In this document: one piece after another, positions 1 through 55,580 of the stretch
How positions within the stretch are numbered: position 1 is the first letter of the stretch
How the letters are laid out: every line of letters starts with the position of its first letter
Source: Deltaproteobacteria bacterium
GTDB lineage: Bacteria; SAR324; XYD2-FULL-50-16
Length of the DNA: 55,580 bases
NCBI GenBank assembly: GCA_029881655.1
Contig: JAOUME010000002.1
Span: 1-55,580 of the forward strand
Direction of reading: 5' to 3'
Program-made: the position numbers and the translations under genes
The notes under the pieces: generated by a model
What the model saw: only the letters and a program-made list of their open reading frames with translations
What the model was told of the DNA's origin: nothing
Databases searched by the model: none

Positions 1-40
1 GGGGGTCGACTATTTCAAAAAGCCAAACATATAAAATCAT

Positions 41-757
41 TTAAAGCTTATAAAGTCCCCAAAGATCACCACATTCGTTAAAAGTATCAATGGGTATAAA
101 ATTCTCTGCTAACTCCTTTTCGAAGTGAGAGTGATAGAAAGTCCAACCTTGGTGAGAGATTATTTCCTGCTTTTTAGAATCGATTTCAACTACAAATAAT
201 TTATTTGCCACACGTCTGAGCTCGTTATAGATATGATCTCTGTCTTCATAACGTATATGCTTTAGGACAGCTGACATATAAATCACATCAAAATAGTCAT
301 CGTCAAAAGGAATCTCGGTTCCACTAAATGGAATAAATTCAATACCAGAAAAAGCTTCCTTTGCTTTTTTGATAGCATTATCATTAATATCAATCCCATA
401 ACCATTGATATTTGGTATTAGATTACAAATATAGTTGAGCAGCAAACCATTATCACAACCAAAATCGAGCAATTTACCTTTATTCCACTCAATTTGATTG
501 AGAATTCTCTTAAAACAAACCACGGGTTCCTTGTAACCACATTCTCTATAAAAATCCCAAACCTCTTCTATTGAGTTTGAAGACGGATAGTCACTACTCC
601 ATTTTGCTTTAATATTCTGATAATATGCTTCTTTTTGCATAAGTGAACAGATTGGTTGATATTTAACACAAAGAAATCTTGCTTCTTGTTTAGCTTTTTG
701 CAGGTTACCTGTTTGTAATGATATTTGAAAAGAGCTTTTTCCAAGTTGCTTTCTCAA
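41..757 (-). CDS. class I SAM-dependent methyltransferase (small-molecule/protein type; no DNA-MTase motifs seen)
   Basis: The ORF is 238 aa. It has motif I LLDFGCDNG, an acidic post-I GYGIDIN, and IYMSAVLKHI, which is typical of Methyltransf_11/25-like enzymes. No DPPY/NPPY or PCQ motif is present. The ORF-track start is TTG at 757; the first ATG is at 640, so the N-terminus is uncertain. Confidence 0.7.
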   Translation of the reverse strand: MRKQLGKSSFQISLQTGNLQKAKQEARFLCVKYQPICSLMQKEAYYQNIKAKWSSDYPSSNSIEEVWDFYRECGYKEPVVCFKRILNQIEWNKGKLLDFGCDNGLLLNYICNLIPNINGYGIDINDNAIKKAKEAFSGIEFIPFSGTEIPFDDDYFDVIYMSAVLKHIRYEDRDHIYNELRRVANKLFVVEIDSKKQEIISHQGWTFYHSHFEKELAENFIPIDTFNECGDLWGLYKL

Positions 758-1231
758 GGCTCAAGGAACAAAGCTCTAAAGCTTGTAGCGCTTTGAAGTC
801 AGTGTTGAAGTAATCTGGTAGCTGGTTGTGTTTGATCTTCTAACAGGAAAGTTTCGGCAGGTTGGCATTATAGTCTCTGTTTTGATTTGAGACTACAGTA
901 CTAGGTTTGGAGGAAGGAAGGGCGGGTAAAGTTGAAAGAGAGGACCTACTTTAGGATTCCAAAGGGTTTGCCCTTTGGCTACCAGGGGCTTAAAAATAAA
1001 CGGCTTGGCCGTTTCCAAGGCTAAACCGGCCGACCCTCTTAAAAGAATCAAGCCTTGCTTGATTCCGGCTGTCCGCTTCGAGGTGAAGAGGTCGCGGGAT
1101 TAACGGGTTTATGAAGGGAGGTGGTAGTAAAAGCACGATGGTTCACGCCTTAATATATTTATTTTATCTGATTTAAGCTAGGGAAATAAAATTTCCGCTG
1201 GCTGGCATGGGAGTCTTTTGGGGGGGCGGGG
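758..1231. other. ORF-free, hairpin-dense segment (candidate structured RNA, long leader or decayed element; strand unknown)
   Basis: No ORF of 60 aa or more occurs in any frame. GC is about 50% (62/120 in 961-1080). Hairpins lie at 871-877/889-895, 959-966/971-978 and 999-1004/1008-1013. A further hairpin at 1045-1052/1058-1065 is nested inside 1031-1040/1086-1094. Confidence 0.3.
959..1011. repeat. copy A of a 53-54 nt intergenic motif (partner at 26544-26597)
   Basis: My hand alignment gives 44 of 54 aligned positions identical to 26544-26597. This includes an exact aacggcttggccg and the shared ccaaagg...tttgg hairpin arms. Confidence 0.6.
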
Positions 1232-1735
1232 TTATATATTTGACCCCTCTGAATTAATTTCGAAAATGATTTTAGATAACTTAATTACTTTTTTAGTAAT
1301 AGATATATTCCAAGCCTTCATCCTGCTATGCCATTTTTTTAAATCAAGAAATTGATTCCAATTTAATTCATAAATTCCAGTCAAATTATAGTTATCATCA
1401 AATTTGACAATAATAACGTATTCAAATTTTTGAATTGGTTTCTCATCTGATTCATTATTTGGCAAGCCATAAAAAACACCAGTAAGATTTGTCGTTGAGC
1501 TTTTTATACTATATCTTTCCCCATTTCTACTTATAGCATCAATGTTTTGAGTCCCTGTTGGCGCGAACTGAAGGTTGGGCAATCCTGACGTTTTATTATA
1601 ATATTCAATGGCAAGATATTCACCTAAATCACCAATAACATTCTTGCTTCTTATTATTTCGCGATCTTTTAGTTCTTGAATAAGATTGCCATATAATTTT
1701 ATAAGGTCAAAATCTTTAATATTCTTTAGGTTCAT
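1232..1735 (-). CDS. hypothetical protein, possible PD-(D/E)XK-like nuclease fold
   Basis: The ORF is 167-168 aa (TTG at 1738, ATG at 1735) and very AT-rich (14/60 GC in 1261-1320). The pattern GDLGEYLA ... NIDAISRNGERYSIKSS resembles E...D...(S/E)xK nuclease cores. I recognised no other family. Confidence 0.5.
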   Translation of the reverse strand: MNLKNIKDFDLIKLYGNLIQELKDREIIRSKNVIGDLGEYLAIEYYNKTSGLPNLQFAPTGTQNIDAISRNGERYSIKSSTTNLTGVFYGLPNNESDEKPIQKFEYVIIVKFDDNYNLTGIYELNWNQFLDLKKWHSRMKAWNISITKKVIKLSKIIFEINSEGSNI

Positions 1736-1738
1736 CAA

Positions 1739-2191
1739 GTATCATTATTATAATATAAAATTAAAAGCTAAAAAAATCCCCCTAGAACCACCGACCGCGC
1801 CTTTGCCCACTCGCACAGCAATACCCAGTAATAACAGGCAAATGAAACCGTAAATACTCTGCCAACGCGATCAAGACAGAGGGAACCAATCCCTCCTGTA
1901 AAAGACAAGTTCAGCCCCAACGAACTCAACCATAACCACCTACACAAAAACCCTATCCTATCGGTTAGTTGGAATCAACGGAAATGACCACCGTTTGACA
2001 GGCTTTGGCGTGAAACATTTTTTATGGCTTTGAAATTCACCGGATGAAAGGCGTTTAAAATAAATTAAATCAGATAGATAGCGAAATGGGTAGCCGAAAA
2101 AAGGGGTACTTCTCGGGTAGTTTGGGCGAGCCTCGCTCCCGGCGGCGGAGCCTTCCCGGAGCCTGTCCAAATCAAGGCCCGTCCGGCCGGC
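1739..2191. other. ORF-free segment downstream of the malic-enzyme gene; G/U-rich and hairpin-forming when read on the minus strand
   Basis: The only ORF is a low-complexity 70-aa one. There is a strong hairpin at 1876-1884/1890-1899 (acagaggga/tccctcctgt, one bulge) and a GC-rich stretch at 2120-2190. Confidence 0.25.
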
Positions 2192-3901
2192 TCACACCCG
2201 GCGATAAGGCATGTAGACGGGTTTCCACATGGTCGCTCTGATCTCGCTTAGGATTTCATCCTCAGAGACCTTCTCTCCCCTCTCCAGCCGCTGCCTCTCC
2301 AGCAGGCGCATGCAGACATGCCTTGAGACCTTTCTAAGCTCGCCTATCCTCGGATAAATGGCCCCCATCTCGAAATCCTCCTTCGGGATCAGTTCGCTTA
2401 AGGCCTTCGCGGCGCTCAGGAACAACCAGGGCGGGAAGGTTCCGAAGCGTCCGATGACCGCGGCCAGGCCGACCGCCGGAAAGATAAAGACGTTGTTTCC
2501 CTGCCCCACCCGAAAGGATTTGCCGTCAAAACTCACGTCCTCGAAGGGGCTGCCCGTCGCGATGATGGCTCTGCCTTCAGACCATTTGTAGAGATCATCC
2601 GGCTTTGCCTCGCACTTGGAATGGGGGTTCGACAGCGGAAAGATCAGGGGCCGGTCGCAGTGGCGGAGCATGATCCTGACGACTTCCTCGTCAAAGGCCC
2701 CGGTATGGGTCGAAGCGCCGATCAGGACGGTGACTCTCTGGTTATCCAAAAGCTCCTTCAGGCTAACCTGTCCGGCTTGCTTTTTGCCGTTAGAGATATA
2801 CTTTTCGGCCGGTTTGGCGAAGGGCTGTTTGTATTCGTCCAGCTTCCGGTTATCCATGATAAGCCCCTTTGAATCAAAGACGAAGATCTGCTTTAAGGCT
2901 TCCTCGGCGCTTAAGCCCTCATCCACCAGGGCGTCCCTGATCTGGTAGGCGATCCCTCCGCCGCCGGCGCCGGCTCCGTAGACGACAAAGCTCTCGTCCT
3001 TTAGGCCGCGGCCTGTAAAGCTCAGCGCGGTATATATTCCGGCCAGGCAGACCGCTCCGGTTCCCTGTATGTCATCGTTAAAGGACGAAAGGCTTTCGCG
3101 GTAACGCTCCAGATTATAAAAGGCGTTGTTTTTGCTGAAATCCTCCCACTGCAAGACGGCATTTGGAAAATTGGCCTTGATGCCCGATACGAACTTCGAG
3201 ATAAAATCGTTATACTCACCGCCCGTCATGCGGTGGTGCTTTTCCCCCAGGTACAAAGGATCCGACAGGCAGTCCTCGTTGTCGGTTCCAACATCCAGCG
3301 TAATCGGCAGGCAGGCCGCGGGATGAATCCCCGCGCCCAGGGTGTAAAGCGAAAGTTTGCCTATTGGAATACCCATACCTCCGATCCCCTGATCACCGAT
3401 CCCCAGGATGCCCTGATTGTCGGTGACCACGATAACCTGAACCCCGCGTGAGGGAAAATGATGGATCATCTCACCGATCATCGAGACGTTGCTCTTGGTG
3501 ATATAAAGCCCCCGGGTTCTTCTGAAGCGGTGGCTGAACTGACGGCAAGCCTCGCCCACCGTCGGGGTATAGATAATGGGTGCCATTTCCTCGATATGCC
3601 GATCGACGAGCCGGTAGAACAGGGTCACATTCCGGTCTTGCAGTCCCCGTAGATACTGGTATTTGCTGATCGCGTCCGCATTGTTGCTGAAACCTTCGTA
3701 GACCCGGTCGAGTTGTTCATCCATCGTTGAAATGTGAGGCGGTAAAAGGCCCTGAAGACGAAACTCTTCACGCTCTCTTTCATCGAAAGCGGTTCCTTTA
3801 TTCAAGATCGAGTTTTGCAAAAGATCGATTCCTTCCATGGCCACGGGAACAAAGGGCAATCCATTTTCGTTTTTCCAGCGGTGATATTTTTCGATGCTCA
3901 T
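2192..3901 (-). CDS. maeA: NAD(P)-dependent malic enzyme
   Basis: Malic-enzyme N-terminal motifs are present (NKGTAFDERE, GLLPP, LQDRNVTLFY), as is the dinucleotide fold YGAGAGGGGIA. I place the start at ATG 3901, preceded by GGGAG; the ORF track extends to TTG 3931. GC is about 60%, well above the neighbouring genes. Confidence 0.9.
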   Translation of the reverse strand: MSIEKYHRWKNENGLPFVPVAMEGIDLLQNSILNKGTAFDEREREEFRLQGLLPPHISTMDEQLDRVYEGFSNNADAISKYQYLRGLQDRNVTLFYRLVDRHIEEMAPIIYTPTVGEACRQFSHRFRRTRGLYITKSNVSMIGEMIHHFPSRGVQVIVVTDNQGILGIGDQGIGGMGIPIGKLSLYTLGAGIHPAACLPITLDVGTDNEDCLSDPLYLGEKHHRMTGGEYNDFISKFVSGIKANFPNAVLQWEDFSKNNAFYNLERYRESLSSFNDDIQGTGAVCLAGIYTALSFTGRGLKDESFVVYGAGAGGGGIAYQIRDALVDEGLSAEEALKQIFVFDSKGLIMDNRKLDEYKQPFAKPAEKYISNGKKQAGQVSLKELLDNQRVTVLIGASTHTGAFDEEVVRIMLRHCDRPLIFPLSNPHSKCEAKPDDLYKWSEGRAIIATGSPFEDVSFDGKSFRVGQGNNVFIFPAVGLAAVIGRFGTFPPWLFLSAAKALSELIPKEDFEMGAIYPRIGELRKVSRHVCMRLLERQRLERGEKVSEDEILSEIRATMWKPVYMPYRRV

Positions 3902-4309
3902 TATATACTCCCATCCCGATTTATAAGACAATTACCAGAAAGAATCAGGTTGCTATCTTCACTTCGAATTAAACAAATAGAACTCTGATTCTTGGTTTCT
4001 ATAATATTATACAGGCTTTATTTTGAATGCGTAAAGAGTAGATGACATAATAAAATTTGAGTTGGGAGTTTTTGAGGTCAAGTATATTTTAATAACTGTA
4101 GACGCAAAGACTTTACTTTGATGACTGTTGTATTGATTAGCTAGTTATTTCAGGATGTCTGTTGAGTGTAAGCTTCATCTTGCCAAATGAAACCAATCCC
4201 CGAGCTTCAATAGTCGATCAATCCGATGACGTAATCGGTTTTCCGCGGATTGATCGATAAAAGTTCCGAGGCTTGCTTTAAACCTTGGCTTTCTCAGGTC
4301 AGGATTTCA

Positions 4310-4507
4310 TTAAACATAAACGATAATCAAGACCATTGCCGGTATCACGATAGCCCAAAAGGGAGCCGTGTTGATAAACAATCCATAAACCGAATTTGGA
4401 TCATGTTCGACCTCCAGGAAGTCCAGGATTCTTTCTGAGAGCGGCTTTAATGGTTTTCTCTTTTGAGCCGTGGAAACAAAATGATTTTTTTCAGCGATAG
4501 GTGACAT
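4310..4507 (-). CDS. hypothetical small tail-anchored membrane protein
   Basis: The 65-aa ORF ends in a hydrophobic segment (FWAIVIPAMVLIIVYV). It has a weak GGA-type RBS and no recognisable family. Confidence 0.25.
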   Translation of the reverse strand: MSPIAEKNHFVSTAQKRKPLKPLSERILDFLEVEHDPNSVYGLFINTAPFWAIVIPAMVLIIVYV

Positions 4508-5005
4508 CTGTTATCCTATCTTAAGGTTAGCGAAATATAGCTTAAGGAAACAAAATAGGGGGGACTATAAAAGAGAAATTACCAAGGAAGTGATAACACC
4601 CCCCAGTCTTTAAGGACAAATTAAGTATAGCAATAAGCTGAGCCATTTTCAAGATTTTTACAGTTAAATAATAGTCCATAATAGGCTTAGATCAATCAAA
4701 AGATAATCTGGAATAATTGTATATCTTGATGATTCCTGTCAGTTCTGATACTAAGCTAAGTCTTTTTTCTTCTCAAATTAAATTTAACGCATAAAATTTA
4801 CTTCTACCGATCGGTATATCAATTCAACAAAATAACGTGAATATTAAGAGAAAATCGATTCTCAGCAGAATGAATGGCCAAAAAACAATCAGGCATTGTA
4901 TGATCAAAATTAAGCAAGCAGTAGCCTTATTTTAAAAGACCTGATAAGTATTCAAAAAAGCTAATACAGCAATTCCTGAACAATCTAAAAATTTTAGGAC
5001 CTGTC

Positions 5006-6361
5006 ATGGTTCAAAGAGATTACGACGAACTGATCAATAAAATAGAAGATTTAATTTCTTCTCAGCAGATAATAAATCTTTACCCACTCTTAGAAGAGCT
5101 GTATCCAACTGACATCGCATATATTGCCTCTCATGTTTCCACCGAATACCGCCTTGAGCTCGTATCAGAAATCAGAAAATTTAAAAACCTGGACGAAATC
5201 ATCTGTGAAATGGATGAAGATATCATCGTTGAGATGATCAGAGGCCTGGAAGAATCGCGTATCGAAGATTTGTTTTCCAAGCTGGACCCTGATGATACTG
5301 CCAAGGTTATTTCGTTTTTGCCGGATGACCTTTCGAAGTGGATTTTCACTCACATGAAGGCTGAGGATACGATTGAGGCCGAAGCGCTACTGCTCTACAA
5401 GGAAGAGCAGGCAGGGCGGATCATGTCCACCGATTACTTTAGCATGACCGAGGAAGCGACTGTTTTTCAGGCTTTTAACGCCCTGAAAAACTCTCATGAC
5501 GCCGAAATGGTTTATTATATCTATATTATCGACAAGCATCATCACTTGGTCGGTGTTGCTTCTCTGAGGGAGCTTTTGACCAAGCCGAACTACGTGAAGA
5601 TGAAAGAGATCATGAACACCGACTTGATTTCGGTTCCAGGAGAAATGGATCAGGAAGATGTAGCGCAGATAGTGGAAAGGTATAATTTGGTTGCCGTTCC
5701 GGTCGTTAACAAGAAAAATCAGCTCGTCGGCATCATCACGGTCGATGATATCATTGACGTTATTCGTCATGAAGCGACCGAAGATATCATGAAACTGGCA
5801 GGTACGAACGAGAAAGAGTTTTATCTACAGTCCCCTTATAAAGGTTTTTTGCGCCGGATGCCTTGGCTACTGGTCTCCTTTTTCGGTGGATTGTTGACGA
5901 TCCAGTCCAATATCTTATTTTCCGGGAAAATCACCAACATCGAACTTATGGCGTTTATTACGATCATTGCCGGTATGGGTGGAAACATCGGCTCTCAGTC
6001 ATCGACTATCGTCGTGAGGGGACTGGCCACCGGGAAAATCCTGGTAACCGAGTTGTGGAGCGTCTTGTATCGTGAGGTTGCGATTGGGATTTTGCTGGGG
6101 ATCTTTTTTGGAATTATCTTGGGGTTGGTGGCCACTTTTCAGTTCTATGACGTATCGCTTATTGGTTTTAGTGTAGGAATTGGCATGTTGACCTCAATGT
6201 TCATCGCGGCCTTCATCGGATCGTTGATGCCGATCGTTTTTCAACGTTTAAACATTGACCCCGCGGTCGCCACAGGTCCTTTTGTCTCGACCACTATCGA
6301 CAACCTGGGACTTTTAAGTTATTTTATCAGCACTATGACACTCATTCATCTTTTAACTTAA
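5006..6361 (+). CDS. mgtE: magnesium transporter MgtE
   Basis: The protein has an MgtE N-domain, tandem CBS region and C-terminal membrane domain with GMGGNIGSQSS. Length is 451 aa. Confidence 0.9.
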   Translation: MVQRDYDELINKIEDLISSQQIINLYPLLEELYPTDIAYIASHVSTEYRLELVSEIRKFKNLDEIICEMDEDIIVEMIRGLEESRIEDLFSKLDPDDTAKVISFLPDDLSKWIFTHMKAEDTIEAEALLLYKEEQAGRIMSTDYFSMTEEATVFQAFNALKNSHDAEMVYYIYIIDKHHHLVGVASLRELLTKPNYVKMKEIMNTDLISVPGEMDQEDVAQIVERYNLVAVPVVNKKNQLVGIITVDDIIDVIRHEATEDIMKLAGTNEKEFYLQSPYKGFLRRMPWLLVSFFGGLLTIQSNILFSGKITNIELMAFITIIAGMGGNIGSQSSTIVVRGLATGKILVTELWSVLYREVAIGILLGIFFGIILGLVATFQFYDVSLIGFSVGIGMLTSMFIAAFIGSLMPIVFQRLNIDPAVATGPFVSTTIDNLGLLSYFISTMTLIHLLT

Positions 6362-6374
6362 ACAACATCCATTT

Positions 6375-7964
6375 ATGAAAAAGATTCTTATTACCGGCGC
6401 TTTGCACCCGGTTGCTTTGGAAAACTTGGGGTCGCAAAGCGACTTGGAGATCGATTACAGACCAGATTTGCCTTATGATGAGATTATAAAGATCATTTCA
6501 GCTTATCACTGCATTATTAGCAGATCAGAGACAAATATCGATAAAACCATGATCGAAAAGGGGGTCAATCTGCAGGTTATCGCGAGAGCGGCCGTCGGGA
6601 TTGGAAATATCGACACCGAATACGCCACCTTCAAGGGAATCCTGGTTTTTAATACTCCGGCTAAAAATACCAACTCAGCTGCGGAACTGACCATCAGTCT
6701 GATGATTTCTTGTATGAGAAACGTTATTACCGCGCACAAAAGCATGGAAAGCAATAGGTGGGACCGTCATAAATTCACCGGTACAGAACTATTGGACAAA
6801 ACAGTGGGCTTGATAGGCTTGGGAAATGTCGGGCACCGCGTCGCCCGCTTTTTAAACAGCTTTGACTGCGAAGTCCTGGCATATGATCCTTACGTCACCA
6901 AAGAATACTGCGAAAAACACCAATGTGAGCAGGTCAACTTCGATACCCTGATTGAGAGATCCGACATCATTAGTATCCATACGCCGAAAAACAAAGAAAC
7001 CATCAATATGATCGATAGGAAGCAAATCGGGAAAATGAAAGAAGGCGTTATTCTGATCAATGCTGCCAGAGGGGGTCTTTTTAACGAAGAGGCTATTAAG
7101 GAAGGCCTGGAGACGAAAAAAATAAAGGCTGTCGGAATCGATACCTGGGATGTTGAGCCGGTTAAGGAGCACCCTTTAAAGAGTTTTTCCAATGTTATCA
7201 TGACTCCTCATATCGGCGCATCGACCTTGGAGGCTCAGTTGAGAATCGGGGAGTCGGTTTCCAAGGAAACCATCAAAGCTCTAAAGGGTGAAATCGTCAA
7301 CTCTCCGGTCAATCTTCCCGATGTGAAGGTCTTTGAGGGTTCCCATGCGCCTCAATACAGCGTTTTGGCTGGAAAACTCGGGACTTTCAGCAAGCAGTTT
7401 ATGGATAAAGATTTCTTCGCGAAGAGGATCGAATTTTTATACAGGGGAAAACTGGTCACCGATGACTGGCCCATGATCAAACTGTCTTTTCTGAGAGGAT
7501 TTCTCCAGGGGACCGTCGATACCCAAGTATCCTTTGTCAATGTCCTTAAAATAGCCGACAGCAAAGGGCTTAAACTTGAAGAGGTGGCCGATAAAGACTT
7601 CAGCGACTATGAATCAGCCATTCGCGTCAAGTTGGTAGGTGAAAACAATTCCGTCTGCATTGGGGGCACCGTCTTCGGAGGAGACAAGCTTAGATTGAGT
7701 TATCTAAATGGCTTTATCTTCGAGATCGACCCTGTGGGGAATATGATCGTGATCGAAAATCATGACAAACCCGGTGTCATAGGTCATGTCGGAACGGTCT
7801 TGTCCAATCACATGGTTAACATCAACCAATTTGAATTATCCCGTAATAAAAAGGGAGGACAGGCTATGGCCATTGTCTTGGTCGATGAGAACATCACTGA
7901 TCAGGTCATCGATGAGTTGAATCTCCATGAAAACATCAGGCATGTCAAAAGGATTCAAATTTAA
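6375..7964 (+). CDS. serA: D-3-phosphoglycerate dehydrogenase (long form with C-terminal ACT domain)
   Basis: It has the 2-hydroxyacid dehydrogenase NAD fold GLIGLGNVGHRVA and the catalytic region TPHIGAST. Its 529 aa include a C-terminal regulatory extension. Confidence 0.9.
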   Translation: MKKILITGALHPVALENLGSQSDLEIDYRPDLPYDEIIKIISAYHCIISRSETNIDKTMIEKGVNLQVIARAAVGIGNIDTEYATFKGILVFNTPAKNTNSAAELTISLMISCMRNVITAHKSMESNRWDRHKFTGTELLDKTVGLIGLGNVGHRVARFLNSFDCEVLAYDPYVTKEYCEKHQCEQVNFDTLIERSDIISIHTPKNKETINMIDRKQIGKMKEGVILINAARGGLFNEEAIKEGLETKKIKAVGIDTWDVEPVKEHPLKSFSNVIMTPHIGASTLEAQLRIGESVSKETIKALKGEIVNSPVNLPDVKVFEGSHAPQYSVLAGKLGTFSKQFMDKDFFAKRIEFLYRGKLVTDDWPMIKLSFLRGFLQGTVDTQVSFVNVLKIADSKGLKLEEVADKDFSDYESAIRVKLVGENNSVCIGGTVFGGDKLRLSYLNGFIFEIDPVGNMIVIENHDKPGVIGHVGTVLSNHMVNINQFELSRNKKGGQAMAIVLVDENITDQVIDELNLHENIRHVKRIQI

Positions 7965-7967
7965 GCC

Positions 7968-8615
7968 ATGAAACGATTCTTAACGCTGGATGCCACTCTG
8001 CTGTCTTTTTTTGTTTTGTCATTGCTGGTTTTTATTTTGGCGTCTGAGGAAAAAGTTACTGCGCAGGTTAATTTCCACGCTTCGGTGATGGCCAACACGG
8101 ATTTGATCGAGGGTCGCTTTCCTGGCCTGGAGTATACCTTCTTTTTCGGTCCAAGCTGGGGAGTACGCTATAGTATGCTTCCCACCATGGAATTTAAAAC
8201 CGAACCTTTGAAAACCCTATCGGATGGTCAGTTGCAGACCTATAGTTTGACGGGTGAGTATCAAAGCTTAACGGTTTTAAGATCTATTGAACACAGGGGA
8301 AACAGACCCGGATCAAAGGGACCCTTTGAATTCATAACAGCTTATTTCGGAGTCGGATACAACCAGATTAATACCCAACTTGTAAAAAAAACCTTTACCG
8401 CTCAGTCCAACATCTGGTCTGAAAGTGAAACCTCAGAAGATTTGCCCACCGAAATCAACAATTTTTCCCTAGGCCTATATGGTGGAGAGAGCTTTATCAT
8501 GCTTGATACAAGATTTCTCTATTTCACAGGGAAAACCGACAAATCACGACTCCTTGACGATAAAATAAAATTCAAACAATGGATGATTCTTTTCTCAATA
8601 GGGATCGGTTTTTGA
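7968..8615 (+). CDS. hypothetical outer-membrane beta-barrel-like protein
   Basis: It has an N-terminal signal-like hydrophobic segment and alternating beta-strand-like pattern. The C-terminus is GIGF with a terminal Phe, typical of OMPs. Confidence 0.45.
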   Translation: MKRFLTLDATLLSFFVLSLLVFILASEEKVTAQVNFHASVMANTDLIEGRFPGLEYTFFFGPSWGVRYSMLPTMEFKTEPLKTLSDGQLQTYSLTGEYQSLTVLRSIEHRGNRPGSKGPFEFITAYFGVGYNQINTQLVKKTFTAQSNIWSESETSEDLPTEINNFSLGLYGGESFIMLDTRFLYFTGKTDKSRLLDDKIKFKQWMILFSIGIGF

Positions 8616-8721
8616 ATAACCATTTCAAAATTAAATAGGGAAATTAATTCCAATAGAAACAAATTCCCTATTTAAAAAGAAAATTGGTTTGATGAAACAC
8701 TTTACCTAATCGGATCATTGG

Positions 8722-11109
8722 ATGAAAAAAATCAGTCTTTGGGCAACTAGACTTCGGCATAATGGCCTGTTTCAGACATCTCTGGGTTTTGTATCCTTTT
8801 TGGTGGTTGCGGCGGCAGTCATGCTGCTTCTGGAATCAACGATCAATGATAGCGGGATTGATAGTTTTTTCCATTCCCTTTGGTTTTCCGTAGTAACGGT
8901 TACGACGGTCGGGTACGGAGATCTTTCACCGGTTTCTGGCGTAGGTAAGATCGCAGCCGTTGTCATTATGTTCATAGGTATTGCCTACTCAGGAGTTTTA
9001 ACGGGTAATATCACCACTTGGCTAGTCGAGAGAAACCGCAAGAAAGAATTGGGACAGGTCCCCTTAAAGGGGCTTGATTCCAAGTTTTTGATCTGTGGAT
9101 GGAAACCGGATATGCACAGCTTGCTGTATGATATTTTGCGGACTCATAACAAGACTTCTGATTATCTAATCCTGGTCAATAAAGCTGACCCAAAAGCCGT
9201 AAATGAGTTAAAACAAGACCCGCATCTAAAAGACCTTCAGTTTTTTAGTGGGGACTACACCAATCCCGAAATCCTCGAAAACGCTTGTGCCAAGAACGCC
9301 GAGAAAGTTCTGATTGTCGCTGATGACAGTTCAAACAGGGGTACAGAAGAAATCGATTTTCAATCCGTCTTATCGGCAATGGCGATTAATCGCATAAATA
9401 AGGATGTTTATACGGTCGTTGAGATTCTTATGCCGAAATTCCAGCTTTATCTTCAGCAGATAAAAGTGGAGGAAGTCGTCCTGAATCGGTTGAGATCCAA
9501 AGCTTTGATGTGTAACGCGGCCTTGATGTCGGGTGTCTATAATATTTGTCACAGTCTGTTTAACCTGGAAAACGGTCTTTTGAAAATCCGTGAAATTAAA
9601 TCTCACTTGGTCGGGAAAAGTTACCGCGAAGTTCAAGGCAGTATTGATGATGTCGTGATTATCGGGGTGATGGAAAACACTGGTAACCTTAAAATCAGAA
9701 AAAAGGAAAAGCTGGATTTGATCCAAAAATCACCTTCAATTAAGGACGCGATTTCAGGGCTTTTCTCGCTAAAAGAAATGAAAAACAATCAACCGATTAT
9801 CCATCCGCCACCCAATTACGTCATTCAGGAAAACAGCTCGCTGATCATTCTGGAAACAAGACCTGAGGTCCTTCATCAGCCGTTTGACTACTCAATGGCC
9901 CAACTCAAGCAAGATAAAATAATATCCACACTGGAAAACGTGATCTTTCATAAGTTTCAGGACTTAATCGATAAGGCGAACAACTGGGATGATTTTATCC
10001 ACCTTTTTCTAAAAGGAAACTTTCATTTTTCAGTAGCTGAGGGTGAAGTTAAAGGTTTTATTTATCAAGAAAAATCCTACAGTTTCGAAGCGCTGGGATT
10101 TAAAGATAATATCATCCATGAAGTCAACCTGCTTTATCAGATCAACACATTAAAGATCGAACAAGAGGTTGCAGCACTTAAAAAAAACCAGATGAAGTTT
10201 AAGACCTTTAAATCTAAATGGATCAAGCAGTTCGATACCGGACAGGAAAGCCAGCTTACTGGTGATGGAATTTTGATGATTTGCGGTTGGAAATCAGAAT
10301 TGCTAAAAATGTTGAAATTTCTGGTCGAGCAGGCTGAAAATAATACGCTTGAGTGGAACAAGATCATCGTCGTCGCTGATATCAATATAGAAGATACCCA
10401 GCGCTTCATTATCGAATTCGAACAAAAAGATAATATCGAACTGGTCAGAGGTGACTATCTTGATTCCCAGGTTCTAAGGGAAGCGGGTATTCACAAGGCA
10501 ACCAAGGTGATGGTACTTGCCGAGACCGATTCGAAAAAAACAATAGAAGAAATAGATGCCCAGACGGTTTTGGCTTCGATGGTGATCAACGATCTCAATA
10601 AACATGCCTATAAGGTAGTCGAAATCATGGATCAGCGATATGAATCAACTCTGGTGCAAGCGAATGTTGAGGAGATCATTTTGGTGGATAAATTTAACAG
10701 GATCATGTTGGTCAACGGTTCCAGCGGCATGGGTATTTCCAATGTCATCCGTGAAATGATCAATTTCGATACACCTCTCTTTGAGGTTTTGGAAATCGAG
10801 GAACGGTTCATCGGTGATAATTTCGGTAAGATGAGTTTCGATTTGAATTGTCCGGGCTTGATGATTTTGGGATTGTTGGAGGAGTCAGGAAACGTCTACG
10901 CCAGAAAACTGGAGAGAATCAAGCAGGCTCAAGTCCAGCCCAAAATCAAGGACTCAGTCATGAACCTGAACAAGGTCAAAGCTGTCGGCGCGAATCATGT
11001 TATTTTCGCCCCGGAAGCTGAATATAAGATCCGACCTCATACCAAGATGATCGTCCTTAATACCAACGATTATTCGCGCTGGAAGGATTATCTAAGCGAC
11101 ATCAGCTAA
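8722..11109 (+). CDS. two-TM potassium channel with two tandem RCK/TrkA-like domains
   Basis: The selectivity filter TVGYGD lies between two TM segments. Two cytoplasmic repeats each open with ICGWK (FLICGWKPD and LMICGWKSE) and contain VLIVADD/VMVLAETD. Confidence 0.8.
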   Translation: MKKISLWATRLRHNGLFQTSLGFVSFLVVAAAVMLLLESTINDSGIDSFFHSLWFSVVTVTTVGYGDLSPVSGVGKIAAVVIMFIGIAYSGVLTGNITTWLVERNRKKELGQVPLKGLDSKFLICGWKPDMHSLLYDILRTHNKTSDYLILVNKADPKAVNELKQDPHLKDLQFFSGDYTNPEILENACAKNAEKVLIVADDSSNRGTEEIDFQSVLSAMAINRINKDVYTVVEILMPKFQLYLQQIKVEEVVLNRLRSKALMCNAALMSGVYNICHSLFNLENGLLKIREIKSHLVGKSYREVQGSIDDVVIIGVMENTGNLKIRKKEKLDLIQKSPSIKDAISGLFSLKEMKNNQPIIHPPPNYVIQENSSLIILETRPEVLHQPFDYSMAQLKQDKIISTLENVIFHKFQDLIDKANNWDDFIHLFLKGNFHFSVAEGEVKGFIYQEKSYSFEALGFKDNIIHEVNLLYQINTLKIEQEVAALKKNQMKFKTFKSKWIKQFDTGQESQLTGDGILMICGWKSELLKMLKFLVEQAENNTLEWNKIIVVADINIEDTQRFIIEFEQKDNIELVRGDYLDSQVLREAGIHKATKVMVLAETDSKKTIEEIDAQTVLASMVINDLNKHAYKVVEIMDQRYESTLVQANVEEIILVDKFNRIMLVNGSSGMGISNVIREMINFDTPLFEVLEIEERFIGDNFGKMSFDLNCPGLMILGLLEESGNVYARKLERIKQAQVQPKIKDSVMNLNKVKAVGANHVIFAPEAEYKIRPHTKMIVLNTNDYSRWKDYLSDIS

Positions 11110-11110
11110 T

Positions 11111-12220
11111 TTAGAAACCCACAGCTTGATAGATCGAACCTGGCTTTGAGATGATCAATCCTTTCATCACCAGCGGCGTGATCAAGGCCAGTACTTTGTG
11201 AATCGGCATATCGAGTTTTGTGGCGATCAAGTCTTGGTTAAGGCTTTCTTTTTCCAATAAAGCCAAAATCGCCTCCTCTTCCTTTGAAATACCCAGCCGG
11301 CTAAAATCAAGCTGTTGGTTTTCCACTGCCTGCGGATTGATTTTTTGGTGTCCCACCAGATCCTGGTAAAGATCCTCGGGTGTCAAGACGAGCTTGGCCG
11401 AGCCATCCTGGAGCAGACGGTTGTTACCCAGGTAACTTGAGATATCCGCATTGCCGGGCATCGCGAAAAGCTTTCTCTCCTGCTCCAAGGTATACTTGGC
11501 CGAAATCAAAGCTCCGCTGCTTTCGGATGCCTCGACCACCATCAACCCCTTCGACATCCCACTGATGACGCGGTTTCTTAAGGGAAAATGACCGGCTGTC
11601 GGATTGGTCAGTGTTGAAAACTCGGAAATGACAGCTCCATTTTCGGAAATGGCCTCAAAGAGCTTTTGGTTTTGTCTGGGATAAACATTTAAAAGACCTC
11701 CCGCGAGCACAGCCACCGTTTTAAGTCCGAACTCAAGAGCCGCCTTATGCGCCTCGGTATCGATGCCCAACGCCAGTCCGCTGACTATCACGATACTAGA
11801 GTCCATTTCGGCAAGTCCCCTAATCAGTTTACGGCAAAAAATTTTCCCGTTATAAGTCGCCTTTCTTGCGCCGACAAAGGCGACCGGAAGTCCCTGATTA
11901 AAATCGAGTTGCCCCTTCACAAAAAGTAGCGGGGGTGGCGCGAAAATGCTTTTAAGTAAGGCCGGATAATCATCCGAACGAATTTCGATCAGGCGGATAC
12001 CGTGTTTCTCAAGCCTTGATTTTTCCTGAAGATGTTTCTCCGAACCCAAGGTCTTCTTGATCCCATAAGCATGTTGAGTGGTGATTCCCTGAATTTGAAC
12101 AAGATCCTGAACCTCGGCCTCAAAAACGTTTTCTATTGAGCTGAATTTATCCAGAAGCCTCATCACCCGACGTGGCCCGAGTCCGGGGATTAAGTTTAAA
12201 GCCAGCCAATGATCGGTCAT
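11111..12220 (-). CDS. dprA: DNA-processing protein DprA
   Basis: The Rossmann-like DprA core SGLALGIDTEAHKAAL is present, with a C-terminal winged-helix-like tail. Length is 369 aa. Confidence 0.85.
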   Translation of the reverse strand: MTDHWLALNLIPGLGPRRVMRLLDKFSSIENVFEAEVQDLVQIQGITTQHAYGIKKTLGSEKHLQEKSRLEKHGIRLIEIRSDDYPALLKSIFAPPPLLFVKGQLDFNQGLPVAFVGARKATYNGKIFCRKLIRGLAEMDSSIVIVSGLALGIDTEAHKAALEFGLKTVAVLAGGLLNVYPRQNQKLFEAISENGAVISEFSTLTNPTAGHFPLRNRVISGMSKGLMVVEASESSGALISAKYTLEQERKLFAMPGNADISSYLGNNRLLQDGSAKLVLTPEDLYQDLVGHQKINPQAVENQQLDFSRLGISKEEEAILALLEKESLNQDLIATKLDMPIHKVLALITPLVMKGLIISKPGSIYQAVGF

Positions 12221-12232
12221 AGACAGAATTTC

Positions 12233-13360
12233 TCAAAAGGAGTTGAGTGACTGTATCTCCTGTTGGGCCTTGATGGCCGAGCGGGAATCCGGGTATCTCG
12301 AGATCAGATACTGGAAATAATACCTGCTTCGGATGGTTTTGTTTTTATTTAAATAGATTTTTCCCAACATTAAGATGGCATCGGGGGTTTTAAAGCCTTT
12401 ATTGGTAGGGCCGTGCTTATAGTCAGTAAGAACTTTTCTAAAGGCTTTTTCTGCCGGTCCATAGTTTCCCTCTGCAAAGTAGGCTTGACCGATCCAAAAC
12501 TGGGAGTTGTCGGCATCCTGGTCGTTGGGATGGCGGTCTAAGAATTCCTGAAAGGCTTTAACGGCGTTTTGATAGTCTTTTTGCGATAAGATTTTAAAGG
12601 CTTTATTATACATGGATTTCGCGCCTGGATCAATGTCCAGCTGAATTGGAGCTATCGGGGGATTGAGATCTGGATCATCCCAGGATTCCTTTGGGTCGAT
12701 TTTGGGGGGAATGACCAGTTTATCGCTTTTGGGTGAGGTATGTTCTCTCTCCTTTCGCTTAGGGCCGATCTTAATGACGCTGCGTGGTTTGGCTTCAGGA
12801 TAAAGGTTGGTTGTCTCAATCGCTTTTGACTGCTCAGGGGTATCGATTTCCTGAACGATACCCTTTTCATCAAGGTTATCTCTTTCCTTTTTTGCGCTAG
12901 AGGCAGTATCGGCTATATTCTTTTTTATCTTGTCTTGAGTGGGCAGGACTTCGGTCTCTTTTTTTTCGTATCGCTTCTCAAAGTCCTGGATGTTTTTTTC
13001 CATCAAGGAAATCGTCTGGTCCACCTTGTATAACTTTTTTTGGTATTGTTCCTGATCCTTTGTTCTTTGAAGCTCAATCTTCTCTAGGCGCTCCTTTAAG
13101 TTGCGGTTTTCATTTTCAAGCCCCTTAATCTTTATTAATTCCGACTGAGAGATAGGATGAATGGTTTTTTTTGGTTGAGGATCGTTATTAGCATTTTTGA
13201 GGGAGCGATTTTCTTCAGGGGACTGTATTGGAGCTTGAGTTGGTGGTTTGCTGGGAAGGCTCTGACTACAGCCGAAAACTCCAAGCGTGATCACCAGCAA
13301 TAAAAACCGGCAGATACCCTTTCTTGAATTGCTCAGATTATCGCCTTGAAATAAAGCCAT
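12233..13360 (-). CDS. YbgF/CpoB-like TPR protein (Tol-Pal associated), lipoprotein-type signal
   Basis: It has a lipobox LGVFGC, a long coiled-coil and charged linker. The C-terminal TPR block (YNKAFKILSQKDYQNAVKAFQEFLDRHPND ... FWIGQAYF) resembles YbgF. Confidence 0.6.
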   Translation of the reverse strand: MALFQGDNLSNSRKGICRFLLLVITLGVFGCSQSLPSKPPTQAPIQSPEENRSLKNANNDPQPKKTIHPISQSELIKIKGLENENRNLKERLEKIELQRTKDQEQYQKKLYKVDQTISLMEKNIQDFEKRYEKKETEVLPTQDKIKKNIADTASSAKKERDNLDEKGIVQEIDTPEQSKAIETTNLYPEAKPRSVIKIGPKRKEREHTSPKSDKLVIPPKIDPKESWDDPDLNPPIAPIQLDIDPGAKSMYNKAFKILSQKDYQNAVKAFQEFLDRHPNDQDADNSQFWIGQAYFAEGNYGPAEKAFRKVLTDYKHGPTNKGFKTPDAILMLGKIYLNKNKTIRSRYYFQYLISRYPDSRSAIKAQQEIQSLNSF

Positions 13361-13361
13361 T

Positions 13362-14132
13362 TTATAATTTATTGGACTGGATTCGTTCTAATTCTTTGGC
13401 AAGATTAGGTTGCTGATTTTTCTTATAGGATTTGATCAGTTTCTCAAGCACTTCCATCCTTAGACTGGAATAGGGGTAGTTTTTCAGAACGTAACGGTAA
13501 CGTGAAATCGCAGCTGTATAGAGGTTGTGCTTAAAGTACCAATTGCCGATAAAAAACTCGTGATTCGCTAATGCTTCGATGGATTTATCGAGGTATTCCT
13601 TGGCATTTTCCAGATAAAGACTGTCTGGATAAAGTAAATAAAATCTCTGGTACTCCATAATGATTTTTTTAAAATGCTCAGGGTCGCGAGCGTAAGAATA
13701 ATCACTGCCGAAGAGGAGACTGGAGTTTCTCTTAAAATTCAATTCGATTAATTTGCTTAACACATAAGGAACCAGATGACTATTGGGGCTGTACTCAAGA
13801 AAGATCCTGTAGTTTGTCTCAGACTCGCTGTATTTACTTTCTCCGGTTTCCATCAGGGCATCGCCCAGTTTTAAAAAAGAAAAAGTCGCATATCTCGTGC
13901 CCGGATTCTCTTGAGTGATTTCTTTTAGTATCGGTTCGGCCAGGGGGTAGTTCCCCTTGTCGATATGTTGGATCGCCAGGTCGTATTTTTGTTCGACTGT
14001 CGTAGGTTCTATAGTACTGCAAGCCGTTACCAGAAAAATCCAACCAAACAGTAATAACCAACTCCCTTCGAGTCGAAACGTTTGGAGCGGCAGGCATAAC
14101 ATCTTCAGAGTCTTCATATAAATTAACCTCAC
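13362..14132 (-). CDS. bamD: outer membrane protein assembly factor BamD
   Basis: It has a lipobox LVTACS and a TPR-like BamD/ComL pattern. Length is about 250 aa. Confidence 0.75.
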   Translation of the reverse strand: MRLIYMKTLKMLCLPLQTFRLEGSWLLLFGWIFLVTACSTIEPTTVEQKYDLAIQHIDKGNYPLAEPILKEITQENPGTRYATFSFLKLGDALMETGESKYSESETNYRIFLEYSPNSHLVPYVLSKLIELNFKRNSSLLFGSDYSYARDPEHFKKIIMEYQRFYLLYPDSLYLENAKEYLDKSIEALANHEFFIGNWYFKHNLYTAAISRYRYVLKNYPYSSLRMEVLEKLIKSYKKNQQPNLAKELERIQSNKL

Positions 14133-14278
14133 GGTTTTAAATGAGCAAACTTGTTTTTTTGATATTTTGATCGACTTTTACAATCAGGTCAAGCGTCTCT
14201 GACTTCCCTTTTTGATTAAGACCTGTTAGAAAGGTTAAAATATAACGAACATCTCATTTTATAAGTTGCTATACCGCG

Positions 14279-15649
14279 ATGTGGTTACCTGAAAATTTTT
14301 TATCTTTTGTAATTCTGACGGCTTTACCCGTCTTTTGTCTTTTTGTCTTAGAAAGAGTGGTTTTCTATAAATTAACTCGCTCAAAAGCTGGAGTGGACTG
14401 GATCCGTTCGAAAAAATGGCTTCATCCCAACTGGATCAGCCGGATGCGCTATCCCATGGGGTTCGTCTGCATCGGGATTTACCATTCTGGCACATTACTT
14501 TATCCTGGTGATCCCTCCAATGTTCTTCACCATCTGGGCATTTACTGGTTTACCTTCTGGATCATCAGCGACATTACAGACGGCACGATTGCGAGGCATT
14601 GCGACCTGCATACCATAGAGGGTGAGAGCATTGATCCTCTCTCGGACAAGCTTTTATTGTTTCCCCCGCTTTTTTATTTTTCTTACTTGGGGCTTATTCC
14701 AATATACTTAACCATTCTCTATTTCATCATTGATTTTATCGGTCAGTTTTCCAGGTATTACCTTAAGAATAAATCTGCCAATCTTTTTGGCAAGGCCAAG
14801 ACTTTTTTGACCGTCAACACAATCATCATTCTGGTACTTCAACAGATATACTTCCCTGAAATTCCGAAATGGGTCGGGACCGCAACCTATATCGGCGCTG
14901 TTTTTTTAGCATTTTGCAGTTTTTTTTTCAAGATCATACCCAATTACTGGTATGCCAATATCTTAAGTATCATGAATCTGGTTTGCGGGATCGGCGGCAT
15001 TGTTCTGGTCCTTTTCTACGAGAGACTGGGTTTGGCCTTCGCATTGGTTTTTCTTGGGCAGTTTTTAGATATGTTCGATGGCAGGGCTGCTGAAAAATGG
15101 GGTAGCACGCCAAGGGGAGAATTGCTGGATGATCTGGCTGACGGGACAAATTTCGGCGGGACGATTTCATTAATCATCTATTCAGCTATCCAAAACAAGA
15201 TGCTGAGCATTGCTCTGGGGGGGGGGTACTTTCTTTGCACCAGCTACAGGTTAATACGATTTATCATCGATAAAAAGAAAGCGGGGATCGCGGGCGGTGT
15301 CCACGTCTTCGTCGGACTGCCTTCACCTGCCGCGGCACTTTTCGCGGGATCGTCGGCCTTGCTGAAAATCGATGATTATTTTAAACTAGTACTAGTACTG
15401 CTATCGGCGATATTGATGGTATCTAAAATACCTTATATTCATTTTGGAAGGGTTATCCTGCCTGCCATACCAAAACTGATCAAAGTTATTTTACTGACCT
15501 TGATCCTTTTGTCTGTTCTGATTGGATTTCAAAGCAGAAACCACCAAATCTTGTATTGGACTTTTTTCGTCTTTTCATTATCATATGTCATCCTGGGCTA
15601 TCCCTGGAAAAACATGAAAAATCAGACACCCGACGGTTCGGGAACTTAA
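14279..15649 (+). CDS. polytopic membrane protein with two CDP-alcohol phosphatidyltransferase motifs in tandem
   Basis: The first motif is DITDGTIARHCDLHTIEGESIDPLSD (D-x2-DG-x2-AR-x8-G-x3-D-x3-D). The second is DMFDGRAAEKWGSTPRGELLDDLAD (PssA-like, AE instead of AR). The 456-aa protein is hydrophobic throughout. Confidence 0.75.
   Translation: MWLPENFLSFVILTALPVFCLFVLERVVFYKLTRSKAGVDWIRSKKWLHPNWISRMRYPMGFVCIGIYHSGTLLYPGDPSNVLHHLGIYWFTFWIISDITDGTIARHCDLHTIEGESIDPLSDKLLLFPPLFYFSYLGLIPIYLTILYFIIDFIGQFSRYYLKNKSANLFGKAKTFLTVNTIIILVLQQIYFPEIPKWVGTATYIGAVFLAFCSFFFKIIPNYWYANILSIMNLVCGIGGIVLVLFYERLGLAFALVFLGQFLDMFDGRAAEKWGSTPRGELLDDLADGTNFGGTISLIIYSAIQNKMLSIALGGGYFLCTSYRLIRFIIDKKKAGIAGGVHVFVGLPSPAAALFAGSSALLKIDDYFKLVLVLLSAILMVSKIPYIHFGRVILPAIPKLIKVILLTLILLSVLIGFQSRNHQILYWTFFVFSLSYVILGYPWKNMKNQTPDGSGT
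15217..15226 (+). repeat. G10 homopolymer inside the CDS (codes Gly-Gly-Gly)
   Basis: I counted ten consecutive G at 15217-15226. The same gene also carries a T9 run near 14921-14929. Confidence 0.9.
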
Positions 15650-15705
15650 AGCAGTGATCAACGATTATATCAAATTTAATTAATTAGACATCATAAGGAG
15701 TATAA

Positions 15706-16350
15706 ATGGATATTTATGTCGATTCGGCCAACCTTGAGGAAATCAAACAAGCTAAAGAGCTTGGTCTCGCGGACGGTGTCACTACCAACCCGACCCTGAT
15801 CGCGAAAGAAAACAAAAGTTTTACCGACATCTTGCATGCGATCTGCAAGGAAATCTCAGGCCCGGTGCATGCTGAGCCTTTGTCTCTGGAATATGACGCT
15901 ATCTTGAAGGAATCCCGCGAACTCAGCAAGATTGCCCCGAACATTGTGATTAAAATACCGATGTTCAAGGAGGGACTCAAAGCGGTTCGCGCCTTAAAAG
16001 AAGAAGGCATCCCGACCAACGTCACCTTGATTTTTTCACCGAGCCAGGCTATTTTGGCGGCCAAGGCTGGCGCTGATTTCGTCTGTCCTTTCTTGGGCAG
16101 GCTGGATGATTATTCCCATGATGGGCTAGCTCTTTTAGAGGCAATCAGAACCATATACAATAACAATCCCGATTTGGAAACCCAAATTATCGCGGCTTCG
16201 ATCAGAACACCAAATCATGTGGTGGAGCTTTCCGCTATGGGGATCGACATTTTGACTATTCCTTCCAAGGTCATTGGCATGATGGAGAAGCATCCTTTGA
16301 CCGATGCTGGAGTCCAGCAGTTTTTAAAGGACGCGGAAAACTTTAAGTAA
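15706..16350 (+). CDS. tal: short-form transaldolase / fructose-6-phosphate aldolase
   Basis: The 214-aa protein has GVTTNPTLI and the Schiff-base lysine region VIKIPM. Confidence 0.85.
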   Translation: MDIYVDSANLEEIKQAKELGLADGVTTNPTLIAKENKSFTDILHAICKEISGPVHAEPLSLEYDAILKESRELSKIAPNIVIKIPMFKEGLKAVRALKEEGIPTNVTLIFSPSQAILAAKAGADFVCPFLGRLDDYSHDGLALLEAIRTIYNNNPDLETQIIAASIRTPNHVVELSAMGIDILTIPSKVIGMMEKHPLTDAGVQQFLKDAENFK

Positions 16351-16364
16351 GCAGGATCATTAAA

Positions 16365-17327
16365 ATGGATATCCTCACAGCAATTAAAGAAGTGGTATCC
16401 CTGGAGATCAAGGCTCTCGAAGATTTACTCAAGACACTGGATGAGTCATTCGTCAAAGCGATCGAACTGATTGTTTTAAATGAGAACAAACTGATTTTAT
16501 CGGGGATGGGCAAGTCTGGTCATATAGCCAGTAAAATCGCGGCGACTTTGACATCGACTGGTACAGGTGCCGTGTTTCTGCATCCATCGGAGGCGTTGCA
16601 CGGGGATTTGGGCATCGTCAACCAGGGAGATATCGTGATCTTGCTTGGAAAATCGGGAGAAAGCGATGAAATCGTGGGGTTGATTCCCAGCTTAAAAAAA
16701 CTCAACTGCAAGATCATCTCGATCACCGCCAATCCTGAATCGACCTTGGCCAAGCATTCAGATATCGTTCTTTATACCCCGATTTTCAAGGAAGCCTGCG
16801 CTTTGAATCTGGCCCCGACCTGCTCGACGACTGCGGCGATGGTCGTGGGAGATGCTCTAGCGGTAACCTTGATGAAGATCAAGAATTTTAAGGCCAATGA
16901 TTTCGCGCTTTACCATCCGGCGGGAAGGCTAGGAAAAAGATTGCTGTATAAGGTGAGTGACCTTATGAAATCAGGGGAGGAAAACCCGATGGTTTATGAG
17001 GATACACCTTTTAACCAGGTTTTGGAAAAAATCAGCAAGGGACGGATGAACTCGGTCAGTGTGGTCGATCAAGAAGGTCTACTCAAGGGGTTGATCACCG
17101 GTTTTGATCTGAGAAAAGCTTTTCAAAGACATGATGATCTTAAAAATTGCTTTGCAAGGGACATCATGTTTCCTGACCCGATCACAACTTCTCCTGAAGT
17201 CTATGCTATTGAGACTTACGAGTTGATGAAAAACAGTCAAAAACCCATCAACCTTCTACCCGTACTTGAAGACGGCAAGGCCGTCGGCATGATCACTCTT
17301 CAAGACCTGATTCGGGCAGGGCTTTAA
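16365..17327 (+). CDS. kdsD: arabinose-5-phosphate isomerase (KpsF/GutQ/KdsD family)
   Basis: It has a SIS domain with GMGKSGHIA followed by tandem CBS domains. Length is 320 aa. Confidence 0.85.
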   Translation: MDILTAIKEVVSLEIKALEDLLKTLDESFVKAIELIVLNENKLILSGMGKSGHIASKIAATLTSTGTGAVFLHPSEALHGDLGIVNQGDIVILLGKSGESDEIVGLIPSLKKLNCKIISITANPESTLAKHSDIVLYTPIFKEACALNLAPTCSTTAAMVVGDALAVTLMKIKNFKANDFALYHPAGRLGKRLLYKVSDLMKSGEENPMVYEDTPFNQVLEKISKGRMNSVSVVDQEGLLKGLITGFDLRKAFQRHDDLKNCFARDIMFPDPITTSPEVYAIETYELMKNSQKPINLLPVLEDGKAVGMITLQDLIRAGL

Positions 17328-17353
17328 TTAAATAAAATTGGAAAACCTTAGAC

Positions 17354-18262
17354 ATGATCTCGCTTCGGTATCTATTCGAATTCGCGGTTTTTAAATTTCT
17401 GCTGGGAACGGTTAATATATTCCCTGAGCTCTGGGTAGCTGGGATGGGGAGATCGTTCGGAAGTTTGTGTTATCAGCTTGGTATTAGAAAAGCGGTGGTT
17501 AAGAAAAACCTCGAAATTGCGTTTAAGGGGAAACTTTCAAATCAGGAAGAAGAAGATCTTATTAAAAAAATCTATCGGAATATCGGCAGCGTACTTTTTG
17601 AGGTTTTGCTTTTAAACTTCATTAATCCTAAGCAGCTTCATCAGTATCTGGAGTTTGAGGGTCGTGAAATATTTCAAAACGCGTTGGCCGAAGGAAAGGG
17701 TGTGGTGATGGCCGGAAGTCATTTTGGGCATTGGGAATTGCTCTCAGCCGGCATCAATACTTTTATCCATCCTTTTTACGGCTATGCCGGCAAACAGAAG
17801 AATTCTCTTTTCGACGATTCACTAAATAAGATACGCCAGCGTTTCGGCATGAATACCATCTCCAAATCGAAAACTGCGACCAAGGAGATGATGCGGGCTT
17901 TAAAAGATAAGCAAATCTTAGGGATTTTGGGGGATCTGAATGTCCCTCACGACAATCTTTTTGTGGATTTTTTCGGGAAAAAGGCCGCGATGGGCACTGG
18001 ATTGGCGATTTTCACGATAAAAAGAGAAGCGCCCCTTATTTTTACTTCCATCGTCAGAACGGGCCCCTTGACCCACAGGGGGATCATCAAGAGGATCGAC
18101 TATGAGCTAACAGGTGATACTGAAAAGGATGTCCAAAATGTCGCCCAGAAGATATCGGATGAAATTGAAAATAATATCCGTCAATATCCCGATCATTATT
18201 TCTGGGTTAATCGTCGATGGAAGACGAGGCCCCCTGAAGAAAAAGATCAGCCCGTATATTAA
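17354..18262 (+). CDS. lipid A biosynthesis late acyltransferase (LpxL/HtrB family)
   Basis: It has an N-terminal membrane anchor and the HX4E acyltransferase motif SHFGHWE. Length is 302 aa, and the gene sits next to kdsD. Confidence 0.75.
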   Translation: MISLRYLFEFAVFKFLLGTVNIFPELWVAGMGRSFGSLCYQLGIRKAVVKKNLEIAFKGKLSNQEEEDLIKKIYRNIGSVLFEVLLLNFINPKQLHQYLEFEGREIFQNALAEGKGVVMAGSHFGHWELLSAGINTFIHPFYGYAGKQKNSLFDDSLNKIRQRFGMNTISKSKTATKEMMRALKDKQILGILGDLNVPHDNLFVDFFGKKAAMGTGLAIFTIKREAPLIFTSIVRTGPLTHRGIIKRIDYELTGDTEKDVQNVAQKISDEIENNIRQYPDHYFWVNRRWKTRPPEEKDQPVY

Positions 18263-18323
18263 AAATCCGTTCCGCTTTAAATGAATTAAATCAGGTAAGA
18301 AATTTCGGTTGGTTAAATGATCA

Positions 18324-19538
18324 ATGGCAAATGAAATGGAGCGAAACCTCAAGGGTTTTTCAGGGTTGCTGGTAAGAACTTTTATCAAAGATTTTCAAAA
18401 TACTCAAACAGATGAAGTCCGAGCTAAATACGGCTACTTAAACGGATGGGCTTCTCTTTTGATCAACTTGGTGCTGGCGGGAGTTAAGTTTGTGCTTGGA
18501 TTTTTTTCCGGCTCACAGGCATTGATCGCTGACGGGCTTCATTCGCTGGGTGATCTTTTGACTTCCCTGATTGTTTTGTTTGGCTTTGTTATTGCGAAGA
18601 AACCCAGGGACGAAAAACATCCTTATGGCCATGCGAACGCGGAGTTGATCGCCTCTTTGATCATGTCTGTTTTGTTGATTGTGGCGGGGTTCGAGTTTTT
18701 CAGAAATGGTGTTAGTGGCCTTTGGGAGGGACAATATCACCCCATCAAGGCGGACTGGATTACCTATCTTTTGCTTTTTGGTACGATTCTTTTTAAAGAA
18801 TGGCTTTGGAAGTTTTCCAAAGCCCTTTCCAAGGCGATCGATTCAAAAGCACTGGAAGCCGATGCCTGGCATCACCGGCTGGATTCCTTAACCACGATTG
18901 TGGTTCTACTCGGTTTATTCGGCTCGACGCAGGGAATATTGTGGCTGGACGATGCGGTTGCTATTAGTGTAAGCGCAGTTATTATCTGGAGTGGGATTGA
19001 TCTGGCCAAGGATTCAATTTCACCCTTACTGGGGGAAAATGTTCCGATTCAAACTATCAAGGAAATCAGAAAAATCGCTTTATTAAATCCTGGGATTTTC
19101 AACGTGCACGACGTTATGGTTCATCAATACGGACGGAAACTGTTTACCAGTCTGCATGTTGAAATATCGGAAGAATTATCCGCGGTGGAAATGCATGACC
19201 TTGCGGCGGAAGTCCAATTTAGATTGATGGAGCGTTTTGGTGGGGAGAGCATTATCCATGTTGATCCGATCGCCTCAAACACACCCCGTTACTTAGAGGT
19301 CACAGGGGTCTTAAATCAATTCATCGAATCAAATGAAGTATTGATCGAGTTTCACGATCTTCAGTTTAGAGATTATTTAGGTACTGAGGTAATCTACTGG
19401 GAATTCTCAATTGATCCATCGGTTATGGAAACCGAATATCCACAAATAAAAGAAGAATTGGCCGTCCAGCTTCAAAAAATCTGGTTAGATTCTCAACTGA
19501 ATTTTTCTTTGGAACCGGGTTACAACATTCCGGCCTAA
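18324..19538 (+). CDS. cation diffusion facilitator family transporter
   Basis: It has six TM-like segments with HSLGDLLTS and HHRLD metal-site motifs, plus a C-terminal cytoplasmic domain. Confidence 0.8.
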   Translation: MANEMERNLKGFSGLLVRTFIKDFQNTQTDEVRAKYGYLNGWASLLINLVLAGVKFVLGFFSGSQALIADGLHSLGDLLTSLIVLFGFVIAKKPRDEKHPYGHANAELIASLIMSVLLIVAGFEFFRNGVSGLWEGQYHPIKADWITYLLLFGTILFKEWLWKFSKALSKAIDSKALEADAWHHRLDSLTTIVVLLGLFGSTQGILWLDDAVAISVSAVIIWSGIDLAKDSISPLLGENVPIQTIKEIRKIALLNPGIFNVHDVMVHQYGRKLFTSLHVEISEELSAVEMHDLAAEVQFRLMERFGGESIIHVDPIASNTPRYLEVTGVLNQFIESNEVLIEFHDLQFRDYLGTEVIYWEFSIDPSVMETEYPQIKEELAVQLQKIWLDSQLNFSLEPGYNIPA

Positions 19539-19552
19539 TGAGATCCGTTCTT

Positions 19553-19879
19553 TTATTTGTTGACCATATCTCTGAGTTCTCGACCAGGTCTAAATACGGG
19601 AAGTTTTTTTGGCTTAACCTTGACCTTGGCACCGGTTTTAGGATTTCTACCCGTATACTCGCCGTATTCTTTGATTGAAAAAGAACCAAAACCCCTGATT
19701 TCAACCCGATCTCCATCCTGAACTGCTTTTTTAATCGAATTAAAAAACAGATTCACGGTTTCTCTGGCAACTTCAGTTTTTTGCTTGTTGTTGGTCGATT
19801 CGTCGAAATCATCCAACTGGATTACCAATTTTTCAATCAACTGAGATTTTTTCATTTTCATATTCTTAAATTCCTCCAA
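19553..19879 (-). CDS. IHF/HU-family DNA-bending protein (IHF-beta-like)
   Basis: The arm motif is RGFGSFSIKEY ... GRNPKTGAKVKV ... PVFRPGRELR. The true start may be an internal Met (MKMKKSQL). Confidence 0.8.
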   Translation of the reverse strand: MEEFKNMKMKKSQLIEKLVIQLDDFDESTNNKQKTEVARETVNLFFNSIKKAVQDGDRVEIRGFGSFSIKEYGEYTGRNPKTGAKVKVKPKKLPVFRPGRELRDMVNK

Positions 19880-19896
19880 AAAAAGATTATTTTCCT

Positions 19897-20613
19897 TTAC
19901 TTGATACCCATTTTCGCTTTTAAAGCCTCCAAGTCGGAGGATTGGGACGAGTTTGAGCTGGACGAATCGCTCAAAAGCGCTTGATTGATTTCATCGTCAA
20001 TGGTGTGATTAATACTGGCAATATCACCGTATGCCTGTGCTAAGGCTTCTTCTTCGTCAACCTTCTGTTTCATTCGTTCCAGCATCTGTATCGTGCCTTT
20101 GGGATCAACACTGGAAAGCTGCTTGTTGATCTTGGTGGTCGCCTGCGCAGTTTTAGATCTGGCCTTTAGAGTGGTTAGCTCATTTTCATATTGTTGTATC
20201 TTCGATTTTAAACTCTCTATATTTTTTTGAAGCTTTCCGACCGCATTGGACTGATTATCGTTGAGATTCTTCGCCAATAAAAACCTTTTGCCCGATTCCT
20301 CTTTTCTGGAAAGTGCTTCTTTGGCGAGTCTGTCTGCGTCTTCCATCACCAGTTTACCGGACTGTCCCTGTTGCAATAGGGACATTGCTTTTCTTTCCCA
20401 GTCCAGCGATTCGTTCTTGTTTTTTTCCATGTCCCGCTGAGCCCTGATCTGGGTCGCCTTGACCTCCGCAAAACTTTGCATCGCTTTTTCAAGATCTGAT
20501 TTTAATTCCCGGATTCCTTGCTCCGTCATTTTAACGGGGTCTTCCAGCTTATCAACAATAGAATGCGCTTCTGCGCTTCCCAAACTAAATACCCTTTGAA
20601 AAAATCCAGCCAT
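19897..20613 (-). CDS. pspA: PspA/IM30 family protein
   Basis: The 238-aa coiled-coil protein has a PspA-type N-terminus (MAGFFQRVFSL ... KMTEQGIRELKSDLEKA). Confidence 0.8.
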   Translation of the reverse strand: MAGFFQRVFSLGSAEAHSIVDKLEDPVKMTEQGIRELKSDLEKAMQSFAEVKATQIRAQRDMEKNKNESLDWERKAMSLLQQGQSGKLVMEDADRLAKEALSRKEESGKRFLLAKNLNDNQSNAVGKLQKNIESLKSKIQQYENELTTLKARSKTAQATTKINKQLSSVDPKGTIQMLERMKQKVDEEEALAQAYGDIASINHTIDDEINQALLSDSSSSNSSQSSDLEALKAKMGIK

Positions 20614-20625
20614 AATTTCCTTATC

Positions 20626-21033
20626 TTATTCAGGATTGTTTAGGGAAATCAATTCCTTTGAATATTCCGCCAACCCTAAACTCAAACCGTTGATCGTTCC
20701 TTCGAACTCATTAAAGTCAAGATTTTCAAGTTGAAGGGTATCTCTGAAAATCATCTGATTTACGTCGTTGTCCAAAACAAAGGCACCATGGATCAAATTT
20801 CTGTTGATTTGAAGCAGTCTCTTAAAATGTTGTTCGGAAGGATTTTTTAAATGATAGATTAACTGTTCCATAATTAAGATTGGATACTCACAATCAATAA
20901 CCATATGATAAATCCCCTTATCTTCATTATTAACCACGATCAATTCCTCAGAATCATCCTGCTTGATAATGTCTAGAGATAACCGGCCTGAAAAGTCAAT
21001 AATTTTATCAAAATAGGAACTCATATCTATCAA
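20626..21033 (-). CDS. hypothetical protein, possibly YbjN/chaperone-like
   Basis: The 135-aa acidic protein lies immediately upstream of pspA on the same strand. The family assignment is only by general resemblance. Confidence 0.35.
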   Translation of the reverse strand: MIDMSSYFDKIIDFSGRLSLDIIKQDDSEELIVVNNEDKGIYHMVIDCEYPILIMEQLIYHLKNPSEQHFKRLLQINRNLIHGAFVLDNDVNQMIFRDTLQLENLDFNEFEGTINGLSLGLAEYSKELISLNNPE

Positions 21034-21232
21034 ACAAAAAAAATATTAACAAAAATAATTTCTTACTTCTTTATCCAAAAATAAACATTATGCTATAATT
21101 CAGTTATTTGCAAGAGTATCTTTTAGAAAAAAATGAATATTTAACTAAAAAACACTAGTAACAAAAAATCACCTAGCCACAATCATTGTTAGGTATTAAA
21201 TACAATACTATGTCAACTATAATAACAGATGA

Positions 21233-22912
21233 TTAAAAAAGCCGTTTCCTTTTATTCGAAGGAAGAAGGTTCATGGCTTCACGGTACTTTGCGACGGTTC
21301 GACGCGCGACTTTGATCTCGGCCTCCCGTAAAAGCACGTTTTTTATCTGAAGATCGGTGAAAGGCTTTTTCTTGTCTTCGCTTTCAATCATTTTTCTGAT
21401 ATAATCTTTGATTTTTTTCGATGAAATAACATCTCCGTCTCCTTGGTCGATCCCACTGGTGAAGAAATATTTCAGCTCGAAAATCCCTTGGGGAGTATAA
21501 ACATATTTATTGGTGGTGATTCGACTGACGGTCGATTCGTGAACCTCAATATCTTCAGCGACATCCTTTAAGACGAGTGGTTTGAGAAAATCGATGCCTT
21601 TTTCAAAAAACTCATACTGATATTTCAGGATGCTCTTGGCGACACGAAAAATCGTCTTTTGTCTCTGTTCAATGCTTTTCATAAGCCAATCACCTGATTT
21701 GATCTTTTCTTGAAGGTAAAGATAAGTCATGTTTTGACTGTCGTTGCTTTTGAGTTTTTTTTGTTGTGATTGATCGTCTTTGGTGTTTTCGGCGATTTTT
21801 TGGTAATAAGGGTTGATCCTCAACTTCGGGATGGTCTCCTGGTTCATGTTCACCACATACTCCGCGCCTCTTTTATAGATAAAGACGTCCGGGATGATGT
21901 ATTGGGTTACTTCACGGCCATAGGGCCTACCCGGTTTGGGTTCCAGTTCAGTGATCAACTGGTAGGCCTTGACGACTTCATTGATGTCCACTTTTTGGAG
22001 TCGGGCGATTTTCTTCAGGTCTTTTTGTTCCAAGTATTGCATGTTTTCCATAATGATTTTGTGCGCCAAACTATCCTTTAAGTTTAAAAAGACGATTTGC
22101 CGTTCGAGACATTCCTTTAAGGTTCTGGTGGCAACACCGGGTGGATCGAAATTTTGAATTTTTCTTAGCACCGTTTCCAAAACCCCGCATTGTTCATCCG
22201 AAATTGTAGACAGGTCTATTTCATTTTCCTCCTCGCTCAGGTCGTCAATGACCGGGGGTGGTTTCTTTTTGCCTTTCGTTTTTTTGTCTTCCTTTTGAAG
22301 CAACTCATGTCTGCTGTCGAAAAAAAGTTCGGGGTCCTTGGGTAAGGTCGGGGAAATTGTTTTGTTATCTAGGACCTTTTGAACCATTGTGCAAAGTTCC
22401 TCGGTAGAGGCTAAAAGTTCCCTCAAGGTGATCGAAAGATAACCGTCATCATCGATATTACCGATCAAATACTCGGCTATATCCGTTTCGGTTTCGCTCA
22501 TTTTGGATATTTCAAGTTGCCAATAAAGATGATCCATCAGGCTTTTTGTCCTGGAAATAGTGGCTTCAAGGGGATTTGAATCGTCATCGCCATCGTGGTG
22601 ATGTCCCTTGGATTCCTGGATAACACCTGCTCCCCCCTCAATATAGCTTTGCCATTCATCATCATAGCTGAGTTGCGATTGCTCTTCCATCAGGTCTTTA
22701 GCTTCAGGCTCGTCCTTCTTTTGTGTTTCCTCATCCGCGTCCTTTTCAACCGGCTGTACCTCTAGGGTCGGGTTTTCGAGGAGAGCCTGATCGATCAGTT
22801 CTTCCAACTCAACGCGTGAGAGCTGAAGTAGTTTGATTGCCTGCTGTAGTTGGGGGGTCATGATGAGCTGCTGGCTCATCCTCATTTCCAACCCCATCCG
22901 CATGTTAACCAT
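21233..22912 (-). CDS. rpoN: RNA polymerase sigma-54 factor
   Basis: Region I MTPQLQQAIKLLQLS, the HTH ESTVSRITTNKY and the RpoN box ARRTVAKYR are all present. At 559 aa it is longer than typical because of acidic and Lys-rich inserts. The start may be a few codons inside the ORF. Confidence 0.9.
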   Translation of the reverse strand: MVNMRMGLEMRMSQQLIMTPQLQQAIKLLQLSRVELEELIDQALLENPTLEVQPVEKDADEETQKKDEPEAKDLMEEQSQLSYDDEWQSYIEGGAGVIQESKGHHHDGDDDSNPLEATISRTKSLMDHLYWQLEISKMSETETDIAEYLIGNIDDDGYLSITLRELLASTEELCTMVQKVLDNKTISPTLPKDPELFFDSRHELLQKEDKKTKGKKKPPPVIDDLSEEENEIDLSTISDEQCGVLETVLRKIQNFDPPGVATRTLKECLERQIVFLNLKDSLAHKIIMENMQYLEQKDLKKIARLQKVDINEVVKAYQLITELEPKPGRPYGREVTQYIIPDVFIYKRGAEYVVNMNQETIPKLRINPYYQKIAENTKDDQSQQKKLKSNDSQNMTYLYLQEKIKSGDWLMKSIEQRQKTIFRVAKSILKYQYEFFEKGIDFLKPLVLKDVAEDIEVHESTVSRITTNKYVYTPQGIFELKYFFTSGIDQGDGDVISSKKIKDYIRKMIESEDKKKPFTDLQIKNVLLREAEIKVARRTVAKYREAMNLLPSNKRKRLF

Positions 22913-23061
22913 TATTATCGCTTAATAGAAGAGTTTTGAGTTTAACGGCCTGCGTTTATCAAGCCTGCGCGACTGAAATATTATTTTTCTCAAAAAAGCA
23001 TGTCGAACGAACCTGATTTGCTTTAAATCGATTGTAGTAAATTTACGATCAACAAATCAAG

Positions 23062-23319
23062 TCAATCTTTCTCATCCGGGTTTTTTATATCCGTTTCGTC
23101 TTCATTTTCCCATAAAATCTGCTCTGAGGAGAGCCTTTGCGTTTTATCCCTGATAAAATATAAAACGCCGATGCTGATACCCGCTAAAACAAGGGATAGC
23201 TTGATATCATCGCCAAATTCCAAGTCCAGCAAAACGACCTGGGGAATACTGTAAGAAAGATAGGCGATCTGCGCGAAAAAAAAAATTAAAATCACAATGG
23301 ATGAAATGCGCCTCAACAT
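23062..23319 (-). CDS. hypothetical small membrane protein (two TM segments)
   Basis: The 85-aa ORF overlaps the upstream gene by 7 nt (23313-23319), suggesting translational coupling. Confidence 0.5.
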   Translation of the reverse strand: MLRRISSIVILIFFFAQIAYLSYSIPQVVLLDLEFGDDIKLSLVLAGISIGVLYFIRDKTQRLSSEQILWENEDETDIKNPDEKD

Positions 23320-24614
23320 GCCTGCTGCCTCGTTAATTGATTTAAAGTATAACCCCAGAAATTTCCCATTTCCATATCTAAAAATGCGCCCGCGTCGATA
23401 TTCTCACCCTTTAAAGCCAGATCAAGAGGCCATATCGGTCGCTGATCCAAAAAAAGTCTCCCGGTGGTGAGTGACTCCGCGCCATCGGCCTTTAGGTTTA
23501 AATCAAAATCCGCTCTCACTTCCATCCAGCTTTTCCGATGACTTTCCAGGTATTCAATTTGATTGAAAGACCCAAGGCAACGAATGGGGTTTAAAAATCG
23601 GATAATAAAAAAAACGAGGATCAAACCTGGTGAGTACTCCTGGGATAACAGCTTATCAATTATATAATCTTTATCAAAAGCTATCAAGCCACTCTTTTTA
23701 CCTTGAAGCTTTCCATCAATCAGAAAGAGATTCTCGATTTTTTGTGATTTTTTGCCCTGGTATCCAGAGAGGAACAAGGAGTTTTGCCTAAAGAGGCCGG
23801 AGAATCTCTTTTGCGTTATAGAGGAAAAGAGTAGCGATTTTATCGGGTGATCCCTATTTCCTTTAAGAATGGCGATTAAATATCGTCGAACAACCTGATT
23901 AATATCGAAAATCAAAAATGGATTTTTCAAAAAAACATGTTCTTGAAGGTGGGCGCAGGCGCGGCTTGCCCAGCGAGAGTATAACTGGTTTTCCATAGGA
24001 GGTAAAATGATTTTCCTAAGATCGGGCGTGAAGTCTCGGTAAGTGTCCGTTAATGAAGTTTCAATCCGGGTTCCATAAACAAGCTGGTCTCTTGATTTAG
24101 AAGGGATGAGGCTGATCCTTGACTCTTGATCACCATGAAGTGATCTTTCCTTTTGAGAGCGCAGAGACTGGTTATAAAGTCTTGAATTTCGCTCAAGCAA
24201 TTGTTCCAAAGGGATATCCCCATAACTCAAGGCCCCGCTCCAGGCGGTATTTGAAAAAGCAACCCCGGAATTGGCCGCGACAAGATAGATTTGATTTTCT
24301 AAAAGCCCACTAAGACAGGTCAAATCGATCGTGGTAAAGGTCGGACCATGAGTCGGAGTGACGTGGTGAGCTGTTTGAAGGACCGGCGCAGCCATCAGTT
24401 GGGAGCATGCCTTTTCGGTTAAAGAAACCGAGTAGCCCGTCTGTTCCCATTCATATCGAAAGGATTCAAGCAGGATGTCCTCGATTATTCCTGGTGATTT
24501 TAAAAAAAGTTGTTTCGAGTATTCCCTTAAAGGGGTATGCTGGTGTTTCAGAAAAATATTCGTCAACGCGGGGTGGGACTCCCTGAGCTTTTCAAGCTGG
24601 GTTTTATTTAGCAT
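23313..24614 (-). CDS. hypothetical protein, no recognisable motif
   Basis: The 433-aa ORF overlaps the mpl stop by 7 nt (24608-24614). Its coding-like composition matches the neighbours. Confidence 0.6.
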   Translation of the reverse strand: MLNKTQLEKLRESHPALTNIFLKHQHTPLREYSKQLFLKSPGIIEDILLESFRYEWEQTGYSVSLTEKACSQLMAAPVLQTAHHVTPTHGPTFTTIDLTCLSGLLENQIYLVAANSGVAFSNTAWSGALSYGDIPLEQLLERNSRLYNQSLRSQKERSLHGDQESRISLIPSKSRDQLVYGTRIETSLTDTYRDFTPDLRKIILPPMENQLYSRWASRACAHLQEHVFLKNPFLIFDINQVVRRYLIAILKGNRDHPIKSLLFSSITQKRFSGLFRQNSLFLSGYQGKKSQKIENLFLIDGKLQGKKSGLIAFDKDYIIDKLLSQEYSPGLILVFFIIRFLNPIRCLGSFNQIEYLESHRKSWMEVRADFDLNLKADGAESLTTGRLFLDQRPIWPLDLALKGENIDAGAFLDMEMGNFWGYTLNQLTRQQAC

Positions 24615-26020
24615 GATTGATCGACGATGGCTACGATTTTGCGTTGAAGTCCGTAAAAGTCACCTTGACTCATCACGAGCAGGATATCTCCTTTTTGAAG
24701 ATCTTTGGTGACATGCTTGAGAATCCCATCCGCATCTTCGATCTGGCAGGCCTTTTTTCCGGCGGCTTTCAACTCGCCAATGATGCCATTAATATCTAGT
24801 CTTTGATTTTCAGGGATATTTTCCATGCGGTGAAGCCTGGAAAAAGTGATTTGATCGGCCATCTGAAAGGCGCCGGCCATTTTTTCCTGATGAAAATTCC
24901 TGACAGAGGTGTTGCTTCTGGGTTCGTAGATCGCGTGGATTCTTGACTTGGGCCAACATTGACGCACCGCATTGATGGTCGCGGAAATAGCGGTGGGGTG
25001 ATGGGCGAAATCATCAAAAACCATAATTTCTTCGTTTTTAGATACCTTTTGAAGCCGTCGCCTGACGTTCTTAAAGCTTAAAAAAGCCTCCTGAACCGCC
25101 GCAGGTTCAATTTTTTCATGCAGGGCCAATAAAAAGACAGCGGTTGCGTTTTTGACGTTAAACTCCCCCAAGAGAGGAACCCGAAGATGATAGATCATCC
25201 CTTTGAAGCAGATTTCAAAACTCATGGCCAGCTGATTCTCGATTGGCGAAACGTTTTTTATCTGAGCGTCCAGACCATCTGAGAATCCAAAGCTCAAAAA
25301 AGGGGTATAGCCGGTTTTAACGACTTCCATGGCATTCTCGTCATCGCCGTTAACCACGATTAAACCGTTATCGGGAACCTGCCTTAGCATCAAGGAGAAG
25401 GATTTTTTTATTTCGTTTAGAGAGTTGAATATATCGGCGTGGTCAAACTCGATATTATTGATGATCAATAAATCCGGTAGGTAATGAAAGAATTTAGAGC
25501 GTTTATCGAAAAAACAGGTATCATATTCATCGCCCTCAACCACAAAATAGCCGCCCTTTTTAACATCCATCGAGGAGGTGCCGAAATTCTCGGGCATCCC
25601 CCCGACTAAAAAACCGGTGGATTTACCGCAAGAGCTAAAGACATGGCTCGCCAATGAGGTGGTGGTGGTTTTGCCGTGGGTTCCGGTAATCACCACTGAG
25701 CGATTGCCGCGGATAAAATCGTTTTTTAAAAGCTCTGCCATCGAAAGATAATGCAGGTGCTCCCTCAGGGCGTACTCGACCTCGGGATTGCCACGGCTCA
25801 AGGCATTACCCAGAACCACAAAACCAGGCCTCGGATTAAGATTATCCGCGCTGTAGCCCTGCGCGACCGGAATCTGGTTTTGCTCCAGAAAATCCGACAT
25901 GGGCGGATAGACATTCTCGTCCGAACCCGTTATGAAGTGTCCCCTGTTTTTGAGCAAGACTGCCAGGGATGCCATGGCAGTTCCGCATATCCCTGAAAAA
26001 TGGTAATGTTTTTTTATCAT
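24608..26020 (-). CDS. mpl: UDP-N-acetylmuramate:L-alanyl-gamma-D-glutamyl-meso-DAP ligase (Mpl)
   Basis: It shows Mur ligase architecture: GICGTAMASLA, ENVYPPMSDFL and the P-loop GTHGKTTTTS. The N-terminus closely resembles E. coli Mpl rather than MurC. Confidence 0.8.
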   Translation of the reverse strand: MIKKHYHFSGICGTAMASLAVLLKNRGHFITGSDENVYPPMSDFLEQNQIPVAQGYSADNLNPRPGFVVLGNALSRGNPEVEYALREHLHYLSMAELLKNDFIRGNRSVVITGTHGKTTTTSLASHVFSSCGKSTGFLVGGMPENFGTSSMDVKKGGYFVVEGDEYDTCFFDKRSKFFHYLPDLLIINNIEFDHADIFNSLNEIKKSFSLMLRQVPDNGLIVVNGDDENAMEVVKTGYTPFLSFGFSDGLDAQIKNVSPIENQLAMSFEICFKGMIYHLRVPLLGEFNVKNATAVFLLALHEKIEPAAVQEAFLSFKNVRRRLQKVSKNEEIMVFDDFAHHPTAISATINAVRQCWPKSRIHAIYEPRSNTSVRNFHQEKMAGAFQMADQITFSRLHRMENIPENQRLDINGIIGELKAAGKKACQIEDADGILKHVTKDLQKGDILLVMSQGDFYGLQRKIVAIVDQSC

Positions 26021-26089
26021 TTTAACTAACGCCGGAAATAATTATTCGTAATTGAAGCATAGATATTCATGGCAAATATCTCTCAAAAA

Positions 26090-26470
26090 TCAGGGAATTG
26101 CCGCGACCAAATCGATCTCAACGGCGGCCCCCTTAGGCAACTCCTTGATCCCCACTGTGCTTCTGGCGGGTTTTTGATCCCCAAGGTACTCCCCGTAGAT
26201 CTGGTTGATTATTTGGAACTGGGTCATATCGCTTAAGTAGATCGTGGTTTTAACGACATGCTCCCAGGACAGCCCCGCCTCTTTAAGCACCAAGGCGAGG
26301 TTCTCCATAACTCTTCTGGTCTGCTCGGCGATACCTCCTTTAATCATTTCCCCTGAAACCGGATCGAGCGGTATCTGACCGGAACTAAAAAATAATCCGT
26401 TGGCGATCATTCCGTGGGAATAGGGACCGATGGCTTCTGGCGCATCTTTGGAAACGATTTTTTTAATCAT
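26090..26470 (-). CDS. ridA: RidA/YjgF family reactive-intermediate deaminase
   Basis: The 126-aa protein has GPYSHG and a C-terminal VEIDLVA pattern. Confidence 0.85.
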   Translation of the reverse strand: MIKKIVSKDAPEAIGPYSHGMIANGLFFSSGQIPLDPVSGEMIKGGIAEQTRRVMENLALVLKEAGLSWEHVVKTTIYLSDMTQFQIINQIYGEYLGDQKPARSTVGIKELPKGAAVEIDLVAAIP

Positions 26471-26543
26471 GGGACCTCTATTTTATTATTTCATATTTGT
26501 TGCCAGGGCCTAATACTCAGCCACATGCCACTCAGCCATATTA

Positions 26544-26597
26544 CCAAAGGATTTAACGTTTGGATACCAAAGGCTAAAAAATTGAACGGCTTGGCCG
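26544..26597. repeat. copy B of the 53-54 nt intergenic motif (partner at 959-1011)
   Basis: See copy A. It lies between the polA stop and the ridA start. An adjacent direct repeat ctcagcca occurs twice at about 26515-26537. Confidence 0.6.
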
Positions 26598-26680
26598 AGC
26601 TCATGGTCAATCAAGTTTTCTCTAGATATGTCTTAATACAACTCCTTTGTTTCTGTCACCGCGCAAAATAGTTTGGCTGA

Positions 26681-29413
26681 CTAATGGGCTTCCAACCAGT
26701 TCGTCCCGTTACCGATATCGACCACCAGGGGGACCTTCAGCTCGCAGGCTCTTTCCATGACTTGCTTGATTTGGACTGAAAACGCCGTAGCTTGGCTTTC
26801 TTCAACTTCAAAAACCAATTCATCATGCACCTGAAGAATCATCTTGGCATCGGTTCCTGAATTTTTAATCCAGTCCTGGGCCTTCAGCATGGCCATTTTG
26901 ATCAAATCCGCAGCCGAGCCTTGAATAGGGGTATTGATCGCGATCCTTTCAGCCCCGGTTTTGATCATGTGGTTTTTTGAATCGATGCCGGGAATTTTTC
27001 GTTTTCTTTGAAAAAGGGTTTCCACATAACCCTTCTCGCGACAAAATTCGATGGTCTTATTCTGAAAGGGTTTGATCGACGGGTATTTCCGGTAATAGGC
27101 CTCGATAAATTCTTGGGCTGTTTTGTTGTTGACCCCGATTTCTCCAGCCAGACTGTAGGCTCCCATGCCATAGATAATACCGAAATTAATGGCCTTTGAT
27201 GCCCGCCTTTGATCTGAAGTGACCTCCGTTTCATCGACCCCGAAGACGGCCGCCGCGGTCTGGGTATGAATATCCAGACCATTTTCAAACACCTCGATGA
27301 GCGCTTCGTCATCGCAAAGATGCGCTAAAATCCTAAGCTCGATTTGAGAATAATCCGCTGAAACCAGCCTGTAACCTTCCTCGGAGACAAAACCTTTTCG
27401 AATGTTGCTGCCATCCAGGCCCTTGATCGGAATATTTTGCAGATTAGGATTTACCGAACTGAGTCGGCCGGTCGCGGTCCTGGACTGCATAAAAGAAGTA
27501 TGCACCCGGTTGGTCCTGGGGTGGATTAATTGGGGCAAAACCTCAAGGTAGGTGTTGATCAGCTTGGTTTTGCTGCGGTAATTCAGCATGAGTTTGGCGA
27601 TGGGGACTTCAAAAGCCAGTTTTTTAAGGGTCTTTTGATCGGTTGAAAAACCGGTCTTGGTTTTTTTTATACCCTTGGTGATCTCCAGCTTCTCAAAAAG
27701 AATCCGGCTCAACTGCTGGGTGGAGTTCAGATTGAACTCCTCGCCGGCCAAACCGTAGATCTCTTCGCTGATGATCACGATCTCTTGTTGGTGTTTTTCT
27801 TTTAGCTCGTTGAGATAATCCTTGTTGATTTTTATCCCATGACTTTCCATCTCCGCTAAAATCTTCAATAATGGGAGTTCCATATCCAGGTAGAGTCCCT
27901 CCAGATTTTGCTCGATTAGATTGGGATAAAGTTTTTGATGTAGCATGAAAGTCACCTCGGAGTCTTCCGCCGCGTATTTCAGAGCGATATCAAGCGGTAC
28001 TTTAGCAAAGGGGATCTGGCTCTTGCCTTTTCCCGTGACTTCCTCATAAGTGATGTTGTGATGTCCCAGATGCCTTTGAGCCAACTCATCCAGCCCATGA
28101 CGATTTAAGTCTGCGTCCAGGAGATAAGACTCCAGCATGCTGTCGAATATCGGGCATTTAAGCTCAATACCGTAGTTTTTCAAGACCAGTATCTCGTACT
28201 TGATATTCTGTCCGATAATCGCCAGATCTTTGTTTTCAAAGACCGGCCTTAAAATCGACAGGGCTTGGAGCAAATCGATCTGTTTGTGATCGGATTGATG
28301 ACAAAAAGGGATATAAACAGGGTTACCGCTTCCCCAGGCAAAAGAAATCCCGACTATTTCAGCGTCCAAAACATTCAGCGAGGTGGTCTCAAAGTCCATG
28401 GCGATTTCCCGCTGTTTGATAAAAATTCCCACCAGTTCCCTGAGCCTTTCCTCCTCCAAGACCAACTCGTAGCGATCATAATCGAGAACCTTGGATAAAT
28501 TTTCCTGAAGGCTGTTTTCATCGGTCAGGCCGGATGCCTGAGTTTTAAGCAAATCATCTTTGCGAAAGGACATCCGGACGTAGAATTCTTCTAGTTTATC
28601 ATAATCGGGCGGCTTGACCAAAAAATCATCTAGCTCAACGCTTAAATCGAGATCGGTTTTGATCTTGGTGAGTCTCAGACTTAGATCAACCATCTCTTTT
28701 GAATCGATGATCTTCTCTTTGAGCTTGCCCTTGAGACTTTCCGCGTTTTGATAGATTCCTTCGATCGATTTGTATTCCGAGAAAAGATTTTGCGCGGTTT
28801 TGGGTCCGACACCCTTGGCTCCGGGGATGTTATCGGAGCTGTCGCCCACAAGGGCCAAATACTCCGGAATCTTCTCTGGAGTGACACCGAATTTTTCTTT
28901 GACTTCCTTTGGGGTAAAAAGAAATCGCTTCATGGTATCGAGCATGAAAACCGAATCGGTCACCAGTTGGGTTAAATCTTTATCACCCGAAATGATGGTG
29001 ATCTTTATTTGGTTTTCAAACTTCTTTGTCAAAGTGCCGATAATGTCGTCCGCCTCATACCAGTCAAGCCTCAGGGTCTTCACACAGAGGCAATCGACCA
29101 ACTCGAAAATCGGATCGAACTGAAGCTTGAGATCCTCGGGCGGCGCGCCCCGGTTGGCCTTGTAGAGAGGGTAGATCTCGTTTCGGAAAGTATCTCCCGG
29201 GCTGTCGAAAATCATGGCGATATGGGTCGGCTTCTGGTCTTTTATGAGATTGTTTAGCATGTTCTTAAAACCCATCACCGCGTTGGTGGGGAGCCCTTCC
29301 GAATTGGTTAGATCAGCTTTGACGGCGTAAAAGGCCCTGAAGATATAGCTACTGCCATCGACTAAAAGAAGGTGAGAATCCATCGGCATTGAGGTTTTTT
29401 GTTTATTATCCAT
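26681..29413 (-). CDS. polA: DNA polymerase I
   Basis: The 910-aa protein has a 5'-3' exonuclease N-domain and a 3'-5' exonuclease region. The polymerase motifs are A SADYSQIELRILAH, B KAINFGIIYG and C QVHDELVFE. Confidence 0.95.
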   Translation of the reverse strand: MDNKQKTSMPMDSHLLLVDGSSYIFRAFYAVKADLTNSEGLPTNAVMGFKNMLNNLIKDQKPTHIAMIFDSPGDTFRNEIYPLYKANRGAPPEDLKLQFDPIFELVDCLCVKTLRLDWYEADDIIGTLTKKFENQIKITIISGDKDLTQLVTDSVFMLDTMKRFLFTPKEVKEKFGVTPEKIPEYLALVGDSSDNIPGAKGVGPKTAQNLFSEYKSIEGIYQNAESLKGKLKEKIIDSKEMVDLSLRLTKIKTDLDLSVELDDFLVKPPDYDKLEEFYVRMSFRKDDLLKTQASGLTDENSLQENLSKVLDYDRYELVLEEERLRELVGIFIKQREIAMDFETTSLNVLDAEIVGISFAWGSGNPVYIPFCHQSDHKQIDLLQALSILRPVFENKDLAIIGQNIKYEILVLKNYGIELKCPIFDSMLESYLLDADLNRHGLDELAQRHLGHHNITYEEVTGKGKSQIPFAKVPLDIALKYAAEDSEVTFMLHQKLYPNLIEQNLEGLYLDMELPLLKILAEMESHGIKINKDYLNELKEKHQQEIVIISEEIYGLAGEEFNLNSTQQLSRILFEKLEITKGIKKTKTGFSTDQKTLKKLAFEVPIAKLMLNYRSKTKLINTYLEVLPQLIHPRTNRVHTSFMQSRTATGRLSSVNPNLQNIPIKGLDGSNIRKGFVSEEGYRLVSADYSQIELRILAHLCDDEALIEVFENGLDIHTQTAAAVFGVDETEVTSDQRRASKAINFGIIYGMGAYSLAGEIGVNNKTAQEFIEAYYRKYPSIKPFQNKTIEFCREKGYVETLFQRKRKIPGIDSKNHMIKTGAERIAINTPIQGSAADLIKMAMLKAQDWIKNSGTDAKMILQVHDELVFEVEESQATAFSVQIKQVMERACELKVPLVVDIGNGTNWLEAH

Positions 29414-29712
29414 TTTTGATTAAAGACGACTAAAAGCACATTATTGTCTTTTCTGGAGAAATGATCAATTCGGATCGAAAAAAAAGATTTTTATTCATCC
29501 GGTTCTTGCTAGACTATTAATTCATTTGAAAATATGATAATAAGATCGGATAAGATAAAAATGATAACGGTGGCAATTTGATTCATTCAAATGATTTCCG
29601 ATTTTCCTTAAAACAAGTTTTACAAACACCTCAAATTCATACAGAATATTAAGATAATAACTTATATAGTCGATGTTCCGGCTATTTTTAAAAACATATT
29701 TGATTAAAAAGC

Positions 29713-32250
29713 ATGAAGAGCCAAAAAAAAGATCCTATTGCAAGTGAAACCATCGACAAAAAAACCTCCGAGTCTAATGGATTAAGTAACGGGCTATCTG
29801 ATGTTGATCAGCTGATAGCGGCTTTTAAGAGGAGGATGATGTTGACGGTGGCTCATGATCTTGGAACTTCCAGCGATCATGACAAGTATAATGCTCTGGC
29901 TTATGCGATCAGAGAAGAAATGATCCGCAAATGGATACAGACCCAGGCTCATTACTATAAGGTCAACCCCAGGAGGATTTATTATTTGTCATTGGAATTT
30001 CTTATGGGAAGAACCCTCGGAAACGCCTTGATCAACCTCGGTTTAACCGAAACGGTCAGCCAGGCGATGGAACAACTGGGATTTGATTTCGAGAGGATTC
30101 AAAACCGCGAATGGGACGCAGGACTTGGAAATGGTGGCTTGGGAAGGCTGGCCGCCTGTTTTTTGGATTCAATGGCCACTCTGGAGCTACCAGCGTACGG
30201 TTACGGCATTAGATACGAATACGGGATGTTCAAGCAGAAAATCGAGCATCAACAGCAAACGGAATACCCCGATAACTGGCTCAGGCTTGGAAACCCATGG
30301 GAAATTAAAAGAACGGTGGATCATTATCCAATCCATTTCATGGGAAGGGTCGATACTTACAGGGACAAGGACGGCGAACTCCAAAGCAAATGGATCGACA
30401 CCCAGACGATGGTGGCGATCGCCTCGGACGTACCTATCCCTGGTTATCAGACCAACACGGTCAACACCCTGAAACTTTGGACGGCGGCTTCGACCCGTGA
30501 ATTCAACTTGGCGAACTTCAACAGCGGTGATTATATCGGCGCGATCTTAGAGAAGCATCAGTCCGAAGTGATTTCCAAAGTGCTTTATCCCAACGACAAC
30601 AATTACGAGGGCAAGGAACTTAGACTCAAGCAACAGTATTTCATGGTGTCGGCATCATTGCAGGATATCTTGAATCGTTTAAAAAAATGCAAGGACAAAG
30701 TCGAGGACCTGCCCCTTAAAGCAGCAATCCAGTTAAATGACACTCACCCTTCGATCGCGATCGCCGAGTTGATGAGAATTCTAATGGATGACCACCATTT
30801 TACCTGGGACAAGTCCTGGGACATCACCACTCGTACCTTCGCCTATACCAATCACACCGTTTTACCAGAGGCTCTGGAGAAATGGCCTTTGTCTTTGATG
30901 GAAAGGGTACTTCCCCGTCATATGCAGATCATCTTTGAGATCAATCAGCGTTTTTTAAACTTCGTATCGGCTAATTTCCCTGGCGATTTCGAGCTAAGGG
31001 AACGGCTTTCGATCATTCAGGAAGGGGAACCCAAGAACGTCAGAATGTCCCATCTGGCCATCATCGGCAGTTTTAGCGTTAACGGTGTGGCCGAACTGCA
31101 TAGCAAGCTTTTGCGAGAAGGGATCTTTAAGGATTTCTATCAGATTTTCCCTAATAAATTCAATAATAAAACCAATGGGATCACCCCAAGACGATGGCTT
31201 AAAAACGCCAATCCTCTGCTTTCGGGGTTGATCACAAAAAAAATCGGGGATGCCTGGATTAAGGATCTGGAGCATCTAAAAGAACTTGAGGCCTACCACG
31301 ACGACGAAGCTTTCCGTGAGGAGTGGATGGCGATCAAGCGGGAGAACAAAAAAAGTTTGATCCATCTGATCAACCGCAGTAACAAGATGAATTGGGACAT
31401 CAATCTCGATTCGATTTTCGATGTTCAAGTCAAAAGAATGCATGAATACAAAAGACAGCTTTTAAACCTGTTTCATGCCTTAAAAATCTACAATCAGATC
31501 AGATCCGGTGATGTCCAGGATATCGTGCCCAGAACGATTATTTTCTCGGGTAAAGCTGCGCCCGGCTATGTCATGGCCAAAGAAGTCATCCACCTTATCA
31601 ACGCGGTGGGAGATATCGTCAACAACGACAAGAAAGTTGGAGATTTGCTGAAAATTATTTTCATTCCCAACTATGGGGTGACTCTGGCCGAGACCATCAT
31701 TCCAGGCTCTGACCTTTCGGAGCAAATCTCGACCGCCGGCATGGAGGCATCGGGAACGGGCAACATGAAATTCGCCCTGAACGGGGCTTTAACGATCGGT
31801 ACTTTGGATGGGGCCAATATCGAAATAATGGAAGAGGTTGGTCAGGATAATATTTTTATTTTTGGCCATACCGAAGAGGAACTCAGAGAGTTGAAGCAAT
31901 CCGGTTATAATCCGAGGGACTATTACGAAAATGACGCCGAGTTAAAACTTCTTTTGGATCAGATCAACGAGGGGTATTTTTCGCCTAATGACCGGGACGC
32001 TTTTAAGCCGATCTTTAACCGACTGGTCAATGAGGGCGACCATTATTGCCTGTTGGGTGATTTTCACAAATATATCGAGAGCCAAAAACAGGTCTCCGAG
32101 ACCTATTTGAATCAGGAAAAATGGGCGCGCATGTCCATTTTAAACGTAGCCAGGATCGGGAAATTCTCATCAGACAGAGTGATAAGGCAGTATTCGGAGG
32201 AAATATGGAAAGTCGATCCTTGCGCATGGCAGGAGCCAATCGAGGGATAA
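29713..32250 (+). CDS. glgP: glycogen/maltodextrin phosphorylase
   Basis: The 845-aa protein has the PLP-lysine motif EASGTGNMKFALNG. Confidence 0.95.
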   Translation: MKSQKKDPIASETIDKKTSESNGLSNGLSDVDQLIAAFKRRMMLTVAHDLGTSSDHDKYNALAYAIREEMIRKWIQTQAHYYKVNPRRIYYLSLEFLMGRTLGNALINLGLTETVSQAMEQLGFDFERIQNREWDAGLGNGGLGRLAACFLDSMATLELPAYGYGIRYEYGMFKQKIEHQQQTEYPDNWLRLGNPWEIKRTVDHYPIHFMGRVDTYRDKDGELQSKWIDTQTMVAIASDVPIPGYQTNTVNTLKLWTAASTREFNLANFNSGDYIGAILEKHQSEVISKVLYPNDNNYEGKELRLKQQYFMVSASLQDILNRLKKCKDKVEDLPLKAAIQLNDTHPSIAIAELMRILMDDHHFTWDKSWDITTRTFAYTNHTVLPEALEKWPLSLMERVLPRHMQIIFEINQRFLNFVSANFPGDFELRERLSIIQEGEPKNVRMSHLAIIGSFSVNGVAELHSKLLREGIFKDFYQIFPNKFNNKTNGITPRRWLKNANPLLSGLITKKIGDAWIKDLEHLKELEAYHDDEAFREEWMAIKRENKKSLIHLINRSNKMNWDINLDSIFDVQVKRMHEYKRQLLNLFHALKIYNQIRSGDVQDIVPRTIIFSGKAAPGYVMAKEVIHLINAVGDIVNNDKKVGDLLKIIFIPNYGVTLAETIIPGSDLSEQISTAGMEASGTGNMKFALNGALTIGTLDGANIEIMEEVGQDNIFIFGHTEEELRELKQSGYNPRDYYENDAELKLLLDQINEGYFSPNDRDAFKPIFNRLVNEGDHYCLLGDFHKYIESQKQVSETYLNQEKWARMSILNVARIGKFSSDRVIRQYSEEIWKVDPCAWQEPIEG

Positions 32251-32421
32251 CTTTTCTAAATTGAATTATCAGCTTTTCTCATCGAACCTGAATTAATCAA
32301 AGGGTTCGTTTTCGCTTGAAGCTTTATTGATGGATAGTTATTAAAAGTCAATCCCGATGGGGAATTTATCGTCCATAAGAGACAAAATGCCGAACTTTAA
32401 ATTGCACGTGAAAAGGCTATC

Positions 32422-32616
32422 ATGAACTTGGTCATAACAATTATCTCTTTGCTCATGATTATCGATGCGCTGTTTACCCTCTTGAATCTATCGAAGATGG
32501 AGTCGCTTATCCATTCTTTTTTCCCGGGCATGAACCTTAAAAAAATCGCCCTTGTCGAGGGAGGGGCTGGGGGGATGATTCTATTGATCAAACTTTCGAC
32601 CCAAAGTTTGACTTAG
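32422..32616 (+). CDS. hypothetical small membrane protein (possibly DUF2065/YjeT-like)
   Basis: The 64-aa ORF has two hydrophobic segments and a weak RBS. The family call is tentative. Confidence 0.3.
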   Translation: MNLVITIISLLMIIDALFTLLNLSKMESLIHSFFPGMNLKKIALVEGGAGGMILLIKLSTQSLT

Positions 32617-32699
32617 GTGTTTGTCAAAGATCGATTTCCTTGATATCGAGAGTTCAAAAACTATTAATCTCACGTAGCGATTAGCTGGAGGAATTAAAA

Positions 32700-33590
32700 T
32701 TGTACAATAAATTTATCACCATCGTCGTTATACCACAAAAGACTTCCCTTGTCCGAAAGTTCAAGATTTCCAATGTCCTACTTCCTTTTATTCTTATTGG
32801 AGCCTTGGTGTTCGTTATCGGCTGGATCTGGGTCATCTTCGATTATTTTTCAGAAAGAACCAACCAACGAGAGCATATCATTAAAAAAGAGCAGTTCAAT
32901 CAGCAGGACTTGATAACCAACCAATTTTTCGATGAATTCGAAAGGGTTCAAATGCATCTCAACCATTTAGCTGGTATCAATAACAAGCTTAGAGCCTTTA
33001 CCAGTCTGGGGCAGGGGGCCACAACGAAAGGCGCAGAGAATTCACAACAATTTCAGGAAAAAATCGAGGTCGCCAAAAAGGAGGGTATCATCAATGTGAT
33101 TGCCTCAGATACAACAGAAATTAATATCGATCAGATCGAGCGAGAAAAAAACTACCATCTTTTGATCAGCTTTCTGAGCAACAATGAAAATCCACTGAAC
33201 CGAATCCCAAACGGTTGGCCGGTCAAAGGTTTTTTGAACAAGGAATTCGGAATCATCAAAGATCCATTTACGGGGCAGGTCAGACCCCATCACGGGATTG
33301 ATATTTCCACTCAACTTTTTTCGCCGATTATTTCGCCGGCTAATGGTTATGTTACCTTTTCCGGTAAGGATGATTATTACGGAAATCTTTTAATCATTGA
33401 TCATGGCAACGGATTTTTGACACGTTATGGCCATTTGGCCAGAGCCGAAGTCGAAAAGGGAGAAATCGTAAAAAGAGGCCGTACAATCGCTCAAGTTGGA
33501 AATACGGGCAGGACGACCGGACCGCATTTGCACTACGAGGTCATCTTTAATAGGGTTCCTCAAAATCCGGTTAAATACATTCATAATTGA
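32700..33590 (+). CDS. M23 family metallopeptidase
   Basis: It has an N-terminal TM segment, a coiled-coil linker and the HxxxD and HxH motifs (HHGIDIS, GPHLHYEV). The TTG start follows GGAGG. Confidence 0.85.
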   Translation: MYNKFITIVVIPQKTSLVRKFKISNVLLPFILIGALVFVIGWIWVIFDYFSERTNQREHIIKKEQFNQQDLITNQFFDEFERVQMHLNHLAGINNKLRAFTSLGQGATTKGAENSQQFQEKIEVAKKEGIINVIASDTTEINIDQIEREKNYHLLISFLSNNENPLNRIPNGWPVKGFLNKEFGIIKDPFTGQVRPHHGIDISTQLFSPIISPANGYVTFSGKDDYYGNLLIIDHGNGFLTRYGHLARAEVEKGEIVKRGRTIAQVGNTGRTTGPHLHYEVIFNRVPQNPVKYIHN

Positions 33591-33682
33591 CTCATTTGAT
33601 ATTTAAAAGTTAATTATTATAAATTACCATTGTAATATAGCCAGCAAACCCATAAAAAATCAACTTGCCGATTTTTTGCTTC

Positions 33683-33711
33683 TTGAAGATAAGGGTAACA
33701 ACAGTTATAAT
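33683..33711 (+). promoter_or_regulatory. sigma-70-type promoter upstream of lon
   Basis: TTGAAG (33683-33688), a 17-nt spacer and TATAAT (33706-33711) lie about 78 nt upstream of the lon ATG. Confidence 0.5.
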
Positions 33712-33788
33712 ATTAGAAAAACAGATTTTTTAATTTCTTACGACGTTAAAATCGTTGTGATTTATGATAGGTTTTAATAAAGAGGCAT

Positions 33789-36356
33789 ATGAGTGATCAA
33801 GATTATCATGACGACAAGGAAGAACAAGTCAAGCCTGAGGAAGGAAAGGAAGACCAGGAACCAAAGGAAATAGAAACCGACGTGGAAATGGAAGATCCCC
33901 CTCCCTCAATCAAACCCACCAAATCTAAGGGACAGACAAAGGGCAGTGGCGCACCCTATGGCATCATTATGCCAAAGATCGATATTTTCCCAGAGACATT
34001 GGGAATTATAGCGGTTCACCATAGGCCGCTGTTTCCCCATATGGTCATACCACTGGTAGTGGAAGGTGAGCTTTACCAAAAAACCATTAAGATCGCTCAA
34101 AAATCGGAGCCCAGTTTTATCGGCATCCTGCTGGCTACTTCCAAATTTGATTCGGAAAATCCAAGGATCGAGGATCTTTATCATTATGGCGTTGTGGCTC
34201 GTATCGCCAAGGTGTTTTCTCAAGACGAATTCAGCAGCCAGATTCTTTTGGACGTGATGGAAAGAATCCGGATCGTTAAACCGCTGGGGATCAAACCGAC
34301 CATGGTGGCTCAAGTGGAATACATCCGCCAAGGCAAGATAAAAATAGATGACGAAATCCGTGCGTTTAGTCGAGAGATCCTATCCAACATGAAGGAGTTG
34401 ATTAGGCTTAACCCTTTAATTAAAGAAGAACTCAACCAGTTCATCAATCAGATCAGCATTGATGATCCCAGTCGGCTCGCAGACTTCGCGGCGACTTTAA
34501 CTTCGGCTGACAAAGCGGAACTACAGGCTATCGTAGAGGCCATACCGATCATCAACCGACTTGGAAAGACCCTGTTGCTGATAAAAAAGGAGTTGGAACT
34601 TAGTCGTCTACAGGCTGAAATCTCCCAAAAGATTGAGCAAAGAATTTCGGATCATCAGAGGGAATTTTTCTTAAAGGAGCAGTTAAAGGAAATTCAAAAA
34701 GAACTCGGTATCAGTAAAGACGATAAGACTCAGGAGATCGAAAAGCTCCAAAAAAAGGCCGCGAAATTAAAATTTTCACCTGAGGTCGAGGAGCGCTACA
34801 AAGAGGAAATGAATAAAATCTCCATGCTTGATGTTCAATCTCCGGAATTCAACGTATCCAGGAACTACCTCGACTGGATCACGACCCTCCCCTGGGGTAT
34901 CTTTTCAAAAGATAATCTCAATATCCAAAAAGCGGAAAAAATCTTAAATAACGACCATTACGGTCTCGAAGATATTAAGGAAAGGATTCTGGAATTTATC
35001 GCGACCCTAAAACTCAGAAACCAGATCGCCGGTACGATCCTTTGTTTTATAGGACCTCCTGGAGTTGGCAAGACCTCGATCGGAAAATCGATCGCTCGTG
35101 CTTTGAACCGTAAATTCTACCGTTTTTCGGTTGGAGGCATGAGAGACGAAGCCGAAATCAAAGGCCACCGCCGTACCTATATCGGAGCTATGCCAGGAAA
35201 ATTCATCCAGGCTCTCAAAATCACCAAATGCGCCAATCCCGTAATCATGCTCGATGAGATCGACAAGATCGGCAACAGCTTCCAGGGAGACCCCGCAAGC
35301 GCCCTTTTGGAGGTGCTGGACCCGGAACAAAACACCGCATTTTTGGATCATTATCTTGATGTACCTTTTGATCTATCCCAGGTGATGTTTATTACCACCG
35401 CAAATCAACTCGACACCATCCCGCCCGCTCTTTTAGACCGGATGGAGGTCTTAAGGCTTTCAGGCTACATCACCCAGGAGAAACTCAAGATCGCCCAGAA
35501 GTACCTGGTTCCAAAACAAAGGAAGGCCCATGGATTAAAATCCCCTAGTTTCAATATGTCCCAGGCGGCACTCAGAAAGATAATCGATGGTTACGCCAGA
35601 GAGGCCGGAGTCAGGAATCTGGAAAACCAGATCAAGAAAATTTGCCGCAAGGTCGCGGCCGAGATTGTCCGAGAAGGAAAAGACAGGAACTTCGTGATCA
35701 ATGTTCAAGACGTTGAAAAATATCTCAAAAGCCCGGTTTTCGAGCAGGACGAAATCATTGGCAGAGACAAGCCGGGAGTCGTTACCGGTCTTGCGTGGAC
35801 CAGCATGGGAGGCGCTGTCCTTTCCATTGAGGCGGCCAAGATCCCATCCGAACAAAAGGGTTTTAAACAAACCGGCCAACTGGGAGATGTGATGGTGGAG
35901 TCCTCTGAGATCGCCTATAGTTACGTCAACTCGAATATGGAACTTTTTAAGGAGCACCTTTCCTTTTTTAAAGAGCATTTAATTCATCTGCATGTGCCCG
36001 CAGGAGCCACTCCCAAGGATGGACCTTCAGCCGGAGTGACGATGGCAACCGCTCTAATATCCCTGATGTTAAATAAACCCGTTGTTCCGAAAACGGGAAT
36101 GACCGGAGAATTGAGTCTCACAGGGGAGGTCCTGCCGATTGGGGGTTTGAAAGAAAAAATCATCGCAGCTCGACGTACGGGATTAAAGCAAATTATCGTT
36201 CCCTATCAAAACAAGAAGGATTATTTGGAATTGCCCGATCACCTCAAAGAGAAGATTAAGGTACACTTTGCCAAAACCTACCCGGAAGTTTATCAATTCG
36301 CTTTTAATCAAAGCTTTCCCAAAGTTAAAAACCGTAGGGCACCTCAAACCAAATAA
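33789..36356 (+). CDS. lon: ATP-dependent Lon protease
   Basis: Walker A GPPGVGKTS and the Ser-Lys dyad region DGPSAGV are present. The 855-aa protein has an acidic N-terminal extension of about 60 aa. Confidence 0.95.
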   Translation: MSDQDYHDDKEEQVKPEEGKEDQEPKEIETDVEMEDPPPSIKPTKSKGQTKGSGAPYGIIMPKIDIFPETLGIIAVHHRPLFPHMVIPLVVEGELYQKTIKIAQKSEPSFIGILLATSKFDSENPRIEDLYHYGVVARIAKVFSQDEFSSQILLDVMERIRIVKPLGIKPTMVAQVEYIRQGKIKIDDEIRAFSREILSNMKELIRLNPLIKEELNQFINQISIDDPSRLADFAATLTSADKAELQAIVEAIPIINRLGKTLLLIKKELELSRLQAEISQKIEQRISDHQREFFLKEQLKEIQKELGISKDDKTQEIEKLQKKAAKLKFSPEVEERYKEEMNKISMLDVQSPEFNVSRNYLDWITTLPWGIFSKDNLNIQKAEKILNNDHYGLEDIKERILEFIATLKLRNQIAGTILCFIGPPGVGKTSIGKSIARALNRKFYRFSVGGMRDEAEIKGHRRTYIGAMPGKFIQALKITKCANPVIMLDEIDKIGNSFQGDPASALLEVLDPEQNTAFLDHYLDVPFDLSQVMFITTANQLDTIPPALLDRMEVLRLSGYITQEKLKIAQKYLVPKQRKAHGLKSPSFNMSQAALRKIIDGYAREAGVRNLENQIKKICRKVAAEIVREGKDRNFVINVQDVEKYLKSPVFEQDEIIGRDKPGVVTGLAWTSMGGAVLSIEAAKIPSEQKGFKQTGQLGDVMVESSEIAYSYVNSNMELFKEHLSFFKEHLIHLHVPAGATPKDGPSAGVTMATALISLMLNKPVVPKTGMTGELSLTGEVLPIGGLKEKIIAARRTGLKQIIVPYQNKKDYLELPDHLKEKIKVHFAKTYPEVYQFAFNQSFPKVKNRRAPQTK

Positions 36357-36583
36357 AATATTATTAAAATTAAAATAGGAAAGGAGCCCCAAGTTTTGAC
36401 AGTTTTTCAGGTCATTTAAGTATCCCTACTTTTTATTACTTATACTGCCCGCATGCCCTTAAAATAAGGATTCCTGTATGATATGCCATATAGGGCGTTG
36501 TCATTGTCCAGCCCTTTGTGGTATGCAAGGTTTAAATAAGACAACAAAGTACCAATCTAACCAAAAAAGAGTTTGATAATTTT

Positions 36584-38386
36584 ATGAACCGATATTTCAA
36601 ACATCAATGGATTTTTATCCTGATTGTTCTTTCATTGGGCGTCATTGCCCAGAACCTTTATGGTTTCGACAAGGAAGCCTTGGATAAACTTCTTAAGACG
36701 AGAACCTGTGAGGGGTGTAATCTTGAGGGCGCGAAATTAAAGGATCAGGATCTCACGGGAGCCAATCTAAAGGGAGCCAATCTAAACAAGGCCAATCTCA
36801 TGGGTTCTAACCTTCAGGACGCAGACCTAAATGGAGCCAGCTTCAATCAGGCGTTTTTTGAAAACGCGATTTGGATCAACGGAGAGATATGCAAAAAGGG
36901 ATCTTTTGGAAAATGCATGAATGAAACGCTTGCGAATTTCGTCAAGACCAAAAACTGCGCGAGATGCAATTTGTCATTTTCAGGACTACGTGACGCTTAC
37001 CTAAGGGGAGCCTACTTACCCGGGGCTAAATTGATCGGGGCTGATTTAAGCAATGCTGTGCTGGTCGATAGTGATCTGACGGATGTTGACATGAGTGGAG
37101 CCAATTTATCCAACGCCAATTTAAGAGGTTCCAAGATTCAGGGGGTTCAGTTTCAAAACGCGAATTTTTCCGGCGCGATTTGGATTACGGGTGATATATG
37201 CAAAGAAAATTCGATCGGGATGTGCCTGACGAGTCAATGGGATCATTTTTTAGAGAACAAAAATTGTCTCAAGTGCAGTTTAACCCTGATTCGACAGAAA
37301 AATCTTAATTTAGAAAACGCAAAACTTCTCGAATCAGACTTAAGAAACAGCAATTTTTCCGATTCCAATTTTTCCAATACTCAGTTGGATCGGTCCAATT
37401 TCAGCAACTCTATCTTGTCAAAGAGCAATTTTACCAATAGCAGCCTTAAAAATACCATCCTGCAAAAAACGAATTTGGATAATTCCAATTTTACTCTGGC
37501 GGATTTATCGGGAGCCGATTTAAGCGGTTCGGAATTAAAAAAAGTCAGGTTTGACAGAACCAAGCTTGAAGGAGCCCGGCTTATGGCGGCGAATCTTTCA
37601 AACTCTAGCTTTATCGAAGTCGATTTCAAGGATGTTGACCTAAGGGATACCAATTTAGAACAGGTCGAATTTGAAAAAGTGGATTTTTCAAATGTACAGT
37701 TGGCGGGCGCAAACTGGATTAACGGATTGAGCTGTCTTGAGGGATCTGTTGGATTTTGCGTAACCAAGAACACCCAAAAGGCTATGACAGAAAAGAAGTG
37801 CGAGGGATGCAGTATCCCCTACGGCTTCTTTTTTAAAAGGGATTTAAATCATGTCAATTTAAAAGGGGCTAATCTTTTCAGGTCGAATTTTATGTCTACG
37901 GATCTCACACATGCCCAAATTGAAAAGGCCAATTTGACTCAATCAAGTTTTTTGAACGCGGATTTATCGTTTGTCGATATGACAAATGCCAACTTTACCG
38001 ATAGTATCTGGGTGGATGGGGAGCCCTGCTTAAAAGGCTCTATTGGCCGATGTATCACCGCGCCGCTCGTTAAACTTCTTGATAGCAAAGCCTGTAAGGA
38101 TTGCTCCTTGGTTTTTGCCAACCTGCGAAAAACCAAGCTATCCTGGTTTAATTTCCAAAACGCCAAACTAAAGGGTACAAACTTCACAGAAGCCAATCTT
38201 GCGGGAGCTTTTTTTGAAAACGCGGATCTCACCAACGCCAATTTCACCAAGGCTAATCTGGTCAGTAGCGAGTTTATCGGGGCAAAACTGGATGGGGCCG
38301 ATTTCACCGGCGCTGACCTTAGCGGAGCTACCTGGAGCGATGGTAATGTATGCAGGATTCCTTCAATAGGAAAGTGCGAGTTATAG
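36584..38386 (+). CDS. secreted pentapeptide-repeat protein built from five Cys4-bracketed modules
   Basis: A signal-like N-terminus is followed by long A(D/N)LxG-type pentapeptide runs. These are interrupted five times by K-x-C-x-x-C-(N/S)-(L/I) and W-x-x-G-x-x-C-x(3,4)-S-x-G-x-C. The protein has 20 Cys in total. Confidence 0.85.
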   Translation: MNRYFKHQWIFILIVLSLGVIAQNLYGFDKEALDKLLKTRTCEGCNLEGAKLKDQDLTGANLKGANLNKANLMGSNLQDADLNGASFNQAFFENAIWINGEICKKGSFGKCMNETLANFVKTKNCARCNLSFSGLRDAYLRGAYLPGAKLIGADLSNAVLVDSDLTDVDMSGANLSNANLRGSKIQGVQFQNANFSGAIWITGDICKENSIGMCLTSQWDHFLENKNCLKCSLTLIRQKNLNLENAKLLESDLRNSNFSDSNFSNTQLDRSNFSNSILSKSNFTNSSLKNTILQKTNLDNSNFTLADLSGADLSGSELKKVRFDRTKLEGARLMAANLSNSSFIEVDFKDVDLRDTNLEQVEFEKVDFSNVQLAGANWINGLSCLEGSVGFCVTKNTQKAMTEKKCEGCSIPYGFFFKRDLNHVNLKGANLFRSNFMSTDLTHAQIEKANLTQSSFLNADLSFVDMTNANFTDSIWVDGEPCLKGSIGRCITAPLVKLLDSKACKDCSLVFANLRKTKLSWFNFQNAKLKGTNFTEANLAGAFFENADLTNANFTKANLVSSEFIGAKLDGADFTGADLSGATWSDGNVCRIPSIGKCEL

Positions 38387-38451
38387 TTAATTTATGAGGT
38401 TTTTTCCAACGAATGGAAACCGTTGGGATTGGCAATCGATACTTGATATAA

Positions 38452-39366
38452 ATGATGCGAAACAAACCGGACCTTTTAGTTTTGGCGGCAGGATTGGGAA
38501 GCCGTTATGGAGGCTTGAAACAGCTTGATGGCGTTGGACCCTGCGGTGAAAGCATCATGGAATACTCCATTTTTGACGCTAAGAAAGCGGGTTTTGAAAA
38601 AATCGTTTTTGTGATCAAAAAAGCCATTCAAAAGGATTTTAAATCCCAGATCCTAAGTAAAATAGAAGGATTCATCGATTTTGATATCGTTTTTCAGGAA
38701 ATCGATTCCCTTCCGGGAGGTTTTAACCGTTCAGTGGAAAGAAAAAAACCTTGGGGAACGGGTCACGCGATCTTATCGGCAAAGGATAAGATTATAAACC
38801 CCTTTGCTGTTATCAATGCAGATGATTATTATGGCCCGGGAGCTTTTGATAGGATGGGCGACTACCTTAGGGCCCCTGATGGAGATTCTACTGAGTTCTC
38901 GCTGCTTGGATACCGATTAGAGAATACTCTGTCACTCAATGGAAGTGTTTCCAGGGGCATTTGTGAAATCAAGGACGGATTTCTCACAACCTTGACTGAA
39001 AGAACGCGAATTTCCAGGGAGCTTGAAGGGGTTTTCTATCAGGGGAAAACCAAAAACATCCCCATTGACCCCAAAGCCTGTGTGTCCATGAATTTTTGGG
39101 GATTTACTCCCCTGATCTTTAAGTTGCTCGAAGATCGGTTTTTACTGTTTGCCAAGAAACACCACCAAAGCCTCAAAGAGGAATTCATGATCACTGAGCC
39201 GATCGATTACGCGATTCAAAATAAAATCGCCCGCATAAAAGTCCTTCCGGTTAATGAAAGGTGGATGGGAATTACTTACCCGGATGACAGGAAAAGAGTA
39301 CAACAAGGGATTGCAGACTTGGTCAGTGAGGGTGTATATCCGGAAAATTTATTCTCTGTTTTGTAG
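38452..39366 (+). CDS. sugar-phosphate nucleotidyltransferase family protein
   Basis: The N-terminal loop is LAAGLGSRYGG...KQL. Length is 304 aa and the substrate is unknown. Confidence 0.65.
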   Translation: MMRNKPDLLVLAAGLGSRYGGLKQLDGVGPCGESIMEYSIFDAKKAGFEKIVFVIKKAIQKDFKSQILSKIEGFIDFDIVFQEIDSLPGGFNRSVERKKPWGTGHAILSAKDKIINPFAVINADDYYGPGAFDRMGDYLRAPDGDSTEFSLLGYRLENTLSLNGSVSRGICEIKDGFLTTLTERTRISRELEGVFYQGKTKNIPIDPKACVSMNFWGFTPLIFKLLEDRFLLFAKKHHQSLKEEFMITEPIDYAIQNKIARIKVLPVNERWMGITYPDDRKRVQQGIADLVSEGVYPENLFSVL

Positions 39367-39716
39367 TTTGTTTTGAGAATTTGTCTTTTAAATAAATCAC
39401 CGCATCTTGCATCGTACTAATATTCATATATAATTATATTAAATCCTGCGAATTATTTATTTTATTTTATAAAAATGCTTCAAGAGCATTGCATATTGCG
39501 AATTTTTAGTATAAATCTTTTCAAGATAAATAAGACAGTTTTTTAAGGACAGCTGAGCTTGCGAGGAATGTCTTTAGAGAAAGTCACAGTAAAAAAACTT
39601 GTTAAGATTGTTTTTTTTCTATTTTATTGATCGACTATTAAAATGTTCTACGTTAAGGTAGTTCATTTTAATAGGAAAATGATCCATTTTTTAAAACTAA
39701 GAATTAAAGGGGCTAT

Positions 39717-39998
39717 ATGGCAAATATTTCAAAAAAGGAGCTGGTATCCAGAATCGCTTCCGCAACAGACCAATCAAAAGCTCAGACAGAAAAAGCGCTG
39801 AACGCGACATTGGATTCGATCAAAGAATCTCTTTCAAAGGGAGATGATGTATCTCTTATCGGTTTCGGAACGTTTACCACTTCGAAAAGAGCAGAAAGAG
39901 AAGGAAGGAACCCAAAAACAGGCGAGAAAATCAAAATTAAGGCGGCTACTGTGCCTAAATTTAGACCAGGCAAGGCTTTGAAGGATGCCGTGAACTAA
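39717..39998 (+). CDS. hup: HU family DNA-binding protein
   Basis: The 93-aa protein has GFGTFTTSKRAEREGRNPKTGEKIKI ... PKFRPGKALKDAV. Confidence 0.9.
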   Translation: MANISKKELVSRIASATDQSKAQTEKALNATLDSIKESLSKGDDVSLIGFGTFTTSKRAEREGRNPKTGEKIKIKAATVPKFRPGKALKDAVN

Positions 39999-40037
39999 TA
40001 TTTGCTGTAATCCAGTTGTTTTATGAGTACTATCAAA

Positions 40038-40072
40038 GGCGGGCATTCTTCTATGGAATTCTCGCCTTTTTT
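40038..40072 (+). terminator. rho-independent terminator after hup
   Basis: The stem pairs 40038-40048 with 40056-40066 (with one GU pair and one internal mismatch). A T6 run follows at 40067-40072. Confidence 0.65.
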
Positions 40073-40259
40073 ATTACCGCAGGTTGAGTATCCCCGCTTC
40101 ATTTCCCCCTTGGCTTTTCTGTAACCCTAATAACGACAACATTTCTCTTCATTTAAATCAATATTTTTTTAACGCTCAAACCACGAAACAGCACCAGGAT
40201 TGTACCGGAGTATTAATGAGAGTGAAGTTATTTAAGACAGAATCCAAAGAAGACAAGTC

Positions 40260-40294
40260 AAAAAAAAACGCCCTTTGAATTATTCCAAAGGACG
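40260..40294 (-). terminator. rho-independent terminator after the 31-aa ORF
   Basis: The stem pairs 40269-40277 with 40286-40294 (one mismatch). The A9 run at 40260-40268 gives a U-tract on the minus strand. Confidence 0.65.
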
Positions 40295-40346
40295 CTTTTG
40301 GGAGGGAGATAATAGCCTTGGTTGAATGGAGGGGGAGCAACCCAGG

Positions 40347-40442
40347 CTATCCTGCAACAAACACAACGACAGCTACCATTACCAAGTAGCCCATCATCGA
40401 AAACAAGAAGTTTACATAAACTTTGAGTAAAATATCAGTCAT
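40347..40442 (-). CDS. 31-aa hydrophobic miniprotein (MTDILLKVYVNFLFSMMGYLVMVAVVVFVAG)
   Basis: I translated this by hand; it is not in the ORF track because it is under 60 aa. AGGAGA lies 5 nt upstream of the ATG, and it has its own terminator at 40260-40294. Confidence 0.4.
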   Translation of the reverse strand: MTDILLKVYVNFLFSMMGYLVMVAVVVFVAG

Positions 40443-40662
40443 GATCTTCTCCTAACAAAGATTTTCATTTAAATTTCTGCTGTTAAATCTAATATAGCAG
40501 GCCTAAATGAAAACATGATGAATCAAACATGAAAAAAAACTCATCCCTGAATTGGCAGGTAAGATTCAATTCTCGTTAAATTATAGATTATCATACCAAC
40601 ATGAACCGAAAGTGAAGGGGAGATGAAATTACTTTCATCTTCAAGAGCAAAAAAAGAGGGGG

Positions 40663-41928
40663 CTACTGGTCCTTGTTGCTTAATGGAAACAGCAGTTCCA
40701 GTCTTGTTCCCTTGTCAGGCTCTGATTCGACCAGGATGGTTCCACCGTGGGAGTTCATGGTCTTGACAACAATCGACAAGCCCAAGCCAGTACCTTGTTC
40801 CTTGGTAGTAAAGAAAGGATCGAAAAGCCGTCGGCGTACATCTGCCGTCATACCTTTTCCATTATCTTCAAAGCGGATAATCAATAGCTTGATGGATTGG
40901 TTTTCGGTGATCATCCGGTCCTTAAAGCGCTCAATCAGGACAGGGTCCTTTTCGATTTTATTGTCAGTGGAAATAACGAGGGTGCCCCCCTCGCTCATGG
41001 CCTGACAAGCGTTCATGAAAAGATTTTGCAATATCTGTTTTATCAATTCCTGGTTGCCCAGGATATGATCGTTTTTCGCGCTGAAAAGGGTCTTGATCTG
41101 GATATCTTGTTTTTCGGCAAAATGGCGGGAAAATTCGACAAAGTTTTCCAGCAAGGCATGTACGTCAACTTGTTCCATGGTGATCGGCTTCGGCCTCGTA
41201 TATTCCAGGAGATTCGAGATGATATGGTTCATGCTTTCGATTGCCGATGTGATATGGAGGATCAATTCCATTTCGCCGCTTTCTGGAGCGAAGTCCTTTT
41301 TCATCATGGAGACGAAAAGCTTTATGCTGCCCAAGGGATTCCGAATCTCATGGGCCACCTGCATTGCGATCTCTCCCATGGCGGTCAGCCGGTTTTTTCT
41401 CTCGGCTTCTTCTTTTAACCTTTTTAAAAAAGTGATGTCGTTTAAATTGATGATGATTCCCTGCTTTTCCTTTTCTTCTGATTCCATCAGGGTCGTCGAG
41501 GTTTCAATGGTAATTAACTCACCTTTTGGTTTATGGTAGCTAAACTCTTTCTTATTGTCCCTGTTGAGGAGTTCAAGAGAATTTTCATCCAGGGGTTCGG
41601 GTAGCACCTCGTAATTAAACAATTGGTTGATCGATACTCCCAGAGCCTTTTCGGGTTGGATTTCCGTTATGGACGCCGCGGCTCGGTTAAAGGTGCGGAT
41701 TTGTCCTTGCAGATCCGTGACGATCAATCCATTGGAGAGGCTTTGAAGGACATTGGTCAACTCCTGGTTTTTTAAGTTGAGCTCGCTGTTGAGGTGTTTA
41801 ACTTGTTTTTCGAGTTTGACCTGATAGGTCCTTAACTTCTCGATCGAACTATTGAAAGCCTCGAAAGCACGGCTGAGGATTTTTTTTTCTTCTAGGTTGA
41901 CTTCACTGATGCCGATCTTTTTATCCAT
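40663..41928 (-). CDS. cytoplasmic sensor histidine kinase (coiled coil + PAS + HisKA + HATPase), NtrB/FlrB-like
   Basis: The H-box HEIRNPLGSI, N-box NLFMNACQAM, G1 DNGKGM and G2 GTGLGLS are present. There is no TM segment and no adjacent response regulator. Confidence 0.85.
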   Translation of the reverse strand: MDKKIGISEVNLEEKKILSRAFEAFNSSIEKLRTYQVKLEKQVKHLNSELNLKNQELTNVLQSLSNGLIVTDLQGQIRTFNRAAASITEIQPEKALGVSINQLFNYEVLPEPLDENSLELLNRDNKKEFSYHKPKGELITIETSTTLMESEEKEKQGIIINLNDITFLKRLKEEAERKNRLTAMGEIAMQVAHEIRNPLGSIKLFVSMMKKDFAPESGEMELILHITSAIESMNHIISNLLEYTRPKPITMEQVDVHALLENFVEFSRHFAEKQDIQIKTLFSAKNDHILGNQELIKQILQNLFMNACQAMSEGGTLVISTDNKIEKDPVLIERFKDRMITENQSIKLLIIRFEDNGKGMTADVRRRLFDPFFTTKEQGTGLGLSIVVKTMNSHGGTILVESEPDKGTRLELLFPLSNKDQ

Positions 41929-42164
41929 TTTTTCTGAATTAAAATAATCTTATATCAATCGATTCTTATTTGATTAATTGATTTCTCCTGACGCATTATT
42001 GTCGATGAGGGTTCATTTCGTCAAATAGAACAAAAACCTTTATCCGCGTAACAATTTGAGTTGAACAGTGCAGGATATTTGTATATTCTAATTTATATAA
42101 AAGGCGATTAATTTTTGAATTGTCTATGTTGTTTAAATCAATAGTCATCATAACAAGAGAGAAT

Positions 42165-43364
42165 ATGGGAAAAGTATTAATCTATACCAAAGGGTATTGT
42201 TCTTATTGCGTTGCCGCAAAAAATTTATTCGATAAAAAAAAAGTACCCTACGAGGAGATTCGCATTGACGAGCATCCCGAGCAAAAAGAAACCATGGTCG
42301 AGAAATCAAGAGGCCGAAAAACGGTGCCACAGATTTTTATTAATGATCAGCATATAGGTGGATGTGATGATCTATTCGAATTGGAAAATCAGGGCAAGCT
42401 AAACGCCCTTTTAGAAACTGAGGAGGCCGAGGCCAAGATCCAACACCGCAGGGTCATCATCTTGGGAACTGGTCCTGCAGGCTATACGGCCGCAATTTAT
42501 ACGGCCAGAGCAAATCTTAATCCTTTGATTTTTTCGGGTCCGCAAAAGGGGGGGCAGTTGACGACCACGACTGAAGTGGAGAATTTTCCCGGTTTTGAAA
42601 ACGGTATCGATGGCAATGAACTGATGAACAATATGGAAAAACAAGCCAAACGATTTGACACGGAAATTGTTTTTGGTGAAATCACCAAGGTTGATCTTTC
42701 CAAAAAGCCCTTTCTTCTTTATCAGAACAACGAGGTTTTCTCCTGCGACAGTCTGATTATAGCGACTGGCGCGACCGCCAAATATCTGGGTCTTGAAAGT
42801 GAGGATCGTTTTAAAAACCGCGGCGTGTCGGCTTGCGCGACTTGCGATGGCTTTTTTTATAAAGGCCAAAAGGTGGCTGTGGTCGGTGGTGGGGACACCG
42901 CCTTGGAGGAGGCTGCTTATTTGACCAATTTTTGCGAAAGGGTGTTTTTGATTCACCGCAGGGACGAGCTCAGGGGCAGCAAAGCGATGCAGGATCGGGT
43001 TTTGGCCAACGAGAAAATTGAGATTGTCTGGGATTCGGTGATTGAAGAGGTGCTTGGGGATGATCAGCAGGGCATGACCGATCTCACGGTTAAAAATGTC
43101 AAGACAGGCCAAATCAAACCACTGGGCGTGAAAGGGCTTTTCGTCGCCATCGGGCACAAACCCAACACCGATCTCTTCAAAGGGGTTCTGGATATGGATG
43201 CCAGCGGATATCTCCTGCCGAGTCCAGGAAGCTGCAAGATGAATATTGATGGCGTTTTCGCCTGTGGAGATGTCATGGATAGCCATTATCGTCAAGCTAT
43301 TACAGCCGCAGGGATGGGTTGTATGGCAGCGATCGATACTGAGCGTTGGCTTGCCGGGCAATAA
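42165..43364 (+). CDS. trxB: glutaredoxin-thioredoxin reductase fusion protein
   Basis: The N-terminal Grx has CSYC, TVPQIFI and GGCDD. A low-Mr TrxR follows with GTGPAGYTAA, the redox CATC and the NADPH motif HRRDELR. I place the start at ATG 42165; the ORF track begins at TTG 42120. Confidence 0.85.
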   Translation: MGKVLIYTKGYCSYCVAAKNLFDKKKVPYEEIRIDEHPEQKETMVEKSRGRKTVPQIFINDQHIGGCDDLFELENQGKLNALLETEEAEAKIQHRRVIILGTGPAGYTAAIYTARANLNPLIFSGPQKGGQLTTTTEVENFPGFENGIDGNELMNNMEKQAKRFDTEIVFGEITKVDLSKKPFLLYQNNEVFSCDSLIIATGATAKYLGLESEDRFKNRGVSACATCDGFFYKGQKVAVVGGGDTALEEAAYLTNFCERVFLIHRRDELRGSKAMQDRVLANEKIEIVWDSVIEEVLGDDQQGMTDLTVKNVKTGQIKPLGVKGLFVAIGHKPNTDLFKGVLDMDASGYLLPSPGSCKMNIDGVFACGDVMDSHYRQAITAAGMGCMAAIDTERWLAGQ

Positions 43365-43424
43365 CCTTTTCCGACTCCCCCTCTTTGATAAGAAGTCTCC
43401 TTTTTAACAATCAACAACGAATCA

Positions 43425-43451
43425 GGCCTGGTTTTCCCGGGCCTTTTTTTT
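43425..43451 (+). terminator. rho-independent terminator after trxB fusion gene
   Basis: The stem pairs ggcctgg (43425-43431) with ccgggcc (43437-43443). A T8 run follows at 43444-43451. Confidence 0.7.
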
Positions 43452-43574
43452 GATTGCTTTTGGTTATCTCCTTTCCTGAAAATAATTTATTTTCAACCAG
43501 AAATTGTATTTTAATTGCATTATTTTATCGCGAAGTAAAAGAAGAATTTATGATTGCGAAAGTTTTCCCTATTC

Positions 43575-43590
43575 TGGTCTTCTCTTTGCA
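43575..43590 (+). promoter_or_regulatory. sigma-54 (-24/-12) promoter upstream of flgB
   Basis: The sequence is TGGTCTTCTCTTTGCA. GG and GC are separated by exactly 10 nt, and TTGCA matches the -12 consensus. It lies about 70 nt upstream of the flgB ATG, and rpoN is present in the window. Confidence 0.6.
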
Positions 43591-43660
43591 TTTCTTTTGT
43601 GAAAGCTTGATGCGTCAATAACGGCGACAAGCAAACGAACCTCAAAAAGTTGGATGAATT

Positions 43661-44080
43661 ATGTCCGTCAAACTATTTGATAAAAATCTGGCTCTTCTGG
43701 AAAAGGCCATGCAGTTGCAAACCAGAAGAAACACCATGATCGCCTCGAACATTGCCAACCGTGAGACACCCGGCTACAGGGCGCAGGATCTGGTTTTTGA
43801 AAAGGAATTGATGAGAGCTCATAACAGCGACAGGCCGGGACCTTTAAATATTAATGATCCCAGGCATTTTGACGGAATCAAACGAGAGCCGATTGAGTTG
43901 GTCAAGGGAGAACAGATCAACAGCTTTAACCCTGATCCAAGAATGGACGGAAATACGGTCAACCTGGATAAAGAAATGACGAAACTCGCAGAAAATCAAA
44001 TGATGTATCAGGCCGCGACTAGAGCGGTTAACTGGAGACTCCGGATGCTTAAATCCGCTATCACTGAAGGAGGTCGATAA
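43661..44080 (+). CDS. flgB: flagellar basal-body rod protein FlgB
   Basis: SNIANRETPGY is present. Length is 139 aa. Confidence 0.9.
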   Translation: MSVKLFDKNLALLEKAMQLQTRRNTMIASNIANRETPGYRAQDLVFEKELMRAHNSDRPGPLNINDPRHFDGIKREPIELVKGEQINSFNPDPRMDGNTVNLDKEMTKLAENQMMYQAATRAVNWRLRMLKSAITEGGR

Positions 44081-44520
44081 TGACGATGTTTGATTCCATG
44101 AATGTCAGTTCATCGGGTCTCTCGGCGCAAAGACTCCGAATGAAGGTTATTACCAGTAATATCGCCAATGTCAATACGACCAGGACTCCAGGCGGAGGAC
44201 CCTATCGCAGGAAAGATACCATTTTCGCGGCCATGCCCTCCAACCAGAGTTTTCTGGAGCAATTGAAAAACCAGGAACAGGATCAAGGAATCAGAGAGGT
44301 CAAGGTCGTGGGAGTCGTCGAGGACTCAAGGCCGCCGAAAATGAAATATGATCCCTCTCATCCGGATGCCAACGAAGAGGGGTACGTGGAACTTCCCAAC
44401 ATCGATATCGTGGAGGAAGTTACGAACATGATGATTGCAAAACGGTCTTTCGAAGCGAATATCGCGGCCATCAATGCTACCAAACAAATGATCATCAAAA
44501 CTTTGGAAATCGGTAAATAA
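44080..44520 (+). CDS. flgC: flagellar basal-body rod protein FlgC
   Basis: SNIANVNTTRTPGG is present, with a C-terminal rod motif. The TAATG overlap links it to flgB. Confidence 0.9.
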   Translation: MTMFDSMNVSSSGLSAQRLRMKVITSNIANVNTTRTPGGGPYRRKDTIFAAMPSNQSFLEQLKNQEQDQGIREVKVVGVVEDSRPPKMKYDPSHPDANEEGYVELPNIDIVEEVTNMMIAKRSFEANIAAINATKQMIIKTLEIGK

Positions 44521-44544
44521 ATAGATTCATAACTAGGGTTTAAA

Positions 44545-44886
44545 ATGTCGGAAATCAACAAAATCAACACCCAAATAATTGAAATCAAACAAAAACAAGT
44601 CAAAGGAGACAAGGAAACTCAAGCTCCAGCGAGAGGTTTCGAGGATCAATTGCTAAAAACGGTTCAAAAACTGGAAACCATCGGAGAAGAAATCGACGGG
44701 TTGCTTGAAAGCCAAAATGGGCAGACTCCAGGAAAAGTGACAAGCGAGGTTAGCAATGTCGCGAACTACATCAAGAGCATGGAAGGGTTGGTGGAAAATC
44801 TTTCCGGCAAATCGACATCCAAGGTCAAATCGGCAAAATTTGTCGCGGATCAATACAATAAAATGAACCCAAAAAAAGAATCCTGA
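44545..44886 (+). CDS. hypothetical protein embedded between flgC and fliE
   Basis: The 113-aa hydrophilic, helical-looking ORF has tight spacing to both neighbours. I recognised no family. Confidence 0.5.
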   Translation: MSEINKINTQIIEIKQKQVKGDKETQAPARGFEDQLLKTVQKLETIGEEIDGLLESQNGQTPGKVTSEVSNVANYIKSMEGLVENLSGKSTSKVKSAKFVADQYNKMNPKKES

Positions 44887-44922
44887 TCACAACAACCAAA
44901 ATTATATCACGGATAAAATAAG

Positions 44923-45222
44923 ATGATTAAATCGATAAATAACAACCCGCTGATCTTAAAACAAAGCCCAACTCTTTCTAAAAGCGAATCCAAATCCTCC
45001 ACCCAGCAAATCGCGGCCAGCTTCGAAAAGGTATTCGATGAAGTCAACCAATCCCAGCTTCAAGCCGAATCAAAAATCAACGAGATGGTGGCCGGGAAAA
45101 GCAAGGACATCCCAGGTACGATTATGGCAATGGAAAAAGCGGATGTTTCTATGAAAATGATGATGGCGATAAGAAACAAGGTCGTCAGCACTTATGAGGA
45201 AATCATGCGCATGCAGGTTTAA
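44923..45222 (+). CDS. fliE: flagellar hook-basal body complex protein FliE
   Basis: The 99-aa protein has the C-terminus AIRNKVVSTYEEIMRMQV, typical of FliE. Confidence 0.9.
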   Translation: MIKSINNNPLILKQSPTLSKSESKSSTQQIAASFEKVFDEVNQSQLQAESKINEMVAGKSKDIPGTIMAMEKADVSMKMMMAIRNKVVSTYEEIMRMQV

Positions 45223-45302
45223 AGCAAAACTATGGGTTGGTTCGAATCAAAACCGTTTTTCATTTTCAAATAACTTAAAAAGCCACCAAAAAGGATGTAA
45301 CC

Positions 45303-46937
45303 ATGGCAGAACAAACAGCGAACTTTGTAGCGGATTTTCAAACGCAATTTCAGAATTTTTTCCAGGGCTTATCCATCGGGAAAAAAATCTTTCTGTTTAC
45401 AAGTTTGGGGTCGATTCTTCTTGGGTTGGCAGCGTTTATCTTTTTTTCGCAACAAGTAACCTGGGCTCCTCTGGTCAATGGTCTCAATCAGGAAGACGCG
45501 TCCAAAGTCGTGCAGAAACTGGATGAATTGAACATCAAATACATTCTTCAGCCAGGTGGCGGCTCAATCATGGTGGCAGGTGAGGATGTTGACAGGGTCC
45601 GCCTGCAAATCGCTTCAACCGGAATTCAGATGGGCGGCCTGGTCGGTTATGAGATTTTCGATAAAAACAACCTGGGCGCAACCGAGTTTCAACAGAAAAT
45701 CCAGTATAAAAGAGCTTTGGAAGGGGAGTTGTCGAGGTTAATCACCAAGATCAAGCAGATCAACAAGGCTAAGGTATCCCTTGCGATACCAGAGAAATCA
45801 CTGTTTGTTGACGAGCAAAATAAGCCCACCGCATCAGTGGTTCTGGAGATTGCAGGAGGTCAAAGACTCTCCCAATCGGGGATCATGACCATATTGAATC
45901 TGGTATCAGGCGCGGTTGAGGGGATGAGCATTGATGGCGTTAAGATAGCCAATCAAAACGGCAAATTGCTCTCTAAAGGTTTAACCGACCCGGACGGATC
46001 GGATCTCAGGGATAAAAACCATCACTATCAGGTCACCGTTGAGAAAAGACTTGAAGAAAAACTAATCACCCAGTTGGAAAAAGTAACAGGAAAAGACCGG
46101 GTTGAGGTCCGGGTATCTTTAGCGTTGGATTTTGACTCCAGCGAGATCACCGAGGATCTGGTGGATCCCGACAGTTCGGCTGTTTTAAGCGAAGAAGCGC
46201 TCAACGAGAGCATGACCGGATCAAGGTCCATACCGGTCGGCGTTCCAGGTGTCACGTCCAATTCCCCTGAAGTCAGGGCAGGCGCCAGTGAAATCGCCAA
46301 CGTATCGGATTCCAATAAAAAAACCAAGAGAACCAACTATGTCAACAGCAAGAGCCATATCGTCCGTAAAAAATCCGCAGGAGCGATCAAAAGAATGAGC
46401 GTGGCGGTGCTTTTGGATGGAATCTATGAGTATGTTCGTGATGAAAGCGGTGAGATTACAGGAAAGGAGCCGGTTTATAATCCCTGGTCGCCCAAGGACT
46501 TGGAGATTATCGAACAAATCGCCAAGCAGACCGTGGGTCTTAACGAAAAAAGAGGCGATACCATAACGGTACAAAATATCCGTTTTACCAAGCCTTTGGT
46601 TGAACAGGAAAAGTTAAAACAACAAAACCGTGAAACCACTAGAAAATTTATTATCGATTTGGTACGTTATGTCTTAGTCGGAGCGATCATCGTGGTCTTA
46701 GTTTTCATGGTCATCAGACCGATGGTGATGAAATTGTCAGCCAAGCCGGAAGATCTGGATCTGTTGATGGGACTGCCAACCACGATCGGAGAACTCGAAG
46801 GCGAAGAACTCGAAATCCCGACGGAAAAGGAAACGGGGATACCGCCGCGAGACAAGATTATCGATATCGCGAGACAAGATCCGCTCAAGACCGCTTCTTT
46901 GGTGCGTACATGGTTGCGTGAGAAAAAAGGCCCTTAA
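45303..46937 (+). CDS. fliF: flagellar MS-ring protein FliF
   Basis: The 544-aa protein has N- and C-terminal TM segments flanking a large periplasmic region. Its position after fliE supports the call. Confidence 0.85.
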   Translation: MAEQTANFVADFQTQFQNFFQGLSIGKKIFLFTSLGSILLGLAAFIFFSQQVTWAPLVNGLNQEDASKVVQKLDELNIKYILQPGGGSIMVAGEDVDRVRLQIASTGIQMGGLVGYEIFDKNNLGATEFQQKIQYKRALEGELSRLITKIKQINKAKVSLAIPEKSLFVDEQNKPTASVVLEIAGGQRLSQSGIMTILNLVSGAVEGMSIDGVKIANQNGKLLSKGLTDPDGSDLRDKNHHYQVTVEKRLEEKLITQLEKVTGKDRVEVRVSLALDFDSSEITEDLVDPDSSAVLSEEALNESMTGSRSIPVGVPGVTSNSPEVRAGASEIANVSDSNKKTKRTNYVNSKSHIVRKKSAGAIKRMSVAVLLDGIYEYVRDESGEITGKEPVYNPWSPKDLEIIEQIAKQTVGLNEKRGDTITVQNIRFTKPLVEQEKLKQQNRETTRKFIIDLVRYVLVGAIIVVLVFMVIRPMVMKLSAKPEDLDLLMGLPTTIGELEGEELEIPTEKETGIPPRDKIIDIARQDPLKTASLVRTWLREKKGP

Positions 46938-46960
46938 GTCTAACCCTTTGTTAAAGGTCA

Positions 46961-47884
46961 ATGGAAACCTACAAACCGCCTGTTTTCGATAGAGATTCTG
47001 ATAATTCAGGGGAATCAGCCGACTTTAAGCCTTTCGATACAGGGGATGCTAGCGGCCAGGCCGAGATGTTCGAGGCGGATGTTCTCTCTGAAGACAAAAA
47101 AGCCAGACCCGCTAAAAAAGAGTTCGTCACCTTTACTTCCAAACAATTCAATGAGGAAGGGACTCTTTTAACCAACGTCGAGGAGTACACCAAAAAAATC
47201 CAGATTGAGGCGGAGAGCCATGTCCGCCTTGTCCGCAATGAAGTGGACCTGATAAAATCAGAAATCGAGTTGGAACTCGCTAACGCCATCATCAAAAGAA
47301 GAGCTGCCGAAGAGGAAGCCCAAAAAATCGTTCAGGAAGCTGAAAACTCAAGGGAAGAAGTCATCAAAGCCGGTACGGAAAAAGGGTTCAAGGCTGGTTT
47401 CGAGGATGGCTTAAAACAGTTTAAGCAACAAAACGAACAAAACACCCAAGAGATCCTGAATCTTTTAAACGATATGAAAAAGCTGAGGCAAACCCTGCTT
47501 CAAAAACACGAACAAAACTTCGTCAACCTAAGTACTCTCATCGCTAAAAAAATCGTTCATAAGCACCTTGCCACCAATAAGGCCGCCATATTGAACATGT
47601 TGAAAAAAAATATCAGCCGGCTTGATGGAATGGGTCTCGTCACGATTTCTCTTAATCCAGACGAATATAATTTTATCGCACAGTATCAAAGCGAACTATC
47701 TACTTTTTTAGGGGAAGATCAGGTTATCAAGCTTAAAATCAATCCTGAGGTACAGTCTGCCGCGCCCCTGATCGAGACGGACTTCACCGTCATCGACCTG
47801 GATATCAAAAAACAGTTTAAGGAGGTTGATAAACTCTTTGATACTCTGGTTGAAGACCGAAAAGGGCTTTTTAAACTTTCTTAG
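46961..47884 (+). CDS. fliH: flagellar export regulator FliH
   Basis: A charged coiled-coil N-half is followed by GFKAGFEDGLKQ and a C-terminal domain (ISLNPDEY ... IETDFTVIDLDI). It lies immediately upstream of fliI. Confidence 0.7.
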   Translation: METYKPPVFDRDSDNSGESADFKPFDTGDASGQAEMFEADVLSEDKKARPAKKEFVTFTSKQFNEEGTLLTNVEEYTKKIQIEAESHVRLVRNEVDLIKSEIELELANAIIKRRAAEEEAQKIVQEAENSREEVIKAGTEKGFKAGFEDGLKQFKQQNEQNTQEILNLLNDMKKLRQTLLQKHEQNFVNLSTLIAKKIVHKHLATNKAAILNMLKKNISRLDGMGLVTISLNPDEYNFIAQYQSELSTFLGEDQVIKLKINPEVQSAAPLIETDFTVIDLDIKKQFKEVDKLFDTLVEDRKGLFKLS

Positions 47885-47935
47885 CTATAAACCGAAGCAG
47901 TAATACATTCCTCGCGACAAACGATAAAGGTAATC

Positions 47936-49264
47936 TTGTTCGATATAAAAGCCTATTTTGACGCAGTCGAGAATCAAAAATCAGCTCCGCTTCATGGGAA
48001 AGTGGAAGAGGTTATCGGTTTTTTGATCAAGGCTCATAATCCAGGACTTAATATCGGCAGCAGTTGTGAGATACTCAACCCCGAGACTGGTGAGACTCAG
48101 TTGGGCGAGGTCGTAGGTTTTAAGGAGGGCAAGATTCTGGTCATGCCCATCGGTGATATAAGGGGCATCGGACCACATAACCATATCATCCCTTCGCGGG
48201 ACCGGTCTTTTGTTTACGTCGGCGATGAATTGCTGGGAAGGTCCATTGACGGACTTGGAGAACCGATTGATGGACTGGGACCCCTTAACTGCGAAAAAAA
48301 AGTCAGGATGTACAAAGATCCCATCAATCCTCTCCATCGAAGAAGAATCGACAGCTCACTCGATGTCGGCATCAAGTCCATTAACGGGGTTTTAACCTGT
48401 GGGAAAGGCCAGAGACTCGCGATCCTGTCTGGCTCAGGTGTCGGAAAATCGGTCTTGCTGGGGATGATGGCCAGAAATACCACGGCTGACGTGAATGTGA
48501 TTGCTCTGGTCGGGGAAAGAGGACGTGAAGTCAAGGAATTCATCGAAAAGGATTTGGGTCCCGAGGGATTGAAACGCTCTGTAGTCGTAGTGGCAACCTC
48601 AGATCAATCACCCTTAGCCCGAATTCGAGCGGCCTACATCGCCACATCGGTAGCGGAATATTTCAGGGAAGAGGGTAAGGACGTTTTGTTGATGATGGAC
48701 AGCGTCACCCGTTTTGCGATGGCTCAAAGAGAAGTCGGGCTCGCGGCGGGAGAACCTCCCACGACCAAAGGTTATCCGCCGTCTGTTTTCTCACTGCTCC
48801 CCAAACTTCTTGAAAGAGCCGGTAATTCGAAATCCAAGGGCTCGATCACCAGTTTTTATTCGGTGCTGGTCGAGGGGGATGACCCCAACGACCCCATTGG
48901 AGATGCCGTGAGATCGATCGTTGATGGACACATATTGCTGGACCGTGAAATCGCCGCCATGGGACATTATCCTGCCATCGATGTTCTGCGCTCAAGAAGC
49001 AGGGTAATGGTGGATGTCGCACCAGAGACCCACCAACTCAACGCCAAAAGACTGATCCAGACCTATTCGATTTATAAGGAAGCTGAGGATTTAATTAATA
49101 TCGGTGCTTATGTTAAAGGATCAAATCCTAAAATTGATTATTCAATTAGAAAAATCAATGAGATAAATCGGTTTTTACAGCAGGCGATCAGTGAAAAATT
49201 CACGATGATTGAATGCGAAGCTGTGCTGGAACAAATATTTCAGGATTTTCCTAATGATTTTTAA
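47936..49264 (+). CDS. fliI: flagellum-specific ATPase FliI
   Basis: Walker A GSGVGKS and Walker B LLMMDSVTR are present. The 442-aa protein has a TTG start. Confidence 0.9.
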   Translation: MFDIKAYFDAVENQKSAPLHGKVEEVIGFLIKAHNPGLNIGSSCEILNPETGETQLGEVVGFKEGKILVMPIGDIRGIGPHNHIIPSRDRSFVYVGDELLGRSIDGLGEPIDGLGPLNCEKKVRMYKDPINPLHRRRIDSSLDVGIKSINGVLTCGKGQRLAILSGSGVGKSVLLGMMARNTTADVNVIALVGERGREVKEFIEKDLGPEGLKRSVVVVATSDQSPLARIRAAYIATSVAEYFREEGKDVLLMMDSVTRFAMAQREVGLAAGEPPTTKGYPPSVFSLLPKLLERAGNSKSKGSITSFYSVLVEGDDPNDPIGDAVRSIVDGHILLDREIAAMGHYPAIDVLRSRSRVMVDVAPETHQLNAKRLIQTYSIYKEAEDLINIGAYVKGSNPKIDYSIRKINEINRFLQQAISEKFTMIECEAVLEQIFQDFPNDF

Positions 49265-49272
49265 AGAGATTT

Positions 49273-49896
49273 ATGTCAAGAACATTAATATTGGTGGATA
49301 TCCAAAACGATTTTTGTCCCGAGGGAGCGCTAGCGGTTCCAAAGGGTAATGAGGTAATACCCGTTGCCAACCGTCTTTTGGAGACAAAAGGAGTATTTGA
49401 TCTAATCATCGCTACGCAGGACTGGCATCCGGCTGATCATCTCAGTTTCGCAAGCCAGCACGCGGGAAGTATCGGCGACGTGATCGAACTGGGAGGCTTC
49501 ACCCAAGTTTTGTGGCCGGATCATTGTGTCCAAAACACCATGGGAGCGGAATTAACGCCTGGTTTAAAAAAAGACAGGATAGACAGAATTATATACAAGG
49601 GTATCCATCGTGAAATTGACAGTTACAGCTGTTTTTTTGAAAACGACCATAAAACAGCGACAGGCCTTGAGGACTTTCTCCGGCTTAAAGGAGTTACGAC
49701 TGTTTTTATAATGGGCTTGGCTACCGATTACTGTGTCAAGTACTCTGTGCTGGATGCTTTAGAGTTGAACATGGAAACGGTCGTTATCCAGGATGGGTGC
49801 AGGGGGGTTGAATTGAATCCTGGAGATGTCAAACAGGCGGAAATGGAAATGAGGCAGAAGGGCGCCAGATTTTGTGGCAGCCATGAACTTATCTAG
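49273..49896 (+). CDS. pncA: nicotinamidase/pyrazinamidase
   Basis: It has an isochorismatase-like fold with LVDIQNDFCP and the catalytic Cys in ATDYCV. Confidence 0.85.
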   Translation: MSRTLILVDIQNDFCPEGALAVPKGNEVIPVANRLLETKGVFDLIIATQDWHPADHLSFASQHAGSIGDVIELGGFTQVLWPDHCVQNTMGAELTPGLKKDRIDRIIYKGIHREIDSYSCFFENDHKTATGLEDFLRLKGVTTVFIMGLATDYCVKYSVLDALELNMETVVIQDGCRGVELNPGDVKQAEMEMRQKGARFCGSHELI

Positions 49897-49951
49897 TAAG
49901 GGATCGTTTTTGGTCTAGGCGGATAATCTTTATGTTTCACAGATTTAATCT

Positions 49952-50929
49952 ATGAGTTCGATAAGACGCAAAAGAAGGAACAATCGGTTTTTATTTTTTT
50001 TCTTGGTGACGCTTCCCTTTTTAGTCATTATCTTCACTGTAGGCGGTTACCTGTTTCTAAATGTAAATGAAACATACCGAGCAAAGGGGTGCGAACCGCT
50101 TAAGAAGGATGTGATTCAACCGTTTGATTTCGAGGAGCAGCAGGACATCCGTTTTGCGGCGATTGGAGACGCTGGGACCGGTGACGAGGCTCAGAAAAGG
50201 ATTGCTCAATCCCTTGAGAAGGTCTGTCTCTTAAAAGGATGCAATTTCGTATTAATGTTAGGAGATAATTTTTATCCTGACGGTATCCATTCGGTTACAG
50301 ATGATCAGTTCAAGGAAAAATTCGAGGATATCTATAGAAATTTCAAGATCCCTTTTTTCGCGGTTTTAGGTAACCATGATGTTCATGGAGATCCAAATGC
50401 CCAACTGTACAGAAGCCTTAATAGCGAGGTTTGGCGCATGCCGAATTTCTATTACCTTTTTAATGCCGGCCCCGCCAGTTTTTTAGGATTGAACTCGAAC
50501 TGTTCCCCCTTTAACTGGAAAGAGCAACAAGCAAAACTGGCCAAGGAAAAAACACCTTGGAAATTCGTTTTTGGACATCATACTATCTACAGTAGCGGCA
50601 CACACGGCAACGCGAATGTTTTATTAAGGGGACTTTGGCAGTACTATTTCGAAGAGGATGCCGATTTTTATATATCGGGTCATGACCATCAATTGGAACA
50701 TCTTCAGGTAAAGGGACAAAAGACACATTTTATCGTAAGCGGCGCTGGCGGGAAAAATTACAGTTCGCTTTCTGAAAGAAAAAAAACCAACAAACATAAC
50801 AGCAACTCTAAATTTATCTATCAAAATAATGGATTTGTGCTATTTGAGGTTGCGAAAAAACAGGTTCTGGTTGATTTCTTCGATGGAGACGGAAAGAGCC
50901 TGTATCAGTTTAAACAAATCAAGAAATAA
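49952..50929 (+). CDS. membrane-anchored metallophosphoesterase (purple-acid-phosphatase-like)
   Basis: It has an N-terminal TM segment and the motifs GDAGTGD, GDNFY, GNHD and GHDH. Confidence 0.8.
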   Translation: MSSIRRKRRNNRFLFFFLVTLPFLVIIFTVGGYLFLNVNETYRAKGCEPLKKDVIQPFDFEEQQDIRFAAIGDAGTGDEAQKRIAQSLEKVCLLKGCNFVLMLGDNFYPDGIHSVTDDQFKEKFEDIYRNFKIPFFAVLGNHDVHGDPNAQLYRSLNSEVWRMPNFYYLFNAGPASFLGLNSNCSPFNWKEQQAKLAKEKTPWKFVFGHHTIYSSGTHGNANVLLRGLWQYYFEEDADFYISGHDHQLEHLQVKGQKTHFIVSGAGGKNYSSLSERKKTNKHNSNSKFIYQNNGFVLFEVAKKQVLVDFFDGDGKSLYQFKQIKK

Positions 50930-50949
50930 TATAATATCAACTTATAAAG

Positions 50950-51957
50950 ATGTTCCGTAAGTTATCTAGAAGGGAATTTCTGAAGGGAATTGCTGTTGGG
51001 AGTTTAACCGCGCCCATGCTACTGAGTGGTTTTTCAGAAATTCTGCTGGCCCAATCGGAAGTTGAAAGGCAAAATATTATCTGGTTGCATGCCCAGTCCT
51101 CACGGGTTCATCAGTCGATGATCTTTAGTTTGCCCGATTTGCTGGATCTTTTCCAGAAGCGCTTTAATGTATTGAATTACGAACACTTAAAAAATCTGGC
51201 CAAGGAAGGTGACACGGATAAATTTGAGAAAACGCCCATTTTGATATTGGAGGGATATTTTCCCCATGAAAATGTCAAACCTCAAGATAACCTTTTGACC
51301 CAATTGATAAACGTCTCAAAGACCGTGATCATGTTGGGTAGTGAGGCTTCCTACAGCGCAAATGCCCCAGAGGGATTTTCTGACTTGGAAAAAGAATCTC
51401 TCACCCACACCACAACCCCTTTCATCCGACTACCTGGAATGCCCGTTCATTCTAGGCATTTGCTCGGGACGTTAAATCATCTACTTTTATATGGTTTCCC
51501 GGAACTGGATGAATACCGCAGACCGACCATGTTTTATAGCGAGAAAATTTGTGTAAGATGCGAGTACAACAGCGATTTTAATGCGGGAAACTTCGTCAGT
51601 CATTTTGGTGAAAAGGAAGGTTGCCTGTATCTTTTGGGTTGCAAGGGAAAGGTGACTTACAACTCTTGTCCGGTTGAGAAGTCCAATGGTACCATGAGTT
51701 GGTGCGTCAGTGCGGGGTCACCCTGTATTGGCTGTTCCGAGCCCATTTATCCCGATCATTCCGGCCTGGGATTATTTGGGCAGATAAGCAAGGATAAAGC
51801 GGGGGTTAATTCCGCTTTGATCCGCCATCTCAATGAGATCGCCTTAGGCGCGGTTGCCTTGACTGTCGGTGGCTTGACTTTCCATACTGCCAGCAAAAGA
51901 ATGTCTCTCCCATCCAGTATCGAAACTTCATTTACATACAGGGAAGACAAGGAATGA
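50950..51957 (+). CDS. [NiFe]-hydrogenase small-subunit homologue lacking proximal-cluster cysteines
   Basis: It keeps the Tat motif SRREFLK and a C-terminal TM anchor. It has eight Cys: KICVRC, EGCLYLLGCKG, YNSCP and SWCVSAGSPCIGC. The usual N-domain Cys sites instead read IIWLHAQSSRVHQS, IMLGSEASYS and RLPGMPV. Confidence 0.8.
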   Translation: MFRKLSRREFLKGIAVGSLTAPMLLSGFSEILLAQSEVERQNIIWLHAQSSRVHQSMIFSLPDLLDLFQKRFNVLNYEHLKNLAKEGDTDKFEKTPILILEGYFPHENVKPQDNLLTQLINVSKTVIMLGSEASYSANAPEGFSDLEKESLTHTTTPFIRLPGMPVHSRHLLGTLNHLLLYGFPELDEYRRPTMFYSEKICVRCEYNSDFNAGNFVSHFGEKEGCLYLLGCKGKVTYNSCPVEKSNGTMSWCVSAGSPCIGCSEPIYPDHSGLGLFGQISKDKAGVNSALIRHLNEIALGAVALTVGGLTFHTASKRMSLPSSIETSFTYREDKE

Positions 51958-53420
51958 GCCAAACCTTAATTCAACAGTTTCAAAGAACCGAGGGTATTAT
52001 TGGTTTGACTCTGTTTGAGACCAAGGACCGAAGGCAGGTTGTTTTCAATAGCGGTCAAAGCACCCATCTTGAAGAGAAGCTCAAGGGCCGATATCCTTTG
52101 GAACCTATCCACCTGACTCAATTGCTTTCCTCTAAAAACGGGATTTTTCACGCTATGGCTTCAGTATTGGCGATTGAGGATTATTTCAAGCTCAAACCTA
52201 CCTTAATCGCCGGCCATATCCGCCAGTTAATGATGCAGATCGCGACCATTCATTCTCATATCCATCATTTTTACTGGGAGTCTCTGCCCAATTATCTTCA
52301 TCGAAAACATCTCGAAAAAGTTGAGAATAAAGACCTGGTTTATTTCCCGCGGTTGGTTGATAGGGATAAGGATTCGGGGGATCTTTCCATAAAAACCGGA
52401 GGTTCAATCCTCAAGCACGTTGCCATGGCAGCTGAAACGCTGAATGTTCTACAAAAAACCCTTGCGATTCTGGGTGGGAAGTATCCAATCGTCATGAATC
52501 TGATTCCAGGAGGGGTGACGAACTTTAAGAACGAAAAAGACAAGCTGATGATCATCTTAAACAAGCTGGAAAGGCTAAAACCTTTTATTGAGGAAGTCTG
52601 GCCCGCGGATGTCAAGCAGTTCACACAGGATATTCCAGAGACGACCAAAGTCATCTTTCCAAACTTAAATCTGATCAGTTTTGGTTCCGTGCCTGTGGAA
52701 AAAATAGCTGATCAATCAACAGGGCTTTATATATCAGGTGTCCTGATCGATGGTAAATTGGAGCCCTTAAACGATTTTAAAATAACCGAATCTTTTGACA
52801 ATACCTTTTATGTGCCGATCGACGAACAAGGGGAGCTGAACGCGGATCTGTATGATGTAAACAAGAAAGGAGCCTATACTTGGATTAAAAGCGCGCGCTA
52901 CGAAGGAGAAAGCATGCTGACGGGTCCTTTAGCCAGAATGATGATCACACATTTCGGTGGAGGAAACCTGGAAATCAGTGATAGTATCGGCCACATGATC
53001 AACAATCTCGGATTGACTTCCGACTCTTATAACTGTGTAGCCAGCCGGATGTTCGCTGAAGTTTTTGAAGCCAGATATCACTTGAAATCCATTTTCCATA
53101 GCCTTTTGGCGATCAACCAGCAGTCGGATCTTAATTTAAAACGGCCATTTGATTTCTCAGACGGGGGTACAGGAACCGGCAGGGTAGAAGCACCAGGCGG
53201 CTCTTTGATGCATCAGACCTACATTAAGGGTGATCAAATCATGCAATACCGGATTATCTCTCCCATGAACTGGAATTTTTCAACCAGGGATAAAAACAAT
53301 CGCTCAGGAATCGTTGAACGGGAAATGAACCACTTTTTTCAGGAAAACGAGCTTTCCGAATTCCAGGCGAACAGAGTTTTCACATCCTATTACCCACAGG
53401 CTCTTGATGGAACCCAGTAG
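51954..53420 (+). CDS. [NiFe]-hydrogenase large-subunit homologue lacking all Ni-Fe cysteine ligands
   Basis: Family landmarks are kept: RTEG, VLAIED, IHSHIHHFY, LGGKYP..IPGGV, GPLARM, EAPGGSLMH and ISPMNWNFSTRD. RxCGxCxxxH is replaced by LLSSKNGIFH, and DPCxxCxxH by YPQALDGTQ-stop. The whole protein has only one Cys. An ATGA overlap links it to the upstream gene. Confidence 0.8.
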   Translation: MSQTLIQQFQRTEGIIGLTLFETKDRRQVVFNSGQSTHLEEKLKGRYPLEPIHLTQLLSSKNGIFHAMASVLAIEDYFKLKPTLIAGHIRQLMMQIATIHSHIHHFYWESLPNYLHRKHLEKVENKDLVYFPRLVDRDKDSGDLSIKTGGSILKHVAMAAETLNVLQKTLAILGGKYPIVMNLIPGGVTNFKNEKDKLMIILNKLERLKPFIEEVWPADVKQFTQDIPETTKVIFPNLNLISFGSVPVEKIADQSTGLYISGVLIDGKLEPLNDFKITESFDNTFYVPIDEQGELNADLYDVNKKGAYTWIKSARYEGESMLTGPLARMMITHFGGGNLEISDSIGHMINNLGLTSDSYNCVASRMFAEVFEARYHLKSIFHSLLAINQQSDLNLKRPFDFSDGGTGTGRVEAPGGSLMHQTYIKGDQIMQYRIISPMNWNFSTRDKNNRSGIVEREMNHFFQENELSEFQANRVFTSYYPQALDGTQ

Positions 53421-53429
53421 CATAAAACC

Positions 53430-53966
53430 ATGGGAATTTATAATCTAAGCAACAAATATTACAATTCAATTCAAAAGAGGCTAAGGGTTTGGGGATTACC
53501 CTTTCTCCTATTAGTCGCCTACATTAGTGGTTTCGAGTTGGTCAGAGACAATCAGTTTCAAATATTAACCAGGATTCAACTTAGTTTTTTACATAGTCTC
53601 GGCGGTATTCTTGTTTCTCTTTTGTGGATAAGTTTGACCTATGATCTTGTTTTGAAAATTATTAGAAAGGAAAAAAAGATAGTGATGCAAAATGGAACGA
53701 GAAAGCTTGTTTTGATTCCTAGTTCGATTTATACCAAAAGAGACTGGGTCGATTTTTTGTTTTATTTTGTGCTTTTTATTCTTTGTCTGGTAGGTGTTCT
53801 GCTTTATTTAAGTCGGTGGGGAGGTATCGTTTTTTTTGATTCTCACGTCATTGCAATTTTACATCAGTTTATCGGCTGGACATTTATATCTTTGATTCTG
53901 GTGAAGTATTATTTATCCTTCACCTTGTGGTTTAAGAATTTGGTTCGGTATTTAAGAGAGTATTGA
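53430..53966 (+). CDS. small b-type-cytochrome-like membrane protein (Ni/Fe-hydrogenase cytochrome b family-like)
   Basis: The 178-aa protein has four hydrophobic segments. Histidines are kept in FLHSLGG and AILHQFIGW. The usual RxWHW reads RVWGL, and the second TM4 His position reads K. Confidence 0.55.
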   Translation: MGIYNLSNKYYNSIQKRLRVWGLPFLLLVAYISGFELVRDNQFQILTRIQLSFLHSLGGILVSLLWISLTYDLVLKIIRKEKKIVMQNGTRKLVLIPSSIYTKRDWVDFLFYFVLFILCLVGVLLYLSRWGGIVFFDSHVIAILHQFIGWTFISLILVKYYLSFTLWFKNLVRYLREY

Positions 53967-53969
53967 TGA

Positions 53970-54608
53970 ATGAGACTTATCGGACTTACAGGCAGTATGG
54001 GTTCTGGAAAATCGACGGTTGCGGGGATGCTGAAAAAACTGGGAGCGGATGTCGTGGATTCAGACCAGTTAGCCCGCGAAGTTGTCTGTCCGGGTGAAAG
54101 AGCTTATCGGGAAATTATTGGGTATTTTGGAGATGGATTGCTACAGCCAGATGGGACGATCAACCGGAAAAAACTGGCTCAAATCGTCTTTCAGAATGAA
54201 GATGCTCTTGCCTTCTTAAATGAGAAAACTCACCGTGATATCGGTATCCTAAAGACGAGGCTTTTCAAAGAGCTTTATACACGAAATCAAGATTGCGTCA
54301 TTGTCTATGTCGTGCCTCTGCTTTTTGAAAAAAAAATGCAAAATGAATTTCAAAAAACGATACTAGTGCGCATTGATAAAAAATTGCAGTTAGATCGATT
54401 GGTCAAGCAAAGAGGCTTTAGCGAGGAGGAAGTCCTGGCCCGCTTAAGACATCAAATGCCTCAAGAAGAAAAAATGTCTCTGGCGGATTTATTGATCGAT
54501 AACAACGGGACTTTAGAGGAAACAGGTAAAACTGTGTCAGAGATTTTTCCTGAAATCGAAAACCTGCCCCATATCCCGCCCGAAAGCCTTCCATTTCATC
54601 ATCTTTGA
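53970..54608 (+). CDS. coaE: dephospho-CoA kinase
   Basis: The P-loop is GLTGSMGSGKST. Length is 212 aa. Confidence 0.9.
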   Translation: MRLIGLTGSMGSGKSTVAGMLKKLGADVVDSDQLAREVVCPGERAYREIIGYFGDGLLQPDGTINRKKLAQIVFQNEDALAFLNEKTHRDIGILKTRLFKELYTRNQDCVIVYVVPLLFEKKMQNEFQKTILVRIDKKLQLDRLVKQRGFSEEEVLARLRHQMPQEEKMSLADLLIDNNGTLEETGKTVSEIFPEIENLPHIPPESLPFHHL

Positions 54609-54618
54609 GGTTTGATCG

Positions 54619-55293
54619 ATGAATTGTCTCGAATTGACTGGCCGAGAAAGAAACCATATTCAACAATTTCAAAACCCCCGTTTTGCCGTTCAGAAGGATA
54701 CAGCAGCCGCGTTTTTAGAAATGCGGGCCCAAGCCAGCAAAGAAGGCTTTCAGATCCATCCGGTCAGCTCCTTTCGTGATTTTAAGACACAATTGAAGAT
54801 ATGGAATCAAAAGGCTAAAGGTGAAAGACCTCTTTTTGGATCAGACGGGAAGCCGCTCGAATTTTCAAAGATGACAGCGAGTGAAATTTTATACGCGATT
54901 CTGGGATGGTCGGCACTACCGGGTGCTAGCAGGCATCACTGGGGCAGCGAGATCGACGTGATTGATCTTTCAAAGCTCAAAGAGGGAGATCAAGTTGAAC
55001 TGCTTCCACATGAAGTTCTTCAGGGAGGATCTTTTTTCCCAATGCACCAATGGCTGGATGAGCATGCGGAAAAGTTCGGTTTCTTTAGACCCTATAAGAC
55101 AGACCGTGATGGCGTTTTTCCGGAACTCTGGCATTTAAGTTATGCGCCGATCTCAATTAAGGCACTAGGTGATTTGAGTCAGAATCTCGTTTCGGAAGTG
55201 ATAAAAAACAACGATATTCTGTTAAAAGAACTCCTTTTGGAATCACTTGATGTGATTTATCAGCGTTATATTATCAATATCGATCTACCCTGA
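54619..55293 (+). CDS. M15 family (VanY-like) D-alanyl-D-alanine carboxypeptidase
   Basis: The zinc-site motifs SRHHWGSEIDV and ELWHLSY are present. Confidence 0.75.
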   Translation: MNCLELTGRERNHIQQFQNPRFAVQKDTAAAFLEMRAQASKEGFQIHPVSSFRDFKTQLKIWNQKAKGERPLFGSDGKPLEFSKMTASEILYAILGWSALPGASRHHWGSEIDVIDLSKLKEGDQVELLPHEVLQGGSFFPMHQWLDEHAEKFGFFRPYKTDRDGVFPELWHLSYAPISIKALGDLSQNLVSEVIKNNDILLKELLLESLDVIYQRYIINIDLP

Positions 55294-55362
55294 TTTAATG
55301 GATCGCGGGTAATTCCACATAATAAACTATTTAGACGCAACTCACCCCGACTTTAATCATTG

Positions 55363-55580
55363 ATGTATAATAACCAGCCTTTTCCAATCACCCATGTGAT
55401 TTTTGATATGGATGGGATATTATTGGATACCGAACCGATTTATACCAAGATCACTCAAAGCATTTTGGATCGCTACGGGAAAACGTTCACTTTAGAGATC
55501 AAAGCCCAAATGCTGGGTCGTCATCATTTGGAAGCCGCTAAAATCCTAATCGATAAACTTCACCTGCCGATCACCCCTCA
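55363..55580 (+). CDS. HAD-superfamily hydrolase (beta-phosphoglucomutase-like), 5' partial at window edge
   Basis: I translated this by hand from ATG 55363: MYNNQPFPITHVIFDMDGILLDTEPIY..., which shows HAD motif I DMDG. The ORF runs off the end of the window. Confidence 0.7.
   Translation, partial: MYNNQPFPITHVIFDMDGILLDTEPIYTKITQSILDRYGKTFTLEIKAQMLGRHHLEAAKILIDKLHLPITP

Follow-up and report, generated by a model that had tools for sequence, protein, structure and literature searches.

Three adjacent genes in the 55,580-nucleotide stretch of DNA analyzed here (the window) encode a module that is, judging from its ligand residues, derived from a hydrogenase and cannot be a hydrogenase itself. 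Profile matches, folds, and gene order indicate that the genes descend from the operon of a short group 1 ("NiFeSe-type"), Tat-exported, membrane-bound uptake [NiFe]-hydrogenase, and the products cannot ligate either a Ni-Fe center or a proximal cluster through the canonical cysteines. We infer that the most likely role is that of a truncated electron wire on a scaffold that is either non-catalytic or newly functional. Literature searches found no published description of the module, in line with the first-pass annotation of this DNA, to which no described equivalent derived from Tat-exported hydrogenases was known.

Gene organization of the module

All three open reading frames lie on the forward strand between positions 50950 and 53966 (Table 1). 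The order that had been claimed, a small subunit homolog with a Tat signal followed by a large subunit homolog and a four-transmembrane (4-TM) cytochrome b homolog, was confirmed, and the ATGA overlap and the 9 nt between the large subunit and cytochrome b genes were read directly. The reported flanks, a metallophosphoesterase gene and coaE, were upheld by profile matches. Likewise, no hyp, maturation endopeptidase or other protease, or nickel transport gene was found among the window open reading frames of at least 150 aa, as the first-pass annotation had noted.

Table 1. Positions of the module genes and their features in the window
Feature	Position	Strand	Basis or comment
Small subunit homolog, 335 aa	50950..51957	+	PF14720, 1.9e-23; TIGR00391, 5e-35, below cutoff
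Twin-arginine motif SRREFLK, small subunit residues 6-12	50965..50985	+	TIGR01409, 18.6 bits vs cutoff 16.7
Eight invariant cysteines of the small subunit (distal and medial sites)	51550..51735	+	Invariant in 33 sequences
C-terminal helix/membrane anchor, small subunit residues 294-318	51829..51903	+	HyaA anchor alignment; AF2 helix 294-318
ATGA start/stop overlap coupling small and large subunit genes	51954..51957	+	Sequence read directly
Large subunit homolog, 488 aa	51954..53420	+	PF00374, 2e-53; alignments
L1 remnant LLSSKNGIFH, large subunit residues 57-66	52122..52151	+	Cys1 = Ser59, Cys2 = Asn62
L2 remnant SYYPQALDGTQ, large subunit residues 478-488	53385..53417	+	Cys3 = Gln482, Cys4 = Asp485
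4-TM cytochrome b homolog, 178 aa	53430..53966	+	PF01292 family matches; conserved His

Conservation and selection

Fifteen other SAR324/Lambdaproteobacteria genomes have the same three-gene module in intact form, with identities of 40 to 52% (clade A), and gene order and translational coupling are kept in all 15. A sister group, clade B, also carries it in a more divergent form (about 26% identity). Every ortholog examined shows the substitution pattern described below, and the sequences come from independent assemblies of many samples. The family belongs to the SAR324 group and is not the oddity of a single genome. Across all three genes dN/dS is 0.035 to 0.087 at dS values of 0.9 to 2.2, and the large subunit (dN/dS of 0.05) is under the same constraint as the small subunit. 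These ratios indicate that strong purifying selection maintains the family in SAR324-group bacteria; because the residues for handling H2 are missing, such selection implies a new job for the module. The earlier argument that intact, coupled reading frames speak against simple decay is therefore borne out by the 15 genomes and clade B, where orthologs with the same substitutions were found and dN/dS is about 0.05. Searches against Pfam and NCBIfam placed the proteins in no characterized non-hydrogenase family.

Large subunit

The large subunit homolog is without Ni-Fe ligands, the catalytic arginine, and the C-terminal extension. In the alignment, the window protein has LLSSKNGIFH at the L1 motif RxCGxCxxxH and YYPQALDGTQ at the L2 motif DPCxxCxxH. 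The loss of all four Ni-Fe cysteines noted in the first pass was confirmed by this alignment (S, N, Q, and D in the window protein), and all four are missing from each of the 32 clade A and 15 clade B large subunits. The catalytic "canopy" arginine (HyaB R509, PRG motif) was found to be lost as well, being Gly in the window protein, G/S/T/A in clade A, and A/S in clade B. The lost catalytic residues, in HyaB numbering, are C76, C79, C576, C579, R74, R509, D574, and P575. The chain stops exactly at the position of the endopeptidase cleavage-site histidine, here a glutamine, and a C-terminal tail is present in none of the large subunit sequences aligned.

Several positions of the old active site are strongly conserved in their new state. 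Cys1 is replaced by serine in 32/32 clade A sequences, making Ser59 invariant there, and in 11 of the 15 from clade B; Cys4 is replaced by Asp or Glu (position 485) in every member of both clades (32/32 and 15/15). The equivalent of HyaB E28 is kept in 30/32 clade A and 15/15 clade B sequences, and the L1 histidine and the Mg-site glutamate are retained. Between the Cys1 and Cys2 positions, clade A has Lys where clade B has Asp. Overall, 57 large subunit positions are invariant across 32 sequences. The conserved Ser, Asp/Glu, and Glu at the former Ni-Fe site leave room for a new function of this subunit. The best PDB match is 4kl8_L (4.6e-30), and the protein scores 191.6 bits against NF033181, versus a cutoff of 600 and 515 to 685 bits for true neighbor hydrogenases.

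Small subunit

The small subunit homolog consists of a Tat signal, a flavodoxin-like N domain that lacks the proximal cluster, a C domain, and a C-terminal helix. The Tat signal and C-terminal anchor called previously are supported by the TIGR01409 match and by alignment with the HyaA anchor, respectively. The twin-arginine motif occurs in all clade A and most clade B small subunits, the exception being one that was called short (L026); the Tat signal is thus present and conserved, and export is predicted. A histidine in the anchor, H312, is near-invariant (at least 90% of sequences). Against TIGR00391 the protein reaches 121.2 bits, with a cutoff of 179.5.

In the N domain, the proximal-cluster cysteines had been reported as substituted, and the alignment agrees: Cys17/19/20/115/120/149 in HyaA numbering are S/V/H/E/A/M in the window protein. 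None of the small subunits examined, 16 from clade A and 9 from clade B (L026, one of the latter, being called truncated), has these cysteines. Most members have Glu or Asp at the C115 position, although two from clade B have Gln or Ala there, and most of clade A has His at the C20 position. The AF2 model of the N domain has pLDDT values of 76 to 91. The C domain keeps the eight cysteines that had been assigned to the medial and distal clusters, and it does so in every small subunit examined from either clade. That assignment can be refined. The distal ligands are C201, C204, C225, and C231, with the canonical distal histidine changed to cysteine, and the medial ligands are C240, C252, C259, and C262, including a fourth cysteine, so that the eight cysteines make up two all-Cys sites, each predicted from its ligands to hold a [4Fe-4S] cluster.

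Cytochrome b homolog

The window protein by itself matches PF01292 at only 0.005 (17 bits versus a cutoff of 30.1), but the profile recognizes 11 of the 16 family members, with a best value of 1.3e-10. Comparisons with single sequences by hhalign are weak (E of 0.013 for FdnI and 0.11 for HyaC). Hydropathy gives four TM segments with a positive-inside topology, and the AF2 model consists of four long helices. The window protein contains three histidines in all, and the only FdnI heme ligands with equivalents are H57 and H155, represented by H55 and H145, both invariant. By hydropathy and the positive-inside rule, H55 and H145 sit in the periplasmic halves of TM2 and TM4, and together they form one candidate bis-His heme site in the periplasmic leaflet. 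Equivalents of FdnI H18 and H169, the cytoplasmic-side heme pair, are absent; in the FdnI structure these are the N-side, quinone-side ligands of heme bC, beside the menaquinone site. The earlier count of two lost heme histidines out of four was therefore correct, and the two retained are the periplasmic-leaflet pair.

Gene neighborhoods

In clade A, the module lies downstream of fliF-fliH-fliI on the same strand, with gaps of 9 to 55 nt. At three clade B loci it adjoins fliA-flhG-flhF-flhA-flhB-fliR, and two further loci have FlhF/FlhG-like or YcgR-like genes close by. Motility neighbors are absent from the module loci L001, L007, and L026. The gene array that holds the module also carries coaE, vanY, and isochorismatase genes. 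No conserved extra or partner gene accompanies the module across the contexts compared, and hyp or protease genes were found neither in the window nor at the related loci examined.

Comparison with known systems

For group 1, the comparison set was E. coli HyaABC and the short "NiFeSe-type" large subunits of NCBIfam NF033181. The module resembles the group 1 membrane-bound uptake [NiFe]-hydrogenases in its small subunit-large subunit-cytochrome b order, in translational coupling, in a small subunit with a Tat signal and a C-terminal anchor, and in matching folds (PF00374 and PF14720; Foldseek matches of the small subunit to group 1 small subunits, E of about 1e-13). Its large subunit is short like those of its NF033181 relatives, and the four-Cys medial site is shared with P0126, P0127, and P0130, the nearest small subunits of true hydrogenases that were found. 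It differs from group 1 enzymes in lacking the Ni-Fe cysteines, the catalytic arginine, the proximal cluster, and the C-terminal extension, in its distal His-to-Cys change and single heme His pair, in the absence of hyp, protease, and nickel genes around it, and in scores far below both family cutoffs. The cytochrome is like FdnI/HyaC-type PF01292 proteins in its four TM helices and in the alignment of its TM2 and TM4 histidines with FdnI H57 and H155, but it has lost the other pair and the family protein is shorter (160 to 200 aa). In a rough neighbor-joining (NJ) tree of the best-matching large subunits, clades A and B were monophyletic in 50/50 bootstraps, with P0189 alone as their sister, and the nearest true hydrogenases by distance were short "NiFeSe-type" group 1 enzymes.

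NuoB/NuoD of the complex I Q module and the Ehr proteins are hydrogenase-derived members of the cytoplasmic group 4 lineage. Like them, the module is a large and small subunit pair that has lost the Ni-Fe cysteines and appears to be reused inside a membrane complex. In contrast, it is predicted to be Tat-exported and is derived from group 1, and its choice of cofactors is the opposite: NuoB/NuoD and Ehr retain only the proximal cluster (N2), beside a quinone pocket newly formed where the active site had been, whereas the module drops the proximal cluster and retains the medial and distal ones. Descent from group 4 was rejected, since group 1 supplies all of the best profile and structure matches, the Oxidored_q6 (NuoB) match reaches only 7.5e-4, and there is a Tat signal.

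Other PF00374 large subunits without the cysteines exist in Thermincola potens (WP_013121807.1) and a member of the Desulfovibrionaceae (MGE4555286.1). As in the module, each gene follows one for a Tat small subunit, and each protein is annotated as the large subunit of a hydrogenase. Their small subunits, however, are complete in their proximal, medial, and distal ligands, with the distal histidine among them, and the tree's clade A and B sequences include neither large subunit. In Thermincola, a sigma-54 activator, a cytochrome b, HypA, and HypB are encoded close by.

Possible functions of the complex

The complete explanation that we favor, with a probability of about 0.5, is a shortened electron wire in which the large subunit is a structural or docking partner. 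The large subunit, devoid of cofactors, would hitchhike through the Tat system with the small subunit, whose C-terminal helix would insert beside the mono-heme cytochrome b. The wire would run through a P-side heme b, the distal [4Fe-4S] cluster, and the medial [4Fe-4S] cluster, their occupancy being predicted from the ligands, and would join the membrane, at a quinone site or through some other partner there, to a periplasmic donor or acceptor encoded outside the module. The large subunit would be an indispensable structural partner, or would offer a docking or ligand-binding surface, and would carry out no H2 catalysis. Because the N-side heme pair is gone, any quinone chemistry would be expected on the periplasmic side and would be non-electrogenic. 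All-Cys [4Fe-4S] clusters are usually of low potential, which would fit electron flow to quinone yet demand a low-potential donor. The need for such a donor counts against this explanation, as does the fact that searches for an electron donor or acceptor, a quinone site, or a partner came up empty. Without the proximal cluster, moreover, the wire stops at the medial cluster, which is buried in canonical enzymes, leaving no obvious periplasmic terminus, and both the constraint on the large subunit and the patterned Ser/Asp/Glu at its old active site exceed the needs of a passive scaffold. The first-pass annotation had proposed a repurposed pseudo-hydrogenase in electron transfer or sensing; hydrogenase ancestry and the lack of decay held up, but the assigned role did not gain the same footing, as the analysis turned up no partner, substrate site, or regulator.

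The constraint on the large subunit, as strong as that on the Fe-S subunit, would also suit a new enzyme, in which the old Ni-Fe or proximal-cluster pocket binds a new cofactor and the complex acts as a periplasmic donor:quinone or quinol:acceptor oxidoreductase. Candidates would be a hard metal with Ser, Asp/Glu, and Glu as its ligands, or an organic molecule, for instance a flavin. The replacements are nonrandom (Cys1 to Ser, Cys4 to Asp/Glu, E28, the L1 His, and the Mg-site Glu), the small subunit C115 position is mostly acidic and C20 mostly His in clade A, the N domain is confidently folded in the AF2 model, and retained Tat export suits a folded, cofactor-loaded cargo. However, Pfam and NCBIfam searches found no known cofactor-binding motif or profile match, the non-acidic positions differ between clades A and B, the Ni-Fe pocket would lie far from the medial cluster unless the proximal site is filled, and the polar residues may do no more than occupy the space once taken by the metals, which makes a new enzyme possible but unlikely in our estimate. 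A bolder and likewise unlikely reading is a new SAR324-group family of periplasmic redox enzymes, with a new site (a carboxylate/Ser metal at the Ni-Fe pocket or an organic cofactor in the N domain) from which two [4Fe-4S] clusters would lead to one P-side heme b, and with a new substrate, possibly linked to the accompanying motility gene cluster. If true, it would be a periplasmic counterpart of the hydrogenase-to-complex I transition.

Motility genes adjoin the module in both clades, and Cys-less large subunits next to a sigma-54 activator in Thermincola make sensory reuse conceivable. The complex might then be a non-redox pseudoenzyme, a periplasmic or membrane component in structure or signaling, possibly linked to flagella or chemotaxis, with Fe-S clusters and heme that are structural or serve as redox sensors. 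This we think improbable, because the adjacency may be inherited synteny in an array that also holds coaE, vanY, and isochorismatase genes, three loci have no motility neighbors, the module has no linked kinase, receiver, or transducer domain, and the invariance of eight cysteines and both histidines favors working redox cofactors. It is harder still to believe that the complex remains a hydrogenase, with a Ni-Fe or other H2-activating center on unconventional O/N ligands. In its favor, the module preserves the fold, the proton-relay Glu, and the Mg-site residues, and its nearest relatives are true uptake hydrogenases, but the four thiolate ligands, the canopy arginine, and the electron-relaying proximal cluster are all missing, the C-terminal extension that serves maturation by Hyp proteins and a protease is absent, hyp genes are absent from the window and related loci, and NCBIfam hydrogenase scores are far under the cutoffs. 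Changing Cys to Ser at Ni-Fe ligand positions abolishes metal insertion. Finally, the missing ligands and the lack of maturation genes in the window are the sole points for decaying pseudogenes or for a true hydrogenase operon altered by errors of sequencing or assembly. That reading is refuted by three reading frames intact in 15/15 genomes, the same substitutions in independent assemblies from many samples, a pattern common to two deep clades, and the low dN/dS at substantial dS.

Implications and annotation

It is textbook knowledge that the cytoplasmic group 4 lineage (complex I) lost the Ni-Fe site and yet kept the complex. The module is a further case of a hydrogenase-derived non-hydrogenase, here from the Tat-exported group 1 lineage and with the opposite cofactors kept, and so represents a second, independent natural experiment in repurposing the hydrogenase scaffold. 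The cofactor prediction is clear, iron and no nickel, as two [4Fe-4S] clusters and one heme b; with the strong constraint across the SAR324-group MAGs recovered, this makes the module a tractable structural and biochemical target.

Members are named "nickel-dependent hydrogenase large subunit" or "Ni,Fe-hydrogenase I large subunit" in NCBI and IMG, and for this module the label hydrogenase is wrong. Surveys of the Pfam or KEGG kind can therefore credit SAR324 with H2 oxidation, a capacity beyond what the module genes can provide, and a check of four residues removes the error. Many marine studies in our literature search discuss SAR324 together with hydrogenases.

Gene layout and surroundings

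The ORF calls, and the junctions read directly, agree exactly with the first-pass annotation on the positions of the three module genes, on the ATGA overlap of the small- and large-subunit genes, which lies within GGAATGAGC, and on the 9-nucleotide gap between the CAGTAG terminus of the large-subunit gene and the ATG of the cytochrome-b gene. The module is flanked by genes for an isochorismatase-family protein, a membrane-anchored metallophosphoesterase, CoaE, and a VanY-type peptidase, and profile searches matched the two flanks named previously, the metallophosphoesterase gene and coaE. Likewise, no hyp, maturation endopeptidase, or nickel-transport gene was found among the window ORFs of at least 150 amino acids, as had been claimed. 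The remaining window is ordinary chromosome, with genes for malic enzyme, MgtE, SerA, DprA, RpoN, PolA, glycogen phosphorylase, Lon, FliF, FliH, and FliI. An Rfam scan of the window gave zero matches, and consensus scans for a promoter or terminator of the module's own found no more sites than in shuffled sequence.

The metallophosphoesterase was considered as a fourth subunit and rejected, as its gene lies upstream only in the window and in L009, L010, and L012 to L014 (loci read in other genomes), with unrelated upstream genes elsewhere. The protein has an N-terminal membrane anchor and the motifs GDAG, GDNFY, GNHD, GHH, and GHDH, a set characteristic of purple acid phosphatases, the Fe(III)-ligating Tyr among them. 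Elsewhere in the window, a segment with a G+C content of 0.53, relative to about 0.42 in the rest, coincides with the malic-enzyme gene. Another ORF fuses a glutaredoxin domain to a thioredoxin-reductase-like pyridine nucleotide-disulfide oxidoreductase and is adjoined, on the opposite strand, by a PAS histidine kinase gene. FliF is followed directly by FliH, as in loci L002, L005, and L008; the gene for FliG is not between them and must lie elsewhere.

Coordinates of features in the window and in loci read in other genomes
Feature	Sequence	Coordinates	Strand
Small-subunit homologue, 335 aa (ORF)	Window	50950-51957	+
Large-subunit homologue, 488 aa (ORF)	Window	51954-53420	+
Cytochrome-b homologue, 178 aa (ORF)	Window	53430-53966	+
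ATGA overlap	Window	51954-51957	
Metallophosphoesterase gene	Window	49952-50929	
fliF-fliH-fliI	Window	45303-49264	same as module
FliF (544 aa), then FliH (307 aa)	Window	45303-47884	
Glutaredoxin-oxidoreductase fusion ORF	Window	42120-43364	
PAS histidine kinase gene	Window	40663-41928	
Malic-enzyme gene	Window	2192-3931	-
Segment of higher G+C	Window	2001-4000	
ORF just upstream of clade A module	L001	2789-3943	
Clade B variant locus	L026	4179-12206	
ACOX-like gene	L023	9571-11430	same as module
ACOX-like gene	L027	12220-14070	same as module
ACOX-like gene	L028	6432-8285	same as module
Motility genes near clade B module	L023	1-4832	
Motility genes near clade B module	L027	1-7099	
Motility genes near clade B module	L028	2-1457	
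Motility genes near clade B module	L021	15141-17867	
Motility genes near clade B module	L024	1-832	
Cys-less large-subunit locus, Thermincola potens JR (CP002028.1)	L029	2726-10403	
Cys-less large-subunit locus, Desulfovibrionaceae MAG	L030	4955-7485	
Cys-less large-subunit locus	L025	1034-3500	

Loss and retention of cofactor ligands

Profile searches matched the large subunit to PF00374 (2e-53) and to NF033181 with 191.6 bits, relative to a cutoff of 600. Alignment with E. coli HyaB and with NiFeSe and NiFe hydrogenases of solved structure shows LLSSKNGIFH in place of the L1 motif RxCGxCxxxH and YYPQALDGTQ in place of the L2 motif DPCxxCxxH. The protein ends at the exact position of the His where a maturation endopeptidase would cut, and it also lacks the "canopy" Arg of the PRG motif (HyaB R509), R74, D574, and P575.

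The small subunit matched NiFe_hyd_SSU_C (1.9e-23), scored above the cutoff of the Tat-signal model TIGR01409, and gave 121 bits (5e-35) with TIGR00391 hydA, under the cutoff of 179.5; its N domain matched Oxidored_q6 weakly (7.5e-4). The proximal-cluster positions C17, C19, C20, C115, C120, and C149 of E. coli HyaA are occupied by S, V, H, E, A, and M, respectively. Eight cysteines are kept (C201, C204, C225, C231, C240, C252, C259, and C262). The His ligand of the distal cluster is replaced by Cys, and the medial site has a fourth Cys, the one that converts a [3Fe-4S] into a [4Fe-4S] site; the small subunit therefore retains two all-Cys cubane sites. An AF2 model made from 33 family sequences is confident in the N domain (pLDDT 76 to 91 over residues 40 to 200) and predicts a C-terminal helix at 294 to 318, and its best Foldseek matches were group-1 small subunits (E about 1e-13, TM 0.5 to 0.64).

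The cytochrome-b homologue of the window matched PF01292 (Ni_hydr_CYTB) weakly (E = 0.005), and this model matches 11 of the 16 family members. Comparison of the family profile with single sequences by hhalign gave E values of 0.013 for FdnI and 0.11 for HyaC, and the Pfam matches are the better evidence of homology. A protein homology search returned the query alone, and orthologues were taken from gene loci read in other genomes. The AF2 single-sequence model is weak (pLDDT 68, pTM 0.39), and a Foldseek search with it matched nothing in the PDB, a result that is uninformative on homology. The protein contains three histidines in total and four hydrophobic segments, whose topology is clearly positive-inside; by hydropathy and topology, H55 and H145 lie 6 to 7 residues inside TM2 and TM4, counted from the periplasmic side. 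Aligned with E. coli FdnI and HyaC, the family has no invariant histidines other than those that correspond to FdnI H57 and H155. Counterparts of H18 and H169 are missing, and the H169 position is Lys or Arg followed by Tyr-Tyr. In the Fdh-N structure (Jormakka et al. 2002, PDB 1KQF), H57 and H155 reportedly hold the periplasmic-side heme bP, and H18 and H169 are said to hold the cytoplasmic-side heme bC, beside the menaquinone site. The topology argument that places the retained pair on the periplasmic side is independent of this structure.

Together, the alignments bear out the first-pass description of the module, in which all four Ni-Fe cysteines, the proximal-cluster cysteines, and two of the four heme histidines were said to be gone and the eight medial and distal cysteines to be present.

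Orthologues, selection, and a sister clade

A protein search with the large subunit returned about 59 proteins at 35 to 52% identity, followed by a sharp drop in score to true hydrogenases at 23 to 29%, and the small subunit gave the same pattern. A locus scan of one genome per GTDB species yielded 15 loci, all from MAGs, of which 5 are labeled SAR324 cluster, 1 Candidatus Lambdaproteobacteria, and the others uncultured Pseudomonadota or "bacterium." The large subunit and cytochrome b are intact and in the same order in all 15, and the small subunit is visible in 14; L011 begins within the large-subunit gene. Most of these loci share the synteny fliF-fliH-fliI ... module ... (coaE)-vanY. By the Nei-Gojobori method, the closest pairs (dS 0.9 to 2.2) gave dN/dS values of 0.053 for the small subunit, 0.050 for the large subunit, and 0.087 for cytochrome b between L013 and L014, and of 0.073 for the large subunit and 0.035 for cytochrome b between L008 and L011. 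All three module genes are under strong purifying selection. A pseudogene or artifact is excluded by the intact, same-order orthologues and by dN/dS. The first-pass annotation had argued against simple decay, and the ratios of 0.035 to 0.087, with ORFs intact across orthologues, uphold that view; every orthologue in the 15 loci carries the same substitutions, a pattern for which that annotation had suggested looking.

An exhaustive profile search of 1.84 billion representatives found a more divergent sister clade with the same losses (clade B; the window module and its close orthologues are clade A), amounting to about 15 clusters at 50% identity. Two outlying small subunits, P0124 and P0125, had already pointed to locus L017. 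Nine clade B loci were read (among them L017, L021 to L024, and L026 to L028). All have genes for a small and a large subunit, and all but L022, which is cut short in the large-subunit gene, also encode a third protein of 160 to 223 amino acids. Clade B large subunits show (S/G)xx(S/A/G) ... SxxD ... (H/Q) at the five ligand positions, and the chain ends at the His position. The small subunits are without the proximal cysteines, have Cys for the distal His, and retain the eight cysteines, and the membrane subunits retain just the TM2 and TM4 histidines. New large-subunit signature residues common to both clades are few, namely L163, Q167, and M181. Named members of clade B are MAGs labeled "SAR324 cluster bacterium" or "Deltaproteobacteria bacterium," and NCBI labels their large subunits "nickel-dependent hydrogenase large subunit."

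In a neighbor-joining tree of 128 large subunits, a rough one in which long branches and shared ligand columns could inflate support, bootstrap support for monophyly was 50 of 50 for clade A, 49 of 50 for clade B, and 50 of 50 for the two together. The nearest true hydrogenases by distance are short (460 to 520 amino acids); of seven tested, four exceed the NF033181 "NiFeSe_hydrog" cutoff and the rest reach 392 to 543 bits. Most parsimoniously, a short group-1 uptake hydrogenase was converted once, long ago, in the SAR324 lineage and then passed down vertically over a long period.

In the clade B variant L026, the small subunit is called at 266 amino acids, without the Tat signal and the N-terminal part, and the neighbors are NifU-like, frataxin (CyaY), and ALAD genes, an Fe-S and heme-metabolism context, and a second weak Ni_hydr_CYTB gene. 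A gene for an ACOX-like acyl-CoA dehydrogenase of 616 to 619 amino acids lies 3' of the module in L023, L027, and L028, and in the clade A locus L001 the ORF just upstream seems, by eye, to resemble an acyl-CoA dehydrogenase.

Proposed function and its rivals

H2 catalysis of the known kind is impossible for the module, because the canonical Ni-Fe and proximal-cluster ligands are absent. The ligands are gone, yet the proteins are maintained, which supports the core of the first-pass reading, a selected and repurposed pseudo-hydrogenase. We favor, at a probability of about 0.5, a truncated electron-transfer module that would join the membrane to a periplasmic donor or acceptor, with the large subunit as an obligate partner for structure or docking. 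Export of a folded heterodimer is suggested by the Tat signal and by the close pairing of the two subunits, and the small-subunit anchor helix and cytochrome b would make this a membrane-bound complex facing the periplasm. Its two all-Cys cubane sites and one P-side bis-His site could form a three-center wire of heme b, distal cluster, and medial cluster. With the N-side heme pair, the ancestral enzyme would have lost its transmembrane redox-loop half, and any quinone chemistry would then necessarily be P-side and non-electrogenic; the tie of this heme pair to a quinone site is presumed from the FdnI structure. No partner gene is encoded with the module in the clade A and B loci read, where the neighbors vary and the metallophosphoesterase occurs in some only. 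The wire reading is weak in that, without the proximal cluster, there is no evident periplasmic terminus, and in that the constraint on the large subunit equals that on the Fe-S subunit.

A catalytic end would be restored to the wire if the module had become a new enzyme, either with a hard-metal site at the old Ni-Fe pocket or with a cofactor bound in the flavodoxin-like N domain of the small subunit. The replacements of the Ni-Fe ligands are not random, and their pattern argues for such a site: Ser stands in for the first of the four cysteines (Cys1) in 32 of 32 clade A and 11 of 15 clade B large subunits, Asp or Glu stands in for the fourth (Cys4) in 32 of 32 and 15 of 15, the adjacent proton-relay Glu (HyaB E28) is retained in 30 of 32 and 15 of 15, and the L1 His and Mg-site Glu are retained. 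Most small subunits of both clades have Glu or Asp at the C115 position, and most of those in clade A have His at the C20 position, which points the same way. However, the replacements could be void-filling, several of the positions differ between the clades (between Cys1 and Cys2, for example, clade A has Lys and clade B has Asp), and no motif or profile points to a specific cofactor; we consider a new enzyme unlikely. A motility-linked role, whether structural or sensory, appears quite improbable, its sole basis being the recurrent adjacency, in both clades, to flagellar and chemotaxis genes. The clade A module lies 3' of fliF-fliH-fliI, three clade B modules lie beside fliA-flhG-flhF-flhA-flhB-fliR with a LexA-like gene between, and FlhF/FlhG-like or YcgR-like PilZ genes are near the module in two further loci. 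The module may travel with these genes through inherited synteny or through a functional link.

Comparison with known systems

In its workings the module is closest to the group-1 membrane-bound uptake hydrogenase, which is also its ancestor, but it lacks the CxxC motifs, catalytic Arg, and proximal cluster that define such an enzyme and scores below the curated cutoffs. The group-4-derived non-hydrogenases (NuoB and NuoD of complex I, and Ehr) offer a resemblance in kind, but the module is not a member; unlike them, it is Tat-exported and group-1-derived, and the cofactor choice of NuoB is reversed, with the medial and distal clusters kept and the proximal cluster deleted. In evolutionary terms, the module is the complex-I transition in mirror image, and it has an immediate annotation consequence for surveys of H2 metabolism. 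We found no description of such a family in the full-text literature, which is no proof of absence beyond the literature covered and accords with the first-pass annotation, which was not aware of a described equivalent derived from Tat-exported periplasmic hydrogenases. Two papers on SAR324 or dark-ocean hydrogenases mention only true group 1d, 1l, and 2a enzymes.

Other Cys-less large-subunit homologues occur in Thermincola potens, T. ferriacetica, a Desulfovibrionaceae MAG, and the lineage of P0189, a homologous protein, and the small subunits paired with them retain every cluster ligand. Outside SAR324, the Ni-Fe site has thus been lost on its own repeatedly. Only in the two SAR324-group clades are Ni-Fe site, proximal cluster, and N-side heme pair seen to be lost in concert, along with the distal His-to-Cys exchange; the module is a clean SAR324-group family that makes sharp, testable cofactor predictions.

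The locus from T. potens JR, a cultured Firmicute, encodes, in order, a sigma-54 activator with an [FeFe]-hydrogenase-like domain, a Tat small subunit with all cluster ligands, the Cys-less large subunit (440 amino acids, WP_013121807.1, annotated as a hydrogenase large subunit), a short Oxidored_q6 protein, a cytochrome b, HypA, and HypB. This may be a sensory or a decaying hydrogenase. The ligand positions of the Cys-less large subunit are S, S, D, A, and Q in the Desulfovibrionaceae MAG (L030) and S, S, N, A, and H in L025, and the small subunits of both loci have all proximal, medial, and distal ligands.

Follow-up and report, generated by a model that had tools for sequence, protein, structure and literature searches.

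The 55.6-kb window, i.e. the whole stretch of DNA that was analysed, carries a cassette of three genes that code homologues of the small subunit, the large subunit and the cytochrome b of periplasmic membrane-bound hydrogenases (Table 1). The limits of the first ORF are exactly those given in a preliminary description made from the sequence alone. All peptides quoted there are found in its translation, including the amino-terminal motif IIWLHAQSSRVHQS (residues 43-56) and the hydrophobic segment IALGAVALTVGGLTF near the carboxyl terminus. The position assigned to the 14-residue amino-terminal motif, nt 51082-51117, has to be corrected to nt 51076-51117. The large-subunit gene is co-translated with the small-subunit gene, whose stop codon overlaps its start (ATGA).

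The three-gene cassette is a conserved feature of the SAR324 bacterial phylum. The family, which comprises two subfamilies (A and B), has members in about 34 genomes; these go under the labels SAR324, Lambdaproteobacteria, Deltaproteobacteria or unclassified.

Table 1. Features of the three-gene cassette and their positions in the window.
Feature	Position (nt)	Strand	Basis
Small-subunit homologue (335 aa, ATG start, whole ORF)	50950..51957	+	PF14720, PF01058 and TIGR00391 scores; Foldseek
Twin-arginine (Tat) motif SRREFLK, residues 6-12	50965..50985	+	TIGR01409; RR in 35/35
Degenerate first proximal motif IIWLHAQSSRVHQS	51076..51117	+	hhalign, MAFFT register
S51, at the canonical Cys17 position	51100-51102	+	hhalign and MAFFT
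H54, at the canonical Cys20 position	51109-51111	+	hhalign and MAFFT
E132, third proximal Cys position (GTCA to GSEA)	51343..51345	+	Alignment; family table
M164, fourth proximal Cys position (PGCP to PGMP)	51439..51441	+	Alignment; family table
C-domain segment with the eight invariant Cys	51550..51735	+	HMMER alignment; family-wide invariance
C-terminal transmembrane anchor, residues 294-318	51829..51903	+	AlphaFold2 helix
Large-subunit homologue (488 aa)	51954..53420	+	PF00374; AlphaFold2; alignment to solved structures
Cytochrome-b-like membrane subunit (178 aa, four TM)	53430..53966	+	Weak PF01292; alignments; FdnI profile match
H55, periplasmic end of TM2	53592-53594	+	Invariant in alignments
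H145, periplasmic end of TM4	53862-53864	+	Invariant in alignments

Iron-sulphur sites of the small-subunit homologue

The Tat export signal and the hydrophobic carboxyl-terminal anchor recognized in the preliminary description are both present. The protein scores 18.6 bits with TIGR01409 (cut-off 16.7), and the arginine pair of the motif is found in all 35 full-length family members. The anchor IALGAVALTVGGLTF corresponds to a helix in the AlphaFold2 prediction; subfamily A conserves H312, which lies close to the cytoplasmic end of this helix. The small-subunit homologue passes the cut-off of PF14720 (83 bits against 27) and misses those of PF01058 (19.7 bits against 27) and of TIGR00391, hydA (121.2 bits against 179.5). 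The small-subunit fold is retained, as Foldseek matches many NiFe small subunits with E about 1e-12 and a TM-score of about 0.6. The AlphaFold2 model has a pLDDT of 70-92 in the N-domain. Confidence is low in the cluster-binding C-domain (pLDDT 35-55), where cubane geometry is neither confirmed nor contradicted.

The whole protein has exactly eight cysteines, C201, C204, C225, C231, C240, C252, C259 and C262. Their roles were assigned by HMMER alignment to the solved small subunits of D. gigas (1frv_A) and D. vulgaris (1h2a_S), with E about 1e-26. C201 aligns with the histidine of the distal cluster (EKICVRC against ETVHDNC), and C204, C225 and C231 are the remaining three distal cysteines. 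C252 takes the place of the medial proline (SWCVSAG against NWPVQAG), completing with the medial cysteines C240, C259 and C262 the four-Cys form of this site. The eight cysteines are invariant in 44 family members that share 32-53% identity and also across 34 genomic loci. The distal site reads HCCC in every canonical sequence examined and CCCC in every family member. On these alignments, the match of the eight cysteines to the medial and distal sites is far beyond chance.

Both replacements, of the distal histidine and of the medial proline, had been read correctly from the sequence, and the two all-Cys [4Fe-4S] sites deduced from them are supported by structure homology, profile-profile alignment and invariance in the family. 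The presence of two [4Fe-4S] clusters in the small-subunit homologue is itself inferred from ligand homology only, in the absence of cofactor data. The same two changes were combined in the engineered hydrogenase 'G1' H230C/P285C of Alteromonas macleodii, which has cysteine at all 12 ligand positions and is active (PMC4070099), so that they are compatible with cluster assembly. Unlike the cassette protein, this variant is artificial and keeps the proximal cluster and the NiFe site (PMC4070099). A survey of natural variants lists no natural change of the distal histidine to cysteine (PMC4070099).

The N-domain, in turn, is wholly devoid of cysteines and has no Cys ligand for a proximal cluster, as had been proposed. 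S51 and H54 were assigned to the first two ligand positions in an ungapped profile register (hhalign of the family against the canonical profile, and MAFFT), which replaced the S50/V53 register of a pairwise HMMER alignment. Across the family, position 54 accepts H, Q, N or D and position 51 S, A or G; position 132 is E or D in nearly all members, and position 164 is unconstrained (M/N/A/V/T/Q/L/E and others). P0038 is the sole family member with any cysteine at these positions.

The preliminary description had admitted that alternative ligands at these positions would refute the loss of the proximal cluster. H54 and E132 formally qualify, while the variability of the family and the lack of a Cys ligand speak otherwise. 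An alternative cluster based on His and Glu was judged unlikely, as positions 54, 51 and 164 also accept residues that are not ligands, and no cysteine is available; to our knowledge there is no precedent for a cubane without any Cys ligand. The exchange of residues at position 54 and of E and D at position 132, together with the lack of constraint at position 164, is the reason to prefer a polar plug to a set of cluster ligands. A polar pair filling the proximal hole would be the simpler reading, but a non-canonical metal site at H54/E132 cannot be excluded from the sequences. Binding of FMN by the emptied N-domain, in the manner of a flavodoxin, was also considered and rejected: the QSSGIH loop resembles a phosphate loop, but the canonical CTGCS loop does so equally, and the likeness is ancestral.

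Large-subunit homologue and membrane subunit

The large-subunit homologue matches PF00374 with 182.5 bits, scores 191 with NF033181 (cut-off 600, missed) and does not reach the cut-offs of NF045518 and NF045520. Its AlphaFold2 model has a pLDDT of 91.9 and a TM-score of 0.83 to [NiFeSe] large subunits, and its best sequence match is with [NiFeSe]/group-1a periplasmic enzymes (E 4.6e-30). The PDB titles of the large-subunit structure matches name R479K.

The four cysteines that bind nickel and iron (L2 RxCGxC and L5 DPCxxC) are absent. Their positions are held by S59, N62, Q482 and D485, the second and third being variable across the family, and no family member has a cysteine at any of them. 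The catalytic arginine of the PRG motif, presumably R479/R509 in E. coli numbering, is also lost. It is replaced by G415 (EAPGGSL) and by G, S or T in every family member in alignment A2. Most [NiFe] large subunits have a carboxyl-terminal histidine followed by a cleavable extension that is used in maturation. The homologue ends with DGTQ, directly followed by the stop codon and without an extension, and the position of the terminal histidine is Q, L, R or H across the family. No Hyp maturation gene or endopeptidase gene was found in the 55.6-kb window, a search that does not cover the whole genome. The view that the electron wire towards the large subunit is cut is supported by the small-subunit alignments, but it was incomplete: as this partner also lacks the four NiFe cysteines and the catalytic arginine, no destination is left for the wire.

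The third protein has four hydrophobic segments with the positive loops on the cytoplasmic side. Its match to PF01292 is weak (score 17 against a cut-off of 30.1, E 0.005); the precomputed match of its homologue at locus L001 is not marked as weak or faint. Four transmembrane segments are also found in dihaem cytochromes b of the FdnI/HyaC type (PF01292; PDB 1kqf chain C), and the family profile matches FdnI (1kqf_C) with E 1e-3. H55 and H145 are the only invariant histidines of the subunit and align with the TM2 histidine and the first TM4 histidine of FdnI, in the periplasmic halves of these helices. The other two FdnI histidines, in TM1 and the second of TM4, are replaced in the family by R/W and K, which leaves room for one haem at most, on the periplasmic side. 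The membrane subunit probably holds one haem b; here too the assignment relies on ligand homology and no cofactor data support it. Preservation of the outward half of the wire, the other part of the earlier inference, thus holds for the medial and distal clusters, while the membrane subunit keeps the periplasmic histidine pair only and has lost the pair on the cytoplasmic side.

The family among hydrogenases and their relatives

The 88 genomic loci compared split cleanly into 34 loci of the Cys-less family and 54 canonical ones. The former have no cysteine at canonical Cys112/Cys148, all-Cys medial and distal sites and a Cys-less large subunit. The canonical loci feature cysteine at both Cys112 and Cys148 and HCCC at the distal site, and their large subunits read CC/CC/H. 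Only these two proximal positions, which are unambiguously aligned, were used for scoring. The same split is found among 238 proteins, which include the best 150 representatives from a library of 1.84 billion proteins, and in this set an all-Cys distal site never occurs together with an intact proximal site. The Cys-less clade is monophyletic in 50 of 50 neighbour-joining (NJ) bootstraps.

All three genes are full-length intact ORFs in about 34 genomes, and their order is kept in both subfamilies, including in unrelated genomic contexts. The dN/dS ratio between loci L001 and L016 is 0.035 for the small subunit, 0.068 for the large subunit and 0.036 for the cytochrome-b-like protein. A scan for promoters and terminators within the cassette gave nothing above background. 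The neighbours in subfamily B (S24 peptidase, YitT, PhoU/PHO4, acyl-CoA dehydrogenase) offer no functional clue, and no conserved neighbour gene indicating a substrate was found among the loci examined.

The order small subunit, large subunit and cytochrome b is that of E. coli Hyd-1 HyaABC (PDB 4gd3/6g94) and of the C. necator membrane-bound hydrogenase (MBH) HoxKGZ. These systems also share with the cassette a Tat signal on the small subunit only, the carboxyl-terminal transmembrane anchor, the folds of the soluble subunits and the medial and distal ligand positions. The cassette differs from them by the absence of the NiFe cysteines, the catalytic arginine, the carboxyl-terminal extension and the proximal cysteines, and by cysteine in place of the distal histidine. 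Its membrane subunit has two of the usual four histidines, and the scores obtained for the cassette lie far below curated family cut-offs. The [NiFeSe]/group-1a enzymes (Dm. baculatum 1cc1/4kl8; D. vulgaris Hildenborough 2wpn) provide the best large-subunit matches in sequence and structure and have in common with the cassette a four-Cys medial site, of the [4Fe-4S] and not the [3Fe-4S] type. Unlike the cassette, they ligate a Ni-Fe site through Cys/Sec, contain a proximal cluster and use a histidine as a ligand of the distal cluster.

A Cys-less large-subunit homologue conserved in a membrane redox complex is a theme shared with complex I (NuoB/NuoD), Mbx and Ehr. These complexes derive from group 4, face the cytoplasm, have the proximal cluster (N2) only and are not exported by the Tat pathway. 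The cassette, in contrast, has group-1 ancestry, faces the periplasm, codes a Tat signal and has kept the medial and distal sites while losing the proximal one. No account of a Cys-less group-1-like pair that is exported by the Tat pathway was found in the full-text literature searched.

Possible roles of the complex

The cassette product is almost certainly not a hydrogenase. The explanation that accounts best for the data, and that we hold with some confidence without regarding it as settled, is a three-subunit membrane complex descended from a periplasmic membrane-bound group-1 [NiFe]-hydrogenase, which no longer acts as one and serves as a periplasm-facing redox module whose partner is unknown. 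By analogy with hydrogenases, the large-subunit homologue, which has no signal of its own, presumably crosses the membrane in a folded dimer with the small subunit, guided by the Tat signal of the latter. The dimer would then be held there by the carboxyl-terminal helix of the small subunit and the cytochrome-b-like partner with its four transmembrane segments. The remaining cofactors, inferred to be two [4Fe-4S] clusters and one haem b, would represent the middle of the old electron wire. The hole in the small subunit may be closed by the polar pair H/Q/N54 and E/D132, and that in the large subunit by S59 and D/E485. No H2 oxidation or production by such a complex is expected. Much less certain is the role inferred for it, in which electrons would pass through the haem between the membrane, with the quinone pool or some partner there, and a periplasmic partner or site yet to be identified, and the large subunit would be a scaffold and export partner, or else a repurposed binding surface. 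Both ends of the wire are missing, which leaves donor and acceptor unnamed, and electron transfer as such is extrapolated from the ancestry of the complex. A need of the C-domain for its clusters in order to fold could be the main reason why they are retained.

The vacated proximal and NiFe pockets might alternatively have taken on a new function in binding a cofactor, a metal or a substrate, yielding a new enzyme or a sensor that is supplied by the medial cluster. This is a possibility of clearly lower standing. It has a parallel in complex I, where the NiFe pocket of a group-4 hydrogenase was turned into a quinone site. Polar residues that are conserved and specific to the family line the former sites in the small subunit (S51, H54, E132, R169, H170, N176) and in the large subunit (S59, E75, D485), although they have not been shown to share a pocket. 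Purifying selection on the large subunit is almost as strong as on the small one, and D54 tends to pair with D132 (three members), an arrangement that would make more sense around a bound cation. A catalytic or metal site would, however, be poorly conserved, as position 54 accepts H, Q, N and D, and large-subunit positions 62 and 482 and small-subunit position 164 are variable. Subfamily B has a different residue set (D/G, N/L/V, D, V). A pocket lined by S51, H54, E132, R169 and H170 together with S59 and D485, and wired via the medial and distal clusters to the single periplasmic-side haem, is therefore only tentatively put forward. If true, it would be a second independent hydrogenase conversion after that of group 4 to complex I, and a new SAR324-specific periplasmic oxidoreductase or redox sensor.

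In subfamily A, both in the window and in 14 loci, flgB-flgC-fliE-fliF-fliH-fliI immediately precede the cassette on the same strand. Its other flank in L001 is fliW-csrA-flagellin-flgK-flgN, and the stretch from flgB to vanY shows no conspicuous terminator. The complex might on this ground have no redox function and be a structural or accessory part linked to the flagellum, with Fe-S clusters that are kept for folding only. Such a role is improbable and the functional tie was rejected: the synteny, frequent as it is in subfamily A, is interrupted in L009 and L012 and missing from all subfamily-B loci, though the three genes stay together. The block also includes coaE and vanY, which have no flagellar role, so that it looks like a lineage-specific gene order. 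The invariant histidine pair of the membrane subunit argues, moreover, for haem and hence for a redox function.

That the complex is a still working hydrogenase with unconventional ligands is hardly tenable, even if both folds are retained and some members are called Ni,Fe-hydrogenase I subunits in public records. The four NiFe cysteines and the catalytic arginine are missing in every member, as are the proximal cysteines save in P0038, curated cut-offs are widely missed (NF033181, 191 against 600; TIGR00391, 121 against 179.5), and we know of no hydrogenase that functions without Cys or Sec ligation of Ni. Equally implausible is a decaying relic made of pseudogenes on their way out, suggested by the loss of many formerly essential residues and by branches that are long compared to those of canonical enzymes but ruled out by dN/dS values of 0.035-0.07 in all three genes, by the intact full-length ORFs in about 34 genomes and by eight cysteines and two histidines that are invariant at 30-50% overall identity.

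The hydrogenase-derived non-hydrogenases known to us (complex I, Mbx, Ehr) all originate from group 4, with the proximal cluster retained. The present family is a group-1 derivative with the opposite half of the wire and shows that the losses of the NiFe site and of the proximal cluster travel together with the distal His to Cys change. With a small subunit that is naturally limited to two clusters and has only cysteines at the distal site, it is a possible tool to address the roles of the distal histidine and of the proximal cluster in real hydrogenases.

SAR324 bacteria are among the most abundant deep-ocean lineages. Members of the family are publicly labelled 'Ni,Fe-hydrogenase I small/large subunit', 'nickel-dependent hydrogenase large subunit' or 'cytochrome-c3 hydrogenase', and HyaAB is listed in a SAR324 pangenome study. 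Calls of H2 oxidation that rely on homology without a check of the metal ligands could wrongly count the cassette genes. Since true group-1l enzymes are present in some SAR324 genomes, the ligands need to be checked case by case.

Iron-sulfur ligands of the small-subunit homologue

Judged from sequence, the three-gene cassette no longer has any of the residues that the NiFe site and the proximal cluster require, and has retained eight cysteines, a Tat signal, a membrane anchor and one histidine pair.

Features of the cassette and its surroundings in the window
Feature	Position	Strand	Remarks
Small-subunit homologue	50950-51957	+	335 aa
Large-subunit homologue	51954-53420	+	488 aa; PF00374, 182 bits
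Cytochrome-b-like membrane subunit	53430-53966	+	178 aa; four TM; weak PF01292 match
Small-subunit H312 codon	51883-51885		near cytoplasmic end of TM anchor
Metallophosphoesterase	49952-50929		N-terminal membrane anchor; 21 nt upstream of small subunit
Isochorismatase-family gene	49273-49896		before metallophosphoesterase; direct upstream neighbour in L004
Flagellar cluster (flgB, flgC, 113-aa ORF, fliE, fliF, fliH, fliI)	43661-49264	as cassette	runs straight into cassette
113-aa ORF	44545-44886		unnamed
fliF	45303-46937
fliH	46961-47884
Terminator-like hairpin	43424-43444		just upstream of flgB
Glutaredoxin-thioredoxin-reductase-like fusion	42120-43364		PF00462 + PF07992
Pentapeptide-repeat protein	36584-38386		600 aa

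PF14720, the C-terminal domain of NiFe/NiFeSe small subunits, strongly matches the C-terminal domain of the small-subunit homologue (83 bits). The N-terminal domain remains below the PF01058 cut-off (19.7 bits; cut-off 27) and the protein reaches 121 bits against the curated TIGR00391 (cut-off 179.5). The Tat motif SRREFLK meets the TIGR01409 cut-off and a C-terminal helix is predicted at residues 294-318. The preliminary description, whose quoted peptides are all present in this ORF (the first motif starting at nt 51076 and not at 51082), had found exactly eight cysteines in the C-domain and assigned them to the medial and distal sites. The count, eight in the whole protein, and the alignments to the solved small subunits of D. 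gigas (1frv_A) and D. vulgaris (1h2a_S; E ~1e-26) agree with it, placing C201, C204, C225 and C231 at the distal site and C240, C252, C259 and C262 at the medial one. C201 falls on the distal histidine (ETVHDNC / EKICVRC) and C252 on the proline of [3Fe-4S] enzymes (NWPVQAG / SWCVSAG). Conservation within the protein is highest in the cluster-binding C-domain, whose mean column identity is 0.76 versus 0.57 for the N-domain. The earlier inference of two all-cysteine [4Fe-4S] sites without a proximal cluster is supported by this ligand mapping and by the family-wide pattern.

A profile-profile alignment of the family to 32 canonical small subunits, with which MAFFT concurs, places the first two proximal cysteine positions at S51 and H54, so that the four positions read S51, H54, E132 and M164. 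S50 and V53, rejected for the first two, came from a pairwise HMMER alignment with an inserted gap in a stretch where the profile-profile alignment is ungapped. Across the family, position 54 is mostly H, otherwise Q, N or D; position 132 is mostly E, otherwise D; position 51 is S, A or G (also N, C or D); and position 164 is M, N, A, V, T, Q, L, E, H or others. The simpler reading, an inference, is that H/Q/N54 and E/D132 would form a donor-acceptor pair filling the vacated hole. A different, non-cubane metal site at the old proximal position cannot be excluded from sequence. Alternative ligands, which had been named as fatal to the earlier inference, are possible in principle (His and Glu), but the family-wide variation speaks against a cluster, and a proximal [4Fe-4S] without any cysteine ligand and with one unconstrained position is not credible. 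Cysteines near the proximal positions occur in a single family protein, P0038, which reads GHCCENH; this adjacent pair, at positions 50-51, has no counterpart in the others. Positions 54 and 132 appear to vary together: H is mostly paired with E, while P0002, P0010 and P0013 have D with D and P0041 has D with H. The pattern suggests that the two residues touch, or that the D/D pairs bind a cation.

Large and membrane subunits

The start of the large-subunit gene overlaps the small-subunit stop (ATGA). In its product the L2 motif RxCGxCxxxH has become LLSSKNGIFH (S59, N62) and the C-terminal DPCxxCxxH has become YPQALDGTQ followed by the stop (Q482, D485), without a C-terminal extension. The position of the PRG arginine is G415, 70 residues upstream of the last cysteine position. 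S59 and D/E485 are near-invariant in the family while positions 62 and 482 vary. The AlphaFold2 model (pLDDT 91.9, pTM 0.93) has a TM-score of 0.83 to [NiFeSe] large subunits; as modelled, the fold is intact despite the lost ligands.

The only invariant histidines of the membrane subunit in both subfamilies, the window-like A and the other, B, are H55 and H145. In locus L001 its homologue has a precomputed PF01292 match that is not marked as weak. The family profile matches E. coli FdnI (1kqf_C, E 1e-3), H55 and H145 aligning with the TM2 histidine and the first TM4 histidine, which we take to be the haem bP pair; the other two FdnI histidine positions hold R/W and K. The positive-inside rule, applied to the sequence, puts H55 and H145 at the periplasmic end of TM2 and of TM4, respectively. 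As these alone are retained, the complex seems limited to one periplasmic-side haem, without the cytoplasmic-side one. Small-subunit H312, conserved throughout subfamily A and mostly Q in B, lies on the membrane side from which the histidine pair of the cytochrome-b-like subunit has been lost.

Distribution, selection and gene neighbourhood

A search of 5.8 billion proteins returned ~46 small-subunit relatives at 32-53% identity, followed after a sharp gap by canonical small subunits at <=35%; the large subunit has ~59 relatives and the same gap. Compared were 88 loci, the best 80 found on scanning a single genome of each GTDB species plus eight contig loci fetched earlier. The 34 family loci (L001-L034), recorded as SAR324, Lambdaproteobacteria, Deltaproteobacteria or 'bacterium', have no cysteine at the two proximal positions whose alignment is unambiguous (canonical Cys112 and Cys148), CCCC at both the medial and distal sites, and no cysteine at the large-subunit NiFe positions. 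The 54 canonical loci (L035-L088), from other phyla, have both proximal cysteines, mostly CCCC or CPCC at the medial site with a few other variants, HCCC at the distal site and CC / CC / H at the NiFe positions. This split reappears in a set of 238 proteins, among them the 150 best representatives from a library of 1.84 billion proteins. In both sets the all-cysteine distal site is found only together with loss of the proximal cluster; the four-cysteine medial site is common to many canonical relatives and not special to the family.

In a neighbour-joining tree of large subunits the cysteine-less clade is recovered in 50/50 bootstraps, as is subfamily A, and B in 48/50. For the closest usable pair, L001 and L016, dN/dS is 0.035 (small subunit), 0.068 (large subunit) and 0.036 (membrane subunit), which places all three genes under strong purifying selection. 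By these comparisons the cassette forms a conserved clade, and its named records all belong to SAR324-affiliated bacteria.

Both subfamilies preserve the order of the three genes, even where the surrounding genes are unrelated. In subfamily A the genes flgB-flgC-fliE-fliF-fliH-fliI usually precede the cassette on the same strand (window and 14 loci), which could point to a flagellar function; the link is missing in L009, L012 and all subfamily-B loci, and we take the adjacency to reflect gene order in the lineage, not function. Apart from a FliR-type export gene (PF01311; 3465-4379, minus strand) ~1.6 kb upstream of the cassette in L025, subfamily B has no flagellar neighbours. Homologues of the 113-aa ORF in other loci have no Pfam match on record, and no fliG-sized ORF lies between fliF and fliH. 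A metallophosphoesterase and/or isochorismatase-family gene often separates the fli genes from the cassette in subfamily A, with coaE and vanY downstream. The metallophosphoesterase recurs in L003, L005, L015, L019, L021 and L022, and in L006 it shares 4 nt with the start of the small-subunit gene. We know of no functional link of either neighbour to the cassette. The glutaredoxin-thioredoxin-reductase-like fusion also precedes flgB in L002, L004 and L006; behind it in the window stands the one strong terminator-like hairpin of the region. The pentapeptide-repeat protein is almost entirely PF00805 (12 stretches). Elsewhere the window contains ordinary chromosomal genes (PolA, Lon, glycogen phosphorylase, Mur ligase, PAS histidine kinase) and no hyp genes, and GC content is 43% in window and cassette alike.

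Relation to hydrogenases and possible function

The preliminary description, made on the small subunit, is thus extended: the large subunit is dead too, the membrane subunit appears down to one haem, and the three genes together form a conserved clade. The cassette looks like the electron-transfer half of a group-1 hydrogenase of the membrane-bound type, but fails the criteria that define one: NiFe ligands, proximal ligands, distal histidine and curated score cut-offs. Complex I, Mbx and Ehr are likewise hydrogenase-derived non-hydrogenases; unlike them, the cassette derives from group 1, faces the periplasm and keeps the opposite clusters.

The ancestral wire has lost its two catalytic ends: the H2 site, and the haem on the cytoplasmic side, which in FdnI adjoins the quinone site. 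With these gone, neither a donor nor an acceptor can be named. It is inferred that the small-subunit/large-subunit dimer would be exported by Tat, that the complex would carry two [4Fe-4S] clusters and one haem b, and that polar pairs would staple the former metal sites. An extrapolation of low confidence is that electrons may be shuttled between the membrane and an unidentified periplasmic partner. An engineered hydrogenase with cysteine at all 12 ligand positions is active (PMC4070099), so that His-to-Cys and Pro-to-Cys replacements are compatible with cluster assembly. A natural distal His-to-Cys change is not among the natural Fe-S ligand variants surveyed there (PMC4070099). The full-text literature searched contained no account of such a family, an absence that is no proof of novelty.

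Several members are publicly named (JGI, NCBI, UniRef) 'Ni,Fe-hydrogenase I small/large subunit', 'nickel-dependent hydrogenase large subunit' or 'Cytochrome-c3 hydrogenase...', and those so named carry no metal-site cysteine. The family matters for how H2 metabolism is annotated in an abundant ocean phylum and for hydrogenase evolution, and offers a natural experiment on the Fe-S wire.

What the first reader, a model, noticed from the sequence alone, without database searches (positions are those of the whole stretch)
51954..53420. Large-subunit homologue with one cysteine in 488 residues and no C-terminal maturation site
Seen: the family landmarks are conserved:
- RTEG (for RIEGH);
- HAMASVLAIED;
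- IHSHIHHFY;
- LGGKYPIVMNLIPGGV;
- LTGPLARM;
- VEAPGGSLMH;
- IISPMNWNFSTRD.
The N-terminal Ni-Fe motif R-x-C-G-x-C-x3-H reads L-L-S-S-K-N-G-I-F-H, with Ser59 and Asn62 at the Cys positions (nt 52128-52139). The C-terminal D-P-C-x-x-C-x-x-H reads Y-P-Q-A-L-D-G-T-Q followed by the stop. The Arg of EAPRG is Gly. The only Cys is in SYNCVAS.

Established: the four Cys ligate the Ni-Fe centre, and the C-terminal His and extension are needed for endopeptidase maturation. I recall the Arg being implicated in H2 activation.

Inference: the protein cannot assemble a canonical Ni-Fe site. Retention of the fold landmarks suggests selection for a structural, binding or different catalytic role.
Basis: partly seen in the sequence, partly recalled or inferred. 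Interest (0 to 1): 0.8.

Follow-up and report, generated by a model that had tools for sequence, protein, structure and literature searches.

The report
Cysteine-free hydrogenase-derived membrane complex of SAR324
This gene encodes a well-conserved relative of the nickel-iron hydrogenase catalytic subunit that has lost every metal-binding cysteine. It sits in a three-gene operon found in SAR324-type bacteria, so it is almost certainly not a hydrogenase even though databases label it as one.

Summary
ORF 51954-53420 (488 aa, one Cys) is a clear [NiFe]-hydrogenase large-subunit homologue: Pfam E 2e-53, AF2 pLDDT 89, TM 0.83-0.86 to NiFeSe/NiFe enzymes. All four Ni-Fe cysteines, the canopy Arg and the C-terminal extension are missing.

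It is not decay.
- About 119 full-length relatives form one monophyletic family of two clades. Every member that carries an organism name is a SAR324, Lambdaproteobacteria or Deltaproteobacteria MAG.
- dN/dS is about 0.05.
- The bridging Cys4 is Asp/Glu in 119/119 members.

The gene is the middle of a translationally coupled operon.
- The upstream Tat-signal small subunit has lost all four proximal-cluster ligands. It keeps eight invariant Cys for two [4Fe-4S] clusters.
- The downstream four-helix cytochrome b-like protein has only two invariant His, enough for one heme.

No hyp, endopeptidase or nickel-transport genes were found among the window ORFs scanned.

Best reading: a hydrogenase-derived, periplasm-facing heme b plus two-cluster electron-transfer complex. 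Its large subunit is an H2-inactive scaffold whose empty site is plugged by a Lys61-Asp485 pair. I found no description of this family. It is a group-1 counterpart of the Ehr and complex-I type of cysteine loss.

The parts
50950..51957 (+). Small-subunit homologue (335 aa), Tat-exported, with a C-terminal membrane helix
   Evidence: PF14720 E 1.9e-23 and TIGR00391 E 5e-35. 43 PDB small subunits match. The gene sits in the same position in the 15 loci whose contig reaches that far; L011 is cut off upstream. Its stop codon overlaps the large-subunit ATG as ATGA.
50962..50982 (+). Twin-arginine signal motif S-R-R-E-F-L-K
   Evidence: R7, R8 and F10 are invariant in the clade A family. TIGR01409 gives a weak hit.
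51100..51441 (+). Former proximal [4Fe-4S] site: Cys17->S51, Cys20->H54, Cys112->E132, Cys148->M164
   Evidence: Alignments to true small subunits. None of the 4 ligands is present in 46/46 family members, against 42-43 of 43 true small subunits.
51550..51735 (+). Eight invariant Cys. C201/C204/C225/C231 form an all-Cys distal cluster in which C201 replaces the usual His. C240/C252/C259/C262 form a medial cluster with a fourth Cys at the Pro238 position.
   Evidence: Invariant columns in A2 and A8. Distal His->Cys in 46/46 members versus 0/43 true small subunits. Fourth medial Cys in 46/46 versus 8/43.
51835..51903 (+). Predicted C-terminal membrane-anchor helix with His312
   Evidence: AF2 predicts a helix at 294-318. 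H312 is present in 42/42 clade A members but is variable in clade B.
51954..53420 (+). Cys-free [NiFe]-hydrogenase large-subunit homologue (488 aa)
   Evidence: AF2 pLDDT 89.1 and pTM 0.92. Foldseek TM 0.83-0.86 to NiFeSe and NiFe large subunits.
52119..52151 (+). Remnant of the L1 motif, Q-L-L-S59-S-K61-N62-G-I-F-H66, in place of Q-R-x-C-G-V-C-x-x-x-H
   Evidence: S59 is invariant in clade A. Position 61 is K/R in 38/58 clade A members and D/E in 56/61 clade B members. H66 is retained.
52473..52496 (+). G-G-K-Y-P-I179-V-M181 loop
   Evidence: The His of GGKxPH is replaced by V/I/M. M181 is a family-specific signature residue.
53187..53201 (+). E-A-P-G415-G in place of E-A-P-R-G (catalytic canopy Arg lost)
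   Evidence: This position is G/S/A/T in all family members and Arg in 11/11 sampled true hydrogenases.
53385..53420 (+). Remnant of the L2 motif, S-Y-Y-P-Q482-A-L-D485-G-T-Q488-stop, in place of S-F-D-P-C-x-x-C-x-x-H(+extension)
   Evidence: D/E at Cys4 in 119/119 members. No member has any residue after the His position (119/119).
53430..53966 (+). Four-helix cytochrome b-like membrane subunit (178 aa) with invariant His55 (nt 53592-53594) and His145 (nt 53862-53864)
   Evidence: PF01292 is weak for the window protein (E 0.005), but 12/17 family members hit it, best E 1.3e-10. Only two His are invariant in both clades. The gene follows the large subunit in all 16 loci.

Best explanation
The gene is the middle of a three-gene operon: Tat small subunit, large subunit, cytochrome b-like anchor. 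The operon descends from a periplasmic, membrane-bound group-1 [NiFe]/[NiFeSe]-type uptake hydrogenase, but it no longer makes or uses H2.

Shown:
- The large subunit keeps the full hydrogenase fold but has none of the four Ni-Fe cysteines, no canopy Arg, no proximal-cluster-facing His and no C-terminal extension.
- The small subunit keeps its Tat signal and eight Cys for two [4Fe-4S] clusters but has lost the entire proximal cluster site.
- The anchor keeps two His.
- All three genes are under strong purifying selection and stay together across a family whose named members are all SAR324-type MAGs.

Inferred:
- The complex folds in the cytoplasm. The signal-less large subunit is carried out by the small subunit's Tat signal, and the complex sits on the periplasmic face of the membrane.
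- Its working redox part is a short wire: one periplasm-side heme b, then the all-Cys distal [4Fe-4S], then the medial [4Fe-4S]. The wire probably exchanges electrons with the quinone pool without crossing the membrane.
- The large subunit is a non-catalytic but indispensable scaffold. It buries and stabilises the small subunit.
- The cavity left by the Ni-Fe centre is closed by polar residues. In this protein that is a Lys61-Asp485 ion pair, with Ser59 and the retained His66.
- Without the proximal cluster, the old site lies roughly two cluster spacings from the medial cluster. That is too far for physiological electron transfer.

The periplasmic electron partner is unknown.
For: Homology and fold.

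Missing ligands, in register:
- Alignments.
- Frequencies over 58 clade A and 61 clade B proteins: Cys4->D/E 119/119; Cys1->S 58/58 (A) and 37/61 (B); Arg->G/A/S; His of GGKxPH->V/I/M; position 61 K/R in clade A versus D/E in clade B.
- Some members have no Cys at all.

Small subunit: 0/4 proximal ligands, distal His->Cys and a fourth medial Cys in 46/46 members. The Tat motif is invariant.

Cytochrome b: two invariant His in both clades, each near the predicted periplasmic end of its helix. PF01292 is hit by 12/17 members.

Operon: ATGA overlap and a 9-nt gap. The gene order is the same in all 16 clade A loci, with L011 cut off before the small subunit, and in clade B loci L018 and L021-L024.

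Selection: dN/dS for LSU is 0.050, SSU 0.053, cyt b 0.087, CoaE 0.069, VanY 0.099.

Single origin: clades A+B are monophyletic in 200/200 NJ bootstraps.

Maturation genes: no hyp, endopeptidase or Ni-transport genes among the window ORFs scanned.

Annotation threshold: NCBIfam hydrogenase equivalog models score 192 bits against a cut-off of 600.
Against: - The large subunit is as tightly constrained as the small subunit and has kept its full length across about 28% identity divergence. That is more than a passive scaffold might need.
- D485, M181 and Q167 are family-specific invariant residues that could mark a new site.
- A wire that ends at a buried medial cluster has no obvious substrate.
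- No coordinates were available, so the Lys61-Asp485 contact and the distances are inferred from homology with solved hydrogenases, not measured.
- The small-subunit model is poor in the cluster domain (pLDDT below 50).
- Heme binding and quinone reactivity of the anchor are not shown. It has no sequence match to any solved structure.
- The rest of the genome could not be searched for hyp genes.
Confidence: 0.55

Rival explanations
1. The large subunit has gained a new active or ligand-binding site. The former Ni-Fe pocket now binds a hard cation or a small substrate through O/N ligands: Asp485, Ser59, His66 and Glu13, plus Asp61 and Ser482 in clade B. The complex would then be a new enzyme rather than a wire with a dead subunit.
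For: Asp/Glu at Cys4 in 119/119 members across two clades. Clade B combines two acidic residues, two Ser and His at the site, a typical constellation for Mg/Mn/Fe(II). Family-specific invariant residues Q167, M181 and D485. LSU dN/dS is as low as that of the cluster-bearing subunit. The full-length fold is retained.
Against: In clade A, which includes this window, the second acidic residue is Lys/Arg in 38/58 members. That fits charge neutralisation without a metal. Cys2 and Cys3 positions vary freely in clade A. Loss of the proximal cluster removes the electron path to the pocket, so any chemistry there would have to be non-redox.
Confidence: 0.2
2. The complex has been recruited for a structural or sensory role in the cell envelope, possibly linked to the flagellum, rather than for electron transfer.
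For: The operon lies next to flagellar genes in both clades, but next to different ones. In clade A it follows fliE-fliF-fliH-fliI. In clade B it sits beside fliR-flhB-flhA or fliM.
Against: Eight Fe-S cysteines and two heme-type His are invariant, which argues that redox cofactors matter. L018 shows no flagellar neighbour in the part of the contig recovered. The adjacency could be inherited from a single ancestral position. No known precedent.
Confidence: 0.07
3. It is still an H2-converting enzyme that uses unconventional ligands or cysteines contributed from elsewhere.
For: Overall fold, Glu13, His66, His420 and many second-shell residues are retained.
Against: One Cys in this protein and none in several relatives. 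Canopy Arg and proximal cluster are absent. No maturation genes nearby. No known Ni-Fe(CO)(CN)2 site is built without thiolates (my own knowledge).
Confidence: 0.02
4. It is a decaying remnant (pseudogene) of a lost hydrogenase.
For: Loss of all catalytic residues.
Against: Intact ORFs of constant length in about 119 relatives. dN/dS is 0.05-0.07, lower than the neighbouring CoaE and VanY. Synteny and translational coupling are conserved.
Confidence: 0.01

Closest known systems
Periplasmic group 1 [NiFeSe]/[NiFe] hydrogenases (Desulfomicrobium baculatum 1cc1/4kl8, Desulfovibrio vulgaris Hildenborough 2wpn, D. gigas 1frv)
   Same: These are the best sequence and structure matches: E 5e-30, TM 0.83-0.86. 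The large-subunit length is similar at about 490 aa. The small subunit carries a Tat signal. The fourth Cys at the medial cluster, seen in the closest true small subunit P0126 and in 8/43 true small subunits, is to my knowledge characteristic of NiFeSe enzymes.
   Different: No Ni-Fe ligands, no Sec, no canopy Arg and no proximal cluster. The distal His ligand is Cys. The operon carries a cytochrome b-like anchor and a small-subunit membrane helix. To my knowledge, soluble NiFeSe enzymes lack both.
Membrane-bound uptake hydrogenases with cytochrome b (E. coli Hyd-1 HyaABC 4gd3, Wolinella HydABC, Cupriavidus HoxKGZ)
   Same: Same three-gene architecture and order. Tat small subunit with a C-terminal anchor helix. 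PF01292-type b-cytochrome.
   Different: Those enzymes have four heme-ligand His (two hemes, transmembrane electron transfer; my own knowledge) and a full Ni-Fe plus three-cluster wire. Here there are only two His and two clusters.
Ehr complexes and complex I NuoD/NuoB (hydrogenase-related proteins that do not metabolise H2)
   Same: Hydrogenase large-subunit homologues that have lost the L1/L2 cysteines yet are conserved and functional. HydDB lists Nuo and Ehr as such. An example is Cenrod_1908.
   Different: Those derive from group 4 energy-converting hydrogenases. They are cytoplasm-facing with antiporter-like subunits, and they keep the proximal cluster (N2) next to a new quinone site. This family derives from group 1, is Tat-exported, and has lost exactly the proximal cluster while keeping the other two.
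Hydrogenases without a C-terminal extension (regulatory HoxC and the nearest true relatives P0061, P0062, P0196, P0204)
   Same: The large subunit ends at the residue equivalent to the cleavage-site His.
   Different: Those retain all four cysteines.

Membership tests
[NiFe]-hydrogenase large subunit (functional enzyme) | PF00374 fold / homology | tested here: met
   Pfam E 2.1e-53. Foldseek TM 0.83-0.86.
[NiFe]-hydrogenase large subunit (functional enzyme) | N-terminal R-x-C-G-x-C-x3-H with two Ni-Fe cysteines | tested here: not met
   Reads L-L-S-S-K-N-G-I-F-H in register. 0/119 family members have both Cys.
[NiFe]-hydrogenase large subunit (functional enzyme) | C-terminal D-P-C-x-x-C-x-x-H with two Ni-Fe cysteines | tested here: not met
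   Reads Y-P-Q-A-L-D-G-T-Q-stop. Cys4 is D/E in 119/119 members.
[NiFe]-hydrogenase large subunit (functional enzyme) | Conserved Arg of E-A-P-R-G above the active site | tested here: not met
   Gly415. The family has G/A/S/T at this position, against Arg in 11/11 true hydrogenases.
[NiFe]-hydrogenase large subunit (functional enzyme) | Curated equivalog score (NCBIfam NF033181, cut-off 600 bits) | tested here: not met
   191.6 bits.
[NiFe]-hydrogenase large subunit (functional enzyme) | Hyp maturation genes and endopeptidase in the genome | tested here: inconclusive
   None among the ORFs scanned in the 55.6-kb window or beside the operon in related loci. The rest of the genome could not be searched.
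[NiFe]-hydrogenase large subunit (functional enzyme) | Bound Ni and H2 activity | not testable with these tools
   Needs purified protein.
Group 1 hydrogenase small subunit | Tat signal and NiFe_hyd_SSU_C domain | tested here: met
   SRREFLK motif. PF14720 E 1.9e-23.
Group 1 hydrogenase small subunit | Four ligands of the proximal Fe-S cluster | tested here: not met
   S51, H54, E132, M164. 0/4 ligands in 46/46 members. PF01058 scores below its cut-off, 19.7 versus 27 bits.
Group 1 hydrogenase small subunit | Medial and distal cluster ligands | tested here: met
   Eight invariant Cys. The distal His is replaced by Cys.
Hydrogenase-type cytochrome b (PF01292, HyaC/HydC) | Four-helix b-cytochrome with four His for two hemes | tested here: inconclusive
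   The Pfam hit is below its cut-off for the window protein (17 versus 30.1 bits), but 12/17 relatives match, best E 1.3e-10. Only two His are invariant.
Ehr / complex I-type hydrogenase-related proteins | Large-subunit homologue without L1/L2 cysteines, conserved | tested here: met
Ehr / complex I-type hydrogenase-related proteins | Descent from group 4, partner NuoB-like subunit keeping the proximal cluster, antiporter-like membrane subunits | tested here: not met
   The nearest relatives are group 1 periplasmic enzymes. The proximal cluster is lost. The partner is a cytochrome b-like protein, and no antiporter-like genes are adjacent.

The most novel reading that the evidence does not exclude
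A lineage of SAR324-type bacteria converted a respiratory uptake hydrogenase into a different periplasmic enzyme. In this reading the Cys-free large subunit is not inert. It carries a new non-thiolate site built around the universally conserved Asp at the old bridging-Cys position, with Ser, His and Glu, and a second Asp in clade B. Alternatively, a new cofactor occupies the vacated proximal-cluster pocket of the flavodoxin-like small-subunit domain and re-links the site to the two remaining [4Fe-4S] clusters and the heme b. That would be a new respiratory activity in one of the most abundant deep-ocean bacterial groups (abundance is my own knowledge).
Probability: 0.2. Interest if true: 0.85.

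Novelty: new variant of a known kind. Interest (0 to 1): 0.62.

Why it matters
- **Annotation.** These proteins are deposited as "nickel-dependent hydrogenase large subunit" or "Ni,Fe-hydrogenase I large subunit". Gene-presence surveys could therefore credit SAR324 bacteria with H2 oxidation that this locus cannot perform.
- **Evolution.** This is a second, independent route by which a [NiFe] hydrogenase became something else. Complex I and Ehr kept the proximal cluster and lost the rest of the wire. This family did the opposite, and it did so in a Tat-exported, periplasm-facing enzyme.
- **Protein chemistry.** It is a natural experiment in how a protein fold built around a buried bimetallic cofactor is kept stable without it. 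The pattern is Asp at the bridging-Cys position in every member, paired with Lys in one clade and Asp in the other.
- **Physiology.** If the complex has an activity, it is an unknown membrane redox function conserved across a major uncultured lineage.

Tried and rejected
**Literature.** Seven full-text searches looked for a group-1-like cysteine-less large subunit, SAR324 hydrogenase-like proteins or degenerate hydrogenases.
- They found only group-4-type cases: Ehr and Cenrod_1908.
- The SAR324 survey reports "Group 1d hydrogenases" in aquifer genomes via HydDB. I could not tell whether that refers to this locus.

**Cytochrome b.** A profile of the anchor subunit against PDB sequences gave no meaningful hit.

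**Small-subunit model.** The AF2 model was poor in the cluster domain (pLDDT below 50). I used it only to show that the N-terminal domain and the anchor helix are predicted.

**Coordinates.** Model coordinates are not exposed. The cavity, channels and Lys61-Asp485 distance could not be measured.

**Nearest true hydrogenases.** Cluster look-up gave no informative names.

**Other scans.** Promoter/terminator and tRNA scans found nothing above background.

**Ideas rejected.**
- Selenocysteine recoding: the Cys3 codon is Gln, not TGA, and the ORF is uninterrupted.
- Out-of-register cysteines: there is one Cys here and none in some relatives.
- FMN binding in the small-subunit flavodoxin-like domain: the clade A loop QSSGIH looks vaguely like a phosphate loop, but clade B has nothing similar.
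Full report
**1. The observation**

The ORF at 51954-53420 (+) translates to 488 residues with one cysteine, C361 in SYNCVAS.

It is a true homologue of the [NiFe]-hydrogenase large subunit.
- Pfam PF00374 scores E 2.1e-53.
- Fifty-six solved large subunits match, with E down to 4.6e-30. The best are the NiFeSe enzymes of Desulfomicrobium baculatum and Desulfovibrio vulgaris Hildenborough. E. coli Hyd-1 and Hyd-2, D. gigas, Allochromatium and Cupriavidus HoxG also match.
- An AlphaFold2 model built on 32 relatives has mean pLDDT 89 and pTM 0.92. It superposes on those structures with TM 0.83-0.86.

The motif register is not in doubt.
- HMMER places QRICGVCPTAH of 4kl8 over QLLSSKNGIFH.
- MAFFT places SFDPCxxCxxH of true hydrogenases over SYYPQALDGTQ-stop.
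- So Cys1->Ser59, Cys2->Asn62, Cys3->Gln482, Cys4->Asp485 and the terminal His->Gln488.
- The Arg of EAPRG is Gly415.
- NCBIfam's hydrogenase equivalog model scores 192 bits against a cut-off of 600.

**2. It is a conserved family, not decay**

A search of 5.8 billion proteins found about 60 relatives of about 487 aa at 40-52% identity. After those, identity drops to about 26% for true hydrogenases. The relatives that carry a name are SAR324 cluster or Candidatus Lambdaproteobacteria MAGs.

A profile search of 1.84 billion cluster representatives, followed by a motif scan, revealed a second Cys-free clade. I call the window's clade A and the second clade B. Clade B comes from higher-GC organisms that are again named SAR324, Lambdaproteobacteria or Deltaproteobacteria.

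In a neighbour-joining tree with 84 true hydrogenases, A+B form one clade in 200/200 bootstraps. The two clades share only about 28% identity.

Residue frequencies across 58 clade A and 61 clade B full-length proteins:

| Position | Clade A | Clade B | True hydrogenases |
|---|---|---|---|
| Cys4 | D/E, all | D/E, all (119/119 overall) | Cys |
| Cys1 | Ser 58/58 | Ser 37/61 | Cys |
| Residue between the two L1 cysteines | Lys/Arg 38/58 | Asp/Glu 56/61 | Val/Ile |
| Canopy Arg | small residue, always | small residue, always | Arg |
| His of GGKxPH | Val/Ile/Met | Val/Ile/Met | His |
| Residues after the His position | none | none | 0-19 |

Several members contain no cysteine at all.

Structural residues shared with real hydrogenases are kept: G14, H66, R90, H102, Y107, P178, G186/G187, R315, G416, H420, W440, N441, E455 and S478.

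Nei-Gojobori dN/dS for the closest genome pair (L013/L014) shows strong purifying selection:

| Gene | dN/dS |
|---|---|
| FliI | 0.025 |
| Large subunit | 0.050 |
| Small subunit | 0.053 |
| CoaE | 0.069 |
| Anchor (cytochrome b-like) | 0.087 |
| VanY | 0.099 |

A second pair gives 0.069 for the large subunit. Synonymous sites are close to saturation, so the ratios are approximate. The ranking is clear.

**3.

The gene is the middle of an operon. The upstream ORF (50950-51957) ends in an ATGA overlap with it, and the downstream ORF (53430-53966) starts 9 nt after its stop.

*Small subunit.* The upstream protein is a hydrogenase small-subunit homologue (PF14720 E 1.9e-23).
- It has a canonical twin-arginine motif SRREFLK, with RR and F invariant.
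- It has a predicted C-terminal membrane helix.
- All four ligands of the proximal [4Fe-4S] cluster are gone: S51, H54, E132 and M164. This holds in 46/46 family members, against 42-43 of 43 true small subunits.
- Eight cysteines are invariant. Four form the distal site, where the usual His ligand has become Cys in 46/46 members versus 0/43 true small subunits. Four form the medial site, including a Cys at the Pro238 position in 46/46 versus 8/43.
- To my knowledge, that fourth Cys makes the medial cluster a [4Fe-4S], as in NiFeSe enzymes.

*Membrane anchor.* The downstream protein is a four-helix membrane protein.
- It matches PF01292 weakly itself (E 0.005), but 12/17 relatives match it, best E 1.3e-10.
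- Only two His are invariant in both clades.
- From the charge distribution of the loops, both lie near the periplasmic ends of helices 2 and 4. To my knowledge, that is the position of the periplasm-side heme ligands in FdnI and HydC.

*Synteny.* The three genes keep this order in all 16 clade A genome loci; in L011 the contig ends before the small subunit. They also keep it in clade B loci L018 and L021-L024.

*Maturation genes.* None of the window ORFs scanned is a hyp gene, an endopeptidase or a nickel transporter. The region is ordinary chromosome: PolA, RpoN, Mur ligase, malic enzyme, flagellar genes, CoaE and VanY.

**4. How it most likely works**

*Shown.*
- There is no Ni-Fe site, no canopy Arg and no proximal cluster.
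- Two Cys4 cluster sites, a Tat signal and two heme-type His are retained.
- The genes are translationally coupled.
- Selection is strong.

*From established knowledge.*
- Hydrogenase large subunits have no signal peptide and are exported bound to the small subunit by the Tat system.
- In hydrogenases, electrons pass from Ni-Fe through the proximal, medial and distal clusters in steps of roughly 11-13 Å.
- Physiological tunnelling fails beyond about 14 Å.

*Inference.*
- The complex is exported as a folded dimer and sits on the periplasmic face, held by the small-subunit helix and the anchor.
- The redox-active part is one heme b plus distal and medial [4Fe-4S] clusters. It probably exchanges electrons with quinone near the periplasmic side, so no charge crosses the membrane.
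- The old active site is electronically isolated because the proximal relay is missing.
- The large subunit is therefore best read as a catalytically dead but structurally indispensable partner.

The substitution pattern suggests how the hole is filled. Asp at the bridging-Cys position is universal. In clade A, including this window (S59/K61/N62, Q482/D485), it faces a Lys or Arg, which would neutralise it without any metal. His66 is also retained. As I recall, that His hydrogen-bonds this cysteine in D. gigas.

Clade B has Asp/Glu instead of Lys, plus Ser at Cys3. That looks more like a hard-cation site.

*Weaknesses of this reading.*
- A wire ending at a buried cluster has no evident partner.
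- The large subunit is conserved as strongly as the cluster-bearing subunit.

For those reasons I give the alternative, a new non-thiolate site or a new cofactor in the vacated proximal pocket, a 0.2 probability.

**5. Comparison with what is known**

The complex resembles a group 1 membrane-bound uptake hydrogenase in architecture. In sequence it is closest to periplasmic NiFeSe-type enzymes. It fails the defining tests of a hydrogenase: both CxxC motifs, the Arg, the proximal cluster and the curated score.

It resembles Ehr and complex I NuoD/NuoB in being a conserved hydrogenase derivative without the cysteines. HydDB lists only Nuo, Ehr, NARF and HmdII as such non-H2 homologues. Those descend from group 4, face the cytoplasm and keep the proximal cluster. 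This family is the mirror image.

The nearest true hydrogenases retrieved also end at the His. The missing extension may therefore predate the loss of the cysteines.

Seven full-text searches found no description of this family. That is absence of evidence within the searchable library only.

**6. Verdict**

- This is a new variant of a known kind, a hydrogenase-derived non-hydrogenase.
- Practical consequence: it is annotated as a nickel-dependent hydrogenase in public records.
- Open question: its function.
- Interest: 0.62.

Noticed in passing
window 43661-49264: The flagellar cluster runs flgB, flgC, a 113-aa unknown ORF (44545-44886), fliE, fliF, fliH, fliI. No fliG lies between fliF (ends 46937) and fliH (starts 46961), where it usually sits. 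The 307-aa FliH has about 160 N-terminal residues without a Pfam match.
   Followed up: no
window 43661-53966; L021 1420-5430; L023 13326-14342: The hydrogenase-like operon lies within a few genes of flagellar genes in both clades, but next to different ones. In clade A they are fliE-fliF-fliH-fliI. In clade B they are fliR-flhB-flhA or fliM. This could be a remnant of one ancestral position or a functional link.
   Followed up: partly
window 49952-50929: A calcineurin-like metallophosphoesterase with an N-terminal hydrophobic segment sits directly upstream of the small-subunit gene. It is found in the same place in 6 of 16 related loci: L009, L010, L012, L013, L014 and L016. It evolves faster than the operon (dN/dS 0.14).
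   Followed up: partly
L021 10164-12026; L023 9839-11713; L024 5629-7503: In clade B loci the operon is followed by a long (620-aa) acyl-CoA dehydrogenase. It is preceded, on the opposite strand, by a LexA-like S24 peptidase gene.
   Followed up: no
proteins P0190, P0199, P0201, P0213, P0215, P0243: Other scattered large-subunit homologues outside the two clades also lack some or all Ni-Fe cysteines, for example TSRISGISSFSH ... SFDPNITAAVH. Most of them keep the His of GGKxPH (not P0201, PQ, or P0215, PF). Cysteine loss in this superfamily may have happened more than once.
   Followed up: no
protein P0074 (761 aa) and P0206 (776 aa): P0074 carries DUF4405 and cytochrome b (PF01292) domains fused to the PF00374 large-subunit domain. 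P0206 is similarly long and keeps all four cysteines, but its domains were not looked up.
   Followed up: no
window 42120-43364: One 414-aa ORF fuses an N-terminal glutaredoxin domain to a pyridine-nucleotide-disulphide oxidoreductase, resembling thioredoxin reductase.
   Followed up: no
window 36584-38386: A 600-aa protein made almost entirely of pentapeptide repeats: PF00805 E 8e-87 with 12 stretches.
   Followed up: no
PMC9031357, section 3.4.1: The SAR324 comparative-genomics paper reports "Group 1d hydrogenases" in aquifer (Lambdaproteobacteria-type) genomes on the basis of HydDB. It is worth checking whether any of those calls are this Cys-free family.
   Followed up: partly
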